From Candidatus Baldrarchaeota archaeon (GTDB lineage: Archaea > Asgardarchaeota > Baldrarchaeia > Baldrarchaeales > DXJG01), in assembly GCA_019056805.1 (NCBI GenBank), contig DXJG01000002.1, forward strand, positions 253,103 through 285,102: a DNA stretch of 32,000 nucleotides. The letters are read 5' to 3'. This document shows, one piece after another, positions 1 to 32,000 of the stretch; the first letter of the stretch is position 1; each line of letters opens with the position of its first letter. Under the pieces are notes generated by a model. That model did not search any database. It worked only from the letters and a program-made list of their open reading frames with translations, and was not told where the DNA came from. The position numbers and the translations under genes were made by a program.

Positions 1-2850
1 GTAAAAAAATGTAAAGAAATTGCATTACATAATGCTAATCAATTATCAGAACAATTTAAAAACCTAGGAGTTTGGATGGACTGGGAAAATCCTTACCTAA
101 CATTGAAAGATGAATATATCGAATCTGCGTGGTGGTTAATTAAAAAAGCCTGGGAAAATAACTTACTATATCAAGGAGAGCGAGTAGTCCATTGGTGTCC
201 ACGTTGTGAAACAGTTTTATCAGGATATGAGGTTGCTCAAGAATATAGAGAAGTCTCGGACCCCTCAATCTACGTAAAATTTCCCGTAAAAGGAAAAGAC
301 AAGGAGTTTATCTTAATATGGACCACTACACCATGGACATTGCCAAGTAACACGGGAGTAATGGTCCATCCAGAGTTTACCTATGCCAGAGTTAAAGTAG
401 ATGACGAAGTTTATATTTTAGCCCTAGAACGTTGCGAAGAGGTCTTTAGGGAAGTAAACAAAGAATTTGAAGTTTTAGAGACATTTCCAGGACGAAAACT
501 AGAGGGATTAAAATATCTTCCTCCATTGCTTGAAGAAGTTCCTCTTCAGCGCAAATTACTTGAAGAAGGTAAAGCTTATCGCGTAGTTTTAAGTGAAGAA
601 TACGTTTCACTAGAAGAAGGTACTGGTTGTGTACATAGTGCTCCGGGTCATGGTGAAGAGGACTTTGAAGTCGGTTTAACTTACGGTTTACCTGCAGTAT
701 GCCCCGTAGACGGTAAAGGAGTATTTACCGAAGAAGCAGGTAAATATGCTGGTTTATTCGTAAAAGATGCAGACAAAAAAATAATTGAAGACTTGAAGAA
801 CAAGGGCCTTTTGCTATGGGCTGGCAAAGTCACACACCGTTATCCTCATTGCTGGCGATGTAAAACTCCTCTGCTCTTACGTCTAGCTAAACAATGGTTC
901 ATAAAAGTTTCAGCATTTAAAGACAAAATGTTGGAAGAAAATGAAAAAGTAAAATGGATTCCAGAATGGGCTGGTGCCAGTAGATTCAGAAACTGGTTGG
1001 AAAGTGCGAGAGATTGGGTTATATCAAGGCAAAGATACTGGGGTATACCCCTACCAATTTGGATATGCAACAAATGTGGAAAGAAAATGGTAATTGGATC
1101 GAAGGATGAACTACTCAAGATGGCAGTAAGTGTACCAAGCGAGTTTGAACTTCATAGACCATGGGTTGATGAAGTTATCTTAAACTGTGACTGTGGCGGT
1201 GAAATGAGACGTGTTCCAGATGTCATTGATGTATGGCTTGACTCAGGAATAGCATCCTTTGCATGTCTAGGTTATCCCTGCAAGGAAGAAGAGTTTAAAC
1301 AATGGTGGCCTGCTGATGTCGTTTTAGAAGGGCATGATCAAACTCGTGGTTGGTTCTACACACTCCTATGTACATCTATGATAGCTTTTGACCGAAGACC
1401 CTACGAAACTGTGGTAATGCATGGATTTACCTTGGACGCAGAAGGTAGAGAAATGCATAAAAGCCTAGGAAACTACATTGCACCCGAAGAAGTCATAGAA
1501 AAGTATGGAAGAGATCCCCTGCGCCTATATGAGCTCCAATGTACTTTTTGGGAAGATATACGCTTTAATTGGAACGGTGTAAAAGAAGCGCTCAGAGATT
1601 TAAACATATTATGGAACATATACGTTTTTGCATCAACTTACATGGAAATGGATAAATTCGATCCACTAAAACATTCACTAAGAGATCTCTTACCATTCAT
1701 GAAGATTGAAGATAGATGGATCCTTTCGAGACTACAAAACGTAATTGACAAAGTTACAAACTACATGGATGAATATCTATTTCACGAAGCCCTGAGGTTG
1801 CTTTTAGACTTCATACTAGAAGACGTCAGTAGATGGTATATCAGACTTGTTAGACGTAGAGTATGGATAGAAACCGAAGCTAAGGAAAAACTTGCGGCAT
1901 ACACAGTTCTATACACAGTTCTAAAGAACTGTTTACTTCTACTTGCACCCTTCATACCCTTTGCAACAGAAGCTCTATATCAAAGATTCGTTAAACCGGT
2001 TGAAAAAGATGCGCCAATAAGCGTTCATCTCTGTGACTGGCCGAAACCATCAAAAGAATTCATAGACGATAAACTTGAACAACAAGTAGTATTCGCAAGA
2101 GATATTGTTTCAGCAATCACACAAGCTAGACAATCTACCAAGCCACCAATAAAAATAAGACAACCTCTTAGCAAAGCTATCGTAGTAACAGATTCCCAAG
2201 AAGTTATCGAAACCGTCAAAAACCTTAAAGATCTAATAAAAGATCAAGCAAACATAAAAGAAATTACCGCTCTACATCTAAGCGAAGAAGAAAAATTCAG
2301 GAACGTCTATGTTGAACCTAACTTCGCTTCACTAGGACCAAAGTTTAAACAAAAAACAGCCAAAGTAGCAGAAATAATCAAAAAATTAGACGGAAGAGAA
2401 GTACTTAAATCAATCAACGAAAAGGGATTCTTTGAAATAATGATTGATAACGAGACAATCAAACTAACGAAAGATTATGTGAAATTTAGAGAAGAAATTT
2501 TAGAAGGATACGCAGTTGGAGAATTTCCGAAAGGCAGAGTATACTTGGACGTTACCGTGACAAGAGAGCTTAAAGCGGAGGGTTTGGCTAGAGAAGTAAT
2601 TAGAAGATTTCAAGAGATGAGAAAAGAAGCAAATCTTGAAGTAGAAGCAAAGATAGAAGCTTTTGTTAAATGCCCAGAGTATGAACAGGTCGAACTACTT
2701 AAAGATAGAAAAGAACTAATTATGAGAGAGGTACGAGCAAAGAAACTAGAGGTCATAGGACCAAGAGATGAAACACCGGAAGCATCACATGTTAAAAAAT
2801 GGGACATCGATGGAGAAACATATATAATGGGATTCAATCTCAAAACTTAA
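1..2850 (+). CDS. ileS: Isoleucyl-tRNA synthetase (5'-truncated by window edge)
   Basis: Frame is open from base 1 (VKKCKEIALH...). Motifs WTTTPWTLP, GTGCVHSAPGHG (CP1 editing), DWVISRQRYWG, EGHDQTRGWF and a KMSKS-equivalent EMHKS. Confidence 0.97.
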   Translation, partial: VKKCKEIALHNANQLSEQFKNLGVWMDWENPYLTLKDEYIESAWWLIKKAWENNLLYQGERVVHWCPRCETVLSGYEVAQEYREVSDPSIYVKFPVKGKDKEFILIWTTTPWTLPSNTGVMVHPEFTYARVKVDDEVYILALERCEEVFREVNKEFEVLETFPGRKLEGLKYLPPLLEEVPLQRKLLEEGKAYRVVLSEEYVSLEEGTGCVHSAPGHGEEDFEVGLTYGLPAVCPVDGKGVFTEEAGKYAGLFVKDADKKIIEDLKNKGLLLWAGKVTHRYPHCWRCKTPLLLRLAKQWFIKVSAFKDKMLEENEKVKWIPEWAGASRFRNWLESARDWVISRQRYWGIPLPIWICNKCGKKMVIGSKDELLKMAVSVPSEFELHRPWVDEVILNCDCGGEMRRVPDVIDVWLDSGIASFACLGYPCKEEEFKQWWPADVVLEGHDQTRGWFYTLLCTSMIAFDRRPYETVVMHGFTLDAEGREMHKSLGNYIAPEEVIEKYGRDPLRLYELQCTFWEDIRFNWNGVKEALRDLNILWNIYVFASTYMEMDKFDPLKHSLRDLLPFMKIEDRWILSRLQNVIDKVTNYMDEYLFHEALRLLLDFILEDVSRWYIRLVRRRVWIETEAKEKLAAYTVLYTVLKNCLLLLAPFIPFATEALYQRFVKPVEKDAPISVHLCDWPKPSKEFIDDKLEQQVVFARDIVSAITQARQSTKPPIKIRQPLSKAIVVTDSQEVIETVKNLKDLIKDQANIKEITALHLSEEEKFRNVYVEPNFASLGPKFKQKTAKVAEIIKKLDGREVLKSINEKGFFEIMIDNETIKLTKDYVKFREEILEGYAVGEFPKGRVYLDVTVTRELKAEGLAREVIRRFQEMRKEANLEVEAKIEAFVKCPEYEQVELLKDRKELIMREVRAKKLEVIGPRDETPEASHVKKWDIDGETYIMGFNLKT

Positions 2851-2892
2851 AACACAAACTTCTATTTCTTAATGCATTCATAAGAGGTGTGA

Positions 2893-3186
2893 ATGATGGA
2901 AAATGAATGTCTAATTGACGTTGAGAAACTAGCATCAAAAAGCGAAACATTAACAGATGAACTTGTAGAATTCTTAAAGTTAAAATTTCCAGAATCTGAA
3001 ATTGAAAAAGAAGGAAATAATATCATAGTTAGATCAGAAAGAGCGGTTTCGAAGAGAAAAATAAGATTGTACCTTAAAAAGTTTCTTCATAAAAACGAAT
3101 TAAGTGAAGAGTTTAAAGCCGTCTCGGGTGGAGGTAATAAATTAACTATACTTAAACTTGCTATAACTAAAGAAGAAACCGAATAA
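2893..3186 (+). CDS. rpl22e: Ribosomal protein eL22 (L22e)-like, eukaryotic signature protein
   Basis: IIVRSERAVSKRKIRLYLKKFLHKNEL aligns by eye with the eukaryotic eL22 core [27 protein letters not shown]. Acidic C-terminal tail; 97 aa. Confidence 0.8.
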   Translation: MMENECLIDVEKLASKSETLTDELVEFLKLKFPESEIEKEGNNIIVRSERAVSKRKIRLYLKKFLHKNELSEEFKAVSGGGNKLTILKLAITKEETE

Positions 3187-3233
3187 TCAAATATACTTAC
3201 TCCTTCTTGCGCACCAGAAATAATAGTATAGTA

Positions 3234-3294
3234 GATGTCAGAGTGAGCTGGTTCGTTCATCTGTTCTTACTCGTTGTTCGCTTCATCATCCAAC
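3234..3294 (-). ncRNA. Box C/D guide sRNA (dual guide, LSU rRNA peptidyl-transferase centre)
   Basis: Minus strand: C box ATGATGA (3289-3283), 12-nt guide AGCGAACAACGA, D' GTAA, C' ATGAAC, guide GAACCAGCTCACT, D box CTGA (3241-3238). Terminal stem GTTG/CATC. C-to-D span is 52 nt. Guides are antisense to GUUGUUCGC and GUGAGCUGG. Confidence 0.85.
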
Positions 3295-3501
3295 AAAAAT
3301 CTATTTCTTAACTAAATATGTTTTTCTATAAACCTTTTAATTAATAAAGTAAATTATAATCCTAGTTAATTGACAAAAACTTCTGACATAACCGTTAAAA
3401 CCCAAATTTATAACACTTTGCAACCCTAATGTTTGAGCTATATTAGTGTAACATCTTGAAAATACCACTTTTTATGTTCACATGAAAAATTAGAAACTTA
3501 G

Positions 3502-4017
3502 GTGTCGAAATTGTTTAGAGTTAAAGTTGTAGTTACAGGTCCATTTCGAAGCGGGAAAACCACTTTCATCAAATTAGCTACAAGTGGGCAATCTATACAC
3601 ATCGGGCACAAAGGAATAACAGTTGGCTTAGATTTCGGAACAATAAAATACGACGGAATGACAGTGCATCTCTTCGGTACACCTGGTTTAAATCGATTTT
3701 CGGTTATAAGAGACATTGTTGCAAAAGGAGCCCGCGGGTTTATCTTAGTTCTAGATAGCACTAATCCTAACTCGATACTAGAGGGTAGAGAGATTCTAAA
3801 AGAAATTTTAAAACTTAATGGAAACATACCATGCGTGATTTTAGCCAACAAACAAGATCTTCCAAATGCTATACCAATAGAGAAAATAAAATCACTATTT
3901 GCCAACTTTCCTGTTATCCCAGGAATATTAACAAAGGGAATCGGTATTAAAGAAAGCTTGGCCTTACTCCTATCACAAATAAATAAAATTAAAACAATGA
4001 TTTTAAATCAAGCATAA
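3502..4017 (+). CDS. Small GTPase, MglA/COG2229-like
   Basis: G1 GPFRSGKTT, G2 TVGLDFG, G3 LFGTPG, G4 NKQD. GTG start; 171 aa. Confidence 0.9.
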   Translation: MSKLFRVKVVVTGPFRSGKTTFIKLATSGQSIHIGHKGITVGLDFGTIKYDGMTVHLFGTPGLNRFSVIRDIVAKGARGFILVLDSTNPNSILEGREILKEILKLNGNIPCVILANKQDLPNAIPIEKIKSLFANFPVIPGILTKGIGIKESLALLLSQINKIKTMILNQA

Positions 4018-4210
4018 CATTTGTACCAATTGCTTTGAATAACTGGCAGTCTTTCAAAAAGATCTTTATAACTCACTCCGAGAAATAAATAAATCATATT
4101 TTATCGTAAAATTTTACACAAAATTTTACGACCACTCAACCACCGTAACAACACTTTTAAATTTTTAAATAACAACTTACGATTAAACTATATAAAACGT
4201 AAAATGCAAG

Positions 4211-4954
4211 GTGATGAAAGTGTTCGCACCACACACTGGCTATGATCAAGCAATAACGATTTTCTCACCGGATGGCCGTCTATTTCAAGTAGAATATGCT
4301 GTCGAGGCAGTAAGAAGGGGGACTTCAGCAATAGGAGTAAAGGTGAAGGATGGCGTAGTCCTAGCAGTCGAGAAAAGACTAACAAGCTCACTCATGGAAA
4401 TAAACTCCATATCCAAAATTTATGTTATTGATGAGCATGTAGGTGCTGCGATTGCAGGTCTTCATGCAGATGCAAGAAGACTCGTAGATTATGCAAGAGT
4501 ACAAGCACAAGTAAACAGACTATACTACGAAGAACCAATAACAATAGAACAGTTAACAAAAGCAGTCTGTGATTTAAAACAGAATTATACGCAGTTTGCT
4601 GGTGTCCGTCCTTTCGGCGTAGCTCTCTTAATTGCTGGAGTTGATATAACAGGCCCCCGCCTATTCTCAACACACCCCTCAGGAGCATACTGGGAATGGC
4701 AAGCCACAGCAATAGGAAGAAACGAGGAAAGAGCGCGAGAGTATCTAGAAAAGAATTATAAAAGCAATCTTACAATAAATCAAGCAACAAAACTCGCCAT
4801 CAACGCACTTAAAACAACAGTAGAAGAAGAACTTAAACCTGAGAATGTAGAAATAGCACAAACTTTAGTCAAAACAAAGAAGTTTGAAATCCTACCTATC
4901 AAAAAAGTAGAGGGAATACTTAAAGAAATTAAGAAAAACGAAAAGCAATCCTAA
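4211..4954 (+). CDS. psmA: Proteasome alpha subunit, paralogue 1
   Basis: GYDQAITIFSPDGRLFQVEYA alpha signature and RPFGVALLIAG. True start may be GTG 4220 (MFAPHTGYD), 5 nt after a GGTGA Shine-Dalgarno-like motif. Confidence 0.97.
   Translation: MMKVFAPHTGYDQAITIFSPDGRLFQVEYAVEAVRRGTSAIGVKVKDGVVLAVEKRLTSSLMEINSISKIYVIDEHVGAAIAGLHADARRLVDYARVQAQVNRLYYEEPITIEQLTKAVCDLKQNYTQFAGVRPFGVALLIAGVDITGPRLFSTHPSGAYWEWQATAIGRNEERAREYLEKNYKSNLTINQATKLAINALKTTVEEELKPENVEIAQTLVKTKKFEILPIKKVEGILKEIKKNEKQS
4414..4719 (+). repeat. 306-bp direct repeat, copy 1 (inside psmA paralogue 1)
   Basis: Base-by-base identical to 5300-5605 (caaaatttatgtt...gcaataggaag). Flanks diverge. Confidence 0.95.
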
Positions 4955-5087
4955 ACACTTTATTACAAAATATAAATTTAGTTTTTTGAATTTTACCTAT
5001 TTTAATGTCATCCTTGCATATATTAGCAATAACATTATCTTGTAACGTAAACCTTAATTACAGAGGCGCATACTTTTAAGTGGACAT

Positions 5088-5093
5088 AGGAGG
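5088..5093 (+). promoter_or_regulatory. Shine-Dalgarno for psmA paralogue 2
   Basis: AGGAGG about 10-12 nt upstream of TTG 5103/ATG 5106. Confidence 0.6.
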
Positions 5094-5102
5094 AATTCTA
5101 AT

Positions 5103-5819
5103 TTGATGCGTCTGCCAGGAATGGGATATGATCGTGCAATTACTGTTTTCTCGCCGGATGGCCGTCTATTTCAAGTAGAATATGCAATGGAAGCTGTAAG
5201 AAGAGGAACAACAGTTATAGGAGTAAAGGTGAAGGATGGCGTAGTTTTAGCTGCTGAAAAGAGGTTAACAACACCTCTTATGGATAGTGATACCGTAGAC
5301 AAAATTTATGTTATTGATGAGCATGTAGGTGCTGCGATTGCAGGTCTTCATGCAGATGCAAGAAGACTCGTAGATTATGCAAGAGTACAAGCACAAGTAA
5401 ACAGACTATACTACGAAGAACCAATAACAATAGAACAGTTAACAAAAGCAGTCTGTGATTTAAAACAGAATTATACGCAGTTTGCTGGTGTCCGTCCTTT
5501 CGGCGTAGCTCTCTTAATTGCTGGAGTTGATATAACAGGCCCCCGCCTATTCTCAACACACCCCTCAGGAGCATACTGGGAATGGCAAGCCACAGCAATA
5601 GGAAGGGGAGCTCAAAAAGTAAATGAGATACTAGAAAAAGAGTATAAAAGGGAACTTTCTCTTGAGGATGCCATAAAATTATCGATAAAATCATTAAAAG
5701 AGGTATCTGAAAAGAAACTTGAACCTGAAAACATAGAGCTGGCTGTAGTGAGCGTTAGCGACAAAAAAATCAAAAAACTAGAAAGAGATGAACTATTAAG
5801 ATTGTTATCGCTTCCTTAA
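5103..5819 (+). CDS. psmA: Proteasome alpha subunit, paralogue 2
   Basis: GYDRAITVFSPDGRLFQVEYA alpha signature; full alpha fold length. Confidence 0.97.
   Translation: MMRLPGMGYDRAITVFSPDGRLFQVEYAMEAVRRGTTVIGVKVKDGVVLAAEKRLTTPLMDSDTVDKIYVIDEHVGAAIAGLHADARRLVDYARVQAQVNRLYYEEPITIEQLTKAVCDLKQNYTQFAGVRPFGVALLIAGVDITGPRLFSTHPSGAYWEWQATAIGRGAQKVNEILEKEYKRELSLEDAIKLSIKSLKEVSEKKLEPENIELAVVSVSDKKIKKLERDELLRLLSLP
5300..5605 (+). repeat. 306-bp direct repeat, copy 2 (inside psmA paralogue 2)
   Basis: Identical to 4414-4719, offset 886 bp. Confidence 0.95.
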
Positions 5820-5864
5820 CACTAATTTTCATATAATATCTTTTTAAGCCTCGGAGGATCCTGG

Positions 5865-6554
5865 ATGGAATCAAGATTTAGTGAGGAGGACTGTTGGAAC
5901 ATCATTAGAACTTGTGAAGATGAAGGAGGAAGAATTCATAATGCTGCGCTCCACATAAAGATTAGAGAAGGAGATCCCTCATTTTTTACGATTACGAAAA
6001 AACTTTTAGATGAAGTTTTTGAGGAAAGAAGTGGAAGAATAATTATTCGCTGGGACAAATCGAAGAAACAGCCAGCAAACATTTGTGTTATAACAGTTAA
6101 TTTTAACCAAACCCCTTCCACGCATTTTGTGGCCATCGCACGAAAAATATACGAAATTTCAAGTTTTGCTACCTCAAGTACTGTCTCAGCAGATTGTACC
6201 ATATATTATGATTCAGAAAACAGATACATAGCTTTTAAAAACATACATTATCCACCTAGAAGCTTTAAATGTAATATAGTGGAAGGCCCAATAAAACCTT
6301 TCAAAGCAGTGACCCGGGATAACAAAACCTTCTTTTTTGAAACCTTAGATGAACTTGAAAAATTTTTGGAGGAAGTCCCACACATAAAAGCTTATACATG
6401 GGACTCAAAAACAAAGAAATGGGCACCATGGGCTCACATCGAAAGAGCAGAGGATAACTTAAAAGTAACAATTCCCACGGTTAAAGGAGTAATAAGAATC
6501 GATGTAGATCTTCATACAGGAAAAGTTAAGACAAAAAGACTGGAAAAAGGATAG
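5865..6554 (+). CDS. Hypothetical protein (229 aa)
   Basis: Long ORF with GGAGG upstream, co-oriented with psmA. No recognisable motif. Confidence 0.7.
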   Translation: MESRFSEEDCWNIIRTCEDEGGRIHNAALHIKIREGDPSFFTITKKLLDEVFEERSGRIIIRWDKSKKQPANICVITVNFNQTPSTHFVAIARKIYEISSFATSSTVSADCTIYYDSENRYIAFKNIHYPPRSFKCNIVEGPIKPFKAVTRDNKTFFFETLDELEKFLEEVPHIKAYTWDSKTKKWAPWAHIERAEDNLKVTIPTVKGVIRIDVDLHTGKVKTKRLEKG

Positions 6555-6556
6555 TT

Positions 6557-7441
6557 CTACTTTTTAATTTTACTAATAACAAGTTTTATTATTTTATCCG
6601 CAATATCAACTTTACTAACTTTTTGTAAACCATGCCAGGAAGGAGCAGCATTAACCTCGATGATCATCGGGCCTTCACTAGTCTCGATGATATCCACTCC
6701 AGCATAATCTAAACCTATAGCCTTAGCAGCCTTTATAGCTAATTCTTCCAATTCTTCTTCCAATTTTACAGCTTCAGCTCTCCCTCCAATGGATATATTT
6801 GTTTTCCATTCACCAGGAGGAGGATAACGATACATAGAAGCAACAACTTCATCACCAACAACAAAAGCTCTAATGTCTCGGTTAGGTTTCTCAACATATT
6901 CTTGAACATATAGAACGAGACCAAGAGTATACAAACTTTTCAAAACTCTGTAAGCTAAATCAAAATTATCGGTATGAATAACACCAAGTCCACGCGCACC
7001 AATTAAAGGTTTAATGACGACGCTGCCAAAAGTCCTAACAGCTCTTACGGCTGCATTTAAACTTTCTGTCACAATGGTTCGAGGAACACGTATACCCGCT
7101 TTCTTTAAAGTATAAAGAGTTGCATACTTATCTTTGGCACGTCTAAATGCGTAGGAACTATTAATCACAGGTATGCCGCAAAGCTCTAAATGTTCAAAGA
7201 AACTAACCCTAAAAGTTATTTGATCAGTTGTTCCAAAACCAAAAGTTCTAAGAAGAATGGCATTAACTTCATCAATCAATTTTAGACTACCAGAGGCAAG
7301 ACTTTCTTCTTCCATAATATTTGAAGTAATACTTCTTACAGGAATATAAATAGCTTCACATCCATTCTCTCTAATCGCTCTTTCTAGCTCTCTAAAAAGC
7401 CAATTATTCCTATTATGATAATAAACAATACCAATACGCAC
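6557..7441 (-). CDS. RimK/LysX/MptN-family ATP-grasp amino-acid ligase
   Basis: AKDKYAT, VIKPLIGARGLG, YVQEYVEK, DIRAFVVG, WKTNISIGG, YAGVDII, EVNAAP. Confidence 0.92.
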   Translation of the reverse strand: MRIGIVYYHNRNNWLFRELERAIRENGCEAIYIPVRSITSNIMEEESLASGSLKLIDEVNAILLRTFGFGTTDQITFRVSFFEHLELCGIPVINSSYAFRRAKDKYATLYTLKKAGIRVPRTIVTESLNAAVRAVRTFGSVVIKPLIGARGLGVIHTDNFDLAYRVLKSLYTLGLVLYVQEYVEKPNRDIRAFVVGDEVVASMYRYPPPGEWKTNISIGGRAEAVKLEEELEELAIKAAKAIGLDYAGVDIIETSEGPMIIEVNAAPSWHGLQKVSKVDIADKIIKLVISKIKK

Positions 7442-7452
7442 TTATAGCACCC

Positions 7453-8082
7453 CTAACTATTCCATGGAGTCTTTAAAAGAATAATCATATAAGGACGAAC
7501 ATCTTTCTTCATTTCAATAAATCCTTCACTTTTTAACTCCCTTAAACATTTTCTAATCTGTCCCTCAGAAACTCTTAATTTTTCGACAAGATCTCTTGTA
7601 GTTAAACTGCCACTCTCTTCCAAAACAGTCAAAATTCTATATTTTACATTTTTTGTCAATTCTTTCTTTATAAATTCCTGTAATCTTGCAGTTTTTTCAC
7701 GTAAAACCTCAACTTCCTTTCTCAAATCCTCAACAACGTTACCATGAGTGTCTAAAGCTTCAACACGTCTCTTTAAATCTTCGATAGTTGAGATATATTT
7801 CTCAATTAAAGCTTGAACATATTTAATAACCGATTTAGATAATTCAGAATGAAAATCAGCAAATTGACTTAAAACAATATCTTTAATATCCAAAAATGTA
7901 TCTTCTAAATTTAAAGACATAGGACTTTCTTTATAATTCTGCTGAGAAACATAATGATCCAAAACATGCTCAAGCTTCTTTTCCCATTTAGCGCGAAGGT
8001 CATACATGATCCCAAGAAGCCTTAAAACTACCCTTCTAGATTTCTTCCCAATATCCTCCTCTTCCATCATACACCACACCAT
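7453..8082 (-). CDS. Coiled-coil protein with C-terminal winged helix-turn-helix
   Basis: Heptad region IEDLKRRVEAL...LRKEVEVLREK, then ILTVLEESGSLTTRDLVEKLRVSEGQIRKCLRELKSEGFI (wHTH). Confidence 0.75.
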   Translation of the reverse strand: MVWCMMEEEDIGKKSRRVVLRLLGIMYDLRAKWEKKLEHVLDHYVSQQNYKESPMSLNLEDTFLDIKDIVLSQFADFHSELSKSVIKYVQALIEKYISTIEDLKRRVEALDTHGNVVEDLRKEVEVLREKTARLQEFIKKELTKNVKYRILTVLEESGSLTTRDLVEKLRVSEGQIRKCLRELKSEGFIEMKKDVRPYMIILLKTPWNS

Positions 8083-8114
8083 CTTATAAAACTAACAACA
8101 ATTCCTCTACATCA

Positions 8115-8831
8115 TTAAATAATCTTCCTCTGCCTAGGCAATGAAAACTTGTAAACACATAATTCATCCAAATAACCATCAAAATCCATCAAAAAAGAAT
8201 TTAATTTAAAGACAGGAGCAACTGGAACACCTAAATCAAACATAATTCTCTCTTGAAAAAGCGTGACCAAAAGAGGAACCAAAACGCATTCACCCCAATC
8301 TTCAATCCCCAAATTCAACAAGTATTTATCCAATACACTGCCAAAAAATTCAACTCTCTTAATATGTTTTTTCACGGCATTTCTCAAACCAGAAGCCTTA
8401 CCTGAACGAACACCCCAATGTTTAGCATCAAGACACAAAATAAACGGCTTACGCAAACCCAATATATCTATTTCACCTCTACCAGAACTATGTTTAAAAC
8501 GAAAATTCAAAAAGCACTTAAACCCGAAACTTTCAAGAACATTAGAACAAAAAACTTCAAACTCTTTCCAGGTCAATAAACGAGAAACTTTCTCAACATC
8601 ACAGCCTAAATTAACAGCAAGACACGCCAATCTCAATCTCTCTTCGTCGTTAACAACAAGCATTTTATCCCCAGTACTAATGATTTTCCCCTCTTCAATC
8701 AACTTATTAACAACTCTTCCCACCAAACTTGAAGCAAAACCGCTACATGTTGCAATATCCTCAATAGAAAACGTTTCAGCATCCTTTGAAAGTTTCAAGA
8801 TACAAAGTATAATTTCTCTTTCAAAAACCAT
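8115..8831 (-). CDS. wHTH + PD-(D/E)xK restriction-endonuclease-like protein
   Basis: N-terminal HTH pattern, WKEFEVFC, and EIDILG...CLDAKHW nuclease motif. Confidence 0.75.
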   Translation of the reverse strand: MVFEREIILCILKLSKDAETFSIEDIATCSGFASSLVGRVVNKLIEEGKIISTGDKMLVVNDEERLRLACLAVNLGCDVEKVSRLLTWKEFEVFCSNVLESFGFKCFLNFRFKHSSGRGEIDILGLRKPFILCLDAKHWGVRSGKASGLRNAVKKHIKRVEFFGSVLDKYLLNLGIEDWGECVLVPLLVTLFQERIMFDLGVPVAPVFKLNSFLMDFDGYLDELCVYKFSLPRQRKII

Positions 8832-9039
8832 AATCTAAACCCTTCATAACAGATTAAACTACCTAAACATGAAAAATTTAAAATTTAAATGCAACGCAAC
8901 CCACATACTTTTTAACTTAACTCATCAACACAAAGTACAATGTAATAACTTGATAATTAACTGGATAAAGCACAATTTTAACACGACAACACACAGCTTG
9001 TTAATAATCACTTAAAAAGGGAATACACGAGGGATCTAA

Positions 9040-10560
9040 GTGCCATTAACCCTTGAAAACCCAAAATATCGTGAAATGTTCAAAAAAGCAAAGAACATCG
9101 CAGAAAAATACCTTGAGCAGAAACAAAAAACGTTAATAGTATGCCATGGAGATGGTGATGGAGTAAGCAGCGGGGTTCTAACATACATAGCCCTATGGAA
9201 ACATGAAACTCCGGTGGAATATATCGTAACAAGGGAATTAACGCCTCCCATACTAGCACAAATAAAGCAAAAATACAAAGAGGAAGATTGTGAAAGAATA
9301 ATATTCTGCGACATAGGAGCGGGAAAAGAAAAAGAAATAGAAAAACAATATATGAACTATATAATCTTAGATCATCACGAACCTCAATTTAAACAATCAG
9401 AACGACACCTAAACCCAATATATCATAACATAAACGACCTAACGGAATGTTCAGGAAGTGTAACAGCCTATTTGGCAATCTATCACCTATATGATGAAGA
9501 GTTTTGGAAAACAAGATGGGGAAAATGGATAACAGCACTAGCGGTACTAGGAGCAGTAGCAGACCTACAAAATATAAAATACGGACGTCTGATTGGACTA
9601 AATAGAGAAATCCTAAAATTCGCTAAACAAATAGGAGCTGTAGAATATAAATTTGACATAGGATTTTACGGAAGATACACAAGACCCTTACCAGTAGCAA
9701 TAGCATATCATAGCCCCAAACTTCCAGAGCCGCTAAATGACGTCTCAAAATGTGCATCATGGCTCAAAAAACAAGGCTTACAACTAACAGAAGAAAAATA
9801 TAATGGAACATATTGGAGAAGGATCATAGACTTAAGTGAAGAAGAAAAACAACAGCTATTGGAAACCCTTGAAAAATACCTGAAAGAAACAGTTGATTCA
9901 AGCGATCTACAAGAATACTTAGAATCTCTAAAAAACGAGGTATATGACATAGTAGTATTTGAAGAAACAGAACTTAAAGAATTCAGCTTAGACCCAAGAG
10001 AAATAGCAACCTTCTTAAATAGTTGTACAAGACAAGGAGACAACGAAACAGCATTCAATCTGCTTTTCGCAGCATATGATGCAGTAGAAAAAGCAGCAAA
10101 ACACTACAAAATATACAAGGGAATAATAAAAGAAGCGTTAGAAGCAGTTCGAGAAGGACTAATAGAACCAATACAATATAGAAATTTCATATTCTATAAT
10201 TATGGTAATCTCATAAATGAAAAGACCACAGGCATAATAGCAACAAACCTTCTAAAACAAAAAATCTCAAAACAACAAAAACCACATGTAGTAGCTGCCC
10301 TACACACAGATCCGAAAATGCGCGGAATGCTAAAAATAAGCTTCAGAGCTCCACTAAACTACCAAGAGCTAAAAAATAAACAAGGAAAACAACTCAACAT
10401 AGGAGAATTCTTTCAACAATTGAGAGAAAAACTAAAACACGAAGATCCTAGAACAGATGGAGGAGGACATAAAACCGCAGCAGCAATAACAATACCCACG
10501 AAACAACTAAAACAAGTCCTAGAACAACTAGACAAACACCTAGACCAATACACAACATAA
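9040..10560 (+). CDS. DHH/DHHA1 phosphoesterase, RecJ/Cdc45-like
   Basis: CHGDGDG, CDIG, LDHH, AVADLQ and C-terminal GGGH (DHHA1). GTG start. Confidence 0.88.
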   Translation: MPLTLENPKYREMFKKAKNIAEKYLEQKQKTLIVCHGDGDGVSSGVLTYIALWKHETPVEYIVTRELTPPILAQIKQKYKEEDCERIIFCDIGAGKEKEIEKQYMNYIILDHHEPQFKQSERHLNPIYHNINDLTECSGSVTAYLAIYHLYDEEFWKTRWGKWITALAVLGAVADLQNIKYGRLIGLNREILKFAKQIGAVEYKFDIGFYGRYTRPLPVAIAYHSPKLPEPLNDVSKCASWLKKQGLQLTEEKYNGTYWRRIIDLSEEEKQQLLETLEKYLKETVDSSDLQEYLESLKNEVYDIVVFEETELKEFSLDPREIATFLNSCTRQGDNETAFNLLFAAYDAVEKAAKHYKIYKGIIKEALEAVREGLIEPIQYRNFIFYNYGNLINEKTTGIIATNLLKQKISKQQKPHVVAALHTDPKMRGMLKISFRAPLNYQELKNKQGKQLNIGEFFQQLREKLKHEDPRTDGGGHKTAAAITIPTKQLKQVLEQLDKHLDQYTT

Positions 10561-10593
10561 AACAATCAAAACCTACAACAAAGGTGCAAATCC

Positions 10594-11313
10594 TTGACAA
10601 AAAATGAGAAACAAAAGATAAGAGAATATATCTGGAACAAAATGGAAGAAGAAAGAATAGCCAGATTTCCCTTACCATGCAAAGGCCGAATACCAAATTT
10701 CATCGGAGCAGAAAAAGCAGCTGAAAAACTCAGACAACTACCAGAATATAAAAACTCAAAAATCATCTTTTGTAACCCTGATTCTCCTCAAAGACCCGTA
10801 AGGGAAATGATATTAAAAGACGGTAAAATCCTTGTAATGGCCACACCCAGACTGAAAGAAGGCCTCTTAATCCTAGATCCTTCAAAAATTCCAAAAAACA
10901 AGTATAGAGAAGCATCCACTATTCGAGGCGCATTTAGGTGGGGTACAAAAATACACCCTTCAAAAATAAAAATTGATATAAAAATCACAGGTTCAGTTGC
11001 TGTATCTCCAAAAGGCGGCAGAGTCGGAAAAGGAGGCGGTTACAGCGATCTAGAGTACGGAATCCTAAGAGAGTATCATGCAATAGACGAGAAAACCCCA
11101 GTTATTACTACAGTCCACGATATTCAAATAGTTAATAATATTCCAATGACAGAACATGACATGCCCATAGACATTATAATAACATCTACAAAAATAATTA
11201 GAACAAATACAAAATACAAAAAACCAAAGGGAATCCTATGGGAACATCTTCCAAAAGAAAAAATCAAACAAATTCCACTAATAAAACATCTAAGAAAAAA
11301 CACAAACACCTAA
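10594..11313 (+). CDS. 5-formyltetrahydrofolate cyclo-ligase family protein
   Basis: GRIPNFIGAE, NPDSPQRPVR, GSVAVSPKGGRVGKGGGYSDLEY, HDMPIDII. Confidence 0.9.
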   Translation: MTKNEKQKIREYIWNKMEEERIARFPLPCKGRIPNFIGAEKAAEKLRQLPEYKNSKIIFCNPDSPQRPVREMILKDGKILVMATPRLKEGLLILDPSKIPKNKYREASTIRGAFRWGTKIHPSKIKIDIKITGSVAVSPKGGRVGKGGGYSDLEYGILREYHAIDEKTPVITTVHDIQIVNNIPMTEHDMPIDIIITSTKIIRTNTKYKKPKGILWEHLPKEKIKQIPLIKHLRKNTNT

Positions 11314-11366
11314 CCTACATTATCCCTCCTAAATACCATTAAATAGTAAATGTAGTGTGTAAGTCG

Positions 11367-12320
11367 TTAAACGTCTTCTATGCCTTGTTCTGTTATTCTA
11401 AAAACTACTTCGCTTTCGGGAAGGTAGGGACTGTCAACTAGTCTGGCTATTCTTCTTTCTTGTTTGCTTTTTCTTAAATATACTCTTGTTGTGCATGAGT
11501 GAGCAAGAATATGTCCACCTGTAGCCTCTGTGGGATCACCGAAGAAAACAGCGGGTCTAGCCATAACTTGGTTCGTTACAACAACAGCTACATTGAAAAC
11601 CTCAGCAATACGAAGCAAAGCATGTAAATGCTTATTTAACTTCTGTTGCCGCTCAGCAAGCATCCCCCTACCGCCATACTCAGCCCTAAAGTGACCCATA
11701 ACACTATCAACAATCAACAAACCAATATTCATCTCAGGAATCAAATCCTTAGCCTTCTCAACAAGCAACATCTGATGATCACTATTATAGGCTCTAGCAG
11801 CTAAAACATTCCTTAAAACTTCTTTCGGATCCAAATTGAATCGCGGAGCCATCTGAACGATACGCTCAGGTCTAAAGGTGCCTTCCGTATCAATATAAAT
11901 AACTCCGCGATCCAAACCACCTTTATCTTCAGGCAATTGCACAGTTACACACAACTGATGGGCGATCTGAGTCTTTCCAGTCCTATATGCACCAAAAAAC
12001 TCAGTAATTCCACGGGTTTCGATTCCACCACCAAGAAGATCATCTAAACTCTTGCTACCCGTAGTAATTCTATGAATCTCCATCCTTTCAGCCCAAACTT
12101 CTTCTGCTGAAACAAAACCAATCCCAACAGCTTTCCTAGCTTCCTCAACAATTTTCGCCGCTACACCTTCGCCAATAGAAAGCGTAGCAGCTAATTCTCT
12201 AGGAGAAGCAACAGCAATTGCTTCAACACTACCAAAACCATTCTCAACCAGCTTCTTAGCTATTGCCGGTCCAACACCAGGCAAATCTTTAATATCCAAA
12301 ACTTTTTTAGTCCGAGCCAC
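11367..12320 (-). CDS. radA: DNA recombinase RadA (317 aa from GTG at 12320)
   Basis: N-terminal HhH DLPGVGPA, Walker [22 protein letters not shown], Walker B LLIVDS, TNQV. AGGAG upstream of the GTG. The ORF-track extension to 12503 overlaps the tRNA and is not real. Confidence 0.96.
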
Positions 12321-12450
12321 AAAACCACAACTCCTAACAATCACTAAAACAACCAAAAAGCAACTTAAAAACCTACCGAAAACTACGACAACACAATATA
12401 AAAAACTATCAAAACACCAATATTCAACAAATAAACCAAATAAAAAACAA

Positions 12451-12644
12451 TGGTCGGCCCGCCGGGATTTGAACCCGGGACCTCTACCGGAATCCAATGA
12501 CAAATTGGATCCTGGCGGTGTCTGCGATGTTCGAGCGGCGGCTAAAGTTAAGTAAACGCCTTGCTAGGCGTTTTCTACAGCTTCGGTCTCCAATTCCCAG
12601 AATGGGAACTGGAGTCGCCCGCTCTGCCACTGAGCTACGGGCCG
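12451..12644 (-). tRNA. tRNA-Tyr(GUA) with three introns and encoded CCA
   Basis: Exons 12644-12616, 12581-12575, 12519-12514 and 12483-12451 join to a 75-nt cloverleaf CGGCCCGUAGCUCAGUGGCAGAGCGGGCGGCUGUAGACCGCCAGGUCCCGGGUUCAAAUCCCGGCGGGCCGACCA. It has C1:G72 and A73 (archaeal Tyr identity) and loop CUGUAGA. Introns are 34, 55 and 30 nt with BHB-like junctions. Confidence 0.92.
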
Positions 12645-12669
12645 GGACTTTTTTAGATCTTGGGGATTG

Positions 12670-12675
12670 TTTTAA
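12670..12675 (-). promoter_or_regulatory. TATA box of tRNA-Tyr gene
   Basis: TTAAAA on the minus strand, 26-31 nt upstream of tRNA position 1. Confidence 0.55.
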
Positions 12676-12971
12676 CTATGTCATAGTGATAGTTTTCATC
12701 AGAATTTATATTTTTTGCGGTTTTTATCTTTGTTTTTTGTTTAGCTGGTTTTGGTTAGAGGTTAAAGTATGTTTTTTCAGCGATTGTGTCTATTGTATCA
12801 ATAATATTTTTCGGGAGTGTTCAATAATTCACCTATACAGCTACTCCACAACGATCCTTAAGCAGCAAAAAAGCCTTAGAAGTGTTCCTGTCTTTTGTTT
12901 TCATCCTTAGGTACTTTTGTTAGGGGGAGAGGAAGAATCGAAAAAGAATTAGAGGTAAAGGAAAGAGTTAG

Positions 12972-13145
12972 ATGTACTCTAAAAAGTTTGTATACAGAAA
13001 AGATTACGAGAGGAAGCTTGGAGAAAAGAGTTTTTACTCAAACTTAGTAAGTAGTATAGTTCTCGTATGTTTAGTTTTGGTTATCTCCCTACTTTATCTG
13101 AGTCGTATCCAGCAAGATAATGTTACATTAAACCAGATTTTTTAA
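12972..13145 (+). CDS. Candidate small single-pass membrane protein (57 aa, not in ORF track)
   Basis: MYSKKFVYRKDYERKLGEKSFYSNLVSSIVLVCLVLVISLLYLSRIQQDNVTLNQIF*: basic N-terminus then an approximately 20-aa hydrophobic stretch. Confidence 0.3.
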   Translation: MYSKKFVYRKDYERKLGEKSFYSNLVSSIVLVCLVLVISLLYLSRIQQDNVTLNQIF

Positions 13146-13225
13146 CAGTATTAAAAATAATATCCGTATCCAATAAAACTAAATATTTTCCTTCCAATCC
13201 TAAAATACTCAATGCTTAATAGTTT

Positions 13226-15835
13226 ATGTGTATGGAGGAGGTTACTCTGAGCATTAAACAAAATATGATGTTCAAAAGAGACCGTAAAAATCTACGTAAG
13301 TACTTTTTCATTTCTGTTATAACTTTCTTACCGCTGTATGTGGAATTTATTTTCTTTGCAAACTCTGCATTCATGGAACCGGTATTCAGTTTCATTCAGA
13401 GCCTAGTTCAGCTTGTTGTCGACTGGAGTAAAACATACCTGCGATTACTCGTAGATAATCCTGTAAATATAATAGCAATGCAAACACCAACAAACAACAT
13501 ATCTAGGGGGACGCCAGTTGAAGAGAGGACAGAGACAGGAAACACAACGGTAAGAGGTAGAGTAATTGGAACAACATCAGCAGATAAGAAATATTCGATA
13601 TGGCATTCACTAAGATACCTAGGAGACAATAATGCATCTGACAAGTTCCCCTCATATACTAGGGCTGCCGTAAACTTAGCAAAGATATCTGCCAAACTTC
13701 ATGCAGCCATAGGCAACAAACATATAGAATTCCTACCCCTAACAACAGAACTCTTAGCGTACAGCACAAATGACGGTGAACTATATTGGGTAAATCTCAA
13801 CGAATATGACCCAAGAAAACCTGTAAAGATCTTTAATAAAAATGGAAACGTAATACGGACCGAATTCATACCTCTTGGGATTTCTAGAAGGATAATATTA
13901 GCGTATAAAGGAGAACATATCGACGGAAAACTTGAGGTTAAGTACGCACCGATCATTCAAGTTAACGTGGAAAGCAGCAACACAAAGCTGTTAAACGAAG
14001 ATACACTGAGAGCAGTATTCAACGAAGAAAAAGGAAATATTCTTTCTTATGATAAGATAAACGAGAACCTAGAGCTATGGGTTAAGGAGTCAGATGGAAA
14101 AGCAAAGAAAGAGTTGATGAATAAAGCCGGATTTCCGCAGTGGCTTCTAGACTATGTTAAGGAGAAAGGAGTCACAGAAGTTTCAGAGTTAACGTACGGA
14201 TCATTAAGGGAAGCTGCTGAACTTGAGTTGAGAAAGAAGAGAGAAGAAAACATACAGGAGAGAGTTAGAAAGGCTCTCATAAATATGGGTTTAAATGTCG
14301 AATTCTCTTCAGACCACACGTTTAACATGGAGTTTAATGGAGTGATAAGCAAAAATCTAGATATTCTCGGAAAATTTGAAAATAAAGAGTTTAAAACGGG
14401 GACAATATTTTTAGGCTCTTCGAAATTTGATGAAAACCTCAACACATATGCCGATAGCAGAAAAGATGCCGATAACTATGTCTCCTTTAACTCAGAAGTA
14501 GCTAAACCACTTGTAGGTGGAGACAAGACATACCCAGATGGCAGATGGTCTTCACAAAATCTAAGAGAGCACTTCAACCCAGACATATACAAAGTTGTGA
14601 GAGAATTCCTTACTACAGAAGTCAAAACATACGCTGAAGAGATGCCTCTAAGCGGATTTGGAGGCTTAACAATATTCCTTAAGAGAACCGAGAAAACAGG
14701 AGGTTATCCTGACTTCTTCTACCTTCAAAGAAAGGCAAGTTCCGTGGGATCACCAATATTGGCAAATCCACTAGGCAGACAAGCCTTAGAAAAAATGGAT
14801 ACGGAAATAACAACGGTATTAAGTCACGCTGTACGTAAAGGCTGTGAAACCATTAAAGTTAAAGATTTTTTAAAGGTTTCAATCCTGCATGCCTACAGAC
14901 TTGCCCTACTTTACGGTTTAGATCCAACTAAAGTTGAATTCAAAATTAAAGGAACTGAAGGACTGAAAATAACTGTAACGCTGAAAGAACTATTCGAAAA
15001 TAGGAAAAAATTCGAAGTTTTCAGCAAGAAGTCCAAAGTAGACTGCATGGTAGTTCCGAAGATGCTTGAGATAAACAGCAAAAGGATCGACGGTAAAGCG
15101 TTAATAGAGGCACTAACAGATCTGAAATTTAACGAAGTTGGAGGCACTGAGGATAAGTATCTAGTGCGAGTTGAAGAATTCCCCAAAATATATGAGAAAA
15201 GCGACGATGAAGAAATAGACTTGGTAATAAAGAAATCTATGTCCGTTGGAAAACCGATAACGAAAACCGTTGAACAAATATTCGGAAAAACACATCTGAG
15301 GGATGTAGGACTTATAACCGAAATCCTTGGAACACATATAGAGAACCATCCGGTACTTAAGCTGATGAGGGAACTAGGACCCCTAGTGGAACCACAAGGT
15401 AACTTCAAAGGTTTACACACTAACATGGCTCTCGCTGCATACAAGTATGCTTTCCTACTTGCAGAGGTTGAAGAACTGATATATACAATAGATAAGAAAT
15501 TAGAGGAAGGTAATCTCAGCAAAGAGCAGGAAATTTACCTAAAGAGGATTAGGGAAGATCTCACTGAACAGAGATACGATTGGATGGACGGAGTCAAAAA
15601 TTTTGTCAAGCAAAAGACAGAGAAAACAACGTATGGAAGACCTACAAACCTCCTCTACAAACTTTCAAGAAGGTTCTTCACAACGAGAATGGAAATCGAA
15701 GAATCTACTAAAATAACAAAGAACTTTAACCTTACTTATGGAGAAGTTAATAGTCCGATACTTCGAAAGAACAACAATATAAACTTTAACTTTTTAATTA
15801 CAAAAGGAGGTATTGTTGTTAACCGATCCAGATAA
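13226..15835 (+). CDS. Large hypothetical protein (up to 869 aa), possible N-terminal membrane anchor
   Basis: 2.6-kb open frame. Basic then hydrophobic N-terminus (KRDRKNLRKYFFISVITFLPLYVEFIFF). No family recognised. Confidence 0.8.
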   Translation: MCMEEVTLSIKQNMMFKRDRKNLRKYFFISVITFLPLYVEFIFFANSAFMEPVFSFIQSLVQLVVDWSKTYLRLLVDNPVNIIAMQTPTNNISRGTPVEERTETGNTTVRGRVIGTTSADKKYSIWHSLRYLGDNNASDKFPSYTRAAVNLAKISAKLHAAIGNKHIEFLPLTTELLAYSTNDGELYWVNLNEYDPRKPVKIFNKNGNVIRTEFIPLGISRRIILAYKGEHIDGKLEVKYAPIIQVNVESSNTKLLNEDTLRAVFNEEKGNILSYDKINENLELWVKESDGKAKKELMNKAGFPQWLLDYVKEKGVTEVSELTYGSLREAAELELRKKREENIQERVRKALINMGLNVEFSSDHTFNMEFNGVISKNLDILGKFENKEFKTGTIFLGSSKFDENLNTYADSRKDADNYVSFNSEVAKPLVGGDKTYPDGRWSSQNLREHFNPDIYKVVREFLTTEVKTYAEEMPLSGFGGLTIFLKRTEKTGGYPDFFYLQRKASSVGSPILANPLGRQALEKMDTEITTVLSHAVRKGCETIKVKDFLKVSILHAYRLALLYGLDPTKVEFKIKGTEGLKITVTLKELFENRKKFEVFSKKSKVDCMVVPKMLEINSKRIDGKALIEALTDLKFNEVGGTEDKYLVRVEEFPKIYEKSDDEEIDLVIKKSMSVGKPITKTVEQIFGKTHLRDVGLITEILGTHIENHPVLKLMRELGPLVEPQGNFKGLHTNMALAAYKYAFLLAEVEELIYTIDKKLEEGNLSKEQEIYLKRIREDLTEQRYDWMDGVKNFVKQKTEKTTYGRPTNLLYKLSRRFFTTRMEIEESTKITKNFNLTYGEVNSPILRKNNNINFNFLITKGGIVVNRSR

Positions 15836-15965
15836 AAAAGGAAGTTTAGACGCAAATTTTTTCTTTGCTAAACATAATATCAGGTTTAGTTGCTTATTTT
15901 ATGCCTCTACTTTCTTTGAGTAGTAAACTACGATTTTTTATAAGAGTAAGTATTGAATAATTTGC

Positions 15966-17795
15966 TTATTTGAGGACGTCTAGTATTATGTTGTTTTCAT
16001 CGATTACTACGCTTATGTAGTCGCCGATTTCTTTGGATAGTATTAGGTAGATGTCTTCATCGTCTAGTTGTTCAACTTTAGCTAAAACGTGGACTATGGT
16101 TGAGTTTCCAATATCTATGTCCAACCATATACGTGTGTTTCCATTCTCAACATATTCGTATTTTGCAACTATGGTTCCGTTCACAGTTCTTTGTGCGGTT
16201 CCCTTTTTAATCATGATGTAAGCTGCTTGTACAGCTTCTTTCATTCCACCGACATCGGCGCAGCGAACACGAATGCAAGTTCTATCGGTAGCTCTAACTA
16301 AGGCGAAGAAAGATGGTGTATAGTGACCTGTATCTTCATCGTAAATGAATATTGGTATATGGTAGTAGAGCTCGGTGTTTATTCTGTATAGTAGAGCTAG
16401 AGGTGTTGAATAATAGCGGCCTTCAGGTAAGGATGGTAGTTCTGCTTTTGCGACTCTTTTTGCTTCTGCTGGAGATATAAGAGCCATATGATCTAGACTG
16501 TATAGGTAAATACCGTCTTTTTTGGCTATTATTACGAATTCAAGTAGACTTGGATTACGTTTATTGCAGAACAGGTATACTGCAACCAGTTCTCCATTCC
16601 ATATCTGGTATCTGAGTCCTTCTGGTTCAGCTGGGCTACCTGATCTATCACTATATATTGGTATACCGTTCCAAAAGTTTAGATCGTTTTCAGCTGTCCA
16701 TCTGAAGTCTCCAAAGGCATCTCCCATTCTTTCAAGCCATTCTTCATCCCATCTCTGAACAACCCAGTCTGGAGCATCTTTTGGACTATATTGACCAAGT
16801 AAAGTTCCAGTAACTGGATCCCATATATGAACCATGGGATTTATCAAAGGTCCGAAGGGAATTTCATAATAACTGGTTGTTACATAAACAAGCTTTTCCG
16901 TCTCTGGGTTCCATGTCAAATAAGCGCGACTAAAAGTTCTTAGAGGGAACATGTTTTGAGCATGGACTCTAATATCTTTATTAAACCACAATCCTTCTCC
17001 ATATTCAGCCTCCATTGGTATTATTTGAGCTCTTTCACCAGTTGCATCCGTAACCGGTATAATTATAATTTCTCGAAGCTTGTTGCTGTCACCTAATAGA
17101 AAAGAGCCGAGTACTGGAGGTTCACTTATTGTAGCTATCCAGCATAATTCACCCCTATACATACCTAAATGAACACTAGTAACCCAGGAAGCGGCGCTTG
17201 TTTTCTTCATCTCGGCTATAGATCTAGCTACACTACTCGTGGTTACCCTAAGTTCTTCCACATCTACTTCTGGAAAAAGAGTGGCATTCCCAACTGACAT
17301 AACTTTAAAGTAATTCTTCATGGTAGTTGCTCTTGCAAAACCTATTGACCTGCCAAGTAGCCCAGGTAATCCGAAAAGTGCATTAAACAATATAATTAGT
17401 AAAAGGACGGTGAGCAAGAGTTTCTTTGAAAAAGAGAACGTCTTTTGGCCTACTTTTTTGGTATGGGTTTGATATCTAGATTTTAACATGTCTCTGAACC
17501 TAATGTTTGGATTCTTGGATGCAATGGCCGCCAGGTTTTTAGCCATTAGAAACGATATAGCGAATACAAACAGTCTTATAAAAACAAGCCAGATACAGTA
17601 TATATGTGCCGGAATAAGCAATGTGGCACAGCCATGAGCAAAACCTACAAGTATAAGAAACACAAGGGTGACAAGCAATAAGGATCTGGGAAATATAAAG
17701 TTAGGTTTTGCTTTTCTGATTTTGTTTTCAATGAACTTAAGATCAAGAATCCAGCTAGCCCAAGCAGCCGTAGTTATGTAAATCGATATAAACAT
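15966..17795 (-). CDS. Hypothetical membrane protein (609 aa), N-terminal TM helices plus large soluble domain
   Basis: About 4 hydrophobic segments in the first ~150 aa; remainder hydrophilic and aromatic-rich. Confidence 0.8.
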   Translation of the reverse strand: MFISIYITTAAWASWILDLKFIENKIRKAKPNFIFPRSLLLVTLVFLILVGFAHGCATLLIPAHIYCIWLVFIRLFVFAISFLMAKNLAAIASKNPNIRFRDMLKSRYQTHTKKVGQKTFSFSKKLLLTVLLLIILFNALFGLPGLLGRSIGFARATTMKNYFKVMSVGNATLFPEVDVEELRVTTSSVARSIAEMKKTSAASWVTSVHLGMYRGELCWIATISEPPVLGSFLLGDSNKLREIIIIPVTDATGERAQIIPMEAEYGEGLWFNKDIRVHAQNMFPLRTFSRAYLTWNPETEKLVYVTTSYYEIPFGPLINPMVHIWDPVTGTLLGQYSPKDAPDWVVQRWDEEWLERMGDAFGDFRWTAENDLNFWNGIPIYSDRSGSPAEPEGLRYQIWNGELVAVYLFCNKRNPSLLEFVIIAKKDGIYLYSLDHMALISPAEAKRVAKAELPSLPEGRYYSTPLALLYRINTELYYHIPIFIYDEDTGHYTPSFFALVRATDRTCIRVRCADVGGMKEAVQAAYIMIKKGTAQRTVNGTIVAKYEYVENGNTRIWLDIDIGNSTIVHVLAKVEQLDDEDIYLILSKEIGDYISVVIDENNIILDVLK

Positions 17796-17974
17796 AATAT
17801 TTTCCTCCCTAAAGAATCCTTCTCCCCGCGAATTTATAAGTTTTTTTCCTTTTAATAATCTTAACTATTATGTAACATTATTTGCTGCCAAAGTTTTCTT
17901 AATAGGCCAGAAGGGAGCAAGTCAAATATCACGATGTTACCGACACTAATTTAAAAAGAACATAAATTCCTATT

Positions 17975-18044
17975 TTTGAGGGATGAGGATATGAGAGTCA
18001 GGTGAGTAGATAAACGATGAACTGAATATCAATCCGACCTCAAA
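17975..18044 (+). ncRNA. Box C/D guide sRNA (probable target LSU rRNA helix 69)
   Basis: Terminal stem TTTGAGG/CCTCAAA and 3-nt bulge GAT. C ATGAGGA (17983-89), 12-nt guide TATGAGAGTCAG, D' GTGA, C' ATGAAC, guide TGAATATCAAT, D CCGA (18034-37). Box deviations are compensatory. TTTAAAA at 17950-56 upstream. Confidence 0.8.
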
Positions 18045-18148
18045 TTTCCATAAATTCATGGATAATATTTGTGGAAACAGAAATTTGTGTTAGAAGCTAA
18101 ATACCGAAAACTTCAGAATTATAAACATAATAAATACTTTGAAAATTA

Positions 18149-18490
18149 TTAACCTCCCGCTTTTGATACAGCTACTTTTCGAAATAAGCAGTCCTTGAAT
18201 TTTTCAATTAACTTAATGACAGTTTTTTGGTCATTAGAGCTTATTACTACTTCAACTTTCACTTTTGGTTGACCTTGAAAAATTTTTAAACCTTCTACGC
18301 CGATCACTCCTTCACTTAGCGATATTTTCATTGAAAAATCTTTTCTTGCAACGTTTAATATTACCTCTTTGTCTAAAGAATGAATATTAGTTACTGAAAT
18401 TTCTAATGAAAGAAGGCATTCTTTAATGAAGCGTAAAATCTCATGTAGCTTGAAAAGGTTATAAGTTTTGGAAAACGAAAGAGTTACCAT
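18149..18490 (-). CDS. Small hypothetical protein ending in -KAGG
   Basis: 113-aa ORF with a C-terminal diglycine (GCG GGA GGT TAA). Confidence 0.65.
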   Translation of the reverse strand: MVTLSFSKTYNLFKLHEILRFIKECLLSLEISVTNIHSLDKEVILNVARKDFSMKISLSEGVIGVEGLKIFQGQPKVKVEVVISSNDQKTVIKLIEKFKDCLFRKVAVSKAGG

Positions 18491-18686
18491 TAGTATACCC
18501 CCGAACCTCGGTGATCCTAACCTTTATGGGTAAACGTGAATGTTAAATCTATGTACTTTTTAGAATAAATTCCAAGTGAAATTTAGAGATTATCATAAAC
18601 TTTCGTTTATAGTTTATATGACATATTAGTGCATAATTTATAAGTTTGTTAGTTTTTGTTATTGTAGAATTGTTGGTGGGTTTATT

Positions 18687-20174
18687 TTGGGCGAATATCT
18701 AGAAAAAGTTGGCAGACTAGTTGGTAAGACTACCACTCATACAGTTACTGTAAAATTGTTCTCTGAGAGAGTTGGAAGAAATGATTATCTACAAATTGAA
18801 CATGAAGGACGTAATTTTCTTTTTATGATTAAAGAAATTTGGACTGAAAACTCTTCAACGATTGCTAGGTGTTCTGTTGTTGGTTCAATGCCTAAAACAC
18901 CATTCAAACCAGATAGCATAGTTTTCAAAGCCTCTCCAGACCTTATTAGAGATGTTTTAGGTTTAGATGTCCCCTATGAGAAGGGAGTATATCTCGGCAA
19001 ACTTAGAGGATTACCCTATAAGGTTTTTCTACCCATCAAGAGACTTGGACGAATTTTTATTACCGGCAAAACCGGCTCTGGCAAGTCCTATACCGTTGGT
19101 GTTCTAATCGAAGAGTTTCTAAAAAAGGGTGTTCCCGTTGTTATTATTGATCGTCATGGAGAATACTCCAGCCTAAAAATTCCAACTGAAAATGGATCCG
19201 AGGAATTTGATGTAGAGCCTAGAAGCTACGAAGATAGAATTATTGAATTTGCTGATTTAAATGTAAATCCTGGTGGTGATATTCCTGTCGAGGCTGTTTT
19301 GACCACAGATGCTAAGGATCTTGTTGTTTCTGGACAATGTACGATCATAAATCTTAGAGGCTTATCTACTGATATGCAACAACTTATAGGGGAAGAAATT
19401 CTTACAAAATTATATGAAGCATCTACCAGTGGCAGTATTCCACCTTTCTATTGCATTTTAGATGAGGCACATCTTTTTGCTGGCAAAGGGAAGTCCTCCA
19501 TACGGGAAGTTGTCAGGCTTTTCGCCCAAGAAGGTAGGAAATTTGGTGCCAACATAATTTTTCTAACACAAAAACCTCAACTTTTAGACACAACTATTCG
19601 AGCTCAAGCTGGCACATGGATTATCCATCAACTAACCGACTATACCGATATTTCTGTCACAGTTAGAAGCGCTGAGGGGCTAAATGAAGATTGGTCCGAA
19701 GATATTCAACGTTTAGAACCCGGTGAGGCCGTTATCGCAGGCGACGCTGTCCGAAGAGTTCCTCTAATCGTTAAGATTAGACCAAGAGAAACTAGACACG
19801 GAGCAATCGGTTTTAATCCCCTTGACTATGTTTCTCCCGAAACTCGGGAGGAATTGGAAAAAAGGAGGGAGAGACTAAGAGCACAATTTGCAATGCAAGT
19901 TCAAGAAGCCAAAGTTCGTTTAGAAGCCCTGAAAAGCGGCGTTGAAGTTCTCAGTGTTGCTGATGCAAAAAGAATTATCGTTAAGCTGGAGGAAGATTTA
20001 AAGAAGAAAATAGAAGAAGTTGAAGTTCTTAAATCCAGAGTCAAAGTATTGGAGAAAGAAAACATCGAACTTAAGAAAAAATATAGAAAGGCCGTAAAGA
20101 CGGCTGAAGAAGCAATTAAAGAAGCTAAGAAATATGAAAGAATAATTGAAAATCTGAAAAGAAAAATAATATAG
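18687..20174 (+). CDS. HerA/DUF87-family ATPase with C-terminal coiled coil
   Basis: HAS-barrel-like N-terminus, Walker A GKTGSGKS, IIDRHGEY, Walker B CILDEAH, EGRKFG, TQKP. Last ~100 aa are heptad-rich. Confidence 0.9.
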   Translation: MGEYLEKVGRLVGKTTTHTVTVKLFSERVGRNDYLQIEHEGRNFLFMIKEIWTENSSTIARCSVVGSMPKTPFKPDSIVFKASPDLIRDVLGLDVPYEKGVYLGKLRGLPYKVFLPIKRLGRIFITGKTGSGKSYTVGVLIEEFLKKGVPVVIIDRHGEYSSLKIPTENGSEEFDVEPRSYEDRIIEFADLNVNPGGDIPVEAVLTTDAKDLVVSGQCTIINLRGLSTDMQQLIGEEILTKLYEASTSGSIPPFYCILDEAHLFAGKGKSSIREVVRLFAQEGRKFGANIIFLTQKPQLLDTTIRAQAGTWIIHQLTDYTDISVTVRSAEGLNEDWSEDIQRLEPGEAVIAGDAVRRVPLIVKIRPRETRHGAIGFNPLDYVSPETREELEKRRERLRAQFAMQVQEAKVRLEALKSGVEVLSVADAKRIIVKLEEDLKKKIEEVEVLKSRVKVLEKENIELKKKYRKAVKTAEEAIKEAKKYERIIENLKRKII

Positions 20175-20196
20175 CTATATTATTGCTATTCGTCTT

Positions 20197-20664
20197 TCAT
20201 TTTTCCTTTTCCACTATTAATGTTAATCCCTTTAAGCCTACTATCTTTACCCTTGTCCTGGGAGGAATTTCGACACCATTACGTGTTATAGCGGTCCATT
20301 CCTCTCCCTCAGCATACACTATTCCTCTTGGTCCCAATTTTGTTTTTGTTGTTCCCGTTTTTCCTACTAATGCTTGTAGATCATGAATTTTCTTTAATTT
20401 ACGAACCTTAGTTGCCTTATAAATTATAAATGCCATTAAAGGGATTAATGTCGCGTCTAAAACAAATGTTATCGCTACTAATATTTGATGTATCTCTCTT
20501 GGAAAGGTTGGAGGGAACAATAAAATAATGAAAGACGTAATGATCATTAGAGTAGCGCCAACCGCTCCAAGACCACCATGACCTACTTTTGCCTCTAAAA
20601 GTATGAATATTACGCCTAAAATAAATAAAATTAGAGCCGCTATTTCTATCTGCATCTTTTCCAC
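20197..20664 (-). CDS. NfeD-like membrane protein (TM helices + OB fold)
   Basis: LLEAKVGHGGLG TM region, then LVGKTG...LGPRGIVYAEGEEWTA...VKIVGLKGLTLIV. Confidence 0.85.
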   Translation of the reverse strand: MEKMQIEIAALILFILGVIFILLEAKVGHGGLGAVGATLMIITSFIILLFPPTFPREIHQILVAITFVLDATLIPLMAFIIYKATKVRKLKKIHDLQALVGKTGTTKTKLGPRGIVYAEGEEWTAITRNGVEIPPRTRVKIVGLKGLTLIVEKEK

Positions 20665-21687
20665 CTACTTTTGCGCGAGAACTACCAAATATGTACCAAG
20701 GCCATTAAACGGAGGAATCCACCTCACTCTATCTTCAATCTTTCCTAGGAGCGACTTTACCCCTTTTAATTCAGTTTGAGGATTATATCTAAACTCTGGT
20801 TTAAAAAATATTAAAATACTACCGATATGTACTTTTTCAAAGCCAGCTGTCTTCAATAATTGTTTAATTTCTTTAGGTGTGTAAAGGTGTGTCCACGCCC
20901 TGTACTTTCTTCTTCCAGCTTTATGTCTTAGATATGTTTGCTTACTTTTTAATGCTTTCTTTACCCACCTAGTTTTAAAAGTAACTATGCTGTAAAGCCA
21001 CCAAGTTAGCCTATATTGATTAAGCACAGAAATTACGGTTTTCCCCCCTTTCCTAAGAATTTCTCCAAGGCGATTAAATCCTTCCTTATAATTTGGTGCA
21101 TGATTAAATGCACCAAAAATTGAATAAGCCCTTTCAAAAACTTCCCTTTGAAAGGGTAGATAATCTGCTGATGCTTGAATAAACTCTATGTTATCTTGTA
21201 ATTCCAAATTGTATACTCTTCGCCTTAAGATTTCCAGCATTTTCCTTGATATATCAACTGCATACACTTTACAATTCATCGAAGCTAATAATATAGTTTG
21301 TCTTCCAGTTCCACAACCTATATCCACAACAACACCCTTTGGCTTAGTCGATAATATTACTCTATCCTCCACCCTCCTCATGTAATAAAGTTCCGGATTA
21401 TGATAATTTAAGTCGTGCACCGATGTATAATGATCATAATATTTCTCTACTCGGGTATATTCGTTTCCCATTAATGTTTTTTCAATATTTAACGGTTTTA
21501 AATTGGGAATCCCCTTAATTATAGGATAACTGTTTCTACATTTTTTACAGATAAGTGTTCCAATCCATATATGCTCCTTTTTCCACTTTCTTACATCTAA
21601 TTTTAATTCACTTCTACAAAGCGGACATACGATAATAGACAATGTCTGTTCCAGCAAGATTTTCACCGCTAAAACAAGTGAGCTCAT
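20665..21687 (-). CDS. Trm112-like Zn-ribbon fused to class I SAM-dependent methyltransferase
   Basis: IVCPLCRSEL...GTLICKKCRNSYPIIKGIPNL (Trm112 pattern), then VVDIGCGTG, AVDIS, ASADYLPF. Confidence 0.85.
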   Translation of the reverse strand: MSSLVLAVKILLEQTLSIIVCPLCRSELKLDVRKWKKEHIWIGTLICKKCRNSYPIIKGIPNLKPLNIEKTLMGNEYTRVEKYYDHYTSVHDLNYHNPELYYMRRVEDRVILSTKPKGVVVDIGCGTGRQTILLASMNCKVYAVDISRKMLEILRRRVYNLELQDNIEFIQASADYLPFQREVFERAYSIFGAFNHAPNYKEGFNRLGEILRKGGKTVISVLNQYRLTWWLYSIVTFKTRWVKKALKSKQTYLRHKAGRRKYRAWTHLYTPKEIKQLLKTAGFEKVHIGSILIFFKPEFRYNPQTELKGVKSLLGKIEDRVRWIPPFNGLGTYLVVLAQK

Positions 21688-21798
21688 ATATCTTAATTTA
21701 CTTAAGTTTATGTTTTACCAAGATTAAGATTTGTCAACATTTATTAAATTCGCTGGAATGTATAACTCTAGCCTCTATAATAGGGGAGTGGATGTTCA

Positions 21799-22533
21799 TT
21801 GAAGTTAGTATTTTTAGGAACCTCAGGCAGTTTTCCTTCTAAAAATAGAATGTGCCCAGCAATCCTAGTGGAAGACAACTTTTTAATTGATTGCGGAGAA
21901 GGAGCACTTCATAGACTTCTCAACTTAAACATAGATTTAAACACTATAGAAGAAATATTCATTTCTCATAGCCATGCAGACCATATTTCGAGTCTGCCAA
22001 TGCTTTTATGGACTATGTGGCTTCAAGGCAGAAAATCCAAGCTAACGATATATGGACCTCCAAATATTCAAGAGATTGTTGAATCGATGCTTAAACTTAT
22101 GGGAACAAGCCCTGAAAAATTTCACTTTACAATCCAATATAGAAAATTTAATACTGCTGAAAACTTAGGAGAATTTGAAATATTTCCAGTTGCACACAGT
22201 ATTCCTACATTTGCGATCAAAATGGATGATAAGTTTGTTTATACAAGTGACACCGCCCCATGTGAACCGCTTACAGAGTTTGCAAAAAACTGCAGATTGC
22301 TAATACATGAAACAACGTTCCCAGATGAAATGAAACAAGAAGCACATATACATAACCATTCTTCTCCCTCAGATGCTGCCATGATAGCCTCAAAAGCTAA
22401 TGTAGAAATATTATCACTATATCATATACCACCACCCTTCCAAAGTTTAGAAGAAAGATTCATTACACAAGCCAAAAAATTGTTTAAAGGACAAATCTTT
22501 GTAGCTAGAGATCTAGAAATTCTTAAAATTTAA
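21799..22533 (+). CDS. rnz: Ribonuclease Z / metallo-beta-lactamase
   Basis: LGTSGS, LIDCGEG, SHSHADH, AHSIP, YTSDT, LIHETT, HSSP, LYH. TTG start. Confidence 0.8.
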   Translation: MKLVFLGTSGSFPSKNRMCPAILVEDNFLIDCGEGALHRLLNLNIDLNTIEEIFISHSHADHISSLPMLLWTMWLQGRKSKLTIYGPPNIQEIVESMLKLMGTSPEKFHFTIQYRKFNTAENLGEFEIFPVAHSIPTFAIKMDDKFVYTSDTAPCEPLTEFAKNCRLLIHETTFPDEMKQEAHIHNHSSPSDAAMIASKANVEILSLYHIPPPFQSLEERFITQAKKLFKGQIFVARDLEILKI

Positions 22534-22937
22534 ATTAACTTAGCATCTTCCAACATTTTCTTATGATCAAATGCGAGTTTCAGATTTTTTACTTCCTTAA
22601 GTGAAAATATCGAGACATTTGCTGCGTCAGTTGCAGCTCTTAAAGTTCCACCCGTTTTGCGACATAAAAAACATATCGAAATAAAATGACCCCTGGGGTC
22701 GCGTTTAGGATTAGAATATACATTTACAAGTTTTTCTATCTCTATCTCTAATCCTGTTTCCTCACGTACTTCCCTTTTAACAGCTTCTTCAACAGTTTCT
22801 CCGTATTCAACAATACCTCCAGGTAGGGCCCACCAATCTTTATATGGAGGATTTTTACGCTTAACTAAAACTATTTTATTATCATTTACCTTTATTATTG
22901 CATCCACAGTTAATGTCGGTTTTTTCATCAAAAACAC
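22530..22937 (-). CDS. Nudix hydrolase (ADP-ribose pyrophosphatase-like)
   Basis: Nudix box GGIVEYGETVEEAVKREVREETGL, RDPR, LAFDH. Confidence 0.93.
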   Translation of the reverse strand: MFLMKKPTLTVDAIIKVNDNKIVLVKRKNPPYKDWWALPGGIVEYGETVEEAVKREVREETGLEIEIEKLVNVYSNPKRDPRGHFISICFLCRKTGGTLRAATDAANVSIFSLKEVKNLKLAFDHKKMLEDAKLI

Positions 22938-22939
22938 CT

Positions 22940-23707
22940 CTAAAACTCAATACTGAACAACCTTTTCGCATTTTTCGTTGTTATTTCTGCAATTTTTTCT
23001 ACACTAATCTTTTTTATCTCTGCAACCTTCTCTGCTACTACCCTAACATGACTAGGACTAGCCAATATGCCTCTAAATTCGTAGGGGCTATCTGATTCTA
23101 AAACTATTTTATTTAGAGGTGTCTGTCTAACAATTCCTACAACTCTGTTTGAATATGTAACAGAAAGGTTTATGGAAATATAATAGCCACTACTCAAAAT
23201 ATCTTGGAGAACAATGAAAGAGCCGGTATACCAGTGAAACACCGCCTTTTCAACACCATATTTATTTAACATATTTATAACTTCTTTTTCAGCACCGACT
23301 GTATGAATATTAAGAGCTAAACTATACTCAGCACCCATTTTTACAAAAAGTTCAAAAACTTCTTTCTGTCTTTGCCACTTATCTACTCCCTTTATAAAAC
23401 GGTAGTCTAAACCTATTTCTCCTATACCAGCCAAAAAATCAACATTACTCTCAATTAGCTTTAATATTTTCTTTATTTCCTCCATACTAGTTTTCCAGCT
23501 TTCCCAAGGATGAACACCAACACAAGGAACCAAAAAATCATTCTCTCTAGAAGCGTTCAAAATTTTTCTACTGCTTTCAAAATCCATCCCTACTCCAACA
23601 ATGCGGACTATGCCGTTTTTCAACGCTTCCTGTACAACCTGTTGATCAATTTTTTCATCTATATAATCATCAAAGTGACAATGACAATCAATCAATTTTA
23701 TTGACAC
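22940..23707 (-). CDS. tatD: TatD-family deoxyribonuclease
   Basis: IDCHCH, GVHPW, GIGEIGLDY, NIH, FHWY, LESDSPY. Confidence 0.92.
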   Translation of the reverse strand: MSIKLIDCHCHFDDYIDEKIDQQVVQEALKNGIVRIVGVGMDFESSRKILNASRENDFLVPCVGVHPWESWKTSMEEIKKILKLIESNVDFLAGIGEIGLDYRFIKGVDKWQRQKEVFELFVKMGAEYSLALNIHTVGAEKEVINMLNKYGVEKAVFHWYTGSFIVLQDILSSGYYISINLSVTYSNRVVGIVRQTPLNKIVLESDSPYEFRGILASPSHVRVVAEKVAEIKKISVEKIAEITTKNAKRLFSIEF

Positions 23708-23749
23708 GAGTAAATCACCGTTAAAACCTACTCAGGAAATTAATATTAT

Positions 23750-24706
23750 TTATCTAAGCTTTTCTCCACAAGTTGGACATGCAAATCGAACCATTAACCA
23801 CGTATCTAAGTGTTCCTTGTGAAATACAGTTTTACAATGTGGACATTGCGATGTTTTTTCTCCTGCTTGAACCACTATGTCACATATTGGGCATATCGGG
23901 ATTTTATTATTACAATTCGGGCATAATTCTATATTTTTAGGTATTTCAGCTCTACAGTAGTAACATAATATAGTTTCAATTTCCTTTTCAGAAGGAGCAA
24001 TGACCCTAGTTAGTGGAAGCACCAAACCAAGAAATACTGCTAAACCAGTACCCAGTGAAGCAAGGGCCGATGGATAGTGAATTGTTCTAAGGTAAATATA
24101 TCCAAATCCGCCCATAACAGCAGTCAAAGATCCAAGAACTAACATGAGCTTCCTATTCCATGAAGCTGCTGTTTCCCCTAAAATAATAGTAAAGATTCCG
24201 ACTGGAAGAGTAGCGATTCCGTAATACAAGTCTAATGGAAATTTCCACCATAGATAGCAAATAATTCGATAAACTGCCCATGTTGTGAAAAGTGTAGCAG
24301 AGAAAAGAATTACAATTGAGAAGTATTCCTTCTGGAAAAGTCTTTCAAATAGGATCAAGAACCCAAGTATTGTCGGCAAAATTACAGATGGAATATGAGG
24401 AATATAAAGAGAAGACATTATACCCAAAGACATTAGAAGTATTGAGACCGGATAAGTTGCGAGAACAAGCAGTTTTTCATTGTTTACTATAGATACAATA
24501 AGAAAAATGTCACCAATAATGACCATGGTGTAACCATAAAATAAATCTGGTTGAGAATTCCATATATAGTGGCAATAAAGTCTCCAAATACCCCACAGAA
24601 TTATCAAGATGCTTAATACTATTTTGAAGTACTTAGGATTTTTAACAATGTTATAATATTCTTTAGAATTATTTTTCGCCAACTCCTCCACCAAATTAGC
24701 TATCAC
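23750..24706 (-). CDS. Multi-pass membrane protein with C-terminal zinc ribbon and RING-like domain (putative E3 ligase)
   Basis: About 8 hydrophobic segments, then CYYC-x10-CPNC, then CPIC-x12-CPHC-x4-H-x2-H-LDTW-x6-CPTC. Confidence 0.8.
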   Translation of the reverse strand: MIANLVEELAKNNSKEYYNIVKNPKYFKIVLSILIILWGIWRLYCHYIWNSQPDLFYGYTMVIIGDIFLIVSIVNNEKLLVLATYPVSILLMSLGIMSSLYIPHIPSVILPTILGFLILFERLFQKEYFSIVILFSATLFTTWAVYRIICYLWWKFPLDLYYGIATLPVGIFTIILGETAASWNRKLMLVLGSLTAVMGGFGYIYLRTIHYPSALASLGTGLAVFLGLVLPLTRVIAPSEKEIETILCYYCRAEIPKNIELCPNCNNKIPICPICDIVVQAGEKTSQCPHCKTVFHKEHLDTWLMVRFACPTCGEKLR

Positions 24707-24802
24707 TAATCAACTACTCAGGATATTAAATTTGAAGTTTAAAATATAAGAGTAATGTATATAGGGTGTTATCTAGATTACAACAAATTTTAGGGTGTTT
24801 GA

Positions 24803-25519
24803 ATGGTTTATGATCCCTTAGAAAAATTAAATGAAATCCGAAAAATTGTTTGCAACGGAAGTAAAAGAAAATACTATAGGTTTAGAATCAGCAAGCAATA
24901 TGCAGGAGATGTTACTGCTGACTGTGTAGGTTGCTTTTTAAACTGCGCCTTTTGCTGGTCTTCTAGAGTAAACAGTAGACCAGCTGAAATAGGTAAATTT
25001 TACTCCGCTGAAAAGGTATTTAAAAAAGTCGTGGAAACAGCCAGACGGAAAAAACTTCATAGAGTTAGATTTTCAGGCGGCGAACCTACGTTATGTATAG
25101 ATCACTTTATTAAAATTGTTGAGCTTTTTGGCGAAAAAGCCCAAGATCTTACTTGCATTATTGAGACTAATGGAATCTTGATCGCTAAGTTTCCAAAACT
25201 GGCAAAACTTTTAGCCAGTTACCCTAACATGGAAGTTAGAGTATCCATTAAGGGATTTGATGAAAAATCCTTTGAAAATATCACAGGAGCAGATGGAAAG
25301 TACTTTTGGTGGCAAATCGAAGCTATCAAAACCTTACTAAAATATGGTGCCTACGCCTACTGTGCAACTATGTGGGAAACAGCGGGACCCAAGGGAGTTG
25401 AGAAACTTATGAGGACTTTATTAAAGCACGGTGTTGCTGGTCTTGAACTTGAATGCCTGTATCGATACGATTTTGTAATGAAGAGAATAAAAGAAAGAGA
25501 AATAAAATTATATGAATAA
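24803..25519 (+). CDS. Radical SAM protein (archaeal MoaA-like Fe-S oxidoreductase)
   Basis: CFLNCAFC (CxxxCxxC), FSGGEPT, IETNG, VRVSIKG. Confidence 0.9.
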   Translation: MVYDPLEKLNEIRKIVCNGSKRKYYRFRISKQYAGDVTADCVGCFLNCAFCWSSRVNSRPAEIGKFYSAEKVFKKVVETARRKKLHRVRFSGGEPTLCIDHFIKIVELFGEKAQDLTCIIETNGILIAKFPKLAKLLASYPNMEVRVSIKGFDEKSFENITGADGKYFWWQIEAIKTLLKYGAYAYCATMWETAGPKGVEKLMRTLLKHGVAGLELECLYRYDFVMKRIKEREIKLYE

Positions 25520-25594
25520 GCTTAAGTTTGTAAAGACGTATAAGGCAATGTCTTTTCAAGAGCTAAATTCTATTTATGTGAATGAGGTGAAGTA

Positions 25595-26770
25595 ATGGAC
25601 CAAAAAATTTTAGATAAAGCCATTAAAACTGTTGATAAAGATAATATTATCTCTATATTGGAAAAATTAGTAAGCATTCCAAGTATAACTGGAATGGAAA
25701 GAGAAATAGGAGAATACATTTTCGAAACGCTAAGCGAATGGGGAATTTCTGTTCAAAAAACTTGGATAGACAAAAAACGATTTAACGTAATTGCTCGTAT
25801 TGGAACTAAAAGCGATAACCCTTCACTTATGTTTAATGGACATATGGATACTGTTTATCCTGAAATAGACAAAGAATCTTTTAATCCTAAAATTATTGAT
25901 GGTAAACTTTACGGATGTGGATCCGTTGATATGAAAGCCGGTCTTTCTGCTATGATGGAAACAGCCAGAATTTTAACTATGTTTGAAAACTACATGGATA
26001 GAGAAACTATTTTTTCCTTTGTAGTCGATGAAGAAAAAGACGGAAAAGGCACGTTGCACTTGGTGGAGTCCGGTATTCGTTCCGATTGGGCTATTGTTGC
26101 CGAACCAACAAATATGAAAATTAGTCCTTGGCAAATAGGCTATCTCGATATTGCTATCACCATCTATGGCAAATCTGTTCATGGATGTTTCCCCAGTAGG
26201 GGAATGAATGCAATATATGGCGCCATAAAGTTTTTAGAAAAGTTTGCTGATTCCGATCTATTTAAGGTTGAAGACAAAGTTTTTGGAAAAGCATCATTTA
26301 ATGTTAATAAAATATTTGGAGGAACAGGGCAACTAATCGTTCCACATGAATGTAGAGTCGAAATAAACATTAACCTTCTCCCAAGTCAAACTGAGGATGT
26401 CGTCGAATCCGAGATAACAAAAATTTTGGAAAATCTCAAAGAAAATGGGGACATCCTTGATTTCAAGATTAGTATGTCGGATTATGGGGCTACTGTAAAA
26501 TTACGCGGCGATGAACTAATCATACGTGCTATTTGTGATGCGTATCAGGAAATTTTAGGTAGCAATCCAGAGTTACGTGTTATGAGATCTTGGACAGATG
26601 CAGAGACTCTAGTAACTAAAGCTAAAATACCAACTATAGTTTTTGGACCGGGGGACATAGTAATTGCGCATACACCAGAAGAACATGTAGTAATTGGAGA
26701 TGTTTTTGACGCAACAAAAATATATTTAGTAACAGCGTTAAAATTATCTTCCTCTAGCAACAATTTATGA
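25595..26770 (+). CDS. M20-family metallopeptidase/deacylase (ArgE/DapE-like)
   Basis: FNGHMDTV, YGCGSVDMKAG, VDEE, AEPT, HG, FGPG...AHTPEE. Confidence 0.92.
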   Translation: MDQKILDKAIKTVDKDNIISILEKLVSIPSITGMEREIGEYIFETLSEWGISVQKTWIDKKRFNVIARIGTKSDNPSLMFNGHMDTVYPEIDKESFNPKIIDGKLYGCGSVDMKAGLSAMMETARILTMFENYMDRETIFSFVVDEEKDGKGTLHLVESGIRSDWAIVAEPTNMKISPWQIGYLDIAITIYGKSVHGCFPSRGMNAIYGAIKFLEKFADSDLFKVEDKVFGKASFNVNKIFGGTGQLIVPHECRVEININLLPSQTEDVVESEITKILENLKENGDILDFKISMSDYGATVKLRGDELIIRAICDAYQEILGSNPELRVMRSWTDAETLVTKAKIPTIVFGPGDIVIAHTPEEHVVIGDVFDATKIYLVTALKLSSSSNNL

Positions 26771-26899
26771 AGAAATCTATATATGTCATATTATTAATTA
26801 CCTTGTACCCACAAACTGGCAGTTTCCTATCAAATAAATTTACATTAACTAGGTTAGACATAAATTAACCATCTGTATAAAAGGGCGGAGAGGTTTAAT

Positions 26900-27994
26900 A
26901 TGAATATTGAAGGTTACAAGTTTCTTGAAGAACTTGCAAAGGAAGCATCTACAAAGGGTGTTGTTAAAAGAGAAATATCAACCGAAACTGTTAGAAGCGT
27001 TATTCGAGCATTATATAAGTTAAACATTGCTGATTTCTGGACCATTACATCGTTCTCAAGCGAGTACATAATTGACGTTTTCAAAGTCATACTAACATTA
27101 ATGGAAAGAGGTATTATCGAAAAAACCGATACAGATCTACTTACCTTAACTAAAAAAGGTATCCAAGTAACTCAAAAACTCTTAAAAATAAAGCATAAAG
27201 AGTCATTTACATGTCAGACATGCTTCGGAAAAACTATACTTATCAAAGACATGTTTCTACAAGTTTATAAAAAATTCAATGAAATAGTTTCAAAACGCCC
27301 TAAAGTTAAGTTCGAATTTGACCAAGCACCCATACATCCCAGAGATGCCATTAATAGAGTTGTTTTCATGTACGAAAAAGGCGATTTGGAAGGTAAAGAA
27401 ATTATCTTATTGGGCGACGACGATCTTGTTAGTTTAGCCATGGCGCTTACCAGATTACCTGAAAAAGTCACTATCCTAGATGTAGATGACGATCTTCTAT
27501 CCTTTATTAAAAAGATTTCTAAAGAAGAGAAATTAAATATCGAAGTTATAAAACACGATTTAAGATATCCCATCCCAGAAAATTTATCAGGAACCTTCGA
27601 TGTTTTCTTCACAGATCCACCCGATACACTACTTGGATTAATACTATTTGTTTCACGTGGTGTAGAGTCTCTGAGAAAAGACATTAGAAGTGTCGGATAT
27701 TTCTGCATGACTCATGCAGATGCACCACTGGAACGGTGGAAAAAAGCTTTTGACGCAGTTTTACAAATGGGACTGGTTCCAACCGACATTATTCACAATT
27801 TTAATACCTACATAGACCTTGATGTAAGTACCGAAGACTACATAACTGAAGGAATAACCAAGTTTTTCCCTCCCCCCAAAAAGCCCTGGTATAAAAGTTC
27901 TCTAATCAGAGTCGTAAAAGCAGATGAACTCAAACCTAAAATCGAAGGTGTGATGGAAGGGGAGGAAATATACGACTATCTCTTATTTAAATAA
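26900..27994 (+). CDS. bpsA: Branched-chain polyamine synthase (N4-bis(aminopropyl)spermidine synthase)
   Basis: EFDQAPI, KGDLEGKEIILLGDDDLVSLA, LDVDD, HDLR, FDVFFTDPPDT...FVSRG. Confidence 0.85.
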   Translation: MNIEGYKFLEELAKEASTKGVVKREISTETVRSVIRALYKLNIADFWTITSFSSEYIIDVFKVILTLMERGIIEKTDTDLLTLTKKGIQVTQKLLKIKHKESFTCQTCFGKTILIKDMFLQVYKKFNEIVSKRPKVKFEFDQAPIHPRDAINRVVFMYEKGDLEGKEIILLGDDDLVSLAMALTRLPEKVTILDVDDDLLSFIKKISKEEKLNIEVIKHDLRYPIPENLSGTFDVFFTDPPDTLLGLILFVSRGVESLRKDIRSVGYFCMTHADAPLERWKKAFDAVLQMGLVPTDIIHNFNTYIDLDVSTEDYITEGITKFFPPPKKPWYKSSLIRVVKADELKPKIEGVMEGEEIYDYLLFK

Positions 27995-28020
27995 GAAAAG
28001 TGAAACCTGAATTCTTTCTT

Positions 28021-28497
28021 TTAACTTAAACTCGCAAGGGATTTTAGTTTTTCCAGCTCCCTTCTCATTTCCCTTTTCAATCGTTCAAAATCACTTGTTT
28101 CCTTCATAGGTCCTACCGTTTCTATTGGTGGTTTAGGTCGAGGTGCAACAGGTATTGTAGGTGCAGATGTAGGTAAAGGTCTTGACGCGGTTATCCTTTG
28201 TTCTAAGGCATCTATTTTTGTTTCTAAGGATGTTATTCTCTGTTTAAGGGATTCTATTATTGGAAATTTTTCAACAATCCTTTCTAAATTTCTTAATCTG
28301 TTGTCTAGGTCATTTAATGCAGAGGTTGTCATCTTTATAAATCCTTCAATAATATTTGCTATCTCTTTAATATCCTTAGGACCCTTTTTCCTAAATAGAG
28401 GAATTACTAATCCCTCCAAGGTAATTTTAAATTTTTCACAAGCGGTTTTAATTCTTACACACATACATTTTATTAAGTTAACATGAGATGTGTGCAA
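28021..28497 (-). CDS. Coiled-coil / proline-rich hypothetical protein (true start probably at or downstream of TTG 28419)
   Basis: Heptads LNDLDNRLRNLE and LKQRITSLETKIDALEQRI, a Pro-rich linker, and a C-terminal helix. Confidence 0.7.
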   Translation of the reverse strand: MHTSHVNLIKCMCVRIKTACEKFKITLEGLVIPLFRKKGPKDIKEIANIIEGFIKMTTSALNDLDNRLRNLERIVEKFPIIESLKQRITSLETKIDALEQRITASRPLPTSAPTIPVAPRPKPPIETVGPMKETSDFERLKREMRRELEKLKSLASLS

Positions 28498-28964
28498 CTG
28501 TCTTAAATGTAGTTATAAATCTTACAATTTAAATTTTCCTAACAAATGAACCTACAAAACAATATCGTAACTAGGATTTAAAACCAAAGTTATACTCAGT
28601 TTTTTATAGTTTTTACAGAAGACAAAACATTTGCTGAACGATTTAATGTAAATTGATAACAACAAAATTAGAGATTTAAATATTAACGTGCCGGGTAATT
28701 TTTCTTCTCAGAACTTATCATACTTTGCATACATAGAAAGATACAAGCCCAAGCTATAATCTTCGTTCTTTAGAACGTTTAATATATCAAATCATATTAA
28801 ATTTGAAAGTAACTATTGTCGCATTAACTTAGCTTAACTTATTAAAAAATATAGATTTAAAACTTAATGGTGAATCTATAGTCATTAATGGATGAGGGAG
28901 AGGACGCATAGAGCCTTGTGTGATACTCAATTTAAAATTAGATAGTAAAAATATGGACACGTGA

Positions 28965-29936
28965 GTGATGATTATGAAAATAACATATAACAAGGGAATT
29001 TTCATCGAGAATAACAATTTTAGAATCCTCTTAGATCCTGTAGGTTGTCCTTCAAAAAAACCCGACGTAGTATTAGTATCTCACGCGCATAGCGATCATG
29101 CTAGGGGGATTTGGCAAAAACAATTATTGAGCATACCGAAAATCATGAGCCCAGCAACAAGAAAAATACTTGAAAAGAGAAAAGGAAAAACTCTGAAGAA
29201 TGTTATTGAAATTCAAGAAGAAAATGAAATCGAATATAACAATTTAAGAATTTATGCAGCAAGTTCAGGTCATTGTACAGGTTCTCTTCAATTCAAATTC
29301 ACGATTAAAGACATTGACATAGTATATTCTGGTGACATATGCTTGGAGGAAAGAATTATACTTAATAAAGCGGAACAATTAAGTTGTGATATTCTTATTT
29401 TAGAAGCTACATATGGCAAACCTGAATATGTTTTCCCTAAAAGATCAAACCTTTATAGAAATATTTTAGAGTGGTGTAAAAACAATATTGAGACATTTAA
29501 CAAAGCCTTTGTTGGGTGCCGAACACTAGGTACAGCTCAAGAATTAACAACACTATTATCTCTATCTATTCTTGCCACTCCAATTTTCACTCATCCTGCA
29601 ATTACAAAAATAAATAAGGTTCATGAGGAGTTCCATCATAAATTGGGACACTTTATATCCTATTACAATATTAACGATGTTGAAGGTATTATGCTTGTAC
29701 CTCTAAACAGCATTTTTAAAAAAAGTAAGCTTAATACGGGAGTTGCAACTGGATGGGCCGTTAAATCGAGACGATCAGGATATTTTCCCCTCTCTTCGCA
29801 TGCCGACTTTCAACAACTCTTAAATTACGCTAAAAATAGTGGTGCAGAAAAAATCTATACAATATATGGTTTTTCGAATATACTGGCAAGAGAAATTAGT
29901 GAAAGACTGGGAATAGCTTCTCAAAGTCTCAAATAG
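28965..29936 (+). CDS. beta-CASP metallo-beta-lactamase nuclease (COG1236-like)
   Basis: SHAHSDH, GHCTGS, YSGD, LEATYG, GTAQE, LSSHADF. Confidence 0.88.
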   Translation: MMIMKITYNKGIFIENNNFRILLDPVGCPSKKPDVVLVSHAHSDHARGIWQKQLLSIPKIMSPATRKILEKRKGKTLKNVIEIQEENEIEYNNLRIYAASSGHCTGSLQFKFTIKDIDIVYSGDICLEERIILNKAEQLSCDILILEATYGKPEYVFPKRSNLYRNILEWCKNNIETFNKAFVGCRTLGTAQELTTLLSLSILATPIFTHPAITKINKVHEEFHHKLGHFISYYNINDVEGIMLVPLNSIFKKSKLNTGVATGWAVKSRRSGYFPLSSHADFQQLLNYAKNSGAEKIYTIYGFSNILAREISERLGIASQSLK

Positions 29937-30426
29937 ACTTTTCCAGTAATCTATATGCTTTTTCAACCGCTTCTTTCGGGCTTTCTGCTTCAATAATAGT
30001 TTTATCCCTGATCTTTTTTCCTGAAAGAAGAGTAGCTACTCCTCCAGAAGTTTTAATAGCTATTACTGGTTTTTCTTCAGCAAGAGCTAAGCCTATCTCT
30101 GAAAGTGTTCCAGGGCCTCCTGAAATAGCTATAACAACATCACTAGAATTTACAACAATTAGATTTCTAGCACGGCCTATCCCTGTCGGAATAGCTATAT
30201 CTATATAAGGGTTAGCTTCAGATCTAGATTTACCAGGCAATATTCCAATAGTTATACCTCCATTTTGCTTTGCACCTTTTGCAGCAGCCTCCATCACTCC
30301 TCCCTTGCCTCCACATACCAAAATTCCTCCTCTTTTTGCTATTTCCCTTCCAACTTCTTCCGCTATCTTTCTAATGTCCTCGCTTATTTCTCCATCAGTT
30401 CCAATAACGCCAATAAAATATGGCAT
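29929..30426 (-). CDS. LOG-family protein (TIGR00725-like)
   Basis: CGGKGGVMEAA, IGILPG, ARNLIVVNSSD, GGPGTLSEI. Confidence 0.9.
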   Translation of the reverse strand: MPYFIGVIGTDGEISEDIRKIAEEVGREIAKRGGILVCGGKGGVMEAAAKGAKQNGGITIGILPGKSRSEANPYIDIAIPTGIGRARNLIVVNSSDVVIAISGGPGTLSEIGLALAEEKPVIAIKTSGGVATLLSGKKIRDKTIIEAESPKEAVEKAYRLLEKSI

Positions 30427-30478
30427 TTAATCACCTCAAATTTAAATTTTCAAATACTTCTTTTCCTTAGGTGCTAAT

Positions 30479-30949
30479 ATGACTATCTTTAACGTCAAAA
30501 TGAGATGGAAAGATCTACTAGATTTCTACGAAAAATTGAAAGACGAAATAGAAGATGTTAAAGGTTACGATTACAGTAAAAATATATGGATTAACAATTT
30601 CCAAAATCTAATGAGAGAATCTACAATTTCACTAATCATATTTAAACTTAAAAGCGGAGATTACATTCATATCCAAATATCACCTGATGTAAAACCGCAA
30701 ATAACTTTAACACGAGAAGATATTGATAAGATTTCTCTCTGGAAAGATTTTTTTAAAACAAATTTAAGTTGGGAAGAGTTAAACTTGCTTAGAAAAGCAA
30801 AAGACCAATTACCTCACAAGTTTTCCCTCGAAGAATTAAAAGAAACCCTTAAAATATTAGATATAGAAGAGGAAGAAGAAAAAGCAGCTAAGAAAACACT
30901 ATATAATAAAATAACCAGCATAATTCAAAAAATTAAAAGGGAAATTTAA
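30479..30949 (+). CDS. Hypothetical protein (156 aa)
   Basis: ORF preceded by AGGTG. No motif recognised. Confidence 0.6.
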   Translation: MTIFNVKMRWKDLLDFYEKLKDEIEDVKGYDYSKNIWINNFQNLMRESTISLIIFKLKSGDYIHIQISPDVKPQITLTREDIDKISLWKDFFKTNLSWEELNLLRKAKDQLPHKFSLEELKETLKILDIEEEEEKAAKKTLYNKITSIIQKIKREI

Positions 30950-30971
30950 TTTCAAGCGTCGGTGTATCAAC

Positions 30972-32000
30972 TTGGTTGAAAATTATGATCCAATTAAAGT
31001 TTTAGATGAAAAGAAAGAGTTACTAAAAGAGTTAGAAAAAATAATCGGGCAAACCAACATTAAAAAAGTTAAAGAGGATTCACATTCATATAGAATTCCC
31101 AGACCATGTGGAATAACCGTTCATCCAGGTATTGGATGTCCAAATAAATGTCTTTACTGTTATCTGGTTGATTTCGGGCCTAATTTTCAAACACCAAAAC
31201 CTTACAAATTAAATGGACTTGAAGTTTCTCTTTCTCTACTTTACAACAAATGGTTTGTACCAGGTAAAATGGGGACATTCATAGCTATAGGCAGTGTTTG
31301 CGAACCTTTTCACCCAATTTGCTATGCAAAAACTATCGATTACCTTAAGTCTTTTGCTAAGTACCTAAAAAACCCTATGCAATTTTCAACAAAAGCCTTT
31401 TTAAACGCCGAGCAAGTTAATGAAATTTCTGAAGCTGTTAATAATCAACCTCTTAGTCCTCTCGTTACTATAATAACAATAAAAAACGCCAAAAAACTAG
31501 AACCAAACGTTCCATCACCAGTCAAAAGATTTGAAACCATTTCAAATTTAAGAGATGCTGGTTTCAAACCTATTCTCTTTTTAAGACCAATCATTCCTGG
31601 AATTACTGACAAAGAGTTTGAACAAATTTTCGAAAAAGCATCAAATGCTGGAGCAATAGGCGTCGTTATCGGCACTTTTAGAATTTCCAGAAAAATATTG
31701 GAAAGACTTAAACAAGCTCACATAAATTTGCGTCCCATAAAAGAAAGAGCAATAAAAATTGAAGAGAAACAAATATATTTAAAAGGCAGAGATCTAAAAG
31801 AAACTGCTTTTAAATTAGCTAAAGAATTCAAACTTATACCCTTTAATTCAGCTTGTTGTGCCAATGCTTTCAACGCTTCAGTTCCATGTACAAATGTTTG
31901 CTGGGCGACTAAATTTTGTACAAGTTGTCCCAATAACTGTAAACATCAAGAAATACGCCTTTCAATTGAAAAAATCGATCATATAATTAAAAGAATTCTA
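30972..32000 (+). CDS. Radical SAM protein, SplB/photolyase-like family (3'-truncated; absent from ORF track)
   Basis: TTG start, frame open to the window end. GCPNKCLYC (CxxxCxxC), GSVCEPF, KLEPNVPSPVKR, FLRPIIPGITD, Cys-rich tail SACCANA...CTNVCW...CTSCPNNC. Confidence 0.88.
   Translation, partial: MVENYDPIKVLDEKKELLKELEKIIGQTNIKKVKEDSHSYRIPRPCGITVHPGIGCPNKCLYCYLVDFGPNFQTPKPYKLNGLEVSLSLLYNKWFVPGKMGTFIAIGSVCEPFHPICYAKTIDYLKSFAKYLKNPMQFSTKAFLNAEQVNEISEAVNNQPLSPLVTIITIKNAKKLEPNVPSPVKRFETISNLRDAGFKPILFLRPIIPGITDKEFEQIFEKASNAGAIGVVIGTFRISRKILERLKQAHINLRPIKERAIKIEEKQIYLKGRDLKETAFKLAKEFKLIPFNSACCANAFNASVPCTNVCWATKFCTSCPNNCKHQEIRLSIEKIDHIIKRIL

Follow-up and report, generated by a model that had tools for sequence, protein, structure and literature searches.

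The nucleotide equivalent to U2552 of Escherichia coli 23S rRNA is a predicted sRNA target in five of the seven archaea surveyed by Dennis et al. (2015), which include species of Pyrobaculum, Sulfolobus, Methanopyrus, Methanococcus, Ignicoccus and Nanoarchaeum; the A loop was called a methylation hotspot in all domains, and helices 90-92 are a hotspot of sRNA targets (PMC4644070). In Methanopyrus kandleri, the D' guide of sR17 reads AGCGAACAACCG and is followed by CUGA, and the D guide of sR56 reads ACCCAGCUCACG, also followed by CUGA (PMC4644070). In six Pyrobaculum species, 72% of the sRNAs directed at rRNA are dual guides whose two sites lie no more than 100 nt apart (Lui et al. 2018, PMC6009581). 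The 25S rRNA of yeast carries Um2921, assigned to snR52, Gm2922, assigned to Spb1, and Am2946, assigned to snR71 (PMC5199042). RlmE/RrmJ of E. coli and Mrm2 and Spb1 of yeast are FtsJ-family methyltransferases that act on U2552 or on the neighboring G2553 (PMC2584109, PMC5199042). No catalogue of Asgard C/D sRNAs was found in the literature searched.

In this study, a predicted box C/D sRNA of 61 bases was read from the minus strand of a Candidatus Baldrarchaeota genome, at positions 3294..3234 of the window, that is, of the whole stretch of 32,000 nucleotides analyzed. Most likely it is a real, unannotated guide RNA gene of an ordinary and well-known archaeal kind. We give a probability of about 0.8 to the reading that the element is an independently transcribed minus-strand archaeal box C/D sRNA gene and a dual guide for the equivalents of U2552 and A2577. 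This reading draws on the box architecture, the complementarity to a 23S rRNA of the same genus, conservation, covariation and the presence of the partner protein genes.

Read 5' to 3' on the minus strand, the sRNA is GUUG-G-AUGAUGA-AGCGAACAACGA-GUAA-GAACAG-AUGAACG-AACCAGCUCACU-CUGA-CAUC. Its whole length (3234..3294, about 61 nt) forms a conserved island with diverged flanks in three congeners. The terminal stem is made of GUUG (3291..3294) and CAUC (3234..3237), which pair as G-C, U.U, U-A and G-C and covary with each other; at 4 bp with one U.U it is short and imperfect in this genome. A single unpaired G (3290) separates the stem from box C AUGAUGA (3283..3289), which fits the consensus RUGAUGA and is invariant in all eight aligned homologues. 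The D' guide AGCGAACAACGA (3271..3282, 12 nt), whose positions 3-11 pair with the congener 23S, is directly followed by box D' GUAA (3267..3270), a non-consensus box invariant in the genus, with A instead of G at its third position, which is k-turn position 2n. The D'-C' loop GAACAG (3261..3266) varies more than any other part of the island: its sequence differs within the genus, and between families its length differs too. Box C' AUGAACG (3254..3260) is again non-consensus, its AUGA and final G being invariant. The D guide AACCAGCUCACU (3242..3253, 12 nt), which pairs through positions 2-10, leads to box D CUGA (3238..3241), a consensus box invariant in all homologues. Both spacers are exactly 12 nt under the C'/D' reading that is backed by covariation. 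The initial annotation of this DNA had described canonical C and D boxes 52 nt apart from the start of C to the end of D, with guides antisense to two words of the plus strand; the boxes are read off the minus strand at that distance, and the plus strand carries both words, GTGAGCTGG and GTTGTTCGC.

Two plus-strand genes flank the sRNA and leave a gap of 315 nt between them; one encodes an L22e-domain protein of 97 aa, with its stop codon 48 nt before the conserved block, and the other a Ras/Arf-type small GTPase of 171 aa. A class I tRNA synthetase of isoleucyl type is found in the upstream neighborhood and two proteasome alpha genes in the downstream neighborhood. The L22e and small GTPase neighbors are compatible with an Asgard archaeon, and the data sets listed as containing this locus are DNA from subsurface, marine and vent metagenomes, with no RNA run among them. 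A candidate promoter was recognized on the minus strand at 3312..3327, composed of a BRE-like purine-rich AGAAAAA (3327..3321) and a TATA-like ATATTTAG (3319..3312). This block lies about 22-35 nt upstream of the predicted 5' end of the sRNA, and the usual archaeal spacing is what suggests its promoter role. A GAAAAA-N-ATATT block is kept in all four genomes of the genus, amid upstream sequence that has diverged.

Searching the whole window against Rfam at gathering thresholds gave a tRNA as the sole match, and a permissive search of positions 3100-3500 returned chance-level hits only (SNORD29 with E = 9.5, SNORD15 with E = 3.6, mir-198 and a CRISPR repeat). Thermodynamic folding of neither strand beats shuffled sequences (z = -0.19 and -0.76, the latter for the plus strand), and this lack of excess stability is expected of the C/D sRNA class and speaks against a hairpin-type element. 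The position of the block 48 nt past the L22e stop codon, together with two plus-strand words identical to 23S rRNA, might suggest that it acts on the plus strand instead, as a 3'-UTR or terminator element of L22e or as an rRNA mimic regulating its neighbors. We regard this as very improbable, since the plus-strand fold is no better than shuffles, the two rRNA-like words stand in the opposite order to that in rRNA, the invariant positions fit the minus-strand C, D', C' and D boxes and the guide cores with their exact 12-nt spacers, and the same minus-strand layout of boxes and guides recurs in four other families. The reversed order of the two words on the plus strand also rules out a fragment of an rRNA gene.

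The targets of the two guides were tested on a congener, because the genome that carries the sRNA (1.92 Mb in 18 contigs, 91% complete) has no assembled 23S or 16S rRNA; no SSU rRNA was found in the genus. Transfer of the targets from the congener to this organism leans on how strongly these rRNA segments are conserved. The full-length 23S of the same-genus genome G003 (L006, G003:C116:68-3699) was used, whose match of 3632 nt compared with a 2987-position model indicates about 650 nt of insertions, expansion segments or introns. [quoted passage not shown] Positions 2-10 of the D guide form 9 bp with GUGAGCUGG, and position 5 faces the bracketed A of GUG[A]GCUGG, equivalent to E. coli A2577. 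The two targets are 25 nt apart on the G003 23S, as are 2552 and 2577 in E. coli and 2921 and 2946 in yeast. In the congeners, G at position 12 of the D' guide adds a tenth pair with a C of the rRNA, giving 10 bp instead of 9. The target words predicted for the organism's own 23S are GGGUUGUUCGCC and CGUGAGCUGGG. Both assignments had been proposed in the initial annotation by the +5 rule from conserved rRNA sequence of other species, with 9 bp for the D guide, and both hold on the congener rRNA. The yeast equivalents that it named, Um2921 with snR52 and Am2946 with snR71, agree with the table in PMC5199042.

The Asgard guides are near-identical to those of M. kandleri sR17 and sR56 and lie in the same halves and the same register, with the same predicted nucleotides. 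In M. kandleri, however, the guides are divided between two sRNAs, each with a different partner guide and a canonical D' box, whereas one RNA with non-consensus D' and C' boxes carries both guides here. Like the Pyrobaculum dual guides, the Asgard sRNA directs its two guides to nearby sites of one rRNA domain. It had been remarked that one Asgard RNA would cover two sites that yeast assigns to separate snoRNAs; both predicted targets do fall to one sRNA, but the implied novelty does not stand, because dual guides with sites within 100 nt make up 72% in Pyrobaculum and such an arrangement is ordinary in archaea (PMC6009581). The yeast snR52 and snR71 and the human SNORD29 are directed to the same two rRNA nucleotides as the Asgard sRNA, but they are separate eukaryotic snoRNAs, and snR52 also guides Am420 of 18S rRNA. 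SNORD29 aligns weakly to the D half, sharing AGCUCACU before box D (13.5 bits, E = 9.5, compared with a gathering score of 48). This likeness is no evidence of common descent, since similarity of the guides is forced by the conserved target. Rfam gave no match of snR52 type and no family at threshold, which places the sRNA outside the SNORD29/snR71 and snR52 families.

A box C and a box D at suitable distance are rare in this genome, where RTGATGA is followed by CTGA at 46-66 nt in only 48 places over 1.92 Mb. A strict criterion was applied to such candidates, in which each of the two 12-mers had to form an uninterrupted run of 9 or more Watson-Crick pairs that includes position 5, with targets no more than 100 nt apart on the 3632-nt 23S. 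From 200,000 simulations per null model, the probability of satisfying it was 2.5e-5 for shuffled guides, 2e-4 for 12-mers of the genome and 9.5e-5 for uniform sequence, and the expected number of chance double matches over the 48 candidates is at most about 0.01. A looser criterion of 9 bp with one G-U allowed was uninformative and was dropped, because 25 of the 48 motif candidates pass it. Such abundance of chance rRNA matches under loose criteria is what could be said for a functionless resemblance in AT-rich intergenic DNA. This explanation is hardly credible, given a double perfect match within 25 nt at a simulated probability of no more than 2e-4 per candidate, and given bounded conservation in the genus and covariation across families, neither of which is expected by chance; the diverged flanks of the congener loci further argue against assembly duplicates of one sequence.

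The sRNA recurs in each of the three other genomes of the genus, with 88-91% identity over the matched stretch. Conservation spans from the (G/A)UUGG flank to CUGACA and falls off on both sides; the next conserved sequence past the sRNA is the end of the L22e gene, downstream of it, which shows that synteny is kept. Substitutions within the island are confined to position 12 of the D' guide (A to G), the D'-C' loop, and positions 12 and 1 of the D guide, so all of them fall outside the boxes and the 9-bp guide cores.

Among 400 genomes of the phylum, none outside the four of this genus contains the exact two-guide pattern, and a wide scan of genome contigs for the two guide cores with a variable gap gave only chance matches in unrelated bacteria. 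As the exact pattern stays within the genus, a model search and a shorter pattern were needed for diverged homologues. The covariance model R1, built from the four genus sequences, scores 92-98 bits in the genus. A covariance-model search of Asgard relatives, suggested in the initial annotation, was rewarded with a homologue at 45 bits (E = 1e-9) in G004, a genome of the other family of the same order. It reads UUGCG-G-AUGAUGA-GGCGAACAGAAG-AGGA-UUUG-AUGACUG-GCUCAGCUCACA-CUGA-CGCAA, with a 5-bp terminal stem unlike that of this genus in sequence. On the 23S of G004 itself, position 5 of the two guides again corresponds to U2552 and A2577.

The shorter pattern, box C together with the start of the A-loop guide, matched in 21 of the 400 phylum genomes, compared with five control matches. 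With the exact pattern, a clear sRNA was found in four of four genomes of family f1, in the single genome of f2, in six of seven of f19 and in one of five of f16; allowing one mismatch gave five of five in f16 and two of three in f13. The D' guide and its register are constant in all five families, and the D guide wanders. In f19, the D guide covers the same GAGCUGGG segment at a shifted register (equivalents of G2578 or U2580) or lies elsewhere. The f16 genomes share a conserved D guide GGAAGAGCC (L233, L236, L238, L239, L229), which was matched by eye to GGCUCUUCC, a complementary segment of the peptidyl-transferase ring about 50 nt upstream of the A loop. The f16 homologue combines the U2552 D' guide with canonical internal boxes, CUGA and UGAUGA. 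Drift of the D guide across Asgard families resembles that in the sRNA families of Pyrobaculum, whose members retain the interacting region while the precise site shifts (PMC6009581).

Covariation was evaluated on an alignment of eight homologues from three families, over the 4-bp terminal stem and the two pairs of C' positions 5-6 with D' positions 2-1. All six proposed pairs change on both sides and all four pairs of the terminal stem are compensatory among the eight homologues, four of which are close kin, and from which the structure itself was derived. Of the cells, 89.6% are paired, versus 29-56% when the partners are slid by one to three columns, and none of 500 shuffles reaches the observed covariation score. 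The internal motif takes part in this pattern. C' positions 5-6 are AC in this genome, CU in G004 (D'/C' of AGGA/AUGACUG) and GC in f19, each complementary to D' positions 2-1, which gives A-U and C-G here, C-G and U-A in G004, and G-C and C-G in f19. These compensatory internal pairs across families support the reading of D' as GUAA and C' as AUGAAC with a 12-nt D spacer, and the pairing of the two boxes by G-C and U-A put forward in the initial annotation is thereby strengthened. An alternative C' box, CAGAUGA with a 15-nt D spacer, is disfavored by the same covariation; the target of the D guide would be identical under it, since it is counted from box D. A second sRNA of G004 (L207, G004:C38:23420-23600) has the same AGGA ... 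AUGACUG internal pair with different guides, so the Watson-Crick-paired C'/D' variant recurs in more than one sRNA of one lineage.

The predicted internal k-loop contains one G.A pair, one A.A pair and the two covarying Watson-Crick pairs, and both of its boxes are non-consensus. The third position of D' is an invariant A in the genus and is G in other families with non-consensus D' boxes. A G at this position (2n) is normally essential, and with such boxes the D' half could be weak or inactive in methylation. The k-turn Kt-23 of Thelohania solenopsae, which has been crystallized bound to archaeal L7Ae and is described as rare, shares with D' GUAA the replacement of G by A at 2n and an A.A in place of the A.G pair (PMC3985660). 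Unlike GUAA/AUGAACG, which is predicted to be a box C'/D' k-loop, Kt-23 has a closing helix and is one of the ribosomal k-turns.

The guide and the rRNA also change together, with compensatory changes at positions 2551 and 2555. Nucleotide 2551 is U in the genus, where guide position 4 is A, and C in G004 and G312, where the guide has G. The f13 guide, GGCGUACAGC, follows the change in its rRNA, where the A loop is UGUACGCC. The A-loop sequence varies within the phylum, being UGUACGCC in G025 (f13, L007) and G017 (f4, L008), and UGUUCUCC in G010 (f8, L004), instead of UGUUCGCC.

These observations bear on a second way to understand a real sRNA at this locus, in which only the D half guides methylation, at A2577, the degenerate D'/C' motif fails to position fibrillarin, an RlmE-like enzyme makes Um2552, and the D' guide serves as a clamp for rRNA folding. 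The A at k-turn position 2n is in keeping with such a division, as is an RlmE/RrmJ-like gene in the genome itself and in all f1 and f2 genomes, which could install Um2552 without an sRNA. We nevertheless consider it unlikely. No member of the genus deviates in the D' guide core, position 5 stays opposite U2552 in five families, the guide follows the rRNA changes at 2551 and 2555, the Watson-Crick covariation of C'/D' points to a k-loop under selection, and L7Ae has been crystallized on a k-turn that has A at 2n (PMC3985660). Selection for pairing alone could account for part of this evidence. On balance, the D' half is a plausible candidate for a methylation guide, which is why an sRNA with a single active guide keeps some weight beside the preferred dual guide.

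The RlmE/RrmJ-like protein of this genome is an FtsJ-family protein of 203 aa (G000 contig C9:95654-96178) encoded about 4 kb from the Nop5-fibrillarin gene pair. Its best match is the U2552-methyltransferase model rrmJ at 251.6 bits, below the equivalog cut-off of 300 bits. Among 61 sampled relatives, 51 were found to have an RlmE-like gene. None was found in f19 (0/7), f16 (0/5) or f13 (0/3), and these are three of the five families with a U2552 guide; f1 and f2, this genome included, have both. The U2552 guide sRNA, searched with one mismatch allowed, was absent from five near-complete RlmE-positive genomes of five further families. The inverse relation between guide and RlmE-like gene, which was noticed post hoc in incomplete genomes with a narrow search pattern, is a lead rather than a result. 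The wider pattern fits an RNA-guided route able to replace the protein route within the Asgard archaea. RlmE/RrmJ, Mrm2 and Spb1 are protein-only enzymes that work without a guide RNA on the same nucleotide as the Asgard D' guide target or on the adjacent one. Both routes are encoded here, which recalls the yeast nucleolus with snR52 for Um2921 and Spb1 for Gm2922. It is tentatively conceivable, though on the doubtful side, that f1 and f2 have a eukaryote-like split of this snR52/Spb1 kind, in which the guide would methylate U2552 early on nascent rRNA and the RlmE-like protein would serve as a back-up at a late stage or would have shifted to G2553.

Protein partners for a C/D RNP are encoded in the genome, namely fibrillarin (335.6 bits), Nop5 (259.2 bits) and two L7Ae-family ORFs (109 and 86 bits), the Nop5 and fibrillarin genes being adjacent on one contig. 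Once transcribed, presumably from the candidate promoter, the sRNA would assemble with L7Ae, Nop5 and fibrillarin. The 4-bp stem would close a k-turn at the terminal C/D motif, and GUAA/AUGAACG would adopt a non-standard k-loop with G.A, A.A and two Watson-Crick pairs. With both 12-nt spacers base-paired to nascent 23S rRNA, the nucleotide facing the fifth guide base upstream of D' or D would receive its 2'-O-methyl group from fibrillarin. The D' guide is thereby predicted to direct modification of the U2552 equivalent, and the D guide that of the A of GUGAGCUGG, 25 nt downstream (A2577). Holding both rRNA segments together may in addition help the peptidyl-transferase region to fold, in the manner of a chaperone.

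Asgard archaea are the archaeal group closest to eukaryotes, and this study adds a well-supported, unannotated RNA gene to one of their genomes. It also defines a small sRNA family directed to a near-universally methylated nucleotide of the A loop and spread over five or more families of the phylum. Covariation of guide with rRNA and within the k-loop provides unusually clean comparative support for an sRNA known only from metagenome-assembled genomes. The k-loop variant, the guide-target covariation and the coexistence with an RlmE-like gene are modest extras. Knowledge of how C/D sRNAs work is unchanged by the Asgard sRNA. The apparent inverse relation of guide and RlmE-like enzyme, which occur together in this lineage, makes it possible to test protein-only against RNA-guided routes to one modification.

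Further sRNA candidates were noticed in the course of the analysis. A second box C/D candidate lies on the plus strand of the window at 17975-18044 and reads UUUGAGG-G-AUGAGGA-UAUGAGAGUCAG-GUGA-...-GAUGAAC-...-CCGA-CCUCAAA. It is kept in all three congeners and partly in G004, with an invariant D' guide core AUGAGAGUCAG; the C'-like box is GAUGAUC in the congeners versus GAUGAAC here, and G003 and G004 have CUGA as their D box. Other plausible sRNAs of the genome lie at C9:+599074, C9:-293982, C9:-210566 and C17:-103805. A likely dual-guide sRNA was also found on the plus strand of G000 contig C17 from position 237633, reading AUGAUGA-GGUUACCCCCAU-UGAU-...-AUGAUGU-...AGCUCUUGCCGA-CUGA, and its two guides match the congener 23S over 9 bp each, with 21 nt separating the sites.

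Follow-up and report, generated by a model that had tools for sequence, protein, structure and literature searches.

The thermosome is a ring-shaped archaeal machine whose eukaryotic counterpart is fully hetero-oligomeric. Gene conversion reportedly takes place between the paralogous subunits of this archaeal chaperonin, and such partial conversion blurs the history of the paralogs, as it does in the psmA pair described here, which belongs to a different protein family. We know of neither a tandem arrangement nor a conserved island pattern among the thermosome paralogs. The 20S proteasome of Haloferax volcanii contains two alpha subunits, alpha1 and alpha2, which can give proteasome subtypes and whose genes are unlinked; like the host of the psmA pair, this archaeon thus has more than one alpha-type subunit. 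To our knowledge, conversion between its alpha1 and alpha2 genes has not been reported.

Recurrent concerted evolution in prokaryotes was described for 26 genes, including tuf, amo, mtm/mtb, glnB and the archaeal histone, on the criterion that paralogs within a species are more alike than orthologs between species (PMC6053082). These genes mostly encode complex subunits or homo-oligomers, and the seven archaeal cases all come from methanogens (PMC6053082). The proteasome alpha subunit is absent from the 26 genes, with 0 occurrences of the word 'proteasome' in that paper. The described cases mostly concern whole genes whereas the psmA case is segmental, but phenomenon and criterion are shared. 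The mtrA-1 and mtrA-2 genes of methanogens are, like the psmA genes, tandem archaeal paralogs from an old duplication in which one domain is homogenised by long-lasting conversion while the remainder stays distinct, and in both pairs just one segment shows the paralogs grouping by genome (Wang et al., 2015; PMC4632066). The unconverted part of mtrA is a different, acquired transmembrane domain, whereas the psmA ends are homologous but diverged, with islands between blocks. The time depth also differs, being that of a genus for the psmA pair and hundreds of millions of years for mtrA (PMC4632066).

In exon 5 of the human red and green opsins, low divergence is kept by conversion and is interrupted by short peaks at functionally different sites (Teshima and Innan, 2008; PMC3924837). 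Peaks of this kind, flanked by converted stretches, are what selection against conversion is expected to leave (PMC3924837). The selected sites of the opsins are known by experiment, whereas the psmA islands are candidate functional sites defined by sequence pattern. Short, discontinuous conversion patches have been documented in a hyperthermophilic archaeon (PMC3367456). Our literature searches returned nothing relevant on gene conversion between proteasome paralogs or on tandem psmA genes in Asgard archaea. The process itself is well known, and the pair is a clean multi-genome example of it, not a new kind of event; with it, the Asgard proteasome alpha subunit is added to the few archaeal genes for which concerted evolution has been shown.

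A tandem pair of alpha-subunit genes

The pair lies on the forward strand of a 32,000-nucleotide stretch of DNA, referred to here as the window, from the MAG of an uncultured, Baldrarchaeia-like Asgard archaeon, and the same pair is found in five related lineages. psmA-A (4211..4954) is an open reading frame of 247 codons from a GTG at 4211, with an ATG at 4214, and psmA-B (5103..5819) is one of 238 codons from a TTG at 5103. This TTG is kept in all lineages, and the ATG at 5106 reads ATA in two of them. Membership of PsmA was assigned to proteins that score above the Pfam gathering scores for both PF00227 and the alpha-specific N-terminal signature PF10584. Both proteins do so, psmA-A with 214.5 bits (1.3e-63) and 51.6 bits (7e-14), and psmA-B with 220 and 56.5 bits. 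The closest PDB structures are archaeal alpha subunits (3H4P, 6HE5 and 1J2P; E 1e-75 to 1e-80), and the AlphaFold model (pLDDT 87) has H0, the two-layer beta sandwich and H1 to H5 in the expected order. Judged by these signatures, A and B are 20S proteasome alpha subunits encoded by tandem paralogous genes. Both carry SPDGR, the Pro17-equivalent reverse turn, and the Lys66-equivalent lysine, which is invariant across a 23-sequence alignment. The N-terminal motif is YDQ in psmA-A and every A ortholog, and the canonical YDR in psmA-B.

The identical tract, the blocks and the islands

In the window, 4414..4719 in A (codons 69-170) and 5300..5605 in B, at an offset of 886, are identical letter for letter by script comparison, and this is the longest exact run that the genes share. 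The two shorter patches of the original prediction are exact as well, the 32-bp one as 4268-4299 and 5154-5185 and the 29-bp one as 4331-4359 and 5217-5245, and the diverged surroundings were also confirmed, since A and B are only 71.6% identical over 4217-4413 and 49.8% over 4720-4930. In a GENECONV-type check on 157 differences among 714 aligned sites, none of 100,000 permutations matched the observed run in any of three test versions (P<1e-5), and no permuted run was above 72; with polymorphic sites only, the observed run of 71 sites compares with a permuted maximum of 20-29. Chance is therefore excluded for the 306-bp run. The first base of the tract is the third of codon 68, and its first whole codon is Lys69 of A. 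This lysine corresponds to Lys66 of Thermoplasma, since the numbering differs from that of PDB 1PMA by 3 throughout (query 10-227 aligned with chain 7-223), in agreement with the predicted start at the K66 codon. In the AlphaFold model S3-S4, H1, H2 and S5-S8 fall inside the tract, and the proposed structural partition holds: the core of S3-S8 with H1 and H2 is homogenised, while the N-terminal tail (YDQ or YDR) and H3-H5 are diverged.

The mosaic is finer than originally described, with gene-specific islands both within the tract and next to it, one of them lying in H2 in two lineages. Site patterns were counted as orthologous/concerted/other over ten genome pairs of five lineages, which are not independent pairs. 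The N tail gives 125/4/3 and is followed by block 1 (4250-4299), which holds the conserved alpha N-terminal signature and the 32-bp patch and gives 0/30/0. Island 1 (4300..4330; B twin 5186-5216), at the end of H0 and the next loop, gives 51/1/3, and A and B differ there at 8-12 of 31 sites in each resolved genome. Block 2 (4331-4363), the S1-S2 hairpin with the 29-bp patch, returns to 0/44/0. Island 2 (4364..4413; B twin 5250-5299), at the end of S2 and the loop before the Lys66-equivalent, gives 114/0/6, with A/B differences at 15-21 of 50 sites in each resolved genome. Within the tract, the 5' part (4414-4549) gives 7/73/0 and the 3' part (4601-4719) 0/116/0, which makes 189 concerted against 7 orthologous sites in the two sub-tracts pooled. 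The 3' thirds, with H3, H4 and H5 (4720..4954 in A and, on the same evidence, 5606..5819 in B), are unconverted (647/25/21) and share ~50% DNA identity and 36% protein identity. The 3' boundary, after ...ATAIGR, is identical in all lineages. Islands 1 and 2 are orthologous and the intervening blocks concerted in all five lineages, so that short divergence peaks stand at fixed positions.

The comparison across lineages gives different histories for different parts of the genes. Over the first 13 and the last ~70 codons each gene clusters with its orthologs, A with A and B with B, and in the core the two copies from one genome group together and not with their orthologs. The tree of the flank segment has an A clade with a support of 95 and a B clade with a support of 99, and in the tree of the tract segment the copies pair by genome (supports 89, 72 and 82). 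Since the flanks are orthologous across species, both in the tree and in the counts of the 3' third, the duplication is older than the speciation. Over the tract, dS between paralogs is 0.01 in the window, 0.07-0.2 in the assemblies L159 and L080 and ~0 in L160, against 0.4-0.95 between orthologs over the same codons. The silent sites of the tract are thus free to change, given the ortholog dS of 0.43-0.95.

A reading without conversion would invoke strong constraint on the core at the nucleotide level, or a recent duplication that happened separately in each lineage. The core is in fact the most conserved part of the alpha subunit at the protein level. However, orthologs differ at 11-16% of the tract sites, mostly silent ones, which means that the DNA is unconstrained; the A and B flanks and islands are orthologous across lineages, which indicates a single old duplication; and the gene order and the spacer of the pair are conserved between lineages. 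We regard this reading as extremely improbable.

Recurrent gene conversion is, in our judgement, probably the cause of the A/B pattern, which would then be a case of segmental concerted evolution. The mosaic conversion raised as a question by the original prediction gains support from the concerted sites, the near-zero paralog dS, the incongruent segment trees, the permutation test and the recurrence in several genomes. The duplication of the alpha gene would predate the split of at least five species-level lineages in a Baldrarchaeia-like genus, and homologous recombination between direct repeats 886 bp apart would have repeatedly copied one gene onto the other, non-reciprocally and in both directions. 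Codons 69-170 and two short upstream blocks would in this way be held identical, or nearly so, within a genome while drifting between genomes. Conversion would stop short of the first 13 and the last ~70 codons and would spare the islands (codons 31-40 and 52-68, and in some lineages also 114-130 in H2). The likeliest explanation is purging by selection of any conversion that overwrites functionally diverged parts, and the very low homology of the 3' third may add a mechanical barrier.

The type of the H2 patch suggests that the direction of conversion differs between lineages: it is B-type in both window copies and A-type in the outgroup and in both copies of the G002 MAG, where the B copy may be an assembly collapse, a caveat on this comparison.

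Assembly of the locus and the variant patch

All sequences used here come from metagenome assemblies, and assemblers handle this locus badly; the comparisons were made at the level of contigs. In many public contigs the pair is reduced to a single hybrid gene with the 5' part of A and the 3' part of B. In a congener MAG, a 471-bp "perfect" tract is contradicted by a second assembly of the same strain. The G002 MAG and L162, which come from one strain, differ at 45 sites, 44 of them in the three islands of B and the other a lone SNP elsewhere. As the locus is so prone to collapse, the exact length and perfection of any single tract are uncertain.

The tandem arrangement is real, since in two runs the 3' end of A is connected through the spacer to the 5' end of B by Logan contigs. 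The k=31 Logan data of two runs likewise contain a 306-nt node whose ends coincide exactly with the tract boundaries. In run X2 this node equals 5300..5605 with 0 differences and carries the window's patch version. In run X1 the depth of the shared node is ~1.6x single-copy and that of the 32-nt node of block 1 ~2x single-copy. Depth was rejected as a measure of the hybrid or converted share: A-specific depth in X1 is 10.6-11.6 against 20.8 for the B 5' part, and X2 has the opposite imbalance, which amounts to noise. Run X3 has zero cover over 5055-5813 and run X4 over most of the stretch, and these holes were not counted as evidence.

One patch in the tract is heterogeneous (4550..4574, forward strand; B twin 5436-5460). 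It covers the N-terminal half of H2 and reads QLTKAV in the window. The Logan k=31 contig of run X1, likely the source sample, has a clustered in-frame variant here, DLTRIV, between identical flanks; the contigs do not phase it to A or B, and a search of the MAG itself found no copy of it. L079 has 5 of the changes of the X1 variant between flanks 100% identical to the window, and its patch is a fine mosaic of both haplotypes. A and B differ at the patch in L159, L162 and L080, it is A/B-specific in two sister lineages, and its site patterns are mixed (32/38/3).

The identity could then be an assembly artefact, in which the copies are merely similar, their differences were merged by bubble or bulge removal and one consensus was written twice. 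The X1 variant between identical flanks can be explained in this way, as can L079, which in addition omits the loop of A 3' end, spacer and B 5' end; the discrepancy between G002 and L162 is of exactly such a kind, and the exact runs that flank the patch, 136 and 145 bp, exceed common assembly k values. Yet four runs hold no variant outside the 25-bp patch, and the contigs end precisely at 4414/4719 and 5300/5605, where a true exact repeat would break them. Run X2 gives the window's patch version, and in X3 a 538-nt contig (4496-5033, 0 differences) links that version to the A-specific 3' flank, in a run with no B-specific contig. The X3 contigs look like single fragments, because a neighbouring contig begins with the library adapter. 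An equally long tract, with boundaries again at codons 69 and 170, is found in another species, in both of the assemblies L160 and L161. The same boundaries appear in the k127/k141 assemblies L159, L162 and L080, whose exact runs fall below k in length, so that their tracts cannot be products of collapse. Where the assembly is fully resolved, the two copies are still 97-100% identical over the sub-tracts, so collapse could hide a patch but could not create the pattern. Taken with these points, an artefact is very unlikely.

The claim of perfect identity holds for the MAG assembly, whose version X2 reproduces, and is weakened by the variant patch of X1 and by the tendency of the locus to collapse; we think it somewhat more likely than not that the main strain truly has the 306-bp identity. 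That conversion is ongoing is supported in part, by otherwise identical sequences which differ only in a conversion patch (X1, X2 and L079; G002 and L162).

Because of the repeat, assemblers also fuse the pair into one hybrid gene or write one copy over the other. The number and the sequences of the alpha subunits are therefore misstated in public MAGs of the group, and trees of Asgard proteasome paralogs built from collapsed data or from the converted core would mislead.

Selection, repair mechanics and subunit function

Another question is why the islands persist. The alternation of blocks and islands keeps its positions in every lineage, a regularity that suggests protection of the islands by selection. 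Neutral conversion could also give a mosaic, arising from a homology minimum, heteroduplex rejection and uncoordinated short-patch excision, with neither selection on the islands nor a partition of roles between A and B. The 3' boundary lies where DNA identity drops to ~50%, a level at which strand exchange would fail, the discontinuous tracts of Sulfolobus separate markers 20-30 nt apart (PMC3367456), and the patch of L079 is itself a fine haplotype mosaic; mismatch processing in short patches and thresholds of homology could play a part even if selection were absent. However, random patch repair should not keep the same borders in every lineage, and the 31-bp and 50-bp islands are orthologous in five lineages (51/1 and 114/0) while the 33-50-bp blocks were homogenised independently (0/30 and 0/44). 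The amino acid differences of the islands are moreover fixed, and conserved within each ortholog group. Neutral conversion as the whole explanation is thus disfavoured and appears unlikely, and we lean slightly towards selection, rather than repair mechanics, as what maintains the islands. The original prediction had placed the driving force in the core, with conversion homogenising the assembly interface. This part did not hold up: no sign of selection for homogeneity was seen, and the data point to islands kept by selection or by short-patch repair.

Replicated in five lineages, the map of blocks and islands is unusually sharp, and it points to places where A and B may differ in function, namely the gate tail, the end of H0, the loop ahead of the Lys66 pocket, a portion of H2 and helices H3-H5. 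One speculative and rather doubtful possibility is that A and B share a hetero-oligomeric alpha ring or form two proteasome subtypes, with the tail, the pre-pocket loop and H3-H5 specialised and the core kept interchangeable by conversion. If true, the pair would show, in a living Asgard archaeon, how the change from a homomeric alpha ring to a heteromeric one of eukaryotic type begins, and gene conversion would be a mechanism that preserves subunit compatibility during divergence.

The two genes also differ in rate. The C-terminal third of psmA-B is fast-evolving, with a 3' dN between species of 0.10-0.27 against 0.02-0.06 for A, and between close B orthologs the dN/dS of this third (5606..5819) is ~0.17-0.18, so it is constrained and not decaying. 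The outgroup, Ca. Baldrarchaeum yapensis, has a single copy, and in protein trees of the flanks the A clade neighbours the outgroup and B sits on a long branch (support 28-35). Because the 3' dN of B is ~4x that of A, this branch is better read as that of a fast-evolving duplicate than as that of an older paralog. An origin of the B C-terminal third from a third alpha paralog (contig 17) was considered and rejected, as the two share only 38% identity, no better than to other Asgard alphas.

Around the genes, putative expression elements were also seen on the forward strand. Upstream of A, a conserved block (4147..4184) with the TATA-like TTTTAAATTTTTA is invariant across four lineages. The A-B spacer (4955..5102) has a T-run after the A stop (4982-4987) and, in the four-lineage alignment, a conserved block at 5043-5067; together with the upstream block, these elements may act as promoters and terminator. 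By sequence inspection, a GGAGG ribosome-binding site (5089-5093) stands 9 nt ahead of the TTG start of B.

The tandem psmA genes and their shared tract

Both psmA-A (4211-4954, + strand) and psmA-B (5103-5819, + strand), here A and B, carry a proteasome domain and the alpha-specific N-terminal signature, and the closest solved structures to each are archaeal alpha subunits. The window sits on a 612-kb contig of a MAG of 1.92 Mb and 18 contigs, and the neighbours of the pair include L22e-like and small-GTPase genes, in agreement with an Asgard archaeon as host. The same MAG contains a beta subunit gene and, on another contig (C17:80734-81441), a third alpha paralog, 59% identical to A, whose orthologs occur in the congeners as well as the outgroup. 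Together with A and B this paralog therefore gives the genus three alpha subunits, against two in most of the relatives searched. A single gene of the A/B lineage is present in the nearest outgroup, Ca. Baldrarchaeum yapensis. Directly 3' of B lies a 229-codon ORF (5865-6554, +) with no Pfam match, present at the same place in all related loci (L159, L160, L161, L162 and L005).

Direct sequence comparison shows that the longest exact run between A and B in the assembled window is 306 bp (4414-4719 and 5300-5605, offset 886), just as the original prediction had it, and that the two shorter patches it named (4268-4299, 32 bp; 4331-4359, 29 bp) are also exact. The 197 bp 5' of this tract are 71.6% identical, and the 211 bp 3' of it 49.8%. 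The genes differ at 157 of 714 aligned sites, and the longest permuted run never exceeded 72 in 100,000 permutations; permuting polymorphic sites only gave 0 of 100,000, whether the very diverged 3' third was kept or dropped.

Concerted and orthologous segments in related lineages

The tandem pair is found in the same gene order in the congener MAG G002, on a 74-kb JGI contig (L080) and on three ENA contigs (L159, L162 and L160/L161, assembled at k127/k141 or as scaffolds), and the loci with the pair represent five species-level lineages. Codon alignments were built and compared segment by segment by dS and dN, trees and site patterns. Between paralogs, the tract has a dS of 0.01 in the window and of 0-0.2 in the other genomes, compared with 0.43-0.95 between orthologs for these codons; in the 3' third the paralogs are saturated in dS, with dN of 0.6-0.7, and the orthologs are close. 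In trees of the flanks, the A copies form one clade (95) and the B copies another (99); in the tract tree both copies of each genome pair together (89, 72, 82).

Site patterns from ten genome pairs, which are not independent and all show the same pattern, alternate cleanly along the gene. Counted as orthologous/concerted/other, the N tail (4211-4249) gives 125/4/3 and is followed by a block (4250-4299) with 0/30/0, island 1 (4300-4330) with 51/1/3, a second block (4331-4363) with 0/44/0 and island 2 (4364-4413) with 114/0/6. The 5' part of the tract (4414-4549) gives 7/73/0, the patch region (4550-4600) 32/38/3, the 3' part (4601-4719) 0/116/0 and the 3' third 647/25/21. The 32-bp and 29-bp patches are thus converted blocks as well, and the proposed mosaic gene conversion is strongly supported by dS, segment trees, site patterns and the permutation test alike. 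Comparison of the tract boundaries in relatives gave a clear outcome, both being common to all lineages (codon 68/69, and codon 170/171 after ...ATAIGR); L160 and L161, from a different species, even have an exact tract of 306 bp.

These facts fit recurrent, bidirectional and non-reciprocal recombination between direct repeats, which would be the mechanism at work. The patch is of B type in both window copies and of A type in both G002 copies, so that the direction of conversion appears to vary among lineages, with the reservation that the G002 B copy may be an assembly collapse. Conversion between archaeal chaperonin paralogs was reportedly described in 2002. The tandem archaeal mtrA paralogs resemble A and B in that their concerted evolution is limited to one domain (PMC4632066), and a prokaryote survey lists 26 concertedly evolving genes, the proteasome not among them (PMC6053082). 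Our literature search found no published report of conversion in proteasome alpha genes or in Asgard archaea. Given these precedents, the psmA pair is therefore a well-replicated further case of a known phenomenon, domain-restricted concerted evolution.

Perfect identity and assembly of the locus

The perfect identity was checked on Logan contigs (k=31) rather than on reads. In two runs of one subsurface study (X1 and X2) the tract stands as a node of 306 nt, with contig ends falling precisely on 4414/4719 and 5300/5605 and overlapping by 30 nt; the A 3' end, spacer and B 5' end are joined in contigs, and the tandem arrangement is therefore real. The X2 node has 0 differences from the window, which favours real identity, as does the depth of the X1 node (25.6 versus 15.9-16.1 in the single-copy flanks). 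Against it, the X1 node carries clustered in-frame changes at 4550-4574 (QLTKAV to DLTRIV) that are similar to the A-type patch seen in sister lineages and in the outgroup. A further point in favour is a 538-nt contig of run X3, from a different study, which covers 4496-5033 with 0 differences and links the window's patch to A-specific 3' sequence; no B-specific contig was seen in X3, whose contigs look like single fragments since a neighbouring one starts with a library adapter. Also against it is the JGI contig L079, which matches the window at 100% in its flanks, carries 5 of the X1 patch changes and no others, and joins the A 5' end straight to the B 3' end.

Based on these data, the copies are securely identical over two sub-tracts of 136 and 145 bp. 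For the 25-bp patch, either the assembled identity is correct and the population contains a second haplotype, or the assembly has collapsed it. We lean towards a true 306-bp identity in the main strain. In either case, otherwise identical sequences differ only by a conversion-type patch, which fits the idea of ongoing exchange, and to that extent the predicted ongoing conversion is supported. The 'perfect' tract of G002 (L034/L005) extends over 471 bp. G002 and L162 represent what is practically one strain; over 3.65 kb there are 45 differences between them, 44 of which fall within the three islands of B. The 471-bp tract is therefore probably a collapse, or else a very recent conversion.

A practical warning concerns assemblies of this locus. 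Hybrid single genes with the A 5' part, the shared core and the B 3' part commonly replace the tandem pair in public assemblies (P0008, P0010-P0015; L163:2501-3214 on an 83-kb contig of the NCBI MAG GCA_030587435.2; L079:486-1208), and their crossover points vary from one to another within those shared blocks. They are either the product of assemblers skipping the loop of A 3' end, spacer and B 5' end, or real deletion alleles that arose via unequal recombination. In congener MAG G003, contigs stop or start in the tract, L007 at its 3' end and L078 about 50 nt before that end, and L076 of congener G001 does so mid-tract, as expected for an exact repeat that breaks assembly. The G003 contig involved is L007/L035 (JAGGSW010000027.1). 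One of these two MAGs is labelled Odinarchaeota, yet is placed in one genus with a Baldrarchaeota MAG.

Structure, possible selection and the status of psmA-B

Segments were placed on an AlphaFold model of A (pLDDT 87). The tract spans S3, S4, H1 (84-105), H2 (111-127) and S5-S8, and the patch lies within the N-terminal half of H2; island 1 is the end of H0 and the loop after it, island 2 the end of S2 and the loop up to the Lys66-equivalent, and the unconverted 3' third comprises H3, H4 and H5. The first whole codon of the tract encodes this invariant Lys, and the predicted start at Lys66 and inclusion of H1-H2 were thus right. In the established fold, H1 and H2 make the alpha-beta contacts. 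It was further proposed that conversion homogenises the assembly interface; no test here showed core homogeneity itself to be under selection.

The 31-bp and 50-bp islands persist between blocks that were homogenised independently in every lineage. This pattern is the 'peak of divergence' expected where conversions are selected against when they wipe out a functional difference (PMC3924837), and selection is the somewhat likelier reason why the islands persist. Discontinuous mismatch processing in short patches, known from Sulfolobus acidocaldarius (PMC3367456), may contribute without selection and would also account for the fine mosaic in L079. At the 3' edge of the tract identity falls to ~50%, where strand exchange would stop anyway.

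The gate motif sits in the unconverted N tail. All A orthologs of the five lineages have YDQ at this place (codons 11-13 of A, 4241-4249), and the motif is YDR in B (5127-5135), the third paralog and the outgroup, YDR being the conserved motif of alpha subunits. The 3' third evolves ~4x faster in B than in A; with a dN/dS of ~0.17-0.18 between close relatives, that of B is nevertheless constrained. Upstream, each gene has a separate conserved block. The start of B at 5103 is a TTG shared by all lineages, with a strong ribosome-binding site (GGAGG) 9 nt before it. Gene callers here chose the ATG at 5106, which is ATA in two lineages, so that database entries place the start of B one codon too late.

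Follow-up and report, generated by a model that had tools for sequence, protein, structure and literature searches.

A tRNA-Tyr(GUA) gene with three predicted introns and two micro-exons in a Baldrarchaeia genome

Triple-intron tRNAs are established for Thermoproteales, in which up to three introns per gene have been described (PMC4033280), as the initial annotation of the present locus had stated. The same annotation implied that such a gene would be new to the Asgard archaea; this is not the case, since a three-intron tRNA-Tyr(GTA) of Atabeyarchaeia is already contained in Supplementary Data 4 of Valentin-Alvarado et al. 2024 (Nat Commun, PMC11291895). In Atabeyarchaeia-1 and -2, the tRNA-Tyr(GTA) gene spans 229 and 204 nt, respectively, and contains three introns; tRNAscan-SE gave one or two introns, manual R2DT inspection three (PMC11291895). 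In Atabeyarchaeia and Freyarchaeia, introns are present in 92–95% of the tRNA genes, and several in more than half (PMC11291895). [quoted passage not shown] For tRNA-Ile(UAU) of Cyanidioschyzon merolae, which has three introns, it was found experimentally that introns 1 and 3 leave before the 37/38 intron (Soma et al. 2013, PMC3728597); one passage of that paper states, citing work on Thermoproteales, that in some archaeal genes the motif of the last intron forms only once the others have been processed. Our search of the literature returned no paper that combines Baldrarchaeia with introns.

We analysed a 32,000-nt stretch of DNA (the window) from an Asgard genome of 1.92 Mb and 91% completeness (the host genome, G000). 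One locus of the window is, in all likelihood, the only tRNA-Tyr(GUA) gene found in this genome, and three protein-spliced introns are the best explanation of its whole structure (Table 1). The coordinates, motif strings and stem lengths of the initial annotation were all reproduced to the base. The TTAAAA element upstream of C1 lies at a position that would fit an archaeal promoter, and the T-rich tract TTGTTTTTTATTT likely acts as an archaeal terminator.

Table 1. Coordinates of the tRNA-Tyr locus and of the two EndA genes. Positions are those of the window, except for the EndA genes, which are given by genome, contig and position.
Feature	Position	Strand	Size	Description
tRNA-Tyr(GUA) gene	12451..12644	(-)	194 nt	four exons and three introns
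Encoded CCA	12453-12451	(-)		3' end of the tRNA-Tyr gene
Exon 1, nt 1-30	12616..12644	(-)	29 nt	acceptor 5' strand from C1, D arm, anticodon-stem nt 27-30
Intron 1, site 30/31	12582..12615	(-)	34 nt	relaxed BHB
Exon 2, nt 31-37	12575..12581	(-)	7 nt	micro-exon GCUGUAG with anticodon GUA; invariant
Intron 2, canonical site 37/38	12520..12574	(-)	55 nt	hBH type
Segment AGCCGCCGCUC in intron 2	12533..12543	(-)		complementary to exon nt 22-33
Exon 3, nt 38-43	12514..12519	(-)	6 nt	micro-exon ACCGCC; invariant
Intron 3, site 43/44	12484..12513	(-)	30 nt	HBh' type
Exon 4, nt 44-76	12451..12483	(-)	33 nt	including CCA; variable loop, T arm, acceptor 3' strand to G72, A73, CCA
TATA-box-like element TTAAAA	12670..12675	(-)		26-31 nt upstream of C1; read from sequence
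T-rich tract TTGTTTTTTATTT	12438..12450	(-)		immediately 3' of CCA; read from sequence
EndA alpha	G000:C9:197884-198387		184 aa	PF01974 and PF02778 above cut-off
EndA beta	G000:C9:13779-14261		178 aa	PF01974 and PF02778 above cut-off

Removal of the three introns leaves a 75-nt canonical cloverleaf with four fully paired stems. It contains one 7-bp acceptor stem, one 4-bp D stem, one 5-bp anticodon stem (GGCGG/CCGCC) and one 5-bp T stem; the anticodon loop reads CUGUAGA and the variable loop is 5 nt in length. U8, A14, G18G19, U33, the T-loop UUCAAAU, the C1-G72 pair and A73 are all present. Folded without constraint, the spliced product adopts this perfect cloverleaf as its minimum-energy structure, at -36.9 kcal/mol.

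ARAGORN called the 75-nt spliced product as tRNA-Tyr(gta). Standard tools either overlook the unspliced gene or miscall it: in default mode, ARAGORN reported zero tRNA in the window, and with introns allowed it returned a spurious tRNA-Trp with a 104-nt intron. The Rfam tRNA model RF00005 matches the unspliced locus from 12644 to 12454 with 38.9 bits, compared to a gathering score of 29, and takes the interior as insertions. Because the standard tools fail on this gene, the genome would appear to lack tRNA-Tyr if the introns were not spliced out by hand.

The C1-G72 pair and A73 form the tyrosine identity set in archaea, which is that of archaeal TyrRS. In the host genome, Infernal gave 37 hits and ARAGORN 12 loci more; of all these, the locus is the sole one with C1 and G72-A73, which argues against its being any other tRNA. 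Two such readings can be written down: Trp(CCA) with one 104-nt intron, which ARAGORN -i reports as Trp(cca) i(33,104), and a four-intron Asp(GUC), since an exhaustive motif search gave one GUC solution with an equal cloverleaf score. However, the Trp model uses intron 3 sequence that is missing from the ortholog in G002, the Asp model requires four introns and a 2-nt exon, and the loop reads CUGUA in 22/22 other Asgard genes of the same acceptor type. We regard both readings as next to impossible. The identification as tRNA-Tyr, together with the three intron positions and the micro-exons claimed in the initial annotation, is backed by ortholog alignment, by conservation and by the ARAGORN call on the spliced product.

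A BLAST search of the locus against 40 related genomes identified full-length orthologs only in three genomes of the same genus (G001, G002 and G003). Two matches in G004 were rejected as orthologs, both being tRNA-Ala, and one search with the exon 1 pattern in 400 Asgard genomes gave no match outside the genus. In the orthologs of G001 and G003, all three introns are present. The ortholog of G002 is without exactly the 30 nt of intron 3 and reads CCGCC↓AGGUCC (here and below, the arrow marks the junction); it represents a natural intron-less allele. The identities of the flanks give the unrooted tree ((G001,G003),G000,G002), with which both loss of intron 3 in G002 and gain in its sisters are compatible. 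DNA contigs of four other hydrothermal-vent/sediment metagenomes contain a divergent copy over most of the gene, with no intron-sized gaps, and no further intron-less allele was found in these contigs. Two joints in metagenome contigs that seemed to skip an intron were discarded, as they fit other tRNA genes sharing the D and T arms.

Across the four genomes, 1 of 75 exon columns is variable, compared to 32 of 119 intron columns (Fisher p = 7e-7). The sole exon variant is U16>C in exon 1, seen in one genome; the variable intron columns comprise 13/34 in intron 1, 13/55 in intron 2 and 6/30 in intron 3, and the flanks vary at 11/21. All three central helices of the proposed splicing motifs are invariant. 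In the proposed helices, 91.6% of the cells are paired, versus 25–46% when the partners are slid by 1–3 columns. Compensatory changes occur at three pairs of the intron 1 stem and at one pair of the intron 3 stem; coming from four sequences only, with the observed score reached in 31 of 500 shuffles, the covariation evidence is suggestive rather than statistically strong.

These comparisons also bear on whether the locus could be a decaying or silent pseudogene, with the working tRNA-Tyr encoded in the unassembled part of the genome. With only 91% completeness, there is room for a second tRNA-Tyr. The check proposed earlier, for another intact copy, nevertheless found no other C1-G72 tRNA in the 91%-complete genome. 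Furthermore, the strong constraint on the exons across four species, whose introns and flanks are drifting, the invariance of the splicing helices and the position next to and upstream of radA in 4/4 genomes all speak against decay. We consider a pseudogene very improbable and continue with the three-intron tRNA-Tyr gene.

To describe the splicing motifs, BHB geometry was computed for each intron, both for the primary transcript and for precursors from which any combination of the other introns had already been removed. By convention, the second base of each 3-nt bulge was taken as the last one before the cut, and the two bulges as separated by one 4-bp central helix (H). The H of intron 1 is CGGG/ACCG, with 3/4 pairs and one conserved G.A mismatch that adjoins the 5' bulge; its bulges are CG↓A and AA↓G, and it is accompanied by one 12-bp inner stem and one 2-bp outer helix (G24-C32 and A23-U33). 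The H of intron 2 is CUGU/GCAG, with 4/4 pairs (one U.G) and the bulges AG↓A and AC↓A. Its inner helix is absent; its outer helix is 1 bp in length before the removal of intron 1 and 5 bp, corresponding to the anticodon stem, afterwards. The H of intron 3 is ACCG/CGGU, with 4/4 pairs and the bulges CC↓A and AG↓A; its inner stem comprises 9 bp, and a true outer helix is lacking. Judged by the G.A mismatch of the former and the missing inner helix of the latter, introns 1 and 2 are predicted to be relaxed substrates.

The same mature tRNA-Tyr could also be obtained from a somewhat different anatomy, either by nested removal of intron 2 or with the cuts of intron 2 or 3 shifted by 1–3 nt. Our motif search does return a nested route, in which one inner 23-nt hairpin (H 4/4, h' 6) is followed by a 32-nt remainder (H 4/4, h 5) and the product is identical; a single cut pair is, however, enough for intron 2. 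The junctions themselves lie in short repeats. That of intron 2 slides by one A (37/38 or 38/39) and that of intron 3 slides within a repeated AGG (43/44 to 46/47), in both cases with the product unchanged. Against a shift, sequence reasoning indicates that the 4-bp central helix is lost in the shifted registers, and BHB geometry was obtained only with the junction registers of the initial annotation. In addition, the 3' end of intron 2, GCAGAC↓A, is common to the single-intron tRNA-Tyr genes of another Asgard family, where a homologous canonical-site insertion ends in GCAGAC. Such a different anatomy is therefore unlikely, and the registers of Table 1 are used in the following.

The motifs of the three introns overlap. 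The H of intron 1 occupies nt 25-28, and that of intron 3 occupies nt 38-41 and so takes in nt 39-41 of the anticodon stem; the outer helix of intron 1 (23-24/32-33) overlaps the H of intron 2, both of which need C32 and U33. From this exclusiveness, it had been proposed that introns 1 and 3 are removed before intron 2. The first half of the proposal stands: intron 1 lies within the 5' strand of the 27-31/39-43 stem and must therefore go before intron 2 has an outer helix, and the motifs of introns 1 and 2 are mutually incompatible as well. The second half is not forced, because intron 3 lies outside this stem and merely competes for nt 39-41; its removal before intron 2 is plausible, but not necessary.

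The pathway that we propose would start from a precursor of about 190 nt with three protein-spliced introns. Introns 1 and 3 would be recognisable in the primary transcript because they carry long inner stems of their own (HBh' type). Intron 2, with no inner helix, would depend on the anticodon stem as its outer helix, so that its motif would be complete only after excision of intron 1; intron 3 might leave before or after intron 2. The (alpha-beta)2 endonuclease would cut within both bulges of each intron, and RtcB would then join the exon ends. We infer the actual cleavage and ligation, as well as their order, from sequence. Nearest-neighbour folding at 37 and 70 °C, applied to the precursor as well as to each partly spliced form, gave the central helices probabilities of about 0–0.1. 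The same folding also scores low for most of the clean single-intron tRNAs of the host genome; because these score equally low, it is unable to rank the splicing order.

Relaxed motifs had led the initial annotation to expect a heteromeric splicing endonuclease of broad specificity, and typing of the host endA genes agrees with this expectation. The genome encodes two EndA paralogs; both consist of an N-terminal and a C-terminal domain, and alpha carries the L1/CSL insert. In alpha, the Tyr/His/Lys triad is present (AVYEHG, GIDHAP and VRKKF); among proteins of solved structure, alpha is closest to crenarchaeal catalytic subunits (3p1z_B, 1.4e-44). Alpha also contains one RKPK-containing insert of 9 residues within the stretch GIRKPKAPSFNKP, which was aligned to the loop region of A. 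pernix and corresponds to the crenarchaeal-specific (L1) loop. Beta is without the loop; it gives its best alignment with M. jannaschii EndA and has Val at the position of the catalytic His. [quoted passage not shown] One gene for the RtcB ligase is also present in the host genome. Of the named relatives of alpha, the closest are found in Candidatus Baldrarchaeota archaeon Yap30.bin4.67, at 90% identity, and in Candidatus Baldrarchaeum yapensis, at 72%, followed by those of Hod-, Hel-, Jord- and Freyarchaeota; that the nearest named EndA relatives are Candidatus Baldrarchaeota MAGs bears out the Asgard lineage assumed at the outset and places the genome in the class Baldrarchaeia.

Beside EndA alpha lies a 414-aa ORF (G000:C9:196562-197806; locus L031 179-1423), which by eye resembles the C-terminal part of a type IA topoisomerase or reverse gyrase. 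The GC content of the tRNA exons is 72%, compared to 35.5% for the genome. Because of this ORF and of the GC-rich tRNA exons in a genome of low GC content, a thermophile is suggested.

Intron 2 contains one segment, AGCCGCCGCUC, whose complement in the exons spans the D-stem 3' strand, nt 26 and the anticodon-stem 5' strand. In all forms from which intron 2 has not been removed, the helix between AGCCGCCGCUC and the exon is the dominant element of the predicted minimum-energy structure; neither the D stem nor the anticodon stem can form alongside it. In several other families, the corresponding intron also contains a segment complementary to nt 22-31, which changes together with the exon: the pair is exon GAGCACUCGG and intron ACCGAGGCUC in family f3, and exon GAGUGCC and intron GGCACUC in family f18. 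The duplex energies are 2 to 7 SD below those of dinucleotide shuffles in f1, f2, f3, f18 and f4, with 6.8 SD for the strongest; in other families, the effect is weaker or absent. Complementary segments were noted in the window (minus strand) and at L128, L131, L146, L153-L156, L163 and L164. Formation of the cloverleaf and of the BHB motif would both face competition from the segment. It may be a structural lock that prevents the precursor from adopting the cloverleaf, and could in this way control the sequence in which the introns are excised, or else an intron-dependent modification, for example pseudouridine 35.

To place the three introns in a wider context, we searched 40 related genomes for a T-loop with G72 and ACCA and, with other searches in addition, recovered tRNA-Tyr(GUA) genes from 22 other Asgard genomes of 14 GTDB families. 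Gap-tolerant pairwise alignment was used, so the insertion boundaries in these genes are approximate. An insertion at or adjoining 37/38 is present in all but one of these other genes, and several contain a second insertion, located in the D loop, near 44/45 or near 47/48; that of family f3 is at about 44/45. Three insertions occur only in this genus among the 23 Asgard tRNA-Tyr genes sampled. The 30/31 intron is likewise confined to this genus in the sample of 23, and the 43/44 intron to 3/4 of its genomes; neither was detected as such in tRNA-Tyr of the 13 other Asgard families sampled. From this distribution, the 37/38 intron, which most of the sampled Asgard tRNA-Tyr genes have in common, is probably old, and a lineage-specific origin is probable for introns 1 and 3. 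Given that the sample shows them in no other genus, the 30/31 and 43/44 introns look like separate gains. BLAST of the three introns against the host genome, performed in search of paralogous copies, gave only chance matches of 11–13 nt, and there is therefore no sign of intron transposition.

Some of the other tRNA-Tyr genes have features of their own. In that of L128 (G004, same order), which is 142 nt in length, a 64-nt insertion in the anticodon loop has two possible readings: a single perfect hBHBh' intron, which leaves an unusual C37, or two introns around a 2-nt exon AG, which leave the normal loop CUGUAGA. The canonical introns of L163 (G027), L143 (G014), L160 (G034), L140 (G028) and L159 (G007) contain CUGA ... 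AUGAUGA / AUGAU-like hairpins, which resemble K-turn/K-loop (L7Ae-binding, box C'/D'-like) elements. This K-turn/K-loop-like motif is absent from intron 2 of the window.

Interrupted tRNA genes are the general state in the host genome, and the tRNA-Tyr gene is an extreme of it. A rough census suggests that about 30/36 tRNA loci carry insertions; uninterrupted length was found in only 5–6 of the 36 loci with intact T arm and acceptor stem. The BHB-driven census cleanly resolved about 20/36 loci and left about 15 that were not, so that the intron counts are rough. In this census, at least one other gene, tRNA-Ser(CGA) at C6:65991-66156, also resolves to three introns. Most of the tRNA genes of this genome are 90–190 nt in length (for example C6:65991-66156, C9:2375-2536 and C6:176414-176564), and the 3' CCA is encoded in nearly all of them. 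It may be that Baldrarchaeia represent one more hot spot of BHB-intron gain, which evolved independently of the others. The joint reading, in which such a hot spot is combined with a structural lock in intron 2, is speculative and we hold it to be rather doubtful.

Homology of the window to the three same-genus genomes ends about 130 nt upstream of the tRNA gene (at about 12777; 12778-13200). The other three genomes share the upstream sequence among themselves, and for this reason it appears that G000 was rearranged, or received an insertion, upstream of the gene. For the 869-aa ORF that adjoins the break (13226-15835, plus strand), no Pfam match was obtained at E <= 0.01. The 137-aa ORF antisense to the tRNA (12497-12910, plus strand) gave no family match and is probably spurious. 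On the other side, the listed start of the radA ORF (11367-12503, minus strand) is a TTG inside the tRNA gene, and no domain is matched before residue 70, where HhH begins. For this reason, the true radA start likely lies further downstream and the two genes would not overlap.

The gene extends heavily interrupted tRNA genes to one more Asgard class; the picture drawn by the 2024 and 2026 Asgard studies and by earlier work on Thermoproteales is unchanged. With its 7- and 6-nt exons and the presence/absence polymorphism of one intron within the genus, it could serve as a compact substrate of natural origin in studies of how motifs that overlap and exclude each other are processed by an (alpha-beta)2 endonuclease from Asgard archaea.

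Among described genes, the tRNA-Tyr of Atabeyarchaeia shares with the present one the isotype, the anticodon, the phylum and the number of introns; the length here is 194 nt. Different from it, the present gene belongs to the class Baldrarchaeia, and the two are likened by the number, not the position, of their introns. The 90-genome census focused on Jordiarchaeia and Atabeyarchaeia, with Baldrarchaeia absent from its main text, and contains no discussion of splicing order or micro-exons (bioRxiv 10.64898/2026.10.13.758758). In Thermoproteales, tRNA genes have up to three introns of the BHB, HBh' and hBH types at noncanonical positions, along with an (alpha-beta)2 EndA that carries the specific loop (Sugahara et al. 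2007, 2008; PMC4033280, PMC4090602); the present gene resembles them in its introns, and the host EndA is predicted to be of the same type. In these organisms, which belong to the phylum Thermoproteota, related introns recur in different tRNAs, suggesting transposition, whereas no paralogous copy was found here. Like the order proposed here, that of C. merolae tRNA-Ile(UAU), also with three introns, has the outer two removed before the one at 37/38 (PMC3728597). The C. merolae gene, however, is located in a eukaryotic nucleus and served by a different endonuclease, and its motifs are each able to fold independently (PMC3728597), whereas the outer helix of intron 2 is here physically split by intron 1. 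Compared to these systems, the new part is modest: it consists of the class, the particular intron positions and the polymorphism within the genus.

Follow-up and report, generated by a model that had tools for sequence, protein, structure and literature searches.

U35 of pre-tRNA-Tyr is a proven target of H/ACA RNAs in the Sulfolobales, and the H/ACA sRNAs responsible for its conversion to pseudouridine (Psi35) have been described from Sulfolobales and Aeropyrum (Sso1, Sto1, Sac1, Mse2, Ape7 and sR115; PMC2651775, PMC11077068). These are separate RNAs acting in trans, each with a lower stem, an upper stem and a K-turn of its own. In archaeal H/ACA RNAs the duplex between the target and the 3' guide stacks on helix H1, and Cbf5 binding calls for an ANA box, usually ACA, at a distance of 14-15 nt from the target (PMC2377435); contacts with Cbf5 are limited to the 3' side of the pocket, and the stack of duplex and H1 governs this spacing (PMC7075261). 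L7Ae has been reported to be essential for pocket formation (PMC2094053), and mutations of the sheared G-A pairs of trans guides abolish modification in vivo (PMC7075261); the latter report also states that an ACA box permits modification with a paired N. Atypical H/ACA RNAs from Pyrobaculum and Sulfolobus islandicus, which keep the K-turn and have neither lower stem nor ACA, demonstrate that guide activity survives the loss of one of the two protein anchors (PMC4652768, PMC11077068). Cbf5 also acts independently of a guide: at U55 of tRNA, at U2603/2607 of 23S rRNA and on atypical H/ACA RNAs it can, together with Nop10 and/or Gar1, modify a suitably folded RNA with no L7Ae or separate guide (PMC6138745, PMC2377435, PMC11077068), and Cbf5 with Gar1 modifies some self-folded RNAs in the same L7Ae-free and guide-free manner (PMC6138745). 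Among tRNA introns, that of euryarchaeal pre-tRNA-Trp encodes a C/D guide for its own tRNA, which directs 2'-O-methylation in trans through its C/D boxes and has been called the unique example of a self-guiding tRNA intron (PMC4090602).

The element examined in the present study, located in the second intron of a tRNA-Tyr gene from an Asgard archaeon of the Baldrarchaeota group, shares with the Sso1-type sRNAs the target U35, a 3' guide that pairs to the anticodon arm and an ACA at 14 nt, but differs from them in that the guide resides in the intron of its own substrate, the lower stem is supplied by exon sequence, and there is neither upper stem nor K-turn. In this make-up it is the mirror image of the atypical H/ACA RNAs, to which a K-loop-bearing sister form of the same intron comes closer than the kink-free form described here. 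It is intron-encoded like the Trp guide, but has no C/D box and is predicted to promote pseudouridylation within the precursor. Compared with the guide-independent substrates of Cbf5, the 23S substrate resembles a T-arm stem-loop, whereas the intron 2 precursor would mimic a whole guide-substrate complex, including the ACA box. The searchable literature, in which most subscription journals are not covered, holds no description of such an element and only trans-acting guides for Psi35, and a 2026 census of Asgard tRNA introns makes no mention of Tyr, a guide or pseudouridine.

A tRNA-Tyr gene with three introns

The tRNA-Tyr(GUA) gene, with three introns and an encoded CCA, lies on the reverse strand at 12451..12644 of the window, the 32,000-nucleotide stretch of DNA analysed as a whole. 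Rfam detects the unspliced gene weakly and ARAGORN missed it in the raw window; with the introns at 30/31, 37/38 and 43/44 taken out, ARAGORN identified the spliced form as tRNA-Tyr(GTA). Exon 1 (tRNA positions 1-30; 12616..12644) is followed by intron 1 at 30/31 (34 nt; 12582..12615), which consists of a hairpin, the helix strand ACCG and the bulge AA. The anticodon is in exon 2 (G31-G37; 12575..12581), where the predicted target U35 is nucleotide 12577 and A36 is 12576. Intron 2 at 37/38 (55 nt; 12520..12574) bears the element and precedes exon 3 (A38-C43; 12514..12519), intron 3 at 43/44 (30 nt; 12484..12513; a perfect helix-bulge-helix) and exon 4 (A44-A76; 12451..12483). A relaxed bulge-helix-bulge (BHB) splice motif is present in each of the three introns, and the genome encodes two splicing endonuclease genes.

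The same tRNA-Tyr gene was found in three congeners. Intron 1 splits the target of the guide and is confined to this genus among the genes read; its ends are conserved within the genus, while its hairpin core varies in a compensated fashion. Intron 3 is missing from one congener (G002) and kept in the other three genomes, indicating gain or loss within the genus. Intron 1 (12582-12615) starts with ACUCCAG, resembling a Trp anticodon loop. Alternative splicing to tRNA-Trp was rejected, as there is no matching 3' anticodon strand, the gene has a Tyr-type C1-G72 pair, and a near-identical metagenome copy (L355) has ACUUCAG in place of ACUCCAG.

The region upstream of the tRNA (12645-12720, reverse strand) is kept in the genus and contains an AT-rich, TATA-like box ~70 nt before the tRNA, a position that suggests a leader of ~40 nt. 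Directly downstream on the same strand is a gene (11367-12503) whose product, recognised by eye, we take to be a RadA-like recombinase; its listed TTG start falls within the tRNA and is spurious, and a 137-aa open reading frame spanning the tRNA on the forward strand (12497-12910) is probably spurious as well. Most tRNA genes of this genome contain one to three introns each, and ARAGORN recovered 18 tRNAs genome-wide, several with a wrong anticodon, compared with ~36 from a motif scan. One of these genes, tRNA-Lys(UUU) (G000:C9:551-662, forward strand, outside the window), has a 35-nt intron at 37/38 in which UAAAAGC, complementary to its own G31-A37, precedes a K-loop-like UGA-loop-AUGA-A motif that has a short stem; this intron might be a second self-guide, or a chance occurrence.

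Layout of the intron 2 element and its H/ACA counterparts

Intron 2 opens with a hairpin (12573-12554) that doubles as the outer helix at the 5' splice site, and the two bases following it sit opposite intron A1 and G37. Together with C12552, which faces G37, the hairpin (unit 12552..12573) may stand in for the 5'-guide duplex. The succeeding 7-nt linker (12545..12551), free in sequence and constant in length within the genus, occupies the place taken by the upper stem in introns of the K-loop type. It leads into a 12-nt antisense, UAGCCGCCGCUC (12533..12544), which is invariant in the four congeners while its flanks vary. The first six nucleotides of the antisense pair with G34-C29, equivalent to a 3'-guide duplex, and the last six with exon positions 27-22, mimicking a lower stem, so that the helix with exon 34-22 comprises 6+6 bp with one exon base bulged (one G of 26-28); the exon-1 segment concerned (12619..12624) shows covariation at 23, 26 and 27. 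The antisense and the ACA box (12528..12530) are separated by two bases (12531..12532) that vary in sequence and not in number, and a further two bases separate the ACA from the splice-helix strand GCAG, which pairs with C32-U35, and the 3' bulge AC (12520..12525); this last segment competes with the guide fold.

The initial annotation had noted the 28 extra nucleotides beyond the intron 2 hairpin with the antisense at 12544-12533, its pairing to tRNA positions 22-34 with one bulged G, and an ACA (12530-12528) exactly 14 nt from the base opposite G34, and all three features are upheld. The duplex of the antisense with exon 22-34 has a predicted energy of -22.7 kcal/mol; in 20,000 shuffles of each kind, the 28-nt insert reached this value 34 times with dinucleotide and 7 times with mononucleotide shuffling. 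No comparable antisense was found in 12 other canonical introns of this genome (best -13.0, next -8.3 kcal/mol), and Rfam contains no family for the element. Intron 2 conforms to the archaeal BHB type, C32-U35 and GCAG forming the 4-bp helix between 3-nt bulges (AG|A and AC|A) at the two splice sites, in a relaxed motif with a 28-nt loop-out. A nested intron was discarded, as inspection of the 28-nt insert by eye revealed no internal BHB in the registers examined. A box C/D guide, in which boxes C (RUGAUGA) and D (CUGA) would flank guides of 10-12 nt, was likewise discarded, given that intron 2 lacks a C or D box and any UGA triplet and has no Rfam C/D match.

Measured against archaeal H/ACA RNAs, the element has the ANA box within the 14-15 nt range (ACA at +14) and a 3' guide strand just 5' of the target U that covaries with the exon over its 6 bp with G34-C29. 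It has no lower stem of its own, the equivalent helix using exon 22-27 (or, in some relatives, the D-loop), and no upper stem with K-turn or K-loop, which the linker replaces; its make-up is the opposite of the ACA-less atypical RNAs, which have a K-turn hairpin without lower stem or ACA. The absence of a K-turn, pointed out in the initial annotation, is real, although the sister form indicates that it marks a subtype; for the second pocket strand, also pointed out as not evident, G37 opposite C12552 followed by the intron hairpin provides a candidate. Without upper stem, K-turn or its own lower stem the element falls outside formal H/ACA membership, and by its sequence features is best described as a probable mimic of a substrate-bound H/ACA guide.

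Cbf5, Nop10, Gar1 and L7Ae are all encoded in this genome, with an uninterrupted cbf5 gene and an intact GTLDP catalytic motif. A Cbf5-domain match was obtained in 30 of 30 genomes tested. The cbf5 frame around the N-terminal domain is only 70-120 aa long in 16 of these, including the Asgard genomes G015 and G020, as expected for the known cbf5 intron (PMC2738675). A loose pattern for a separate trans guide gave 91 matches in this genome, mostly in coding sequence.

Conservation, covariation and the K-loop sister form

Across the four congeners the antisense and the ACA are invariant, the linker, hairpin loop and neighbouring bases vary, and no tandem G-A motif occurs in intron 2 of any of them. 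A search based on exons only recovered 55 tRNA-Tyr genes from other Asgard families, comprising 24 with the kink-free layout, 30 with the K-loop sister layout and one with a short plain intron. A similar search in the phylum of record L092, taken as Thermoproteota, recovered 39 tRNA-Tyr genes: 10 kink-free, 18 with the sister layout, one unclear and 10 without the element. In a further sample the sister layout was seen in families f9, f30 and f15, and six f7 genes had no element. The kink-free element is conserved in a set of 39 tRNA-Tyr introns drawn from 10 Asgard families and the Thermoproteota, this set and the layout classes being assigned by eye. As some Asgard (family f7, G319) and Thermoproteota tRNA-Tyr genes have no element, the kink-free and K-loop elements are widespread and not universal.

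With the register of the 39 kink-free introns fixed from pairing alone, ACA was located at +14 in 33 introns and at +15 in two, the remaining four having GCA or AUA at +14. At other offsets between 9 and 20, ACA occurred only at +18, in two genes, and was absent from 9-13, 16, 17, 19 and 20. The background frequency of ACA was 10 in 1831 positions (0.55%). No P value is attached to these counts, since related genes are not independent observations and the introns were selected by eye. With ACA at +14 or +15 in 35 of 39 introns against the 0.55% background, the concern raised in the initial annotation, that ACA arises easily by chance, is answered. The two bases on either side of the ACA vary freely. 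A pattern with no ACA requirement retrieved three new introns from metagenomes, all with ACA at +14 (3/3).

The 14-nt spacing is reached from three different sequence sources. A free-standing ACA is present in 18 genes belonging to seven groups, this gene included, and in three of the 18 genes it overlaps the splice helix by one base; in another part of the 39-intron set the splice-helix strand ACAG contributes its first three bases as the ACA; and in four genes it is created at the splice junction AC|A38 and exists only in the unspliced precursor. The ACA as a by-product of the splice helix was rejected as sole cause, given the 18 genes in seven groups that keep the two apart. Retention of the ACA for pairing with a D-loop UG was likewise rejected, as genes whose D-loop has no UGG still possess the ACA and most folds leave it unpaired. 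Two genes of family f13 (L193 and L221), with an ACA made by the splice junction, contain a K-turn-like motif in reversed orientation in the hairpin after G37.

Compensatory changes between exon and intron were identified at position 23 (A-U to C-G), position 26 (G-C to A-U) and position 27 (G-C to C-G or U-A). Optimisation of the bulge gene by gene biases the pair table in favour of pairing; a register-free swap test avoids this bias, and in it 20 of 23 guides gave their own exon the top rank among nine variants. Eight Thermoproteota genes (L257, L258, L281, L282 and L285-L288) have an alternative arrangement in which five bases pair with 34-30 and the following ones with the D-loop, replacing the D-stem, and these genes retain ACA or GCA at 14-15. 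The comparison with related tRNA-Tyr introns that the initial annotation had proposed as a check of its reading supports it on each count, namely conservation across families, exon-intron covariation and a fixed ACA spacing. The comparisons indicate that the antisense-exon pairing is under selection, and that conservation attaches to a helix stack of constant height with ACA at its end, and not to a particular partner strand.

In the sister layout, based on K-loop calls made by eye, a G-U-closed stem with a UGA...AUGA K-loop replaces the linker just before the same guide. Both forms have the same intron position, the same YAG at the start of the guide, opposite G34-U33-C32, and the same gap at U35-A36, and in the sister form a C usually faces G37. 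In the K-loop form the upper stem bears the K-loop, the 3' duplex is short and ACA is mostly missing (present at 14-15 in 2 of 45 such introns), whereas in the kink-free form a linker, of 3-9 nt in most genes, leads into a 12-bp helix that extends to the D-arm and is followed by ACA at 14. Both features, or an ANA variant, occur in a few genes (L205, L208, L242, L279 and L284). Judged by these motifs the two forms are complementary, the K-loop form apparently keeping the L7Ae anchor and the kink-free form the Cbf5 anchor.

Precursor folding and candidate explanations

The initial annotation proposed that the antisense pairs with the exons only after removal of intron 1. Folding predictions agree for the upper half of the helix, where the probability of G34 pairing with the guide rises from 0.13 to 0.63 upon removal, and disagree for the lower half, which forms despite intron 1 (0.99 for A23 with the guide). 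The proposal that U35 and A36 are left unpaired agrees with most constrained folds of the 39 introns (U35 unpaired in 33, A36 in 34), except that A36 is predicted to be paired in the naked-RNA minimum fold of this genome (unpaired probability 0.14 at 37 °C and 0.31 at 65 °C); it is mostly free in the three congeners (0.73-0.96 at 37 °C, introns 1 and 3 removed). On the 3' side of the UN, where an H/ACA RNA pairs through its 5' guide strand, G37 is paired in only 18 of 39 constrained folds, the intron hairpin follows G37 in all 39 genes, and the intramolecular helix has a probability of >0.5 in 30 of 39 local folds. The guide fold and the splice fold are mutually exclusive, the guide fold of the last splicing intermediate being the more stable by 10.1 kcal/mol at 37 °C and by 5.3 kcal/mol at 65 °C.

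We consider it probable that the precursor is a self-presenting mimic of an H/ACA complex and that Psi35 is made before intron 2 is spliced, a refinement of the self-guiding, H/ACA-like intron suggested in the initial annotation, which draws its support from the comparison of related genes. Intron 1 would be spliced out first, allowing a continuous antisense-exon helix to form in which exon strand 22-27 serves as the 5' side of H1. Cbf5-Nop10-Gar1, probably without L7Ae, would then bind the stem and the ACA, and Cbf5 would isomerise U35 to pseudouridine in the precursor. The RNA would subsequently refold, C32-U35 pairing with GCAG, and intron 2 would be cut last. Tethering of the substrate may replace the K-turn, a view helped by the action of Cbf5-Gar1 on some self-folded RNAs without L7Ae or guide. 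Several points count against this reading, including the missing upper stem and K-turn, the pairing of G37 in only 18 of 39 folds, the predicted pairing of A36 in this genome, the presence of an aPus7 that probably offers a second route to Psi35, and the need for the precursor to escape from a guide fold whose stability exceeds that of the splice fold by 5-10 kcal/mol.

An alternative that we regard as unlikely is that the refolded precursor presents its anticodon loop to a stand-alone enzyme, such as aPus7/TruD or another anticodon-loop enzyme, with an ACA reader other than Cbf5. It would resemble the intron-dependent Psi35 of eukaryotes, and is consistent with U35 and A36 being free in 33 and 34 of the 39 constrained folds. 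In this genome aPus7 has near-intact motifs, keeping the basic motif-IIIa residue and the catalytic Asp (KDKQ; KDKR in congeners), and it is present in most Asgard carriers. The enzyme looks functional from these motifs, and a second route to Psi35 therefore probably exists in this genome. Motif II of aPus7 varies in carriers of both forms with no clear pattern among the proteins parsed, several having been left unparsed. Pyrococcus abyssi aPus7 makes Psi35 at UA dinucleotides, but it needs no intron to do so (PMC2651775). Against a stand-alone enzyme, the sister form bears a K-loop of the L7Ae type, and no TruD/Pus7 match was found in eight kink-free carriers, whose assemblies may be incomplete, all with Cbf5 present (G420, G436, G428, G461, G493, G413, G484 and G508, as well as G481); a lineage-wide loss of aPus7 in these carriers is possible. 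Furthermore, we know of no rule for Pus7 that involves an ACA at 14 nt.

Two further explanations appear somewhat less probable still. The first assigns the element no role in modification and sees in it a conformational switch, through which intron 2 would be spliced late or the introns would be removed in a set order; in its favour are the mutually exclusive folds, the preference for the guide fold (10.1 kcal/mol at 37 °C, 5.3 at 65 °C) and the interruption of the guide's target by intron 1. The element is, however, equally conserved in single-intron genes, it is missing from the 12 other canonical introns of this multi-intron genome, and a switch leaves unexplained both the ACA fixed at 14 nt and the K-loop sister form. 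The conformational checkpoint offered in the initial annotation is best taken as a consequence of the design: because the guide and splice folds exclude each other, the splicing order looks like an outcome of the predicted fold. The second, on a par with the switch, is an H/ACA-like guide acting in trans, where the excised (circular) intron or a precursor would serve as guide for a different tRNA-Tyr molecule. The pre-tRNA-Trp C/D intron is a precedent that acts in trans (PMC4090602), and the free-standing ACA of this genome would survive excision; yet an ACA that spans the 3' splice junction, as in four genes, is lost on excision, the lower stem needs exon sequence, and the intramolecular helix exceeds a probability of 0.5 in 30 of 39 local folds.

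That the kink-free form is a relic of a K-loop guide, retained purely for a structural role or as a site that binds Cbf5 with no catalysis at U35, is the least likely of these explanations, since it accounts for the missing K-turn that known archaeal guides need in vivo and for the Asgard (f7, G319) and Thermoproteota genes without any element, but not for the gain of a long lower stem and an ACA at 14, both mostly missing from the K-loop form, nor for compensatory changes and a second pairing solution, which are unlike decay.

Returning to the self-presenting precursor, the present analysis contributes the kink-free form with its ACA, the variant that uses the D-loop, the statistics of the ACA spacing and the carriers without Pus7. 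On balance we lean, with no great confidence, towards a widespread and so far undescribed class of pre-tRNAs that present themselves to Cbf5 in Asgard archaea and Thermoproteota, the tRNA-Tyr intron building a guide-substrate complex of the H/ACA kind in cis, anchored either by a K-loop or by an exon stem with ACA. The class would include an L7Ae-free and K-turn-free natural substrate of Cbf5, and the intron dependence of eukaryotic Psi35 may have originated from it. If true, it would be the pseudouridine counterpart of the Trp C/D intron and, throughout the Asgard archaea and in many Thermoproteota, would assign a function to the canonical intron of tRNA-Tyr. The occurrence of a K-loop without ACA in one form and of an ACA without K-loop in the other would constitute a natural experiment on the anchors that Cbf5 needs when its substrate is tethered. 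Eukaryotic H/ACA RNAs are not known to carry K-turns, and it is in eukaryotes that Psi35 formation in tRNA-Tyr depends on an intron. The latter dependence is documented (PMC2651775), and the kink-free Asgard form may, as a matter of speculation, bear on the origins of both the K-turn-less H/ACA RNAs and the intron-dependent Psi35 of eukaryotes.

Follow-up and report, generated by a model that had tools for sequence, protein, structure and literature searches.

At positions 17975-18044 on the plus strand, the DNA analysed here (the window, 32,000 nucleotides in all) very probably encodes a genuine and conserved box C/D sRNA of an Asgard archaeon of the Baldrarchaeia. Its D′ guide is best explained, and most likely acts, as directing 2′-O-methylation of the 23S rRNA cytidine equivalent to E. 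coli C1920. The window lies on contig 9 of an assembly of 1.92 Mb in 18 contigs (35% G+C, 91% complete), and the element was present in all five Baldrarchaeia genomes searched. An initial annotation of the locus as a box C/D sRNA is supported both by its anatomy and by selective conservation across these five genomes.

The sRNA sits in a 353-nt gap flanked by two minus-strand ORFs, and the ORF listing contained no reading frame of at least 40 aa overlapping 17975-18044. Its parts follow one another, 5′ to 3′, as a 7-nt stem strand, a single G, box C, a spacer, box D′, a linker, box C′, a second spacer, box D and the complementary 7-nt stem strand (Table 1). The locus thus combines the features of archaeal box C/D sRNAs, namely the C and D boxes of a k-turn, the internal D′ and C′ boxes of a K-loop, and a terminal stem. 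The GA dinucleotides and the 4b:4n G:C pair of box C/D are intact, while the 3b:3n pair is G-C rather than U.U. This anatomy, with its 7-bp stem, AUGAGGA/CCGA and GUGA/AUGAAC, is as initially described. Upstream of the stem, the heptamer AATTTAA within the TATA-like element is invariant in all four genus orthologs while adjacent bases vary, and from this position and conservation we infer a promoter function.

Table 1. Features of the box C/D sRNA locus, in window coordinates
Feature	Position	Strand	Remarks
TATA-like element AATTTAAAAA (putative promoter)	17948-17957	+	about 20-25 nt upstream of the terminal stem
Terminal stem, 5′ strand	17975-17981	+	seven Watson-Crick pairs with 18038-18044
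Box C, AUGAGGA	17983-17989	+	position 5 is G, not U; orthologs have G, U or C there
D′ guide, 12 nt	17990-18001	+	complementary to the 3′ strand of helix 69; the fifth nucleotide upstream of D′ faces the C1920 equivalent
Box D′, GUGA	18002-18005	+	CAGA in ortholog G004, same register
K-loop linker between D′ and C′, 11 nt	18006-18016	+	differs among orthologs
Box C′, AUGAACU	18017-18023	+	register backed by G004 (GUGAAGA)
D spacer, 10 nt	18024-18033	+	between C′ and D; usual length 12
Box D, CCGA	18034-18037	+	position 2 is C, not U; G003 and G004 have CUGA
Terminal stem, 3′ strand	18038-18044	+	pairs with 17975-17981

We examined which parts of the element have been retained among relatives. 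Orthologs were found in all three other genomes of the genus (G001, G002 and G003; 84-85% identity) and, as a diverged copy, in the only available genome of the same order outside it (G004). When aligned, the orthologs agree in the boxes and the D′ guide and vary in the loop/linker, the D spacer and the downstream flank; 11 of the 12 D′ guide bases are invariant within the genus and identical in the order-level ortholog. The terminal stem of G004 is 8 bp long and of other sequence; compared with the genus, five of its pairs have changed on both strands with pairing kept. The C′/D′ 4b:4n pair likewise differs at both bases, with C:G throughout the genus and G:C in G004, and this compensatory double change fixes the C′ register chosen in the initial annotation. 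Reading C′ instead as ACGAUGA would extend the D spacer from 10 to 13 nt (about 12 nt is usual, and is the length of the D′ spacer), but the order-level ortholog fits the AUGAACU register only. Exact-word scans of public genome and metagenome contigs returned no variants beyond those in the three same-genus relatives. In G001 and G003, synteny extends to the neighbouring 609-aa gene. Its product (window 15966-17795, minus strand) has no Pfam match and is 81-83% identical in these two genomes; a downstream ORF (18687-20174, plus strand) encodes a HerA-like ATPase (PF01935, PF05872).

The G-C pair noted in place of U.U in box C/D is real and occupies k-turn position 3b:3n. The boxes had also been called fully compensatory, and as a rule this does not extend to the orthologs: the pair is G-C in the window's genome and in G001, G:U in G003, U:C in G002 and C:U in G004. 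Because the orthologs carry G:U, U:C and C:U, 3b:3n reads in these sequences as a tolerated position rather than one under strict covariation. U:U is strongly preferred at 3b:3n in archaeal box C/D k-turns (PMC5689011), and a G-C pair there blocks Mg-induced folding while L7Ae-induced folding still occurs (PMC4382518). The combination AUGAGGA/CCGA is also found in the published sRNAs Mka sR6 of M. kandleri and Iho sR148 and sR304 of I. hospitalis. The series G:C, G:U, U:C, C:U could conceivably trace a natural mutational path through the supposedly strong U:U position. The ortholog pairs also make up a modest collection of natural variants that bears on the sequence rules of k-turns.

A lineage-specific K-loop signature had been proposed from the internal boxes, and this held in part. 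Another box C/D sRNA in the window (3234-3294, minus strand) has canonical C and D boxes and shares the unusual C′ box AUGAAC. The signature is not lineage-wide, since two other sRNAs of the same genome have canonical internal boxes of the GUGAUGA/CUGA type.

Next, we asked what the D′ guide pairs with. No 16S or 23S gene or fragment was found in the window's 91%-complete assembly, and we therefore used 23S sequences from the same genus (G003) and the same order (G004); as the genus offers no 16S, five Asgard 16S sequences were searched. The D′ spacer is antisense to UGACUCUC-U-UA, with the C of UGAC at its +5 position. This C corresponds to E. coli C1920 in the E. coli-numbered alignment of PMC4644070, checked together with the G003 and G004 23S. 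Both the match of the D′ guide to the 3′ strand of LSU helix 69 and the placement of +5 on the C1920 equivalent, as initially proposed, were thereby supported on the 23S of these relatives, and helix 69 is the unique best D′ guide site in the G003 and G004 23S and the five Asgard 16S.

Helix 69 of the G003 23S reads GGGAGUAACUGUGACUCUCUUAA. Against it, an uninterrupted run of eight Watson-Crick pairs spans guide positions 2-9, a U.U mismatch follows at position 10, and positions 11-12 are paired again; in the relatives' guide only position 11 pairs past the mismatch, for 9 of 12 positions paired. If this target holds, the 3′ strand of helix 69 in the host itself would be predicted to read UGACUCUCUUA. 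Among 1500 shuffled guides, 12% reached a run of eight, 4.4% reached 10 of 12 positions and 1.7% reached both, so that the helix 69 match taken alone is modestly significant. Substrate binding does not involve guide position 1, and no more than 10 nt are read by archaeal RNPs (PMC7229835); the effective span is therefore positions 2-11, with nine pairs and one U.U.

The window's genome encodes the proteins of a box C/D RNP, with fibrillarin (335.6 bits), Nop5 (259.2 bits) and L7Ae (109 bits) all scoring above curated cut-offs. The initial annotation had raised the question of whether the genome lacks tlyA. In the 91%-complete assembly TlyA (TIGR00478) was not found, the best match reaching 19.7 bits over 49 positions against a cut-off of 185.8 bits.

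A C1920 methylation guide with a k-turn, a K-loop and its own promoter is the best explanation of the locus, and we regard it as likely. What is observed is how the element is built, that it is conserved, that it can pair with same-genus rRNA and that the genome encodes the partner proteins; transcription, RNP assembly and methylation are inferred, as follows. The TATA-like element would serve as the sRNA gene's own promoter and drive plus-strand transcription. With the 7-bp stem closing them, boxes C and D would fold into a k-turn that has G-C rather than U.U as its third pair, and boxes C′ and D′ would form an internal K-loop; L7Ae, Nop5 and fibrillarin would assemble on both. Base pairing of the 12-nt D′ spacer with the helix 69 3′ strand of 23S rRNA would then bring the E. 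coli C1920 equivalent opposite guide position 5, and fibrillarin would 2′-O-methylate this cytidine. The 10-nt D spacer, for which no target could be identified, may be idle.

The locus could alternatively encode a genuine box C/D sRNA with a D′ guide that has some role other than C1920 methylation, acting on another target that was not assembled, or serving only as an RNA chaperone that holds the 3′ strand of helix 69 during 50S assembly. We consider this unlikely, although several observations lend it some weight. The contiguous pairing amounts to only eight pairs, three Asgard lineages have the U.U at position 10, and the perfect target of the guide, ...CUCAUA, is absent from helix 69. Moreover, the RNAs searched for candidate targets were limited to 23S, five Asgard 16S from outside the genus and 18 tRNAs, and in G003 a 583-nt intron lies directly 3′ of the paired stretch. 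Against this reading, a search of the whole 1.92-Mb assembly for complements of the D′ guide, perfect or with one mismatch, gave nothing of biological interest apart from the gene's own antisense strand. Neither the five Asgard 16S nor the 18 tRNAs identified with aragorn offered a better site, and none of these tRNAs has a convincing one. The anticodon loop of tRNA-Met was considered and rejected (six pairs, wrong register). Elsewhere in the window, an Rfam tRNA match extends over 191 nt (12454-12644, minus strand; 38.9 bits) and is probably an intron-containing tRNA gene. The further argument against a target other than C1920 is that guides of other Asgard families and of three published archaea aim at the same cytidine in the same register.

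To look for such guides, we ran a pattern search across 400 Asgard genomes, with the reversed pattern as control. The pattern was matched in 28 of the 400 genomes, versus 11 matches for the reversed pattern, and about a dozen of the matches are complete sRNAs with the same cytidine at +5. In-register C1920 guides occur in Asgard families f3, f14, f16 and f32, and probably in f7. Target cytidine and register in G033 and G050 (f16), G311 (f32), G100 (f14) and G026 (f3) are the same as in the Baldrarchaeia sRNA, and the G033 guide forms 11 pairs with helix 69 of its own 23S. The G026 guide also shares with the Baldrarchaeia guide the 5′ part UAUGAG and the U.U at position 10. Guide sequence tracks helix 69, in that a U of the G026 guide faces A1918 while a C of the Baldrarchaeia guide pairs with G1918. 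Unlike the Baldrarchaeia sRNA, G311 uses its D guide for C1920, and the second guides of the other Asgard sRNAs differ from that of Baldrarchaeia; the likeness observed is one of target and register. Together with the Baldrarchaeia sRNA, these guides suggest that C1920 ribose methylation is probably RNA-guided in at least five, and probably six, Asgard families. In two of the sRNAs, at L068 (G026, around position 1500) and L052 (G100, around position 560), the C1920 D′ guide is accompanied by a D guide antisense to AAAUGCC just after helix 69, and the pair looks like a closely spaced double guide.

The D spacer of the window's sRNA was tentatively assigned a second target in 23S domain III by the initial annotation, and this assignment fared less well than that of the D′ guide. 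The proposed site reads GGUUUAUAUUCC in six of the six Asgard 23S examined, and among the Asgard rRNAs available no other site matches the D spacer better. The match consists of only six contiguous pairs, with a C.U mismatch at position 4, beside +5, and between 23% and 51% of shuffled D spacers do equally well. Furthermore, the site is invariant across the six 23S, yet the spacer of the window's genome differs from the form in G001, G003 and G004 at 5-6 of 10 positions, all by transitions. That the D spacer of a real sRNA also guides methylation at GGUUUAUAUUCC is therefore improbable. More generally, neither the available Asgard rRNAs nor the 18 tRNAs offered a site for the D spacer better than those of shuffles, and no common site fits all four D spacer variants. 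Helix 63, helix 71 and the 23S trailer of G004 were tried as sites and set aside, because they reach only 6-8 pairs and differ from genome to genome. The two spacers of the window's sRNA, unlike those of the other genomes, are partly complementary to each other (window 17987-18035, plus strand; GGAU..UGA..UCAG with CUGA..UCA..AUCC; z-score -2.8). Such a fold would compete with guide use and is probably a by-product of spacer drift.

The D spacers of the relatives have a different relationship to the region around helix 69. In G003 and G001 (L003 and L004, around 1500-1520, minus strand) the D spacer contains a 10-nt exact sense copy of 23S positions ~1897-1906, a stretch immediately 5′ of helix 69 that lies ten bases upstream of where the D′ guide pairs; 32 of 3000 shuffles reached a 10-nt sense copy. 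The G004 D spacer keeps eight of these nucleotides in register. The D spacer is also antisense at 10 of 13 positions to the 5′ end of an intron in the G003 23S. This 583-nt intron (approximately L026:953-1535, minus strand) interrupts the gene between the equivalents of A1928 and G1929, immediately 3′ of the sRNA target, and its ORF (L026:948-1457, minus strand) encodes a 169-aa LAGLIDADG endonuclease (PF00961, 58 bits). No intron is present at 1928/1929 in the G004 23S. In another Asgard family, the 23S of G005 (L023) carries an insert of about 30 nt at 1928/1929, just after helix 69, which may be a mini-intron or the relic of one.

These observations bring up the possibility that the sRNA RNP does more than methylate, and that while pre-23S folds or is spliced it could link exon to intron or keep a misfold from forming by competition. 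If so, the D spacer in the window's genome, released from such a role, would have been free to drift, which would account for its changes all being transitions. We find it quite improbable, and the sense copy and the intron could not be connected convincingly.

The C/D motif by itself is not beyond chance, whereas its conservation is. A relaxed C/D motif scan returned six matches in the genome, versus 1-5 in reversed or block-shuffled controls, and with such similar numbers in the controls we rejected our own scanner as a discriminator. At gathering thresholds no Rfam family matches the locus; the only sub-threshold box C/D matches are to the Pyrococcus sR11 and sR36 families (13.1 and 10.9 bits). 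Although these two results are what would be expected of box-like words and an inverted repeat arising by chance in an AT-rich spacer, this reading is barely credible given that boxes, stem and one spacer are kept over five genomes while the flanks diverge, that the stem shows compensatory changes with a TATA-like box upstream, and that G002 retains the sRNA although its copy of the neighbouring 609-aa gene is reduced to a C-terminal remnant.

We then compared the sRNA with known systems that modify the same nucleotide. In bacteria, TlyA is a protein-only 2′-O-methyltransferase of 23S C1920 and 16S C1409. It places the same mark on the same nucleotide, but is a stand-alone enzyme that uses no guide RNA, and its mechanism is unrelated. 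Yeast and human rRNA are not known to carry a 2′-O-methyl group at the equivalent cytidine, so the site would be archaeal and bacterial rather than eukaryote-like. Across the known systems, the C1920 mark is associated with TlyA in bacteria and with guide RNAs in Nanoarchaeota, Thermoproteota and Methanopyrus.

An RNA-guided C1920 mark, whose novelty the initial annotation had implied, is not new: Neq sR20 of Nanoarchaeum equitans guides Cm1920, and its authors state that mass spectrometry and RiboMeth-seq confirmed the mark (“data not shown”; Seistrup et al., PMC5389701). The Baldrarchaeia D′ guide has the defining features of a Cm1920 guide, being antisense to 23S 1917-1926 with C1920 opposite position 5. 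Like Neq sR20, the Baldrarchaeia sRNA has one guide antisense to the 3′ strand of helix 69 with +5 on C1920 (Dennis et al. 2015, PMC4644070; PMC5389701). Neq sR20 differs in targeting C1920 with its D guide rather than D′, in having canonical boxes, and in a partner guide aimed at 16S G1530; its guide position 10 is a paired A, where the Baldrarchaeia guide has U.

In addition, D′ guides of Mka sR47 of Methanopyrus kandleri and Sac sR20 of Sulfolobus acidocaldarius have been predicted to target 23S C2186 (PMC4644070, Additional file 1), an alignment column that we mapped to E. coli C1920. Both targets are predictions for sRNAs detected by RNA-seq in non-Asgard archaea (PMC4644070). These guides share the register of the Baldrarchaeia sRNA and a related core, GAGRGUYA, with AAGAG where the Baldrarchaeia guide has AUGAG, and the second guide of Mka sR47 is antisense to the 3′ strand of helix 68. 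None of our findings alters current understanding. The target is already known in other archaea, and what is new is a conserved Asgard guide RNA, most likely for C1920, which adds to the poorly charted set of Asgard small RNAs a counterpart of the guides predicted in Methanopyrus and Sulfolobus and published for Nanoarchaeum.
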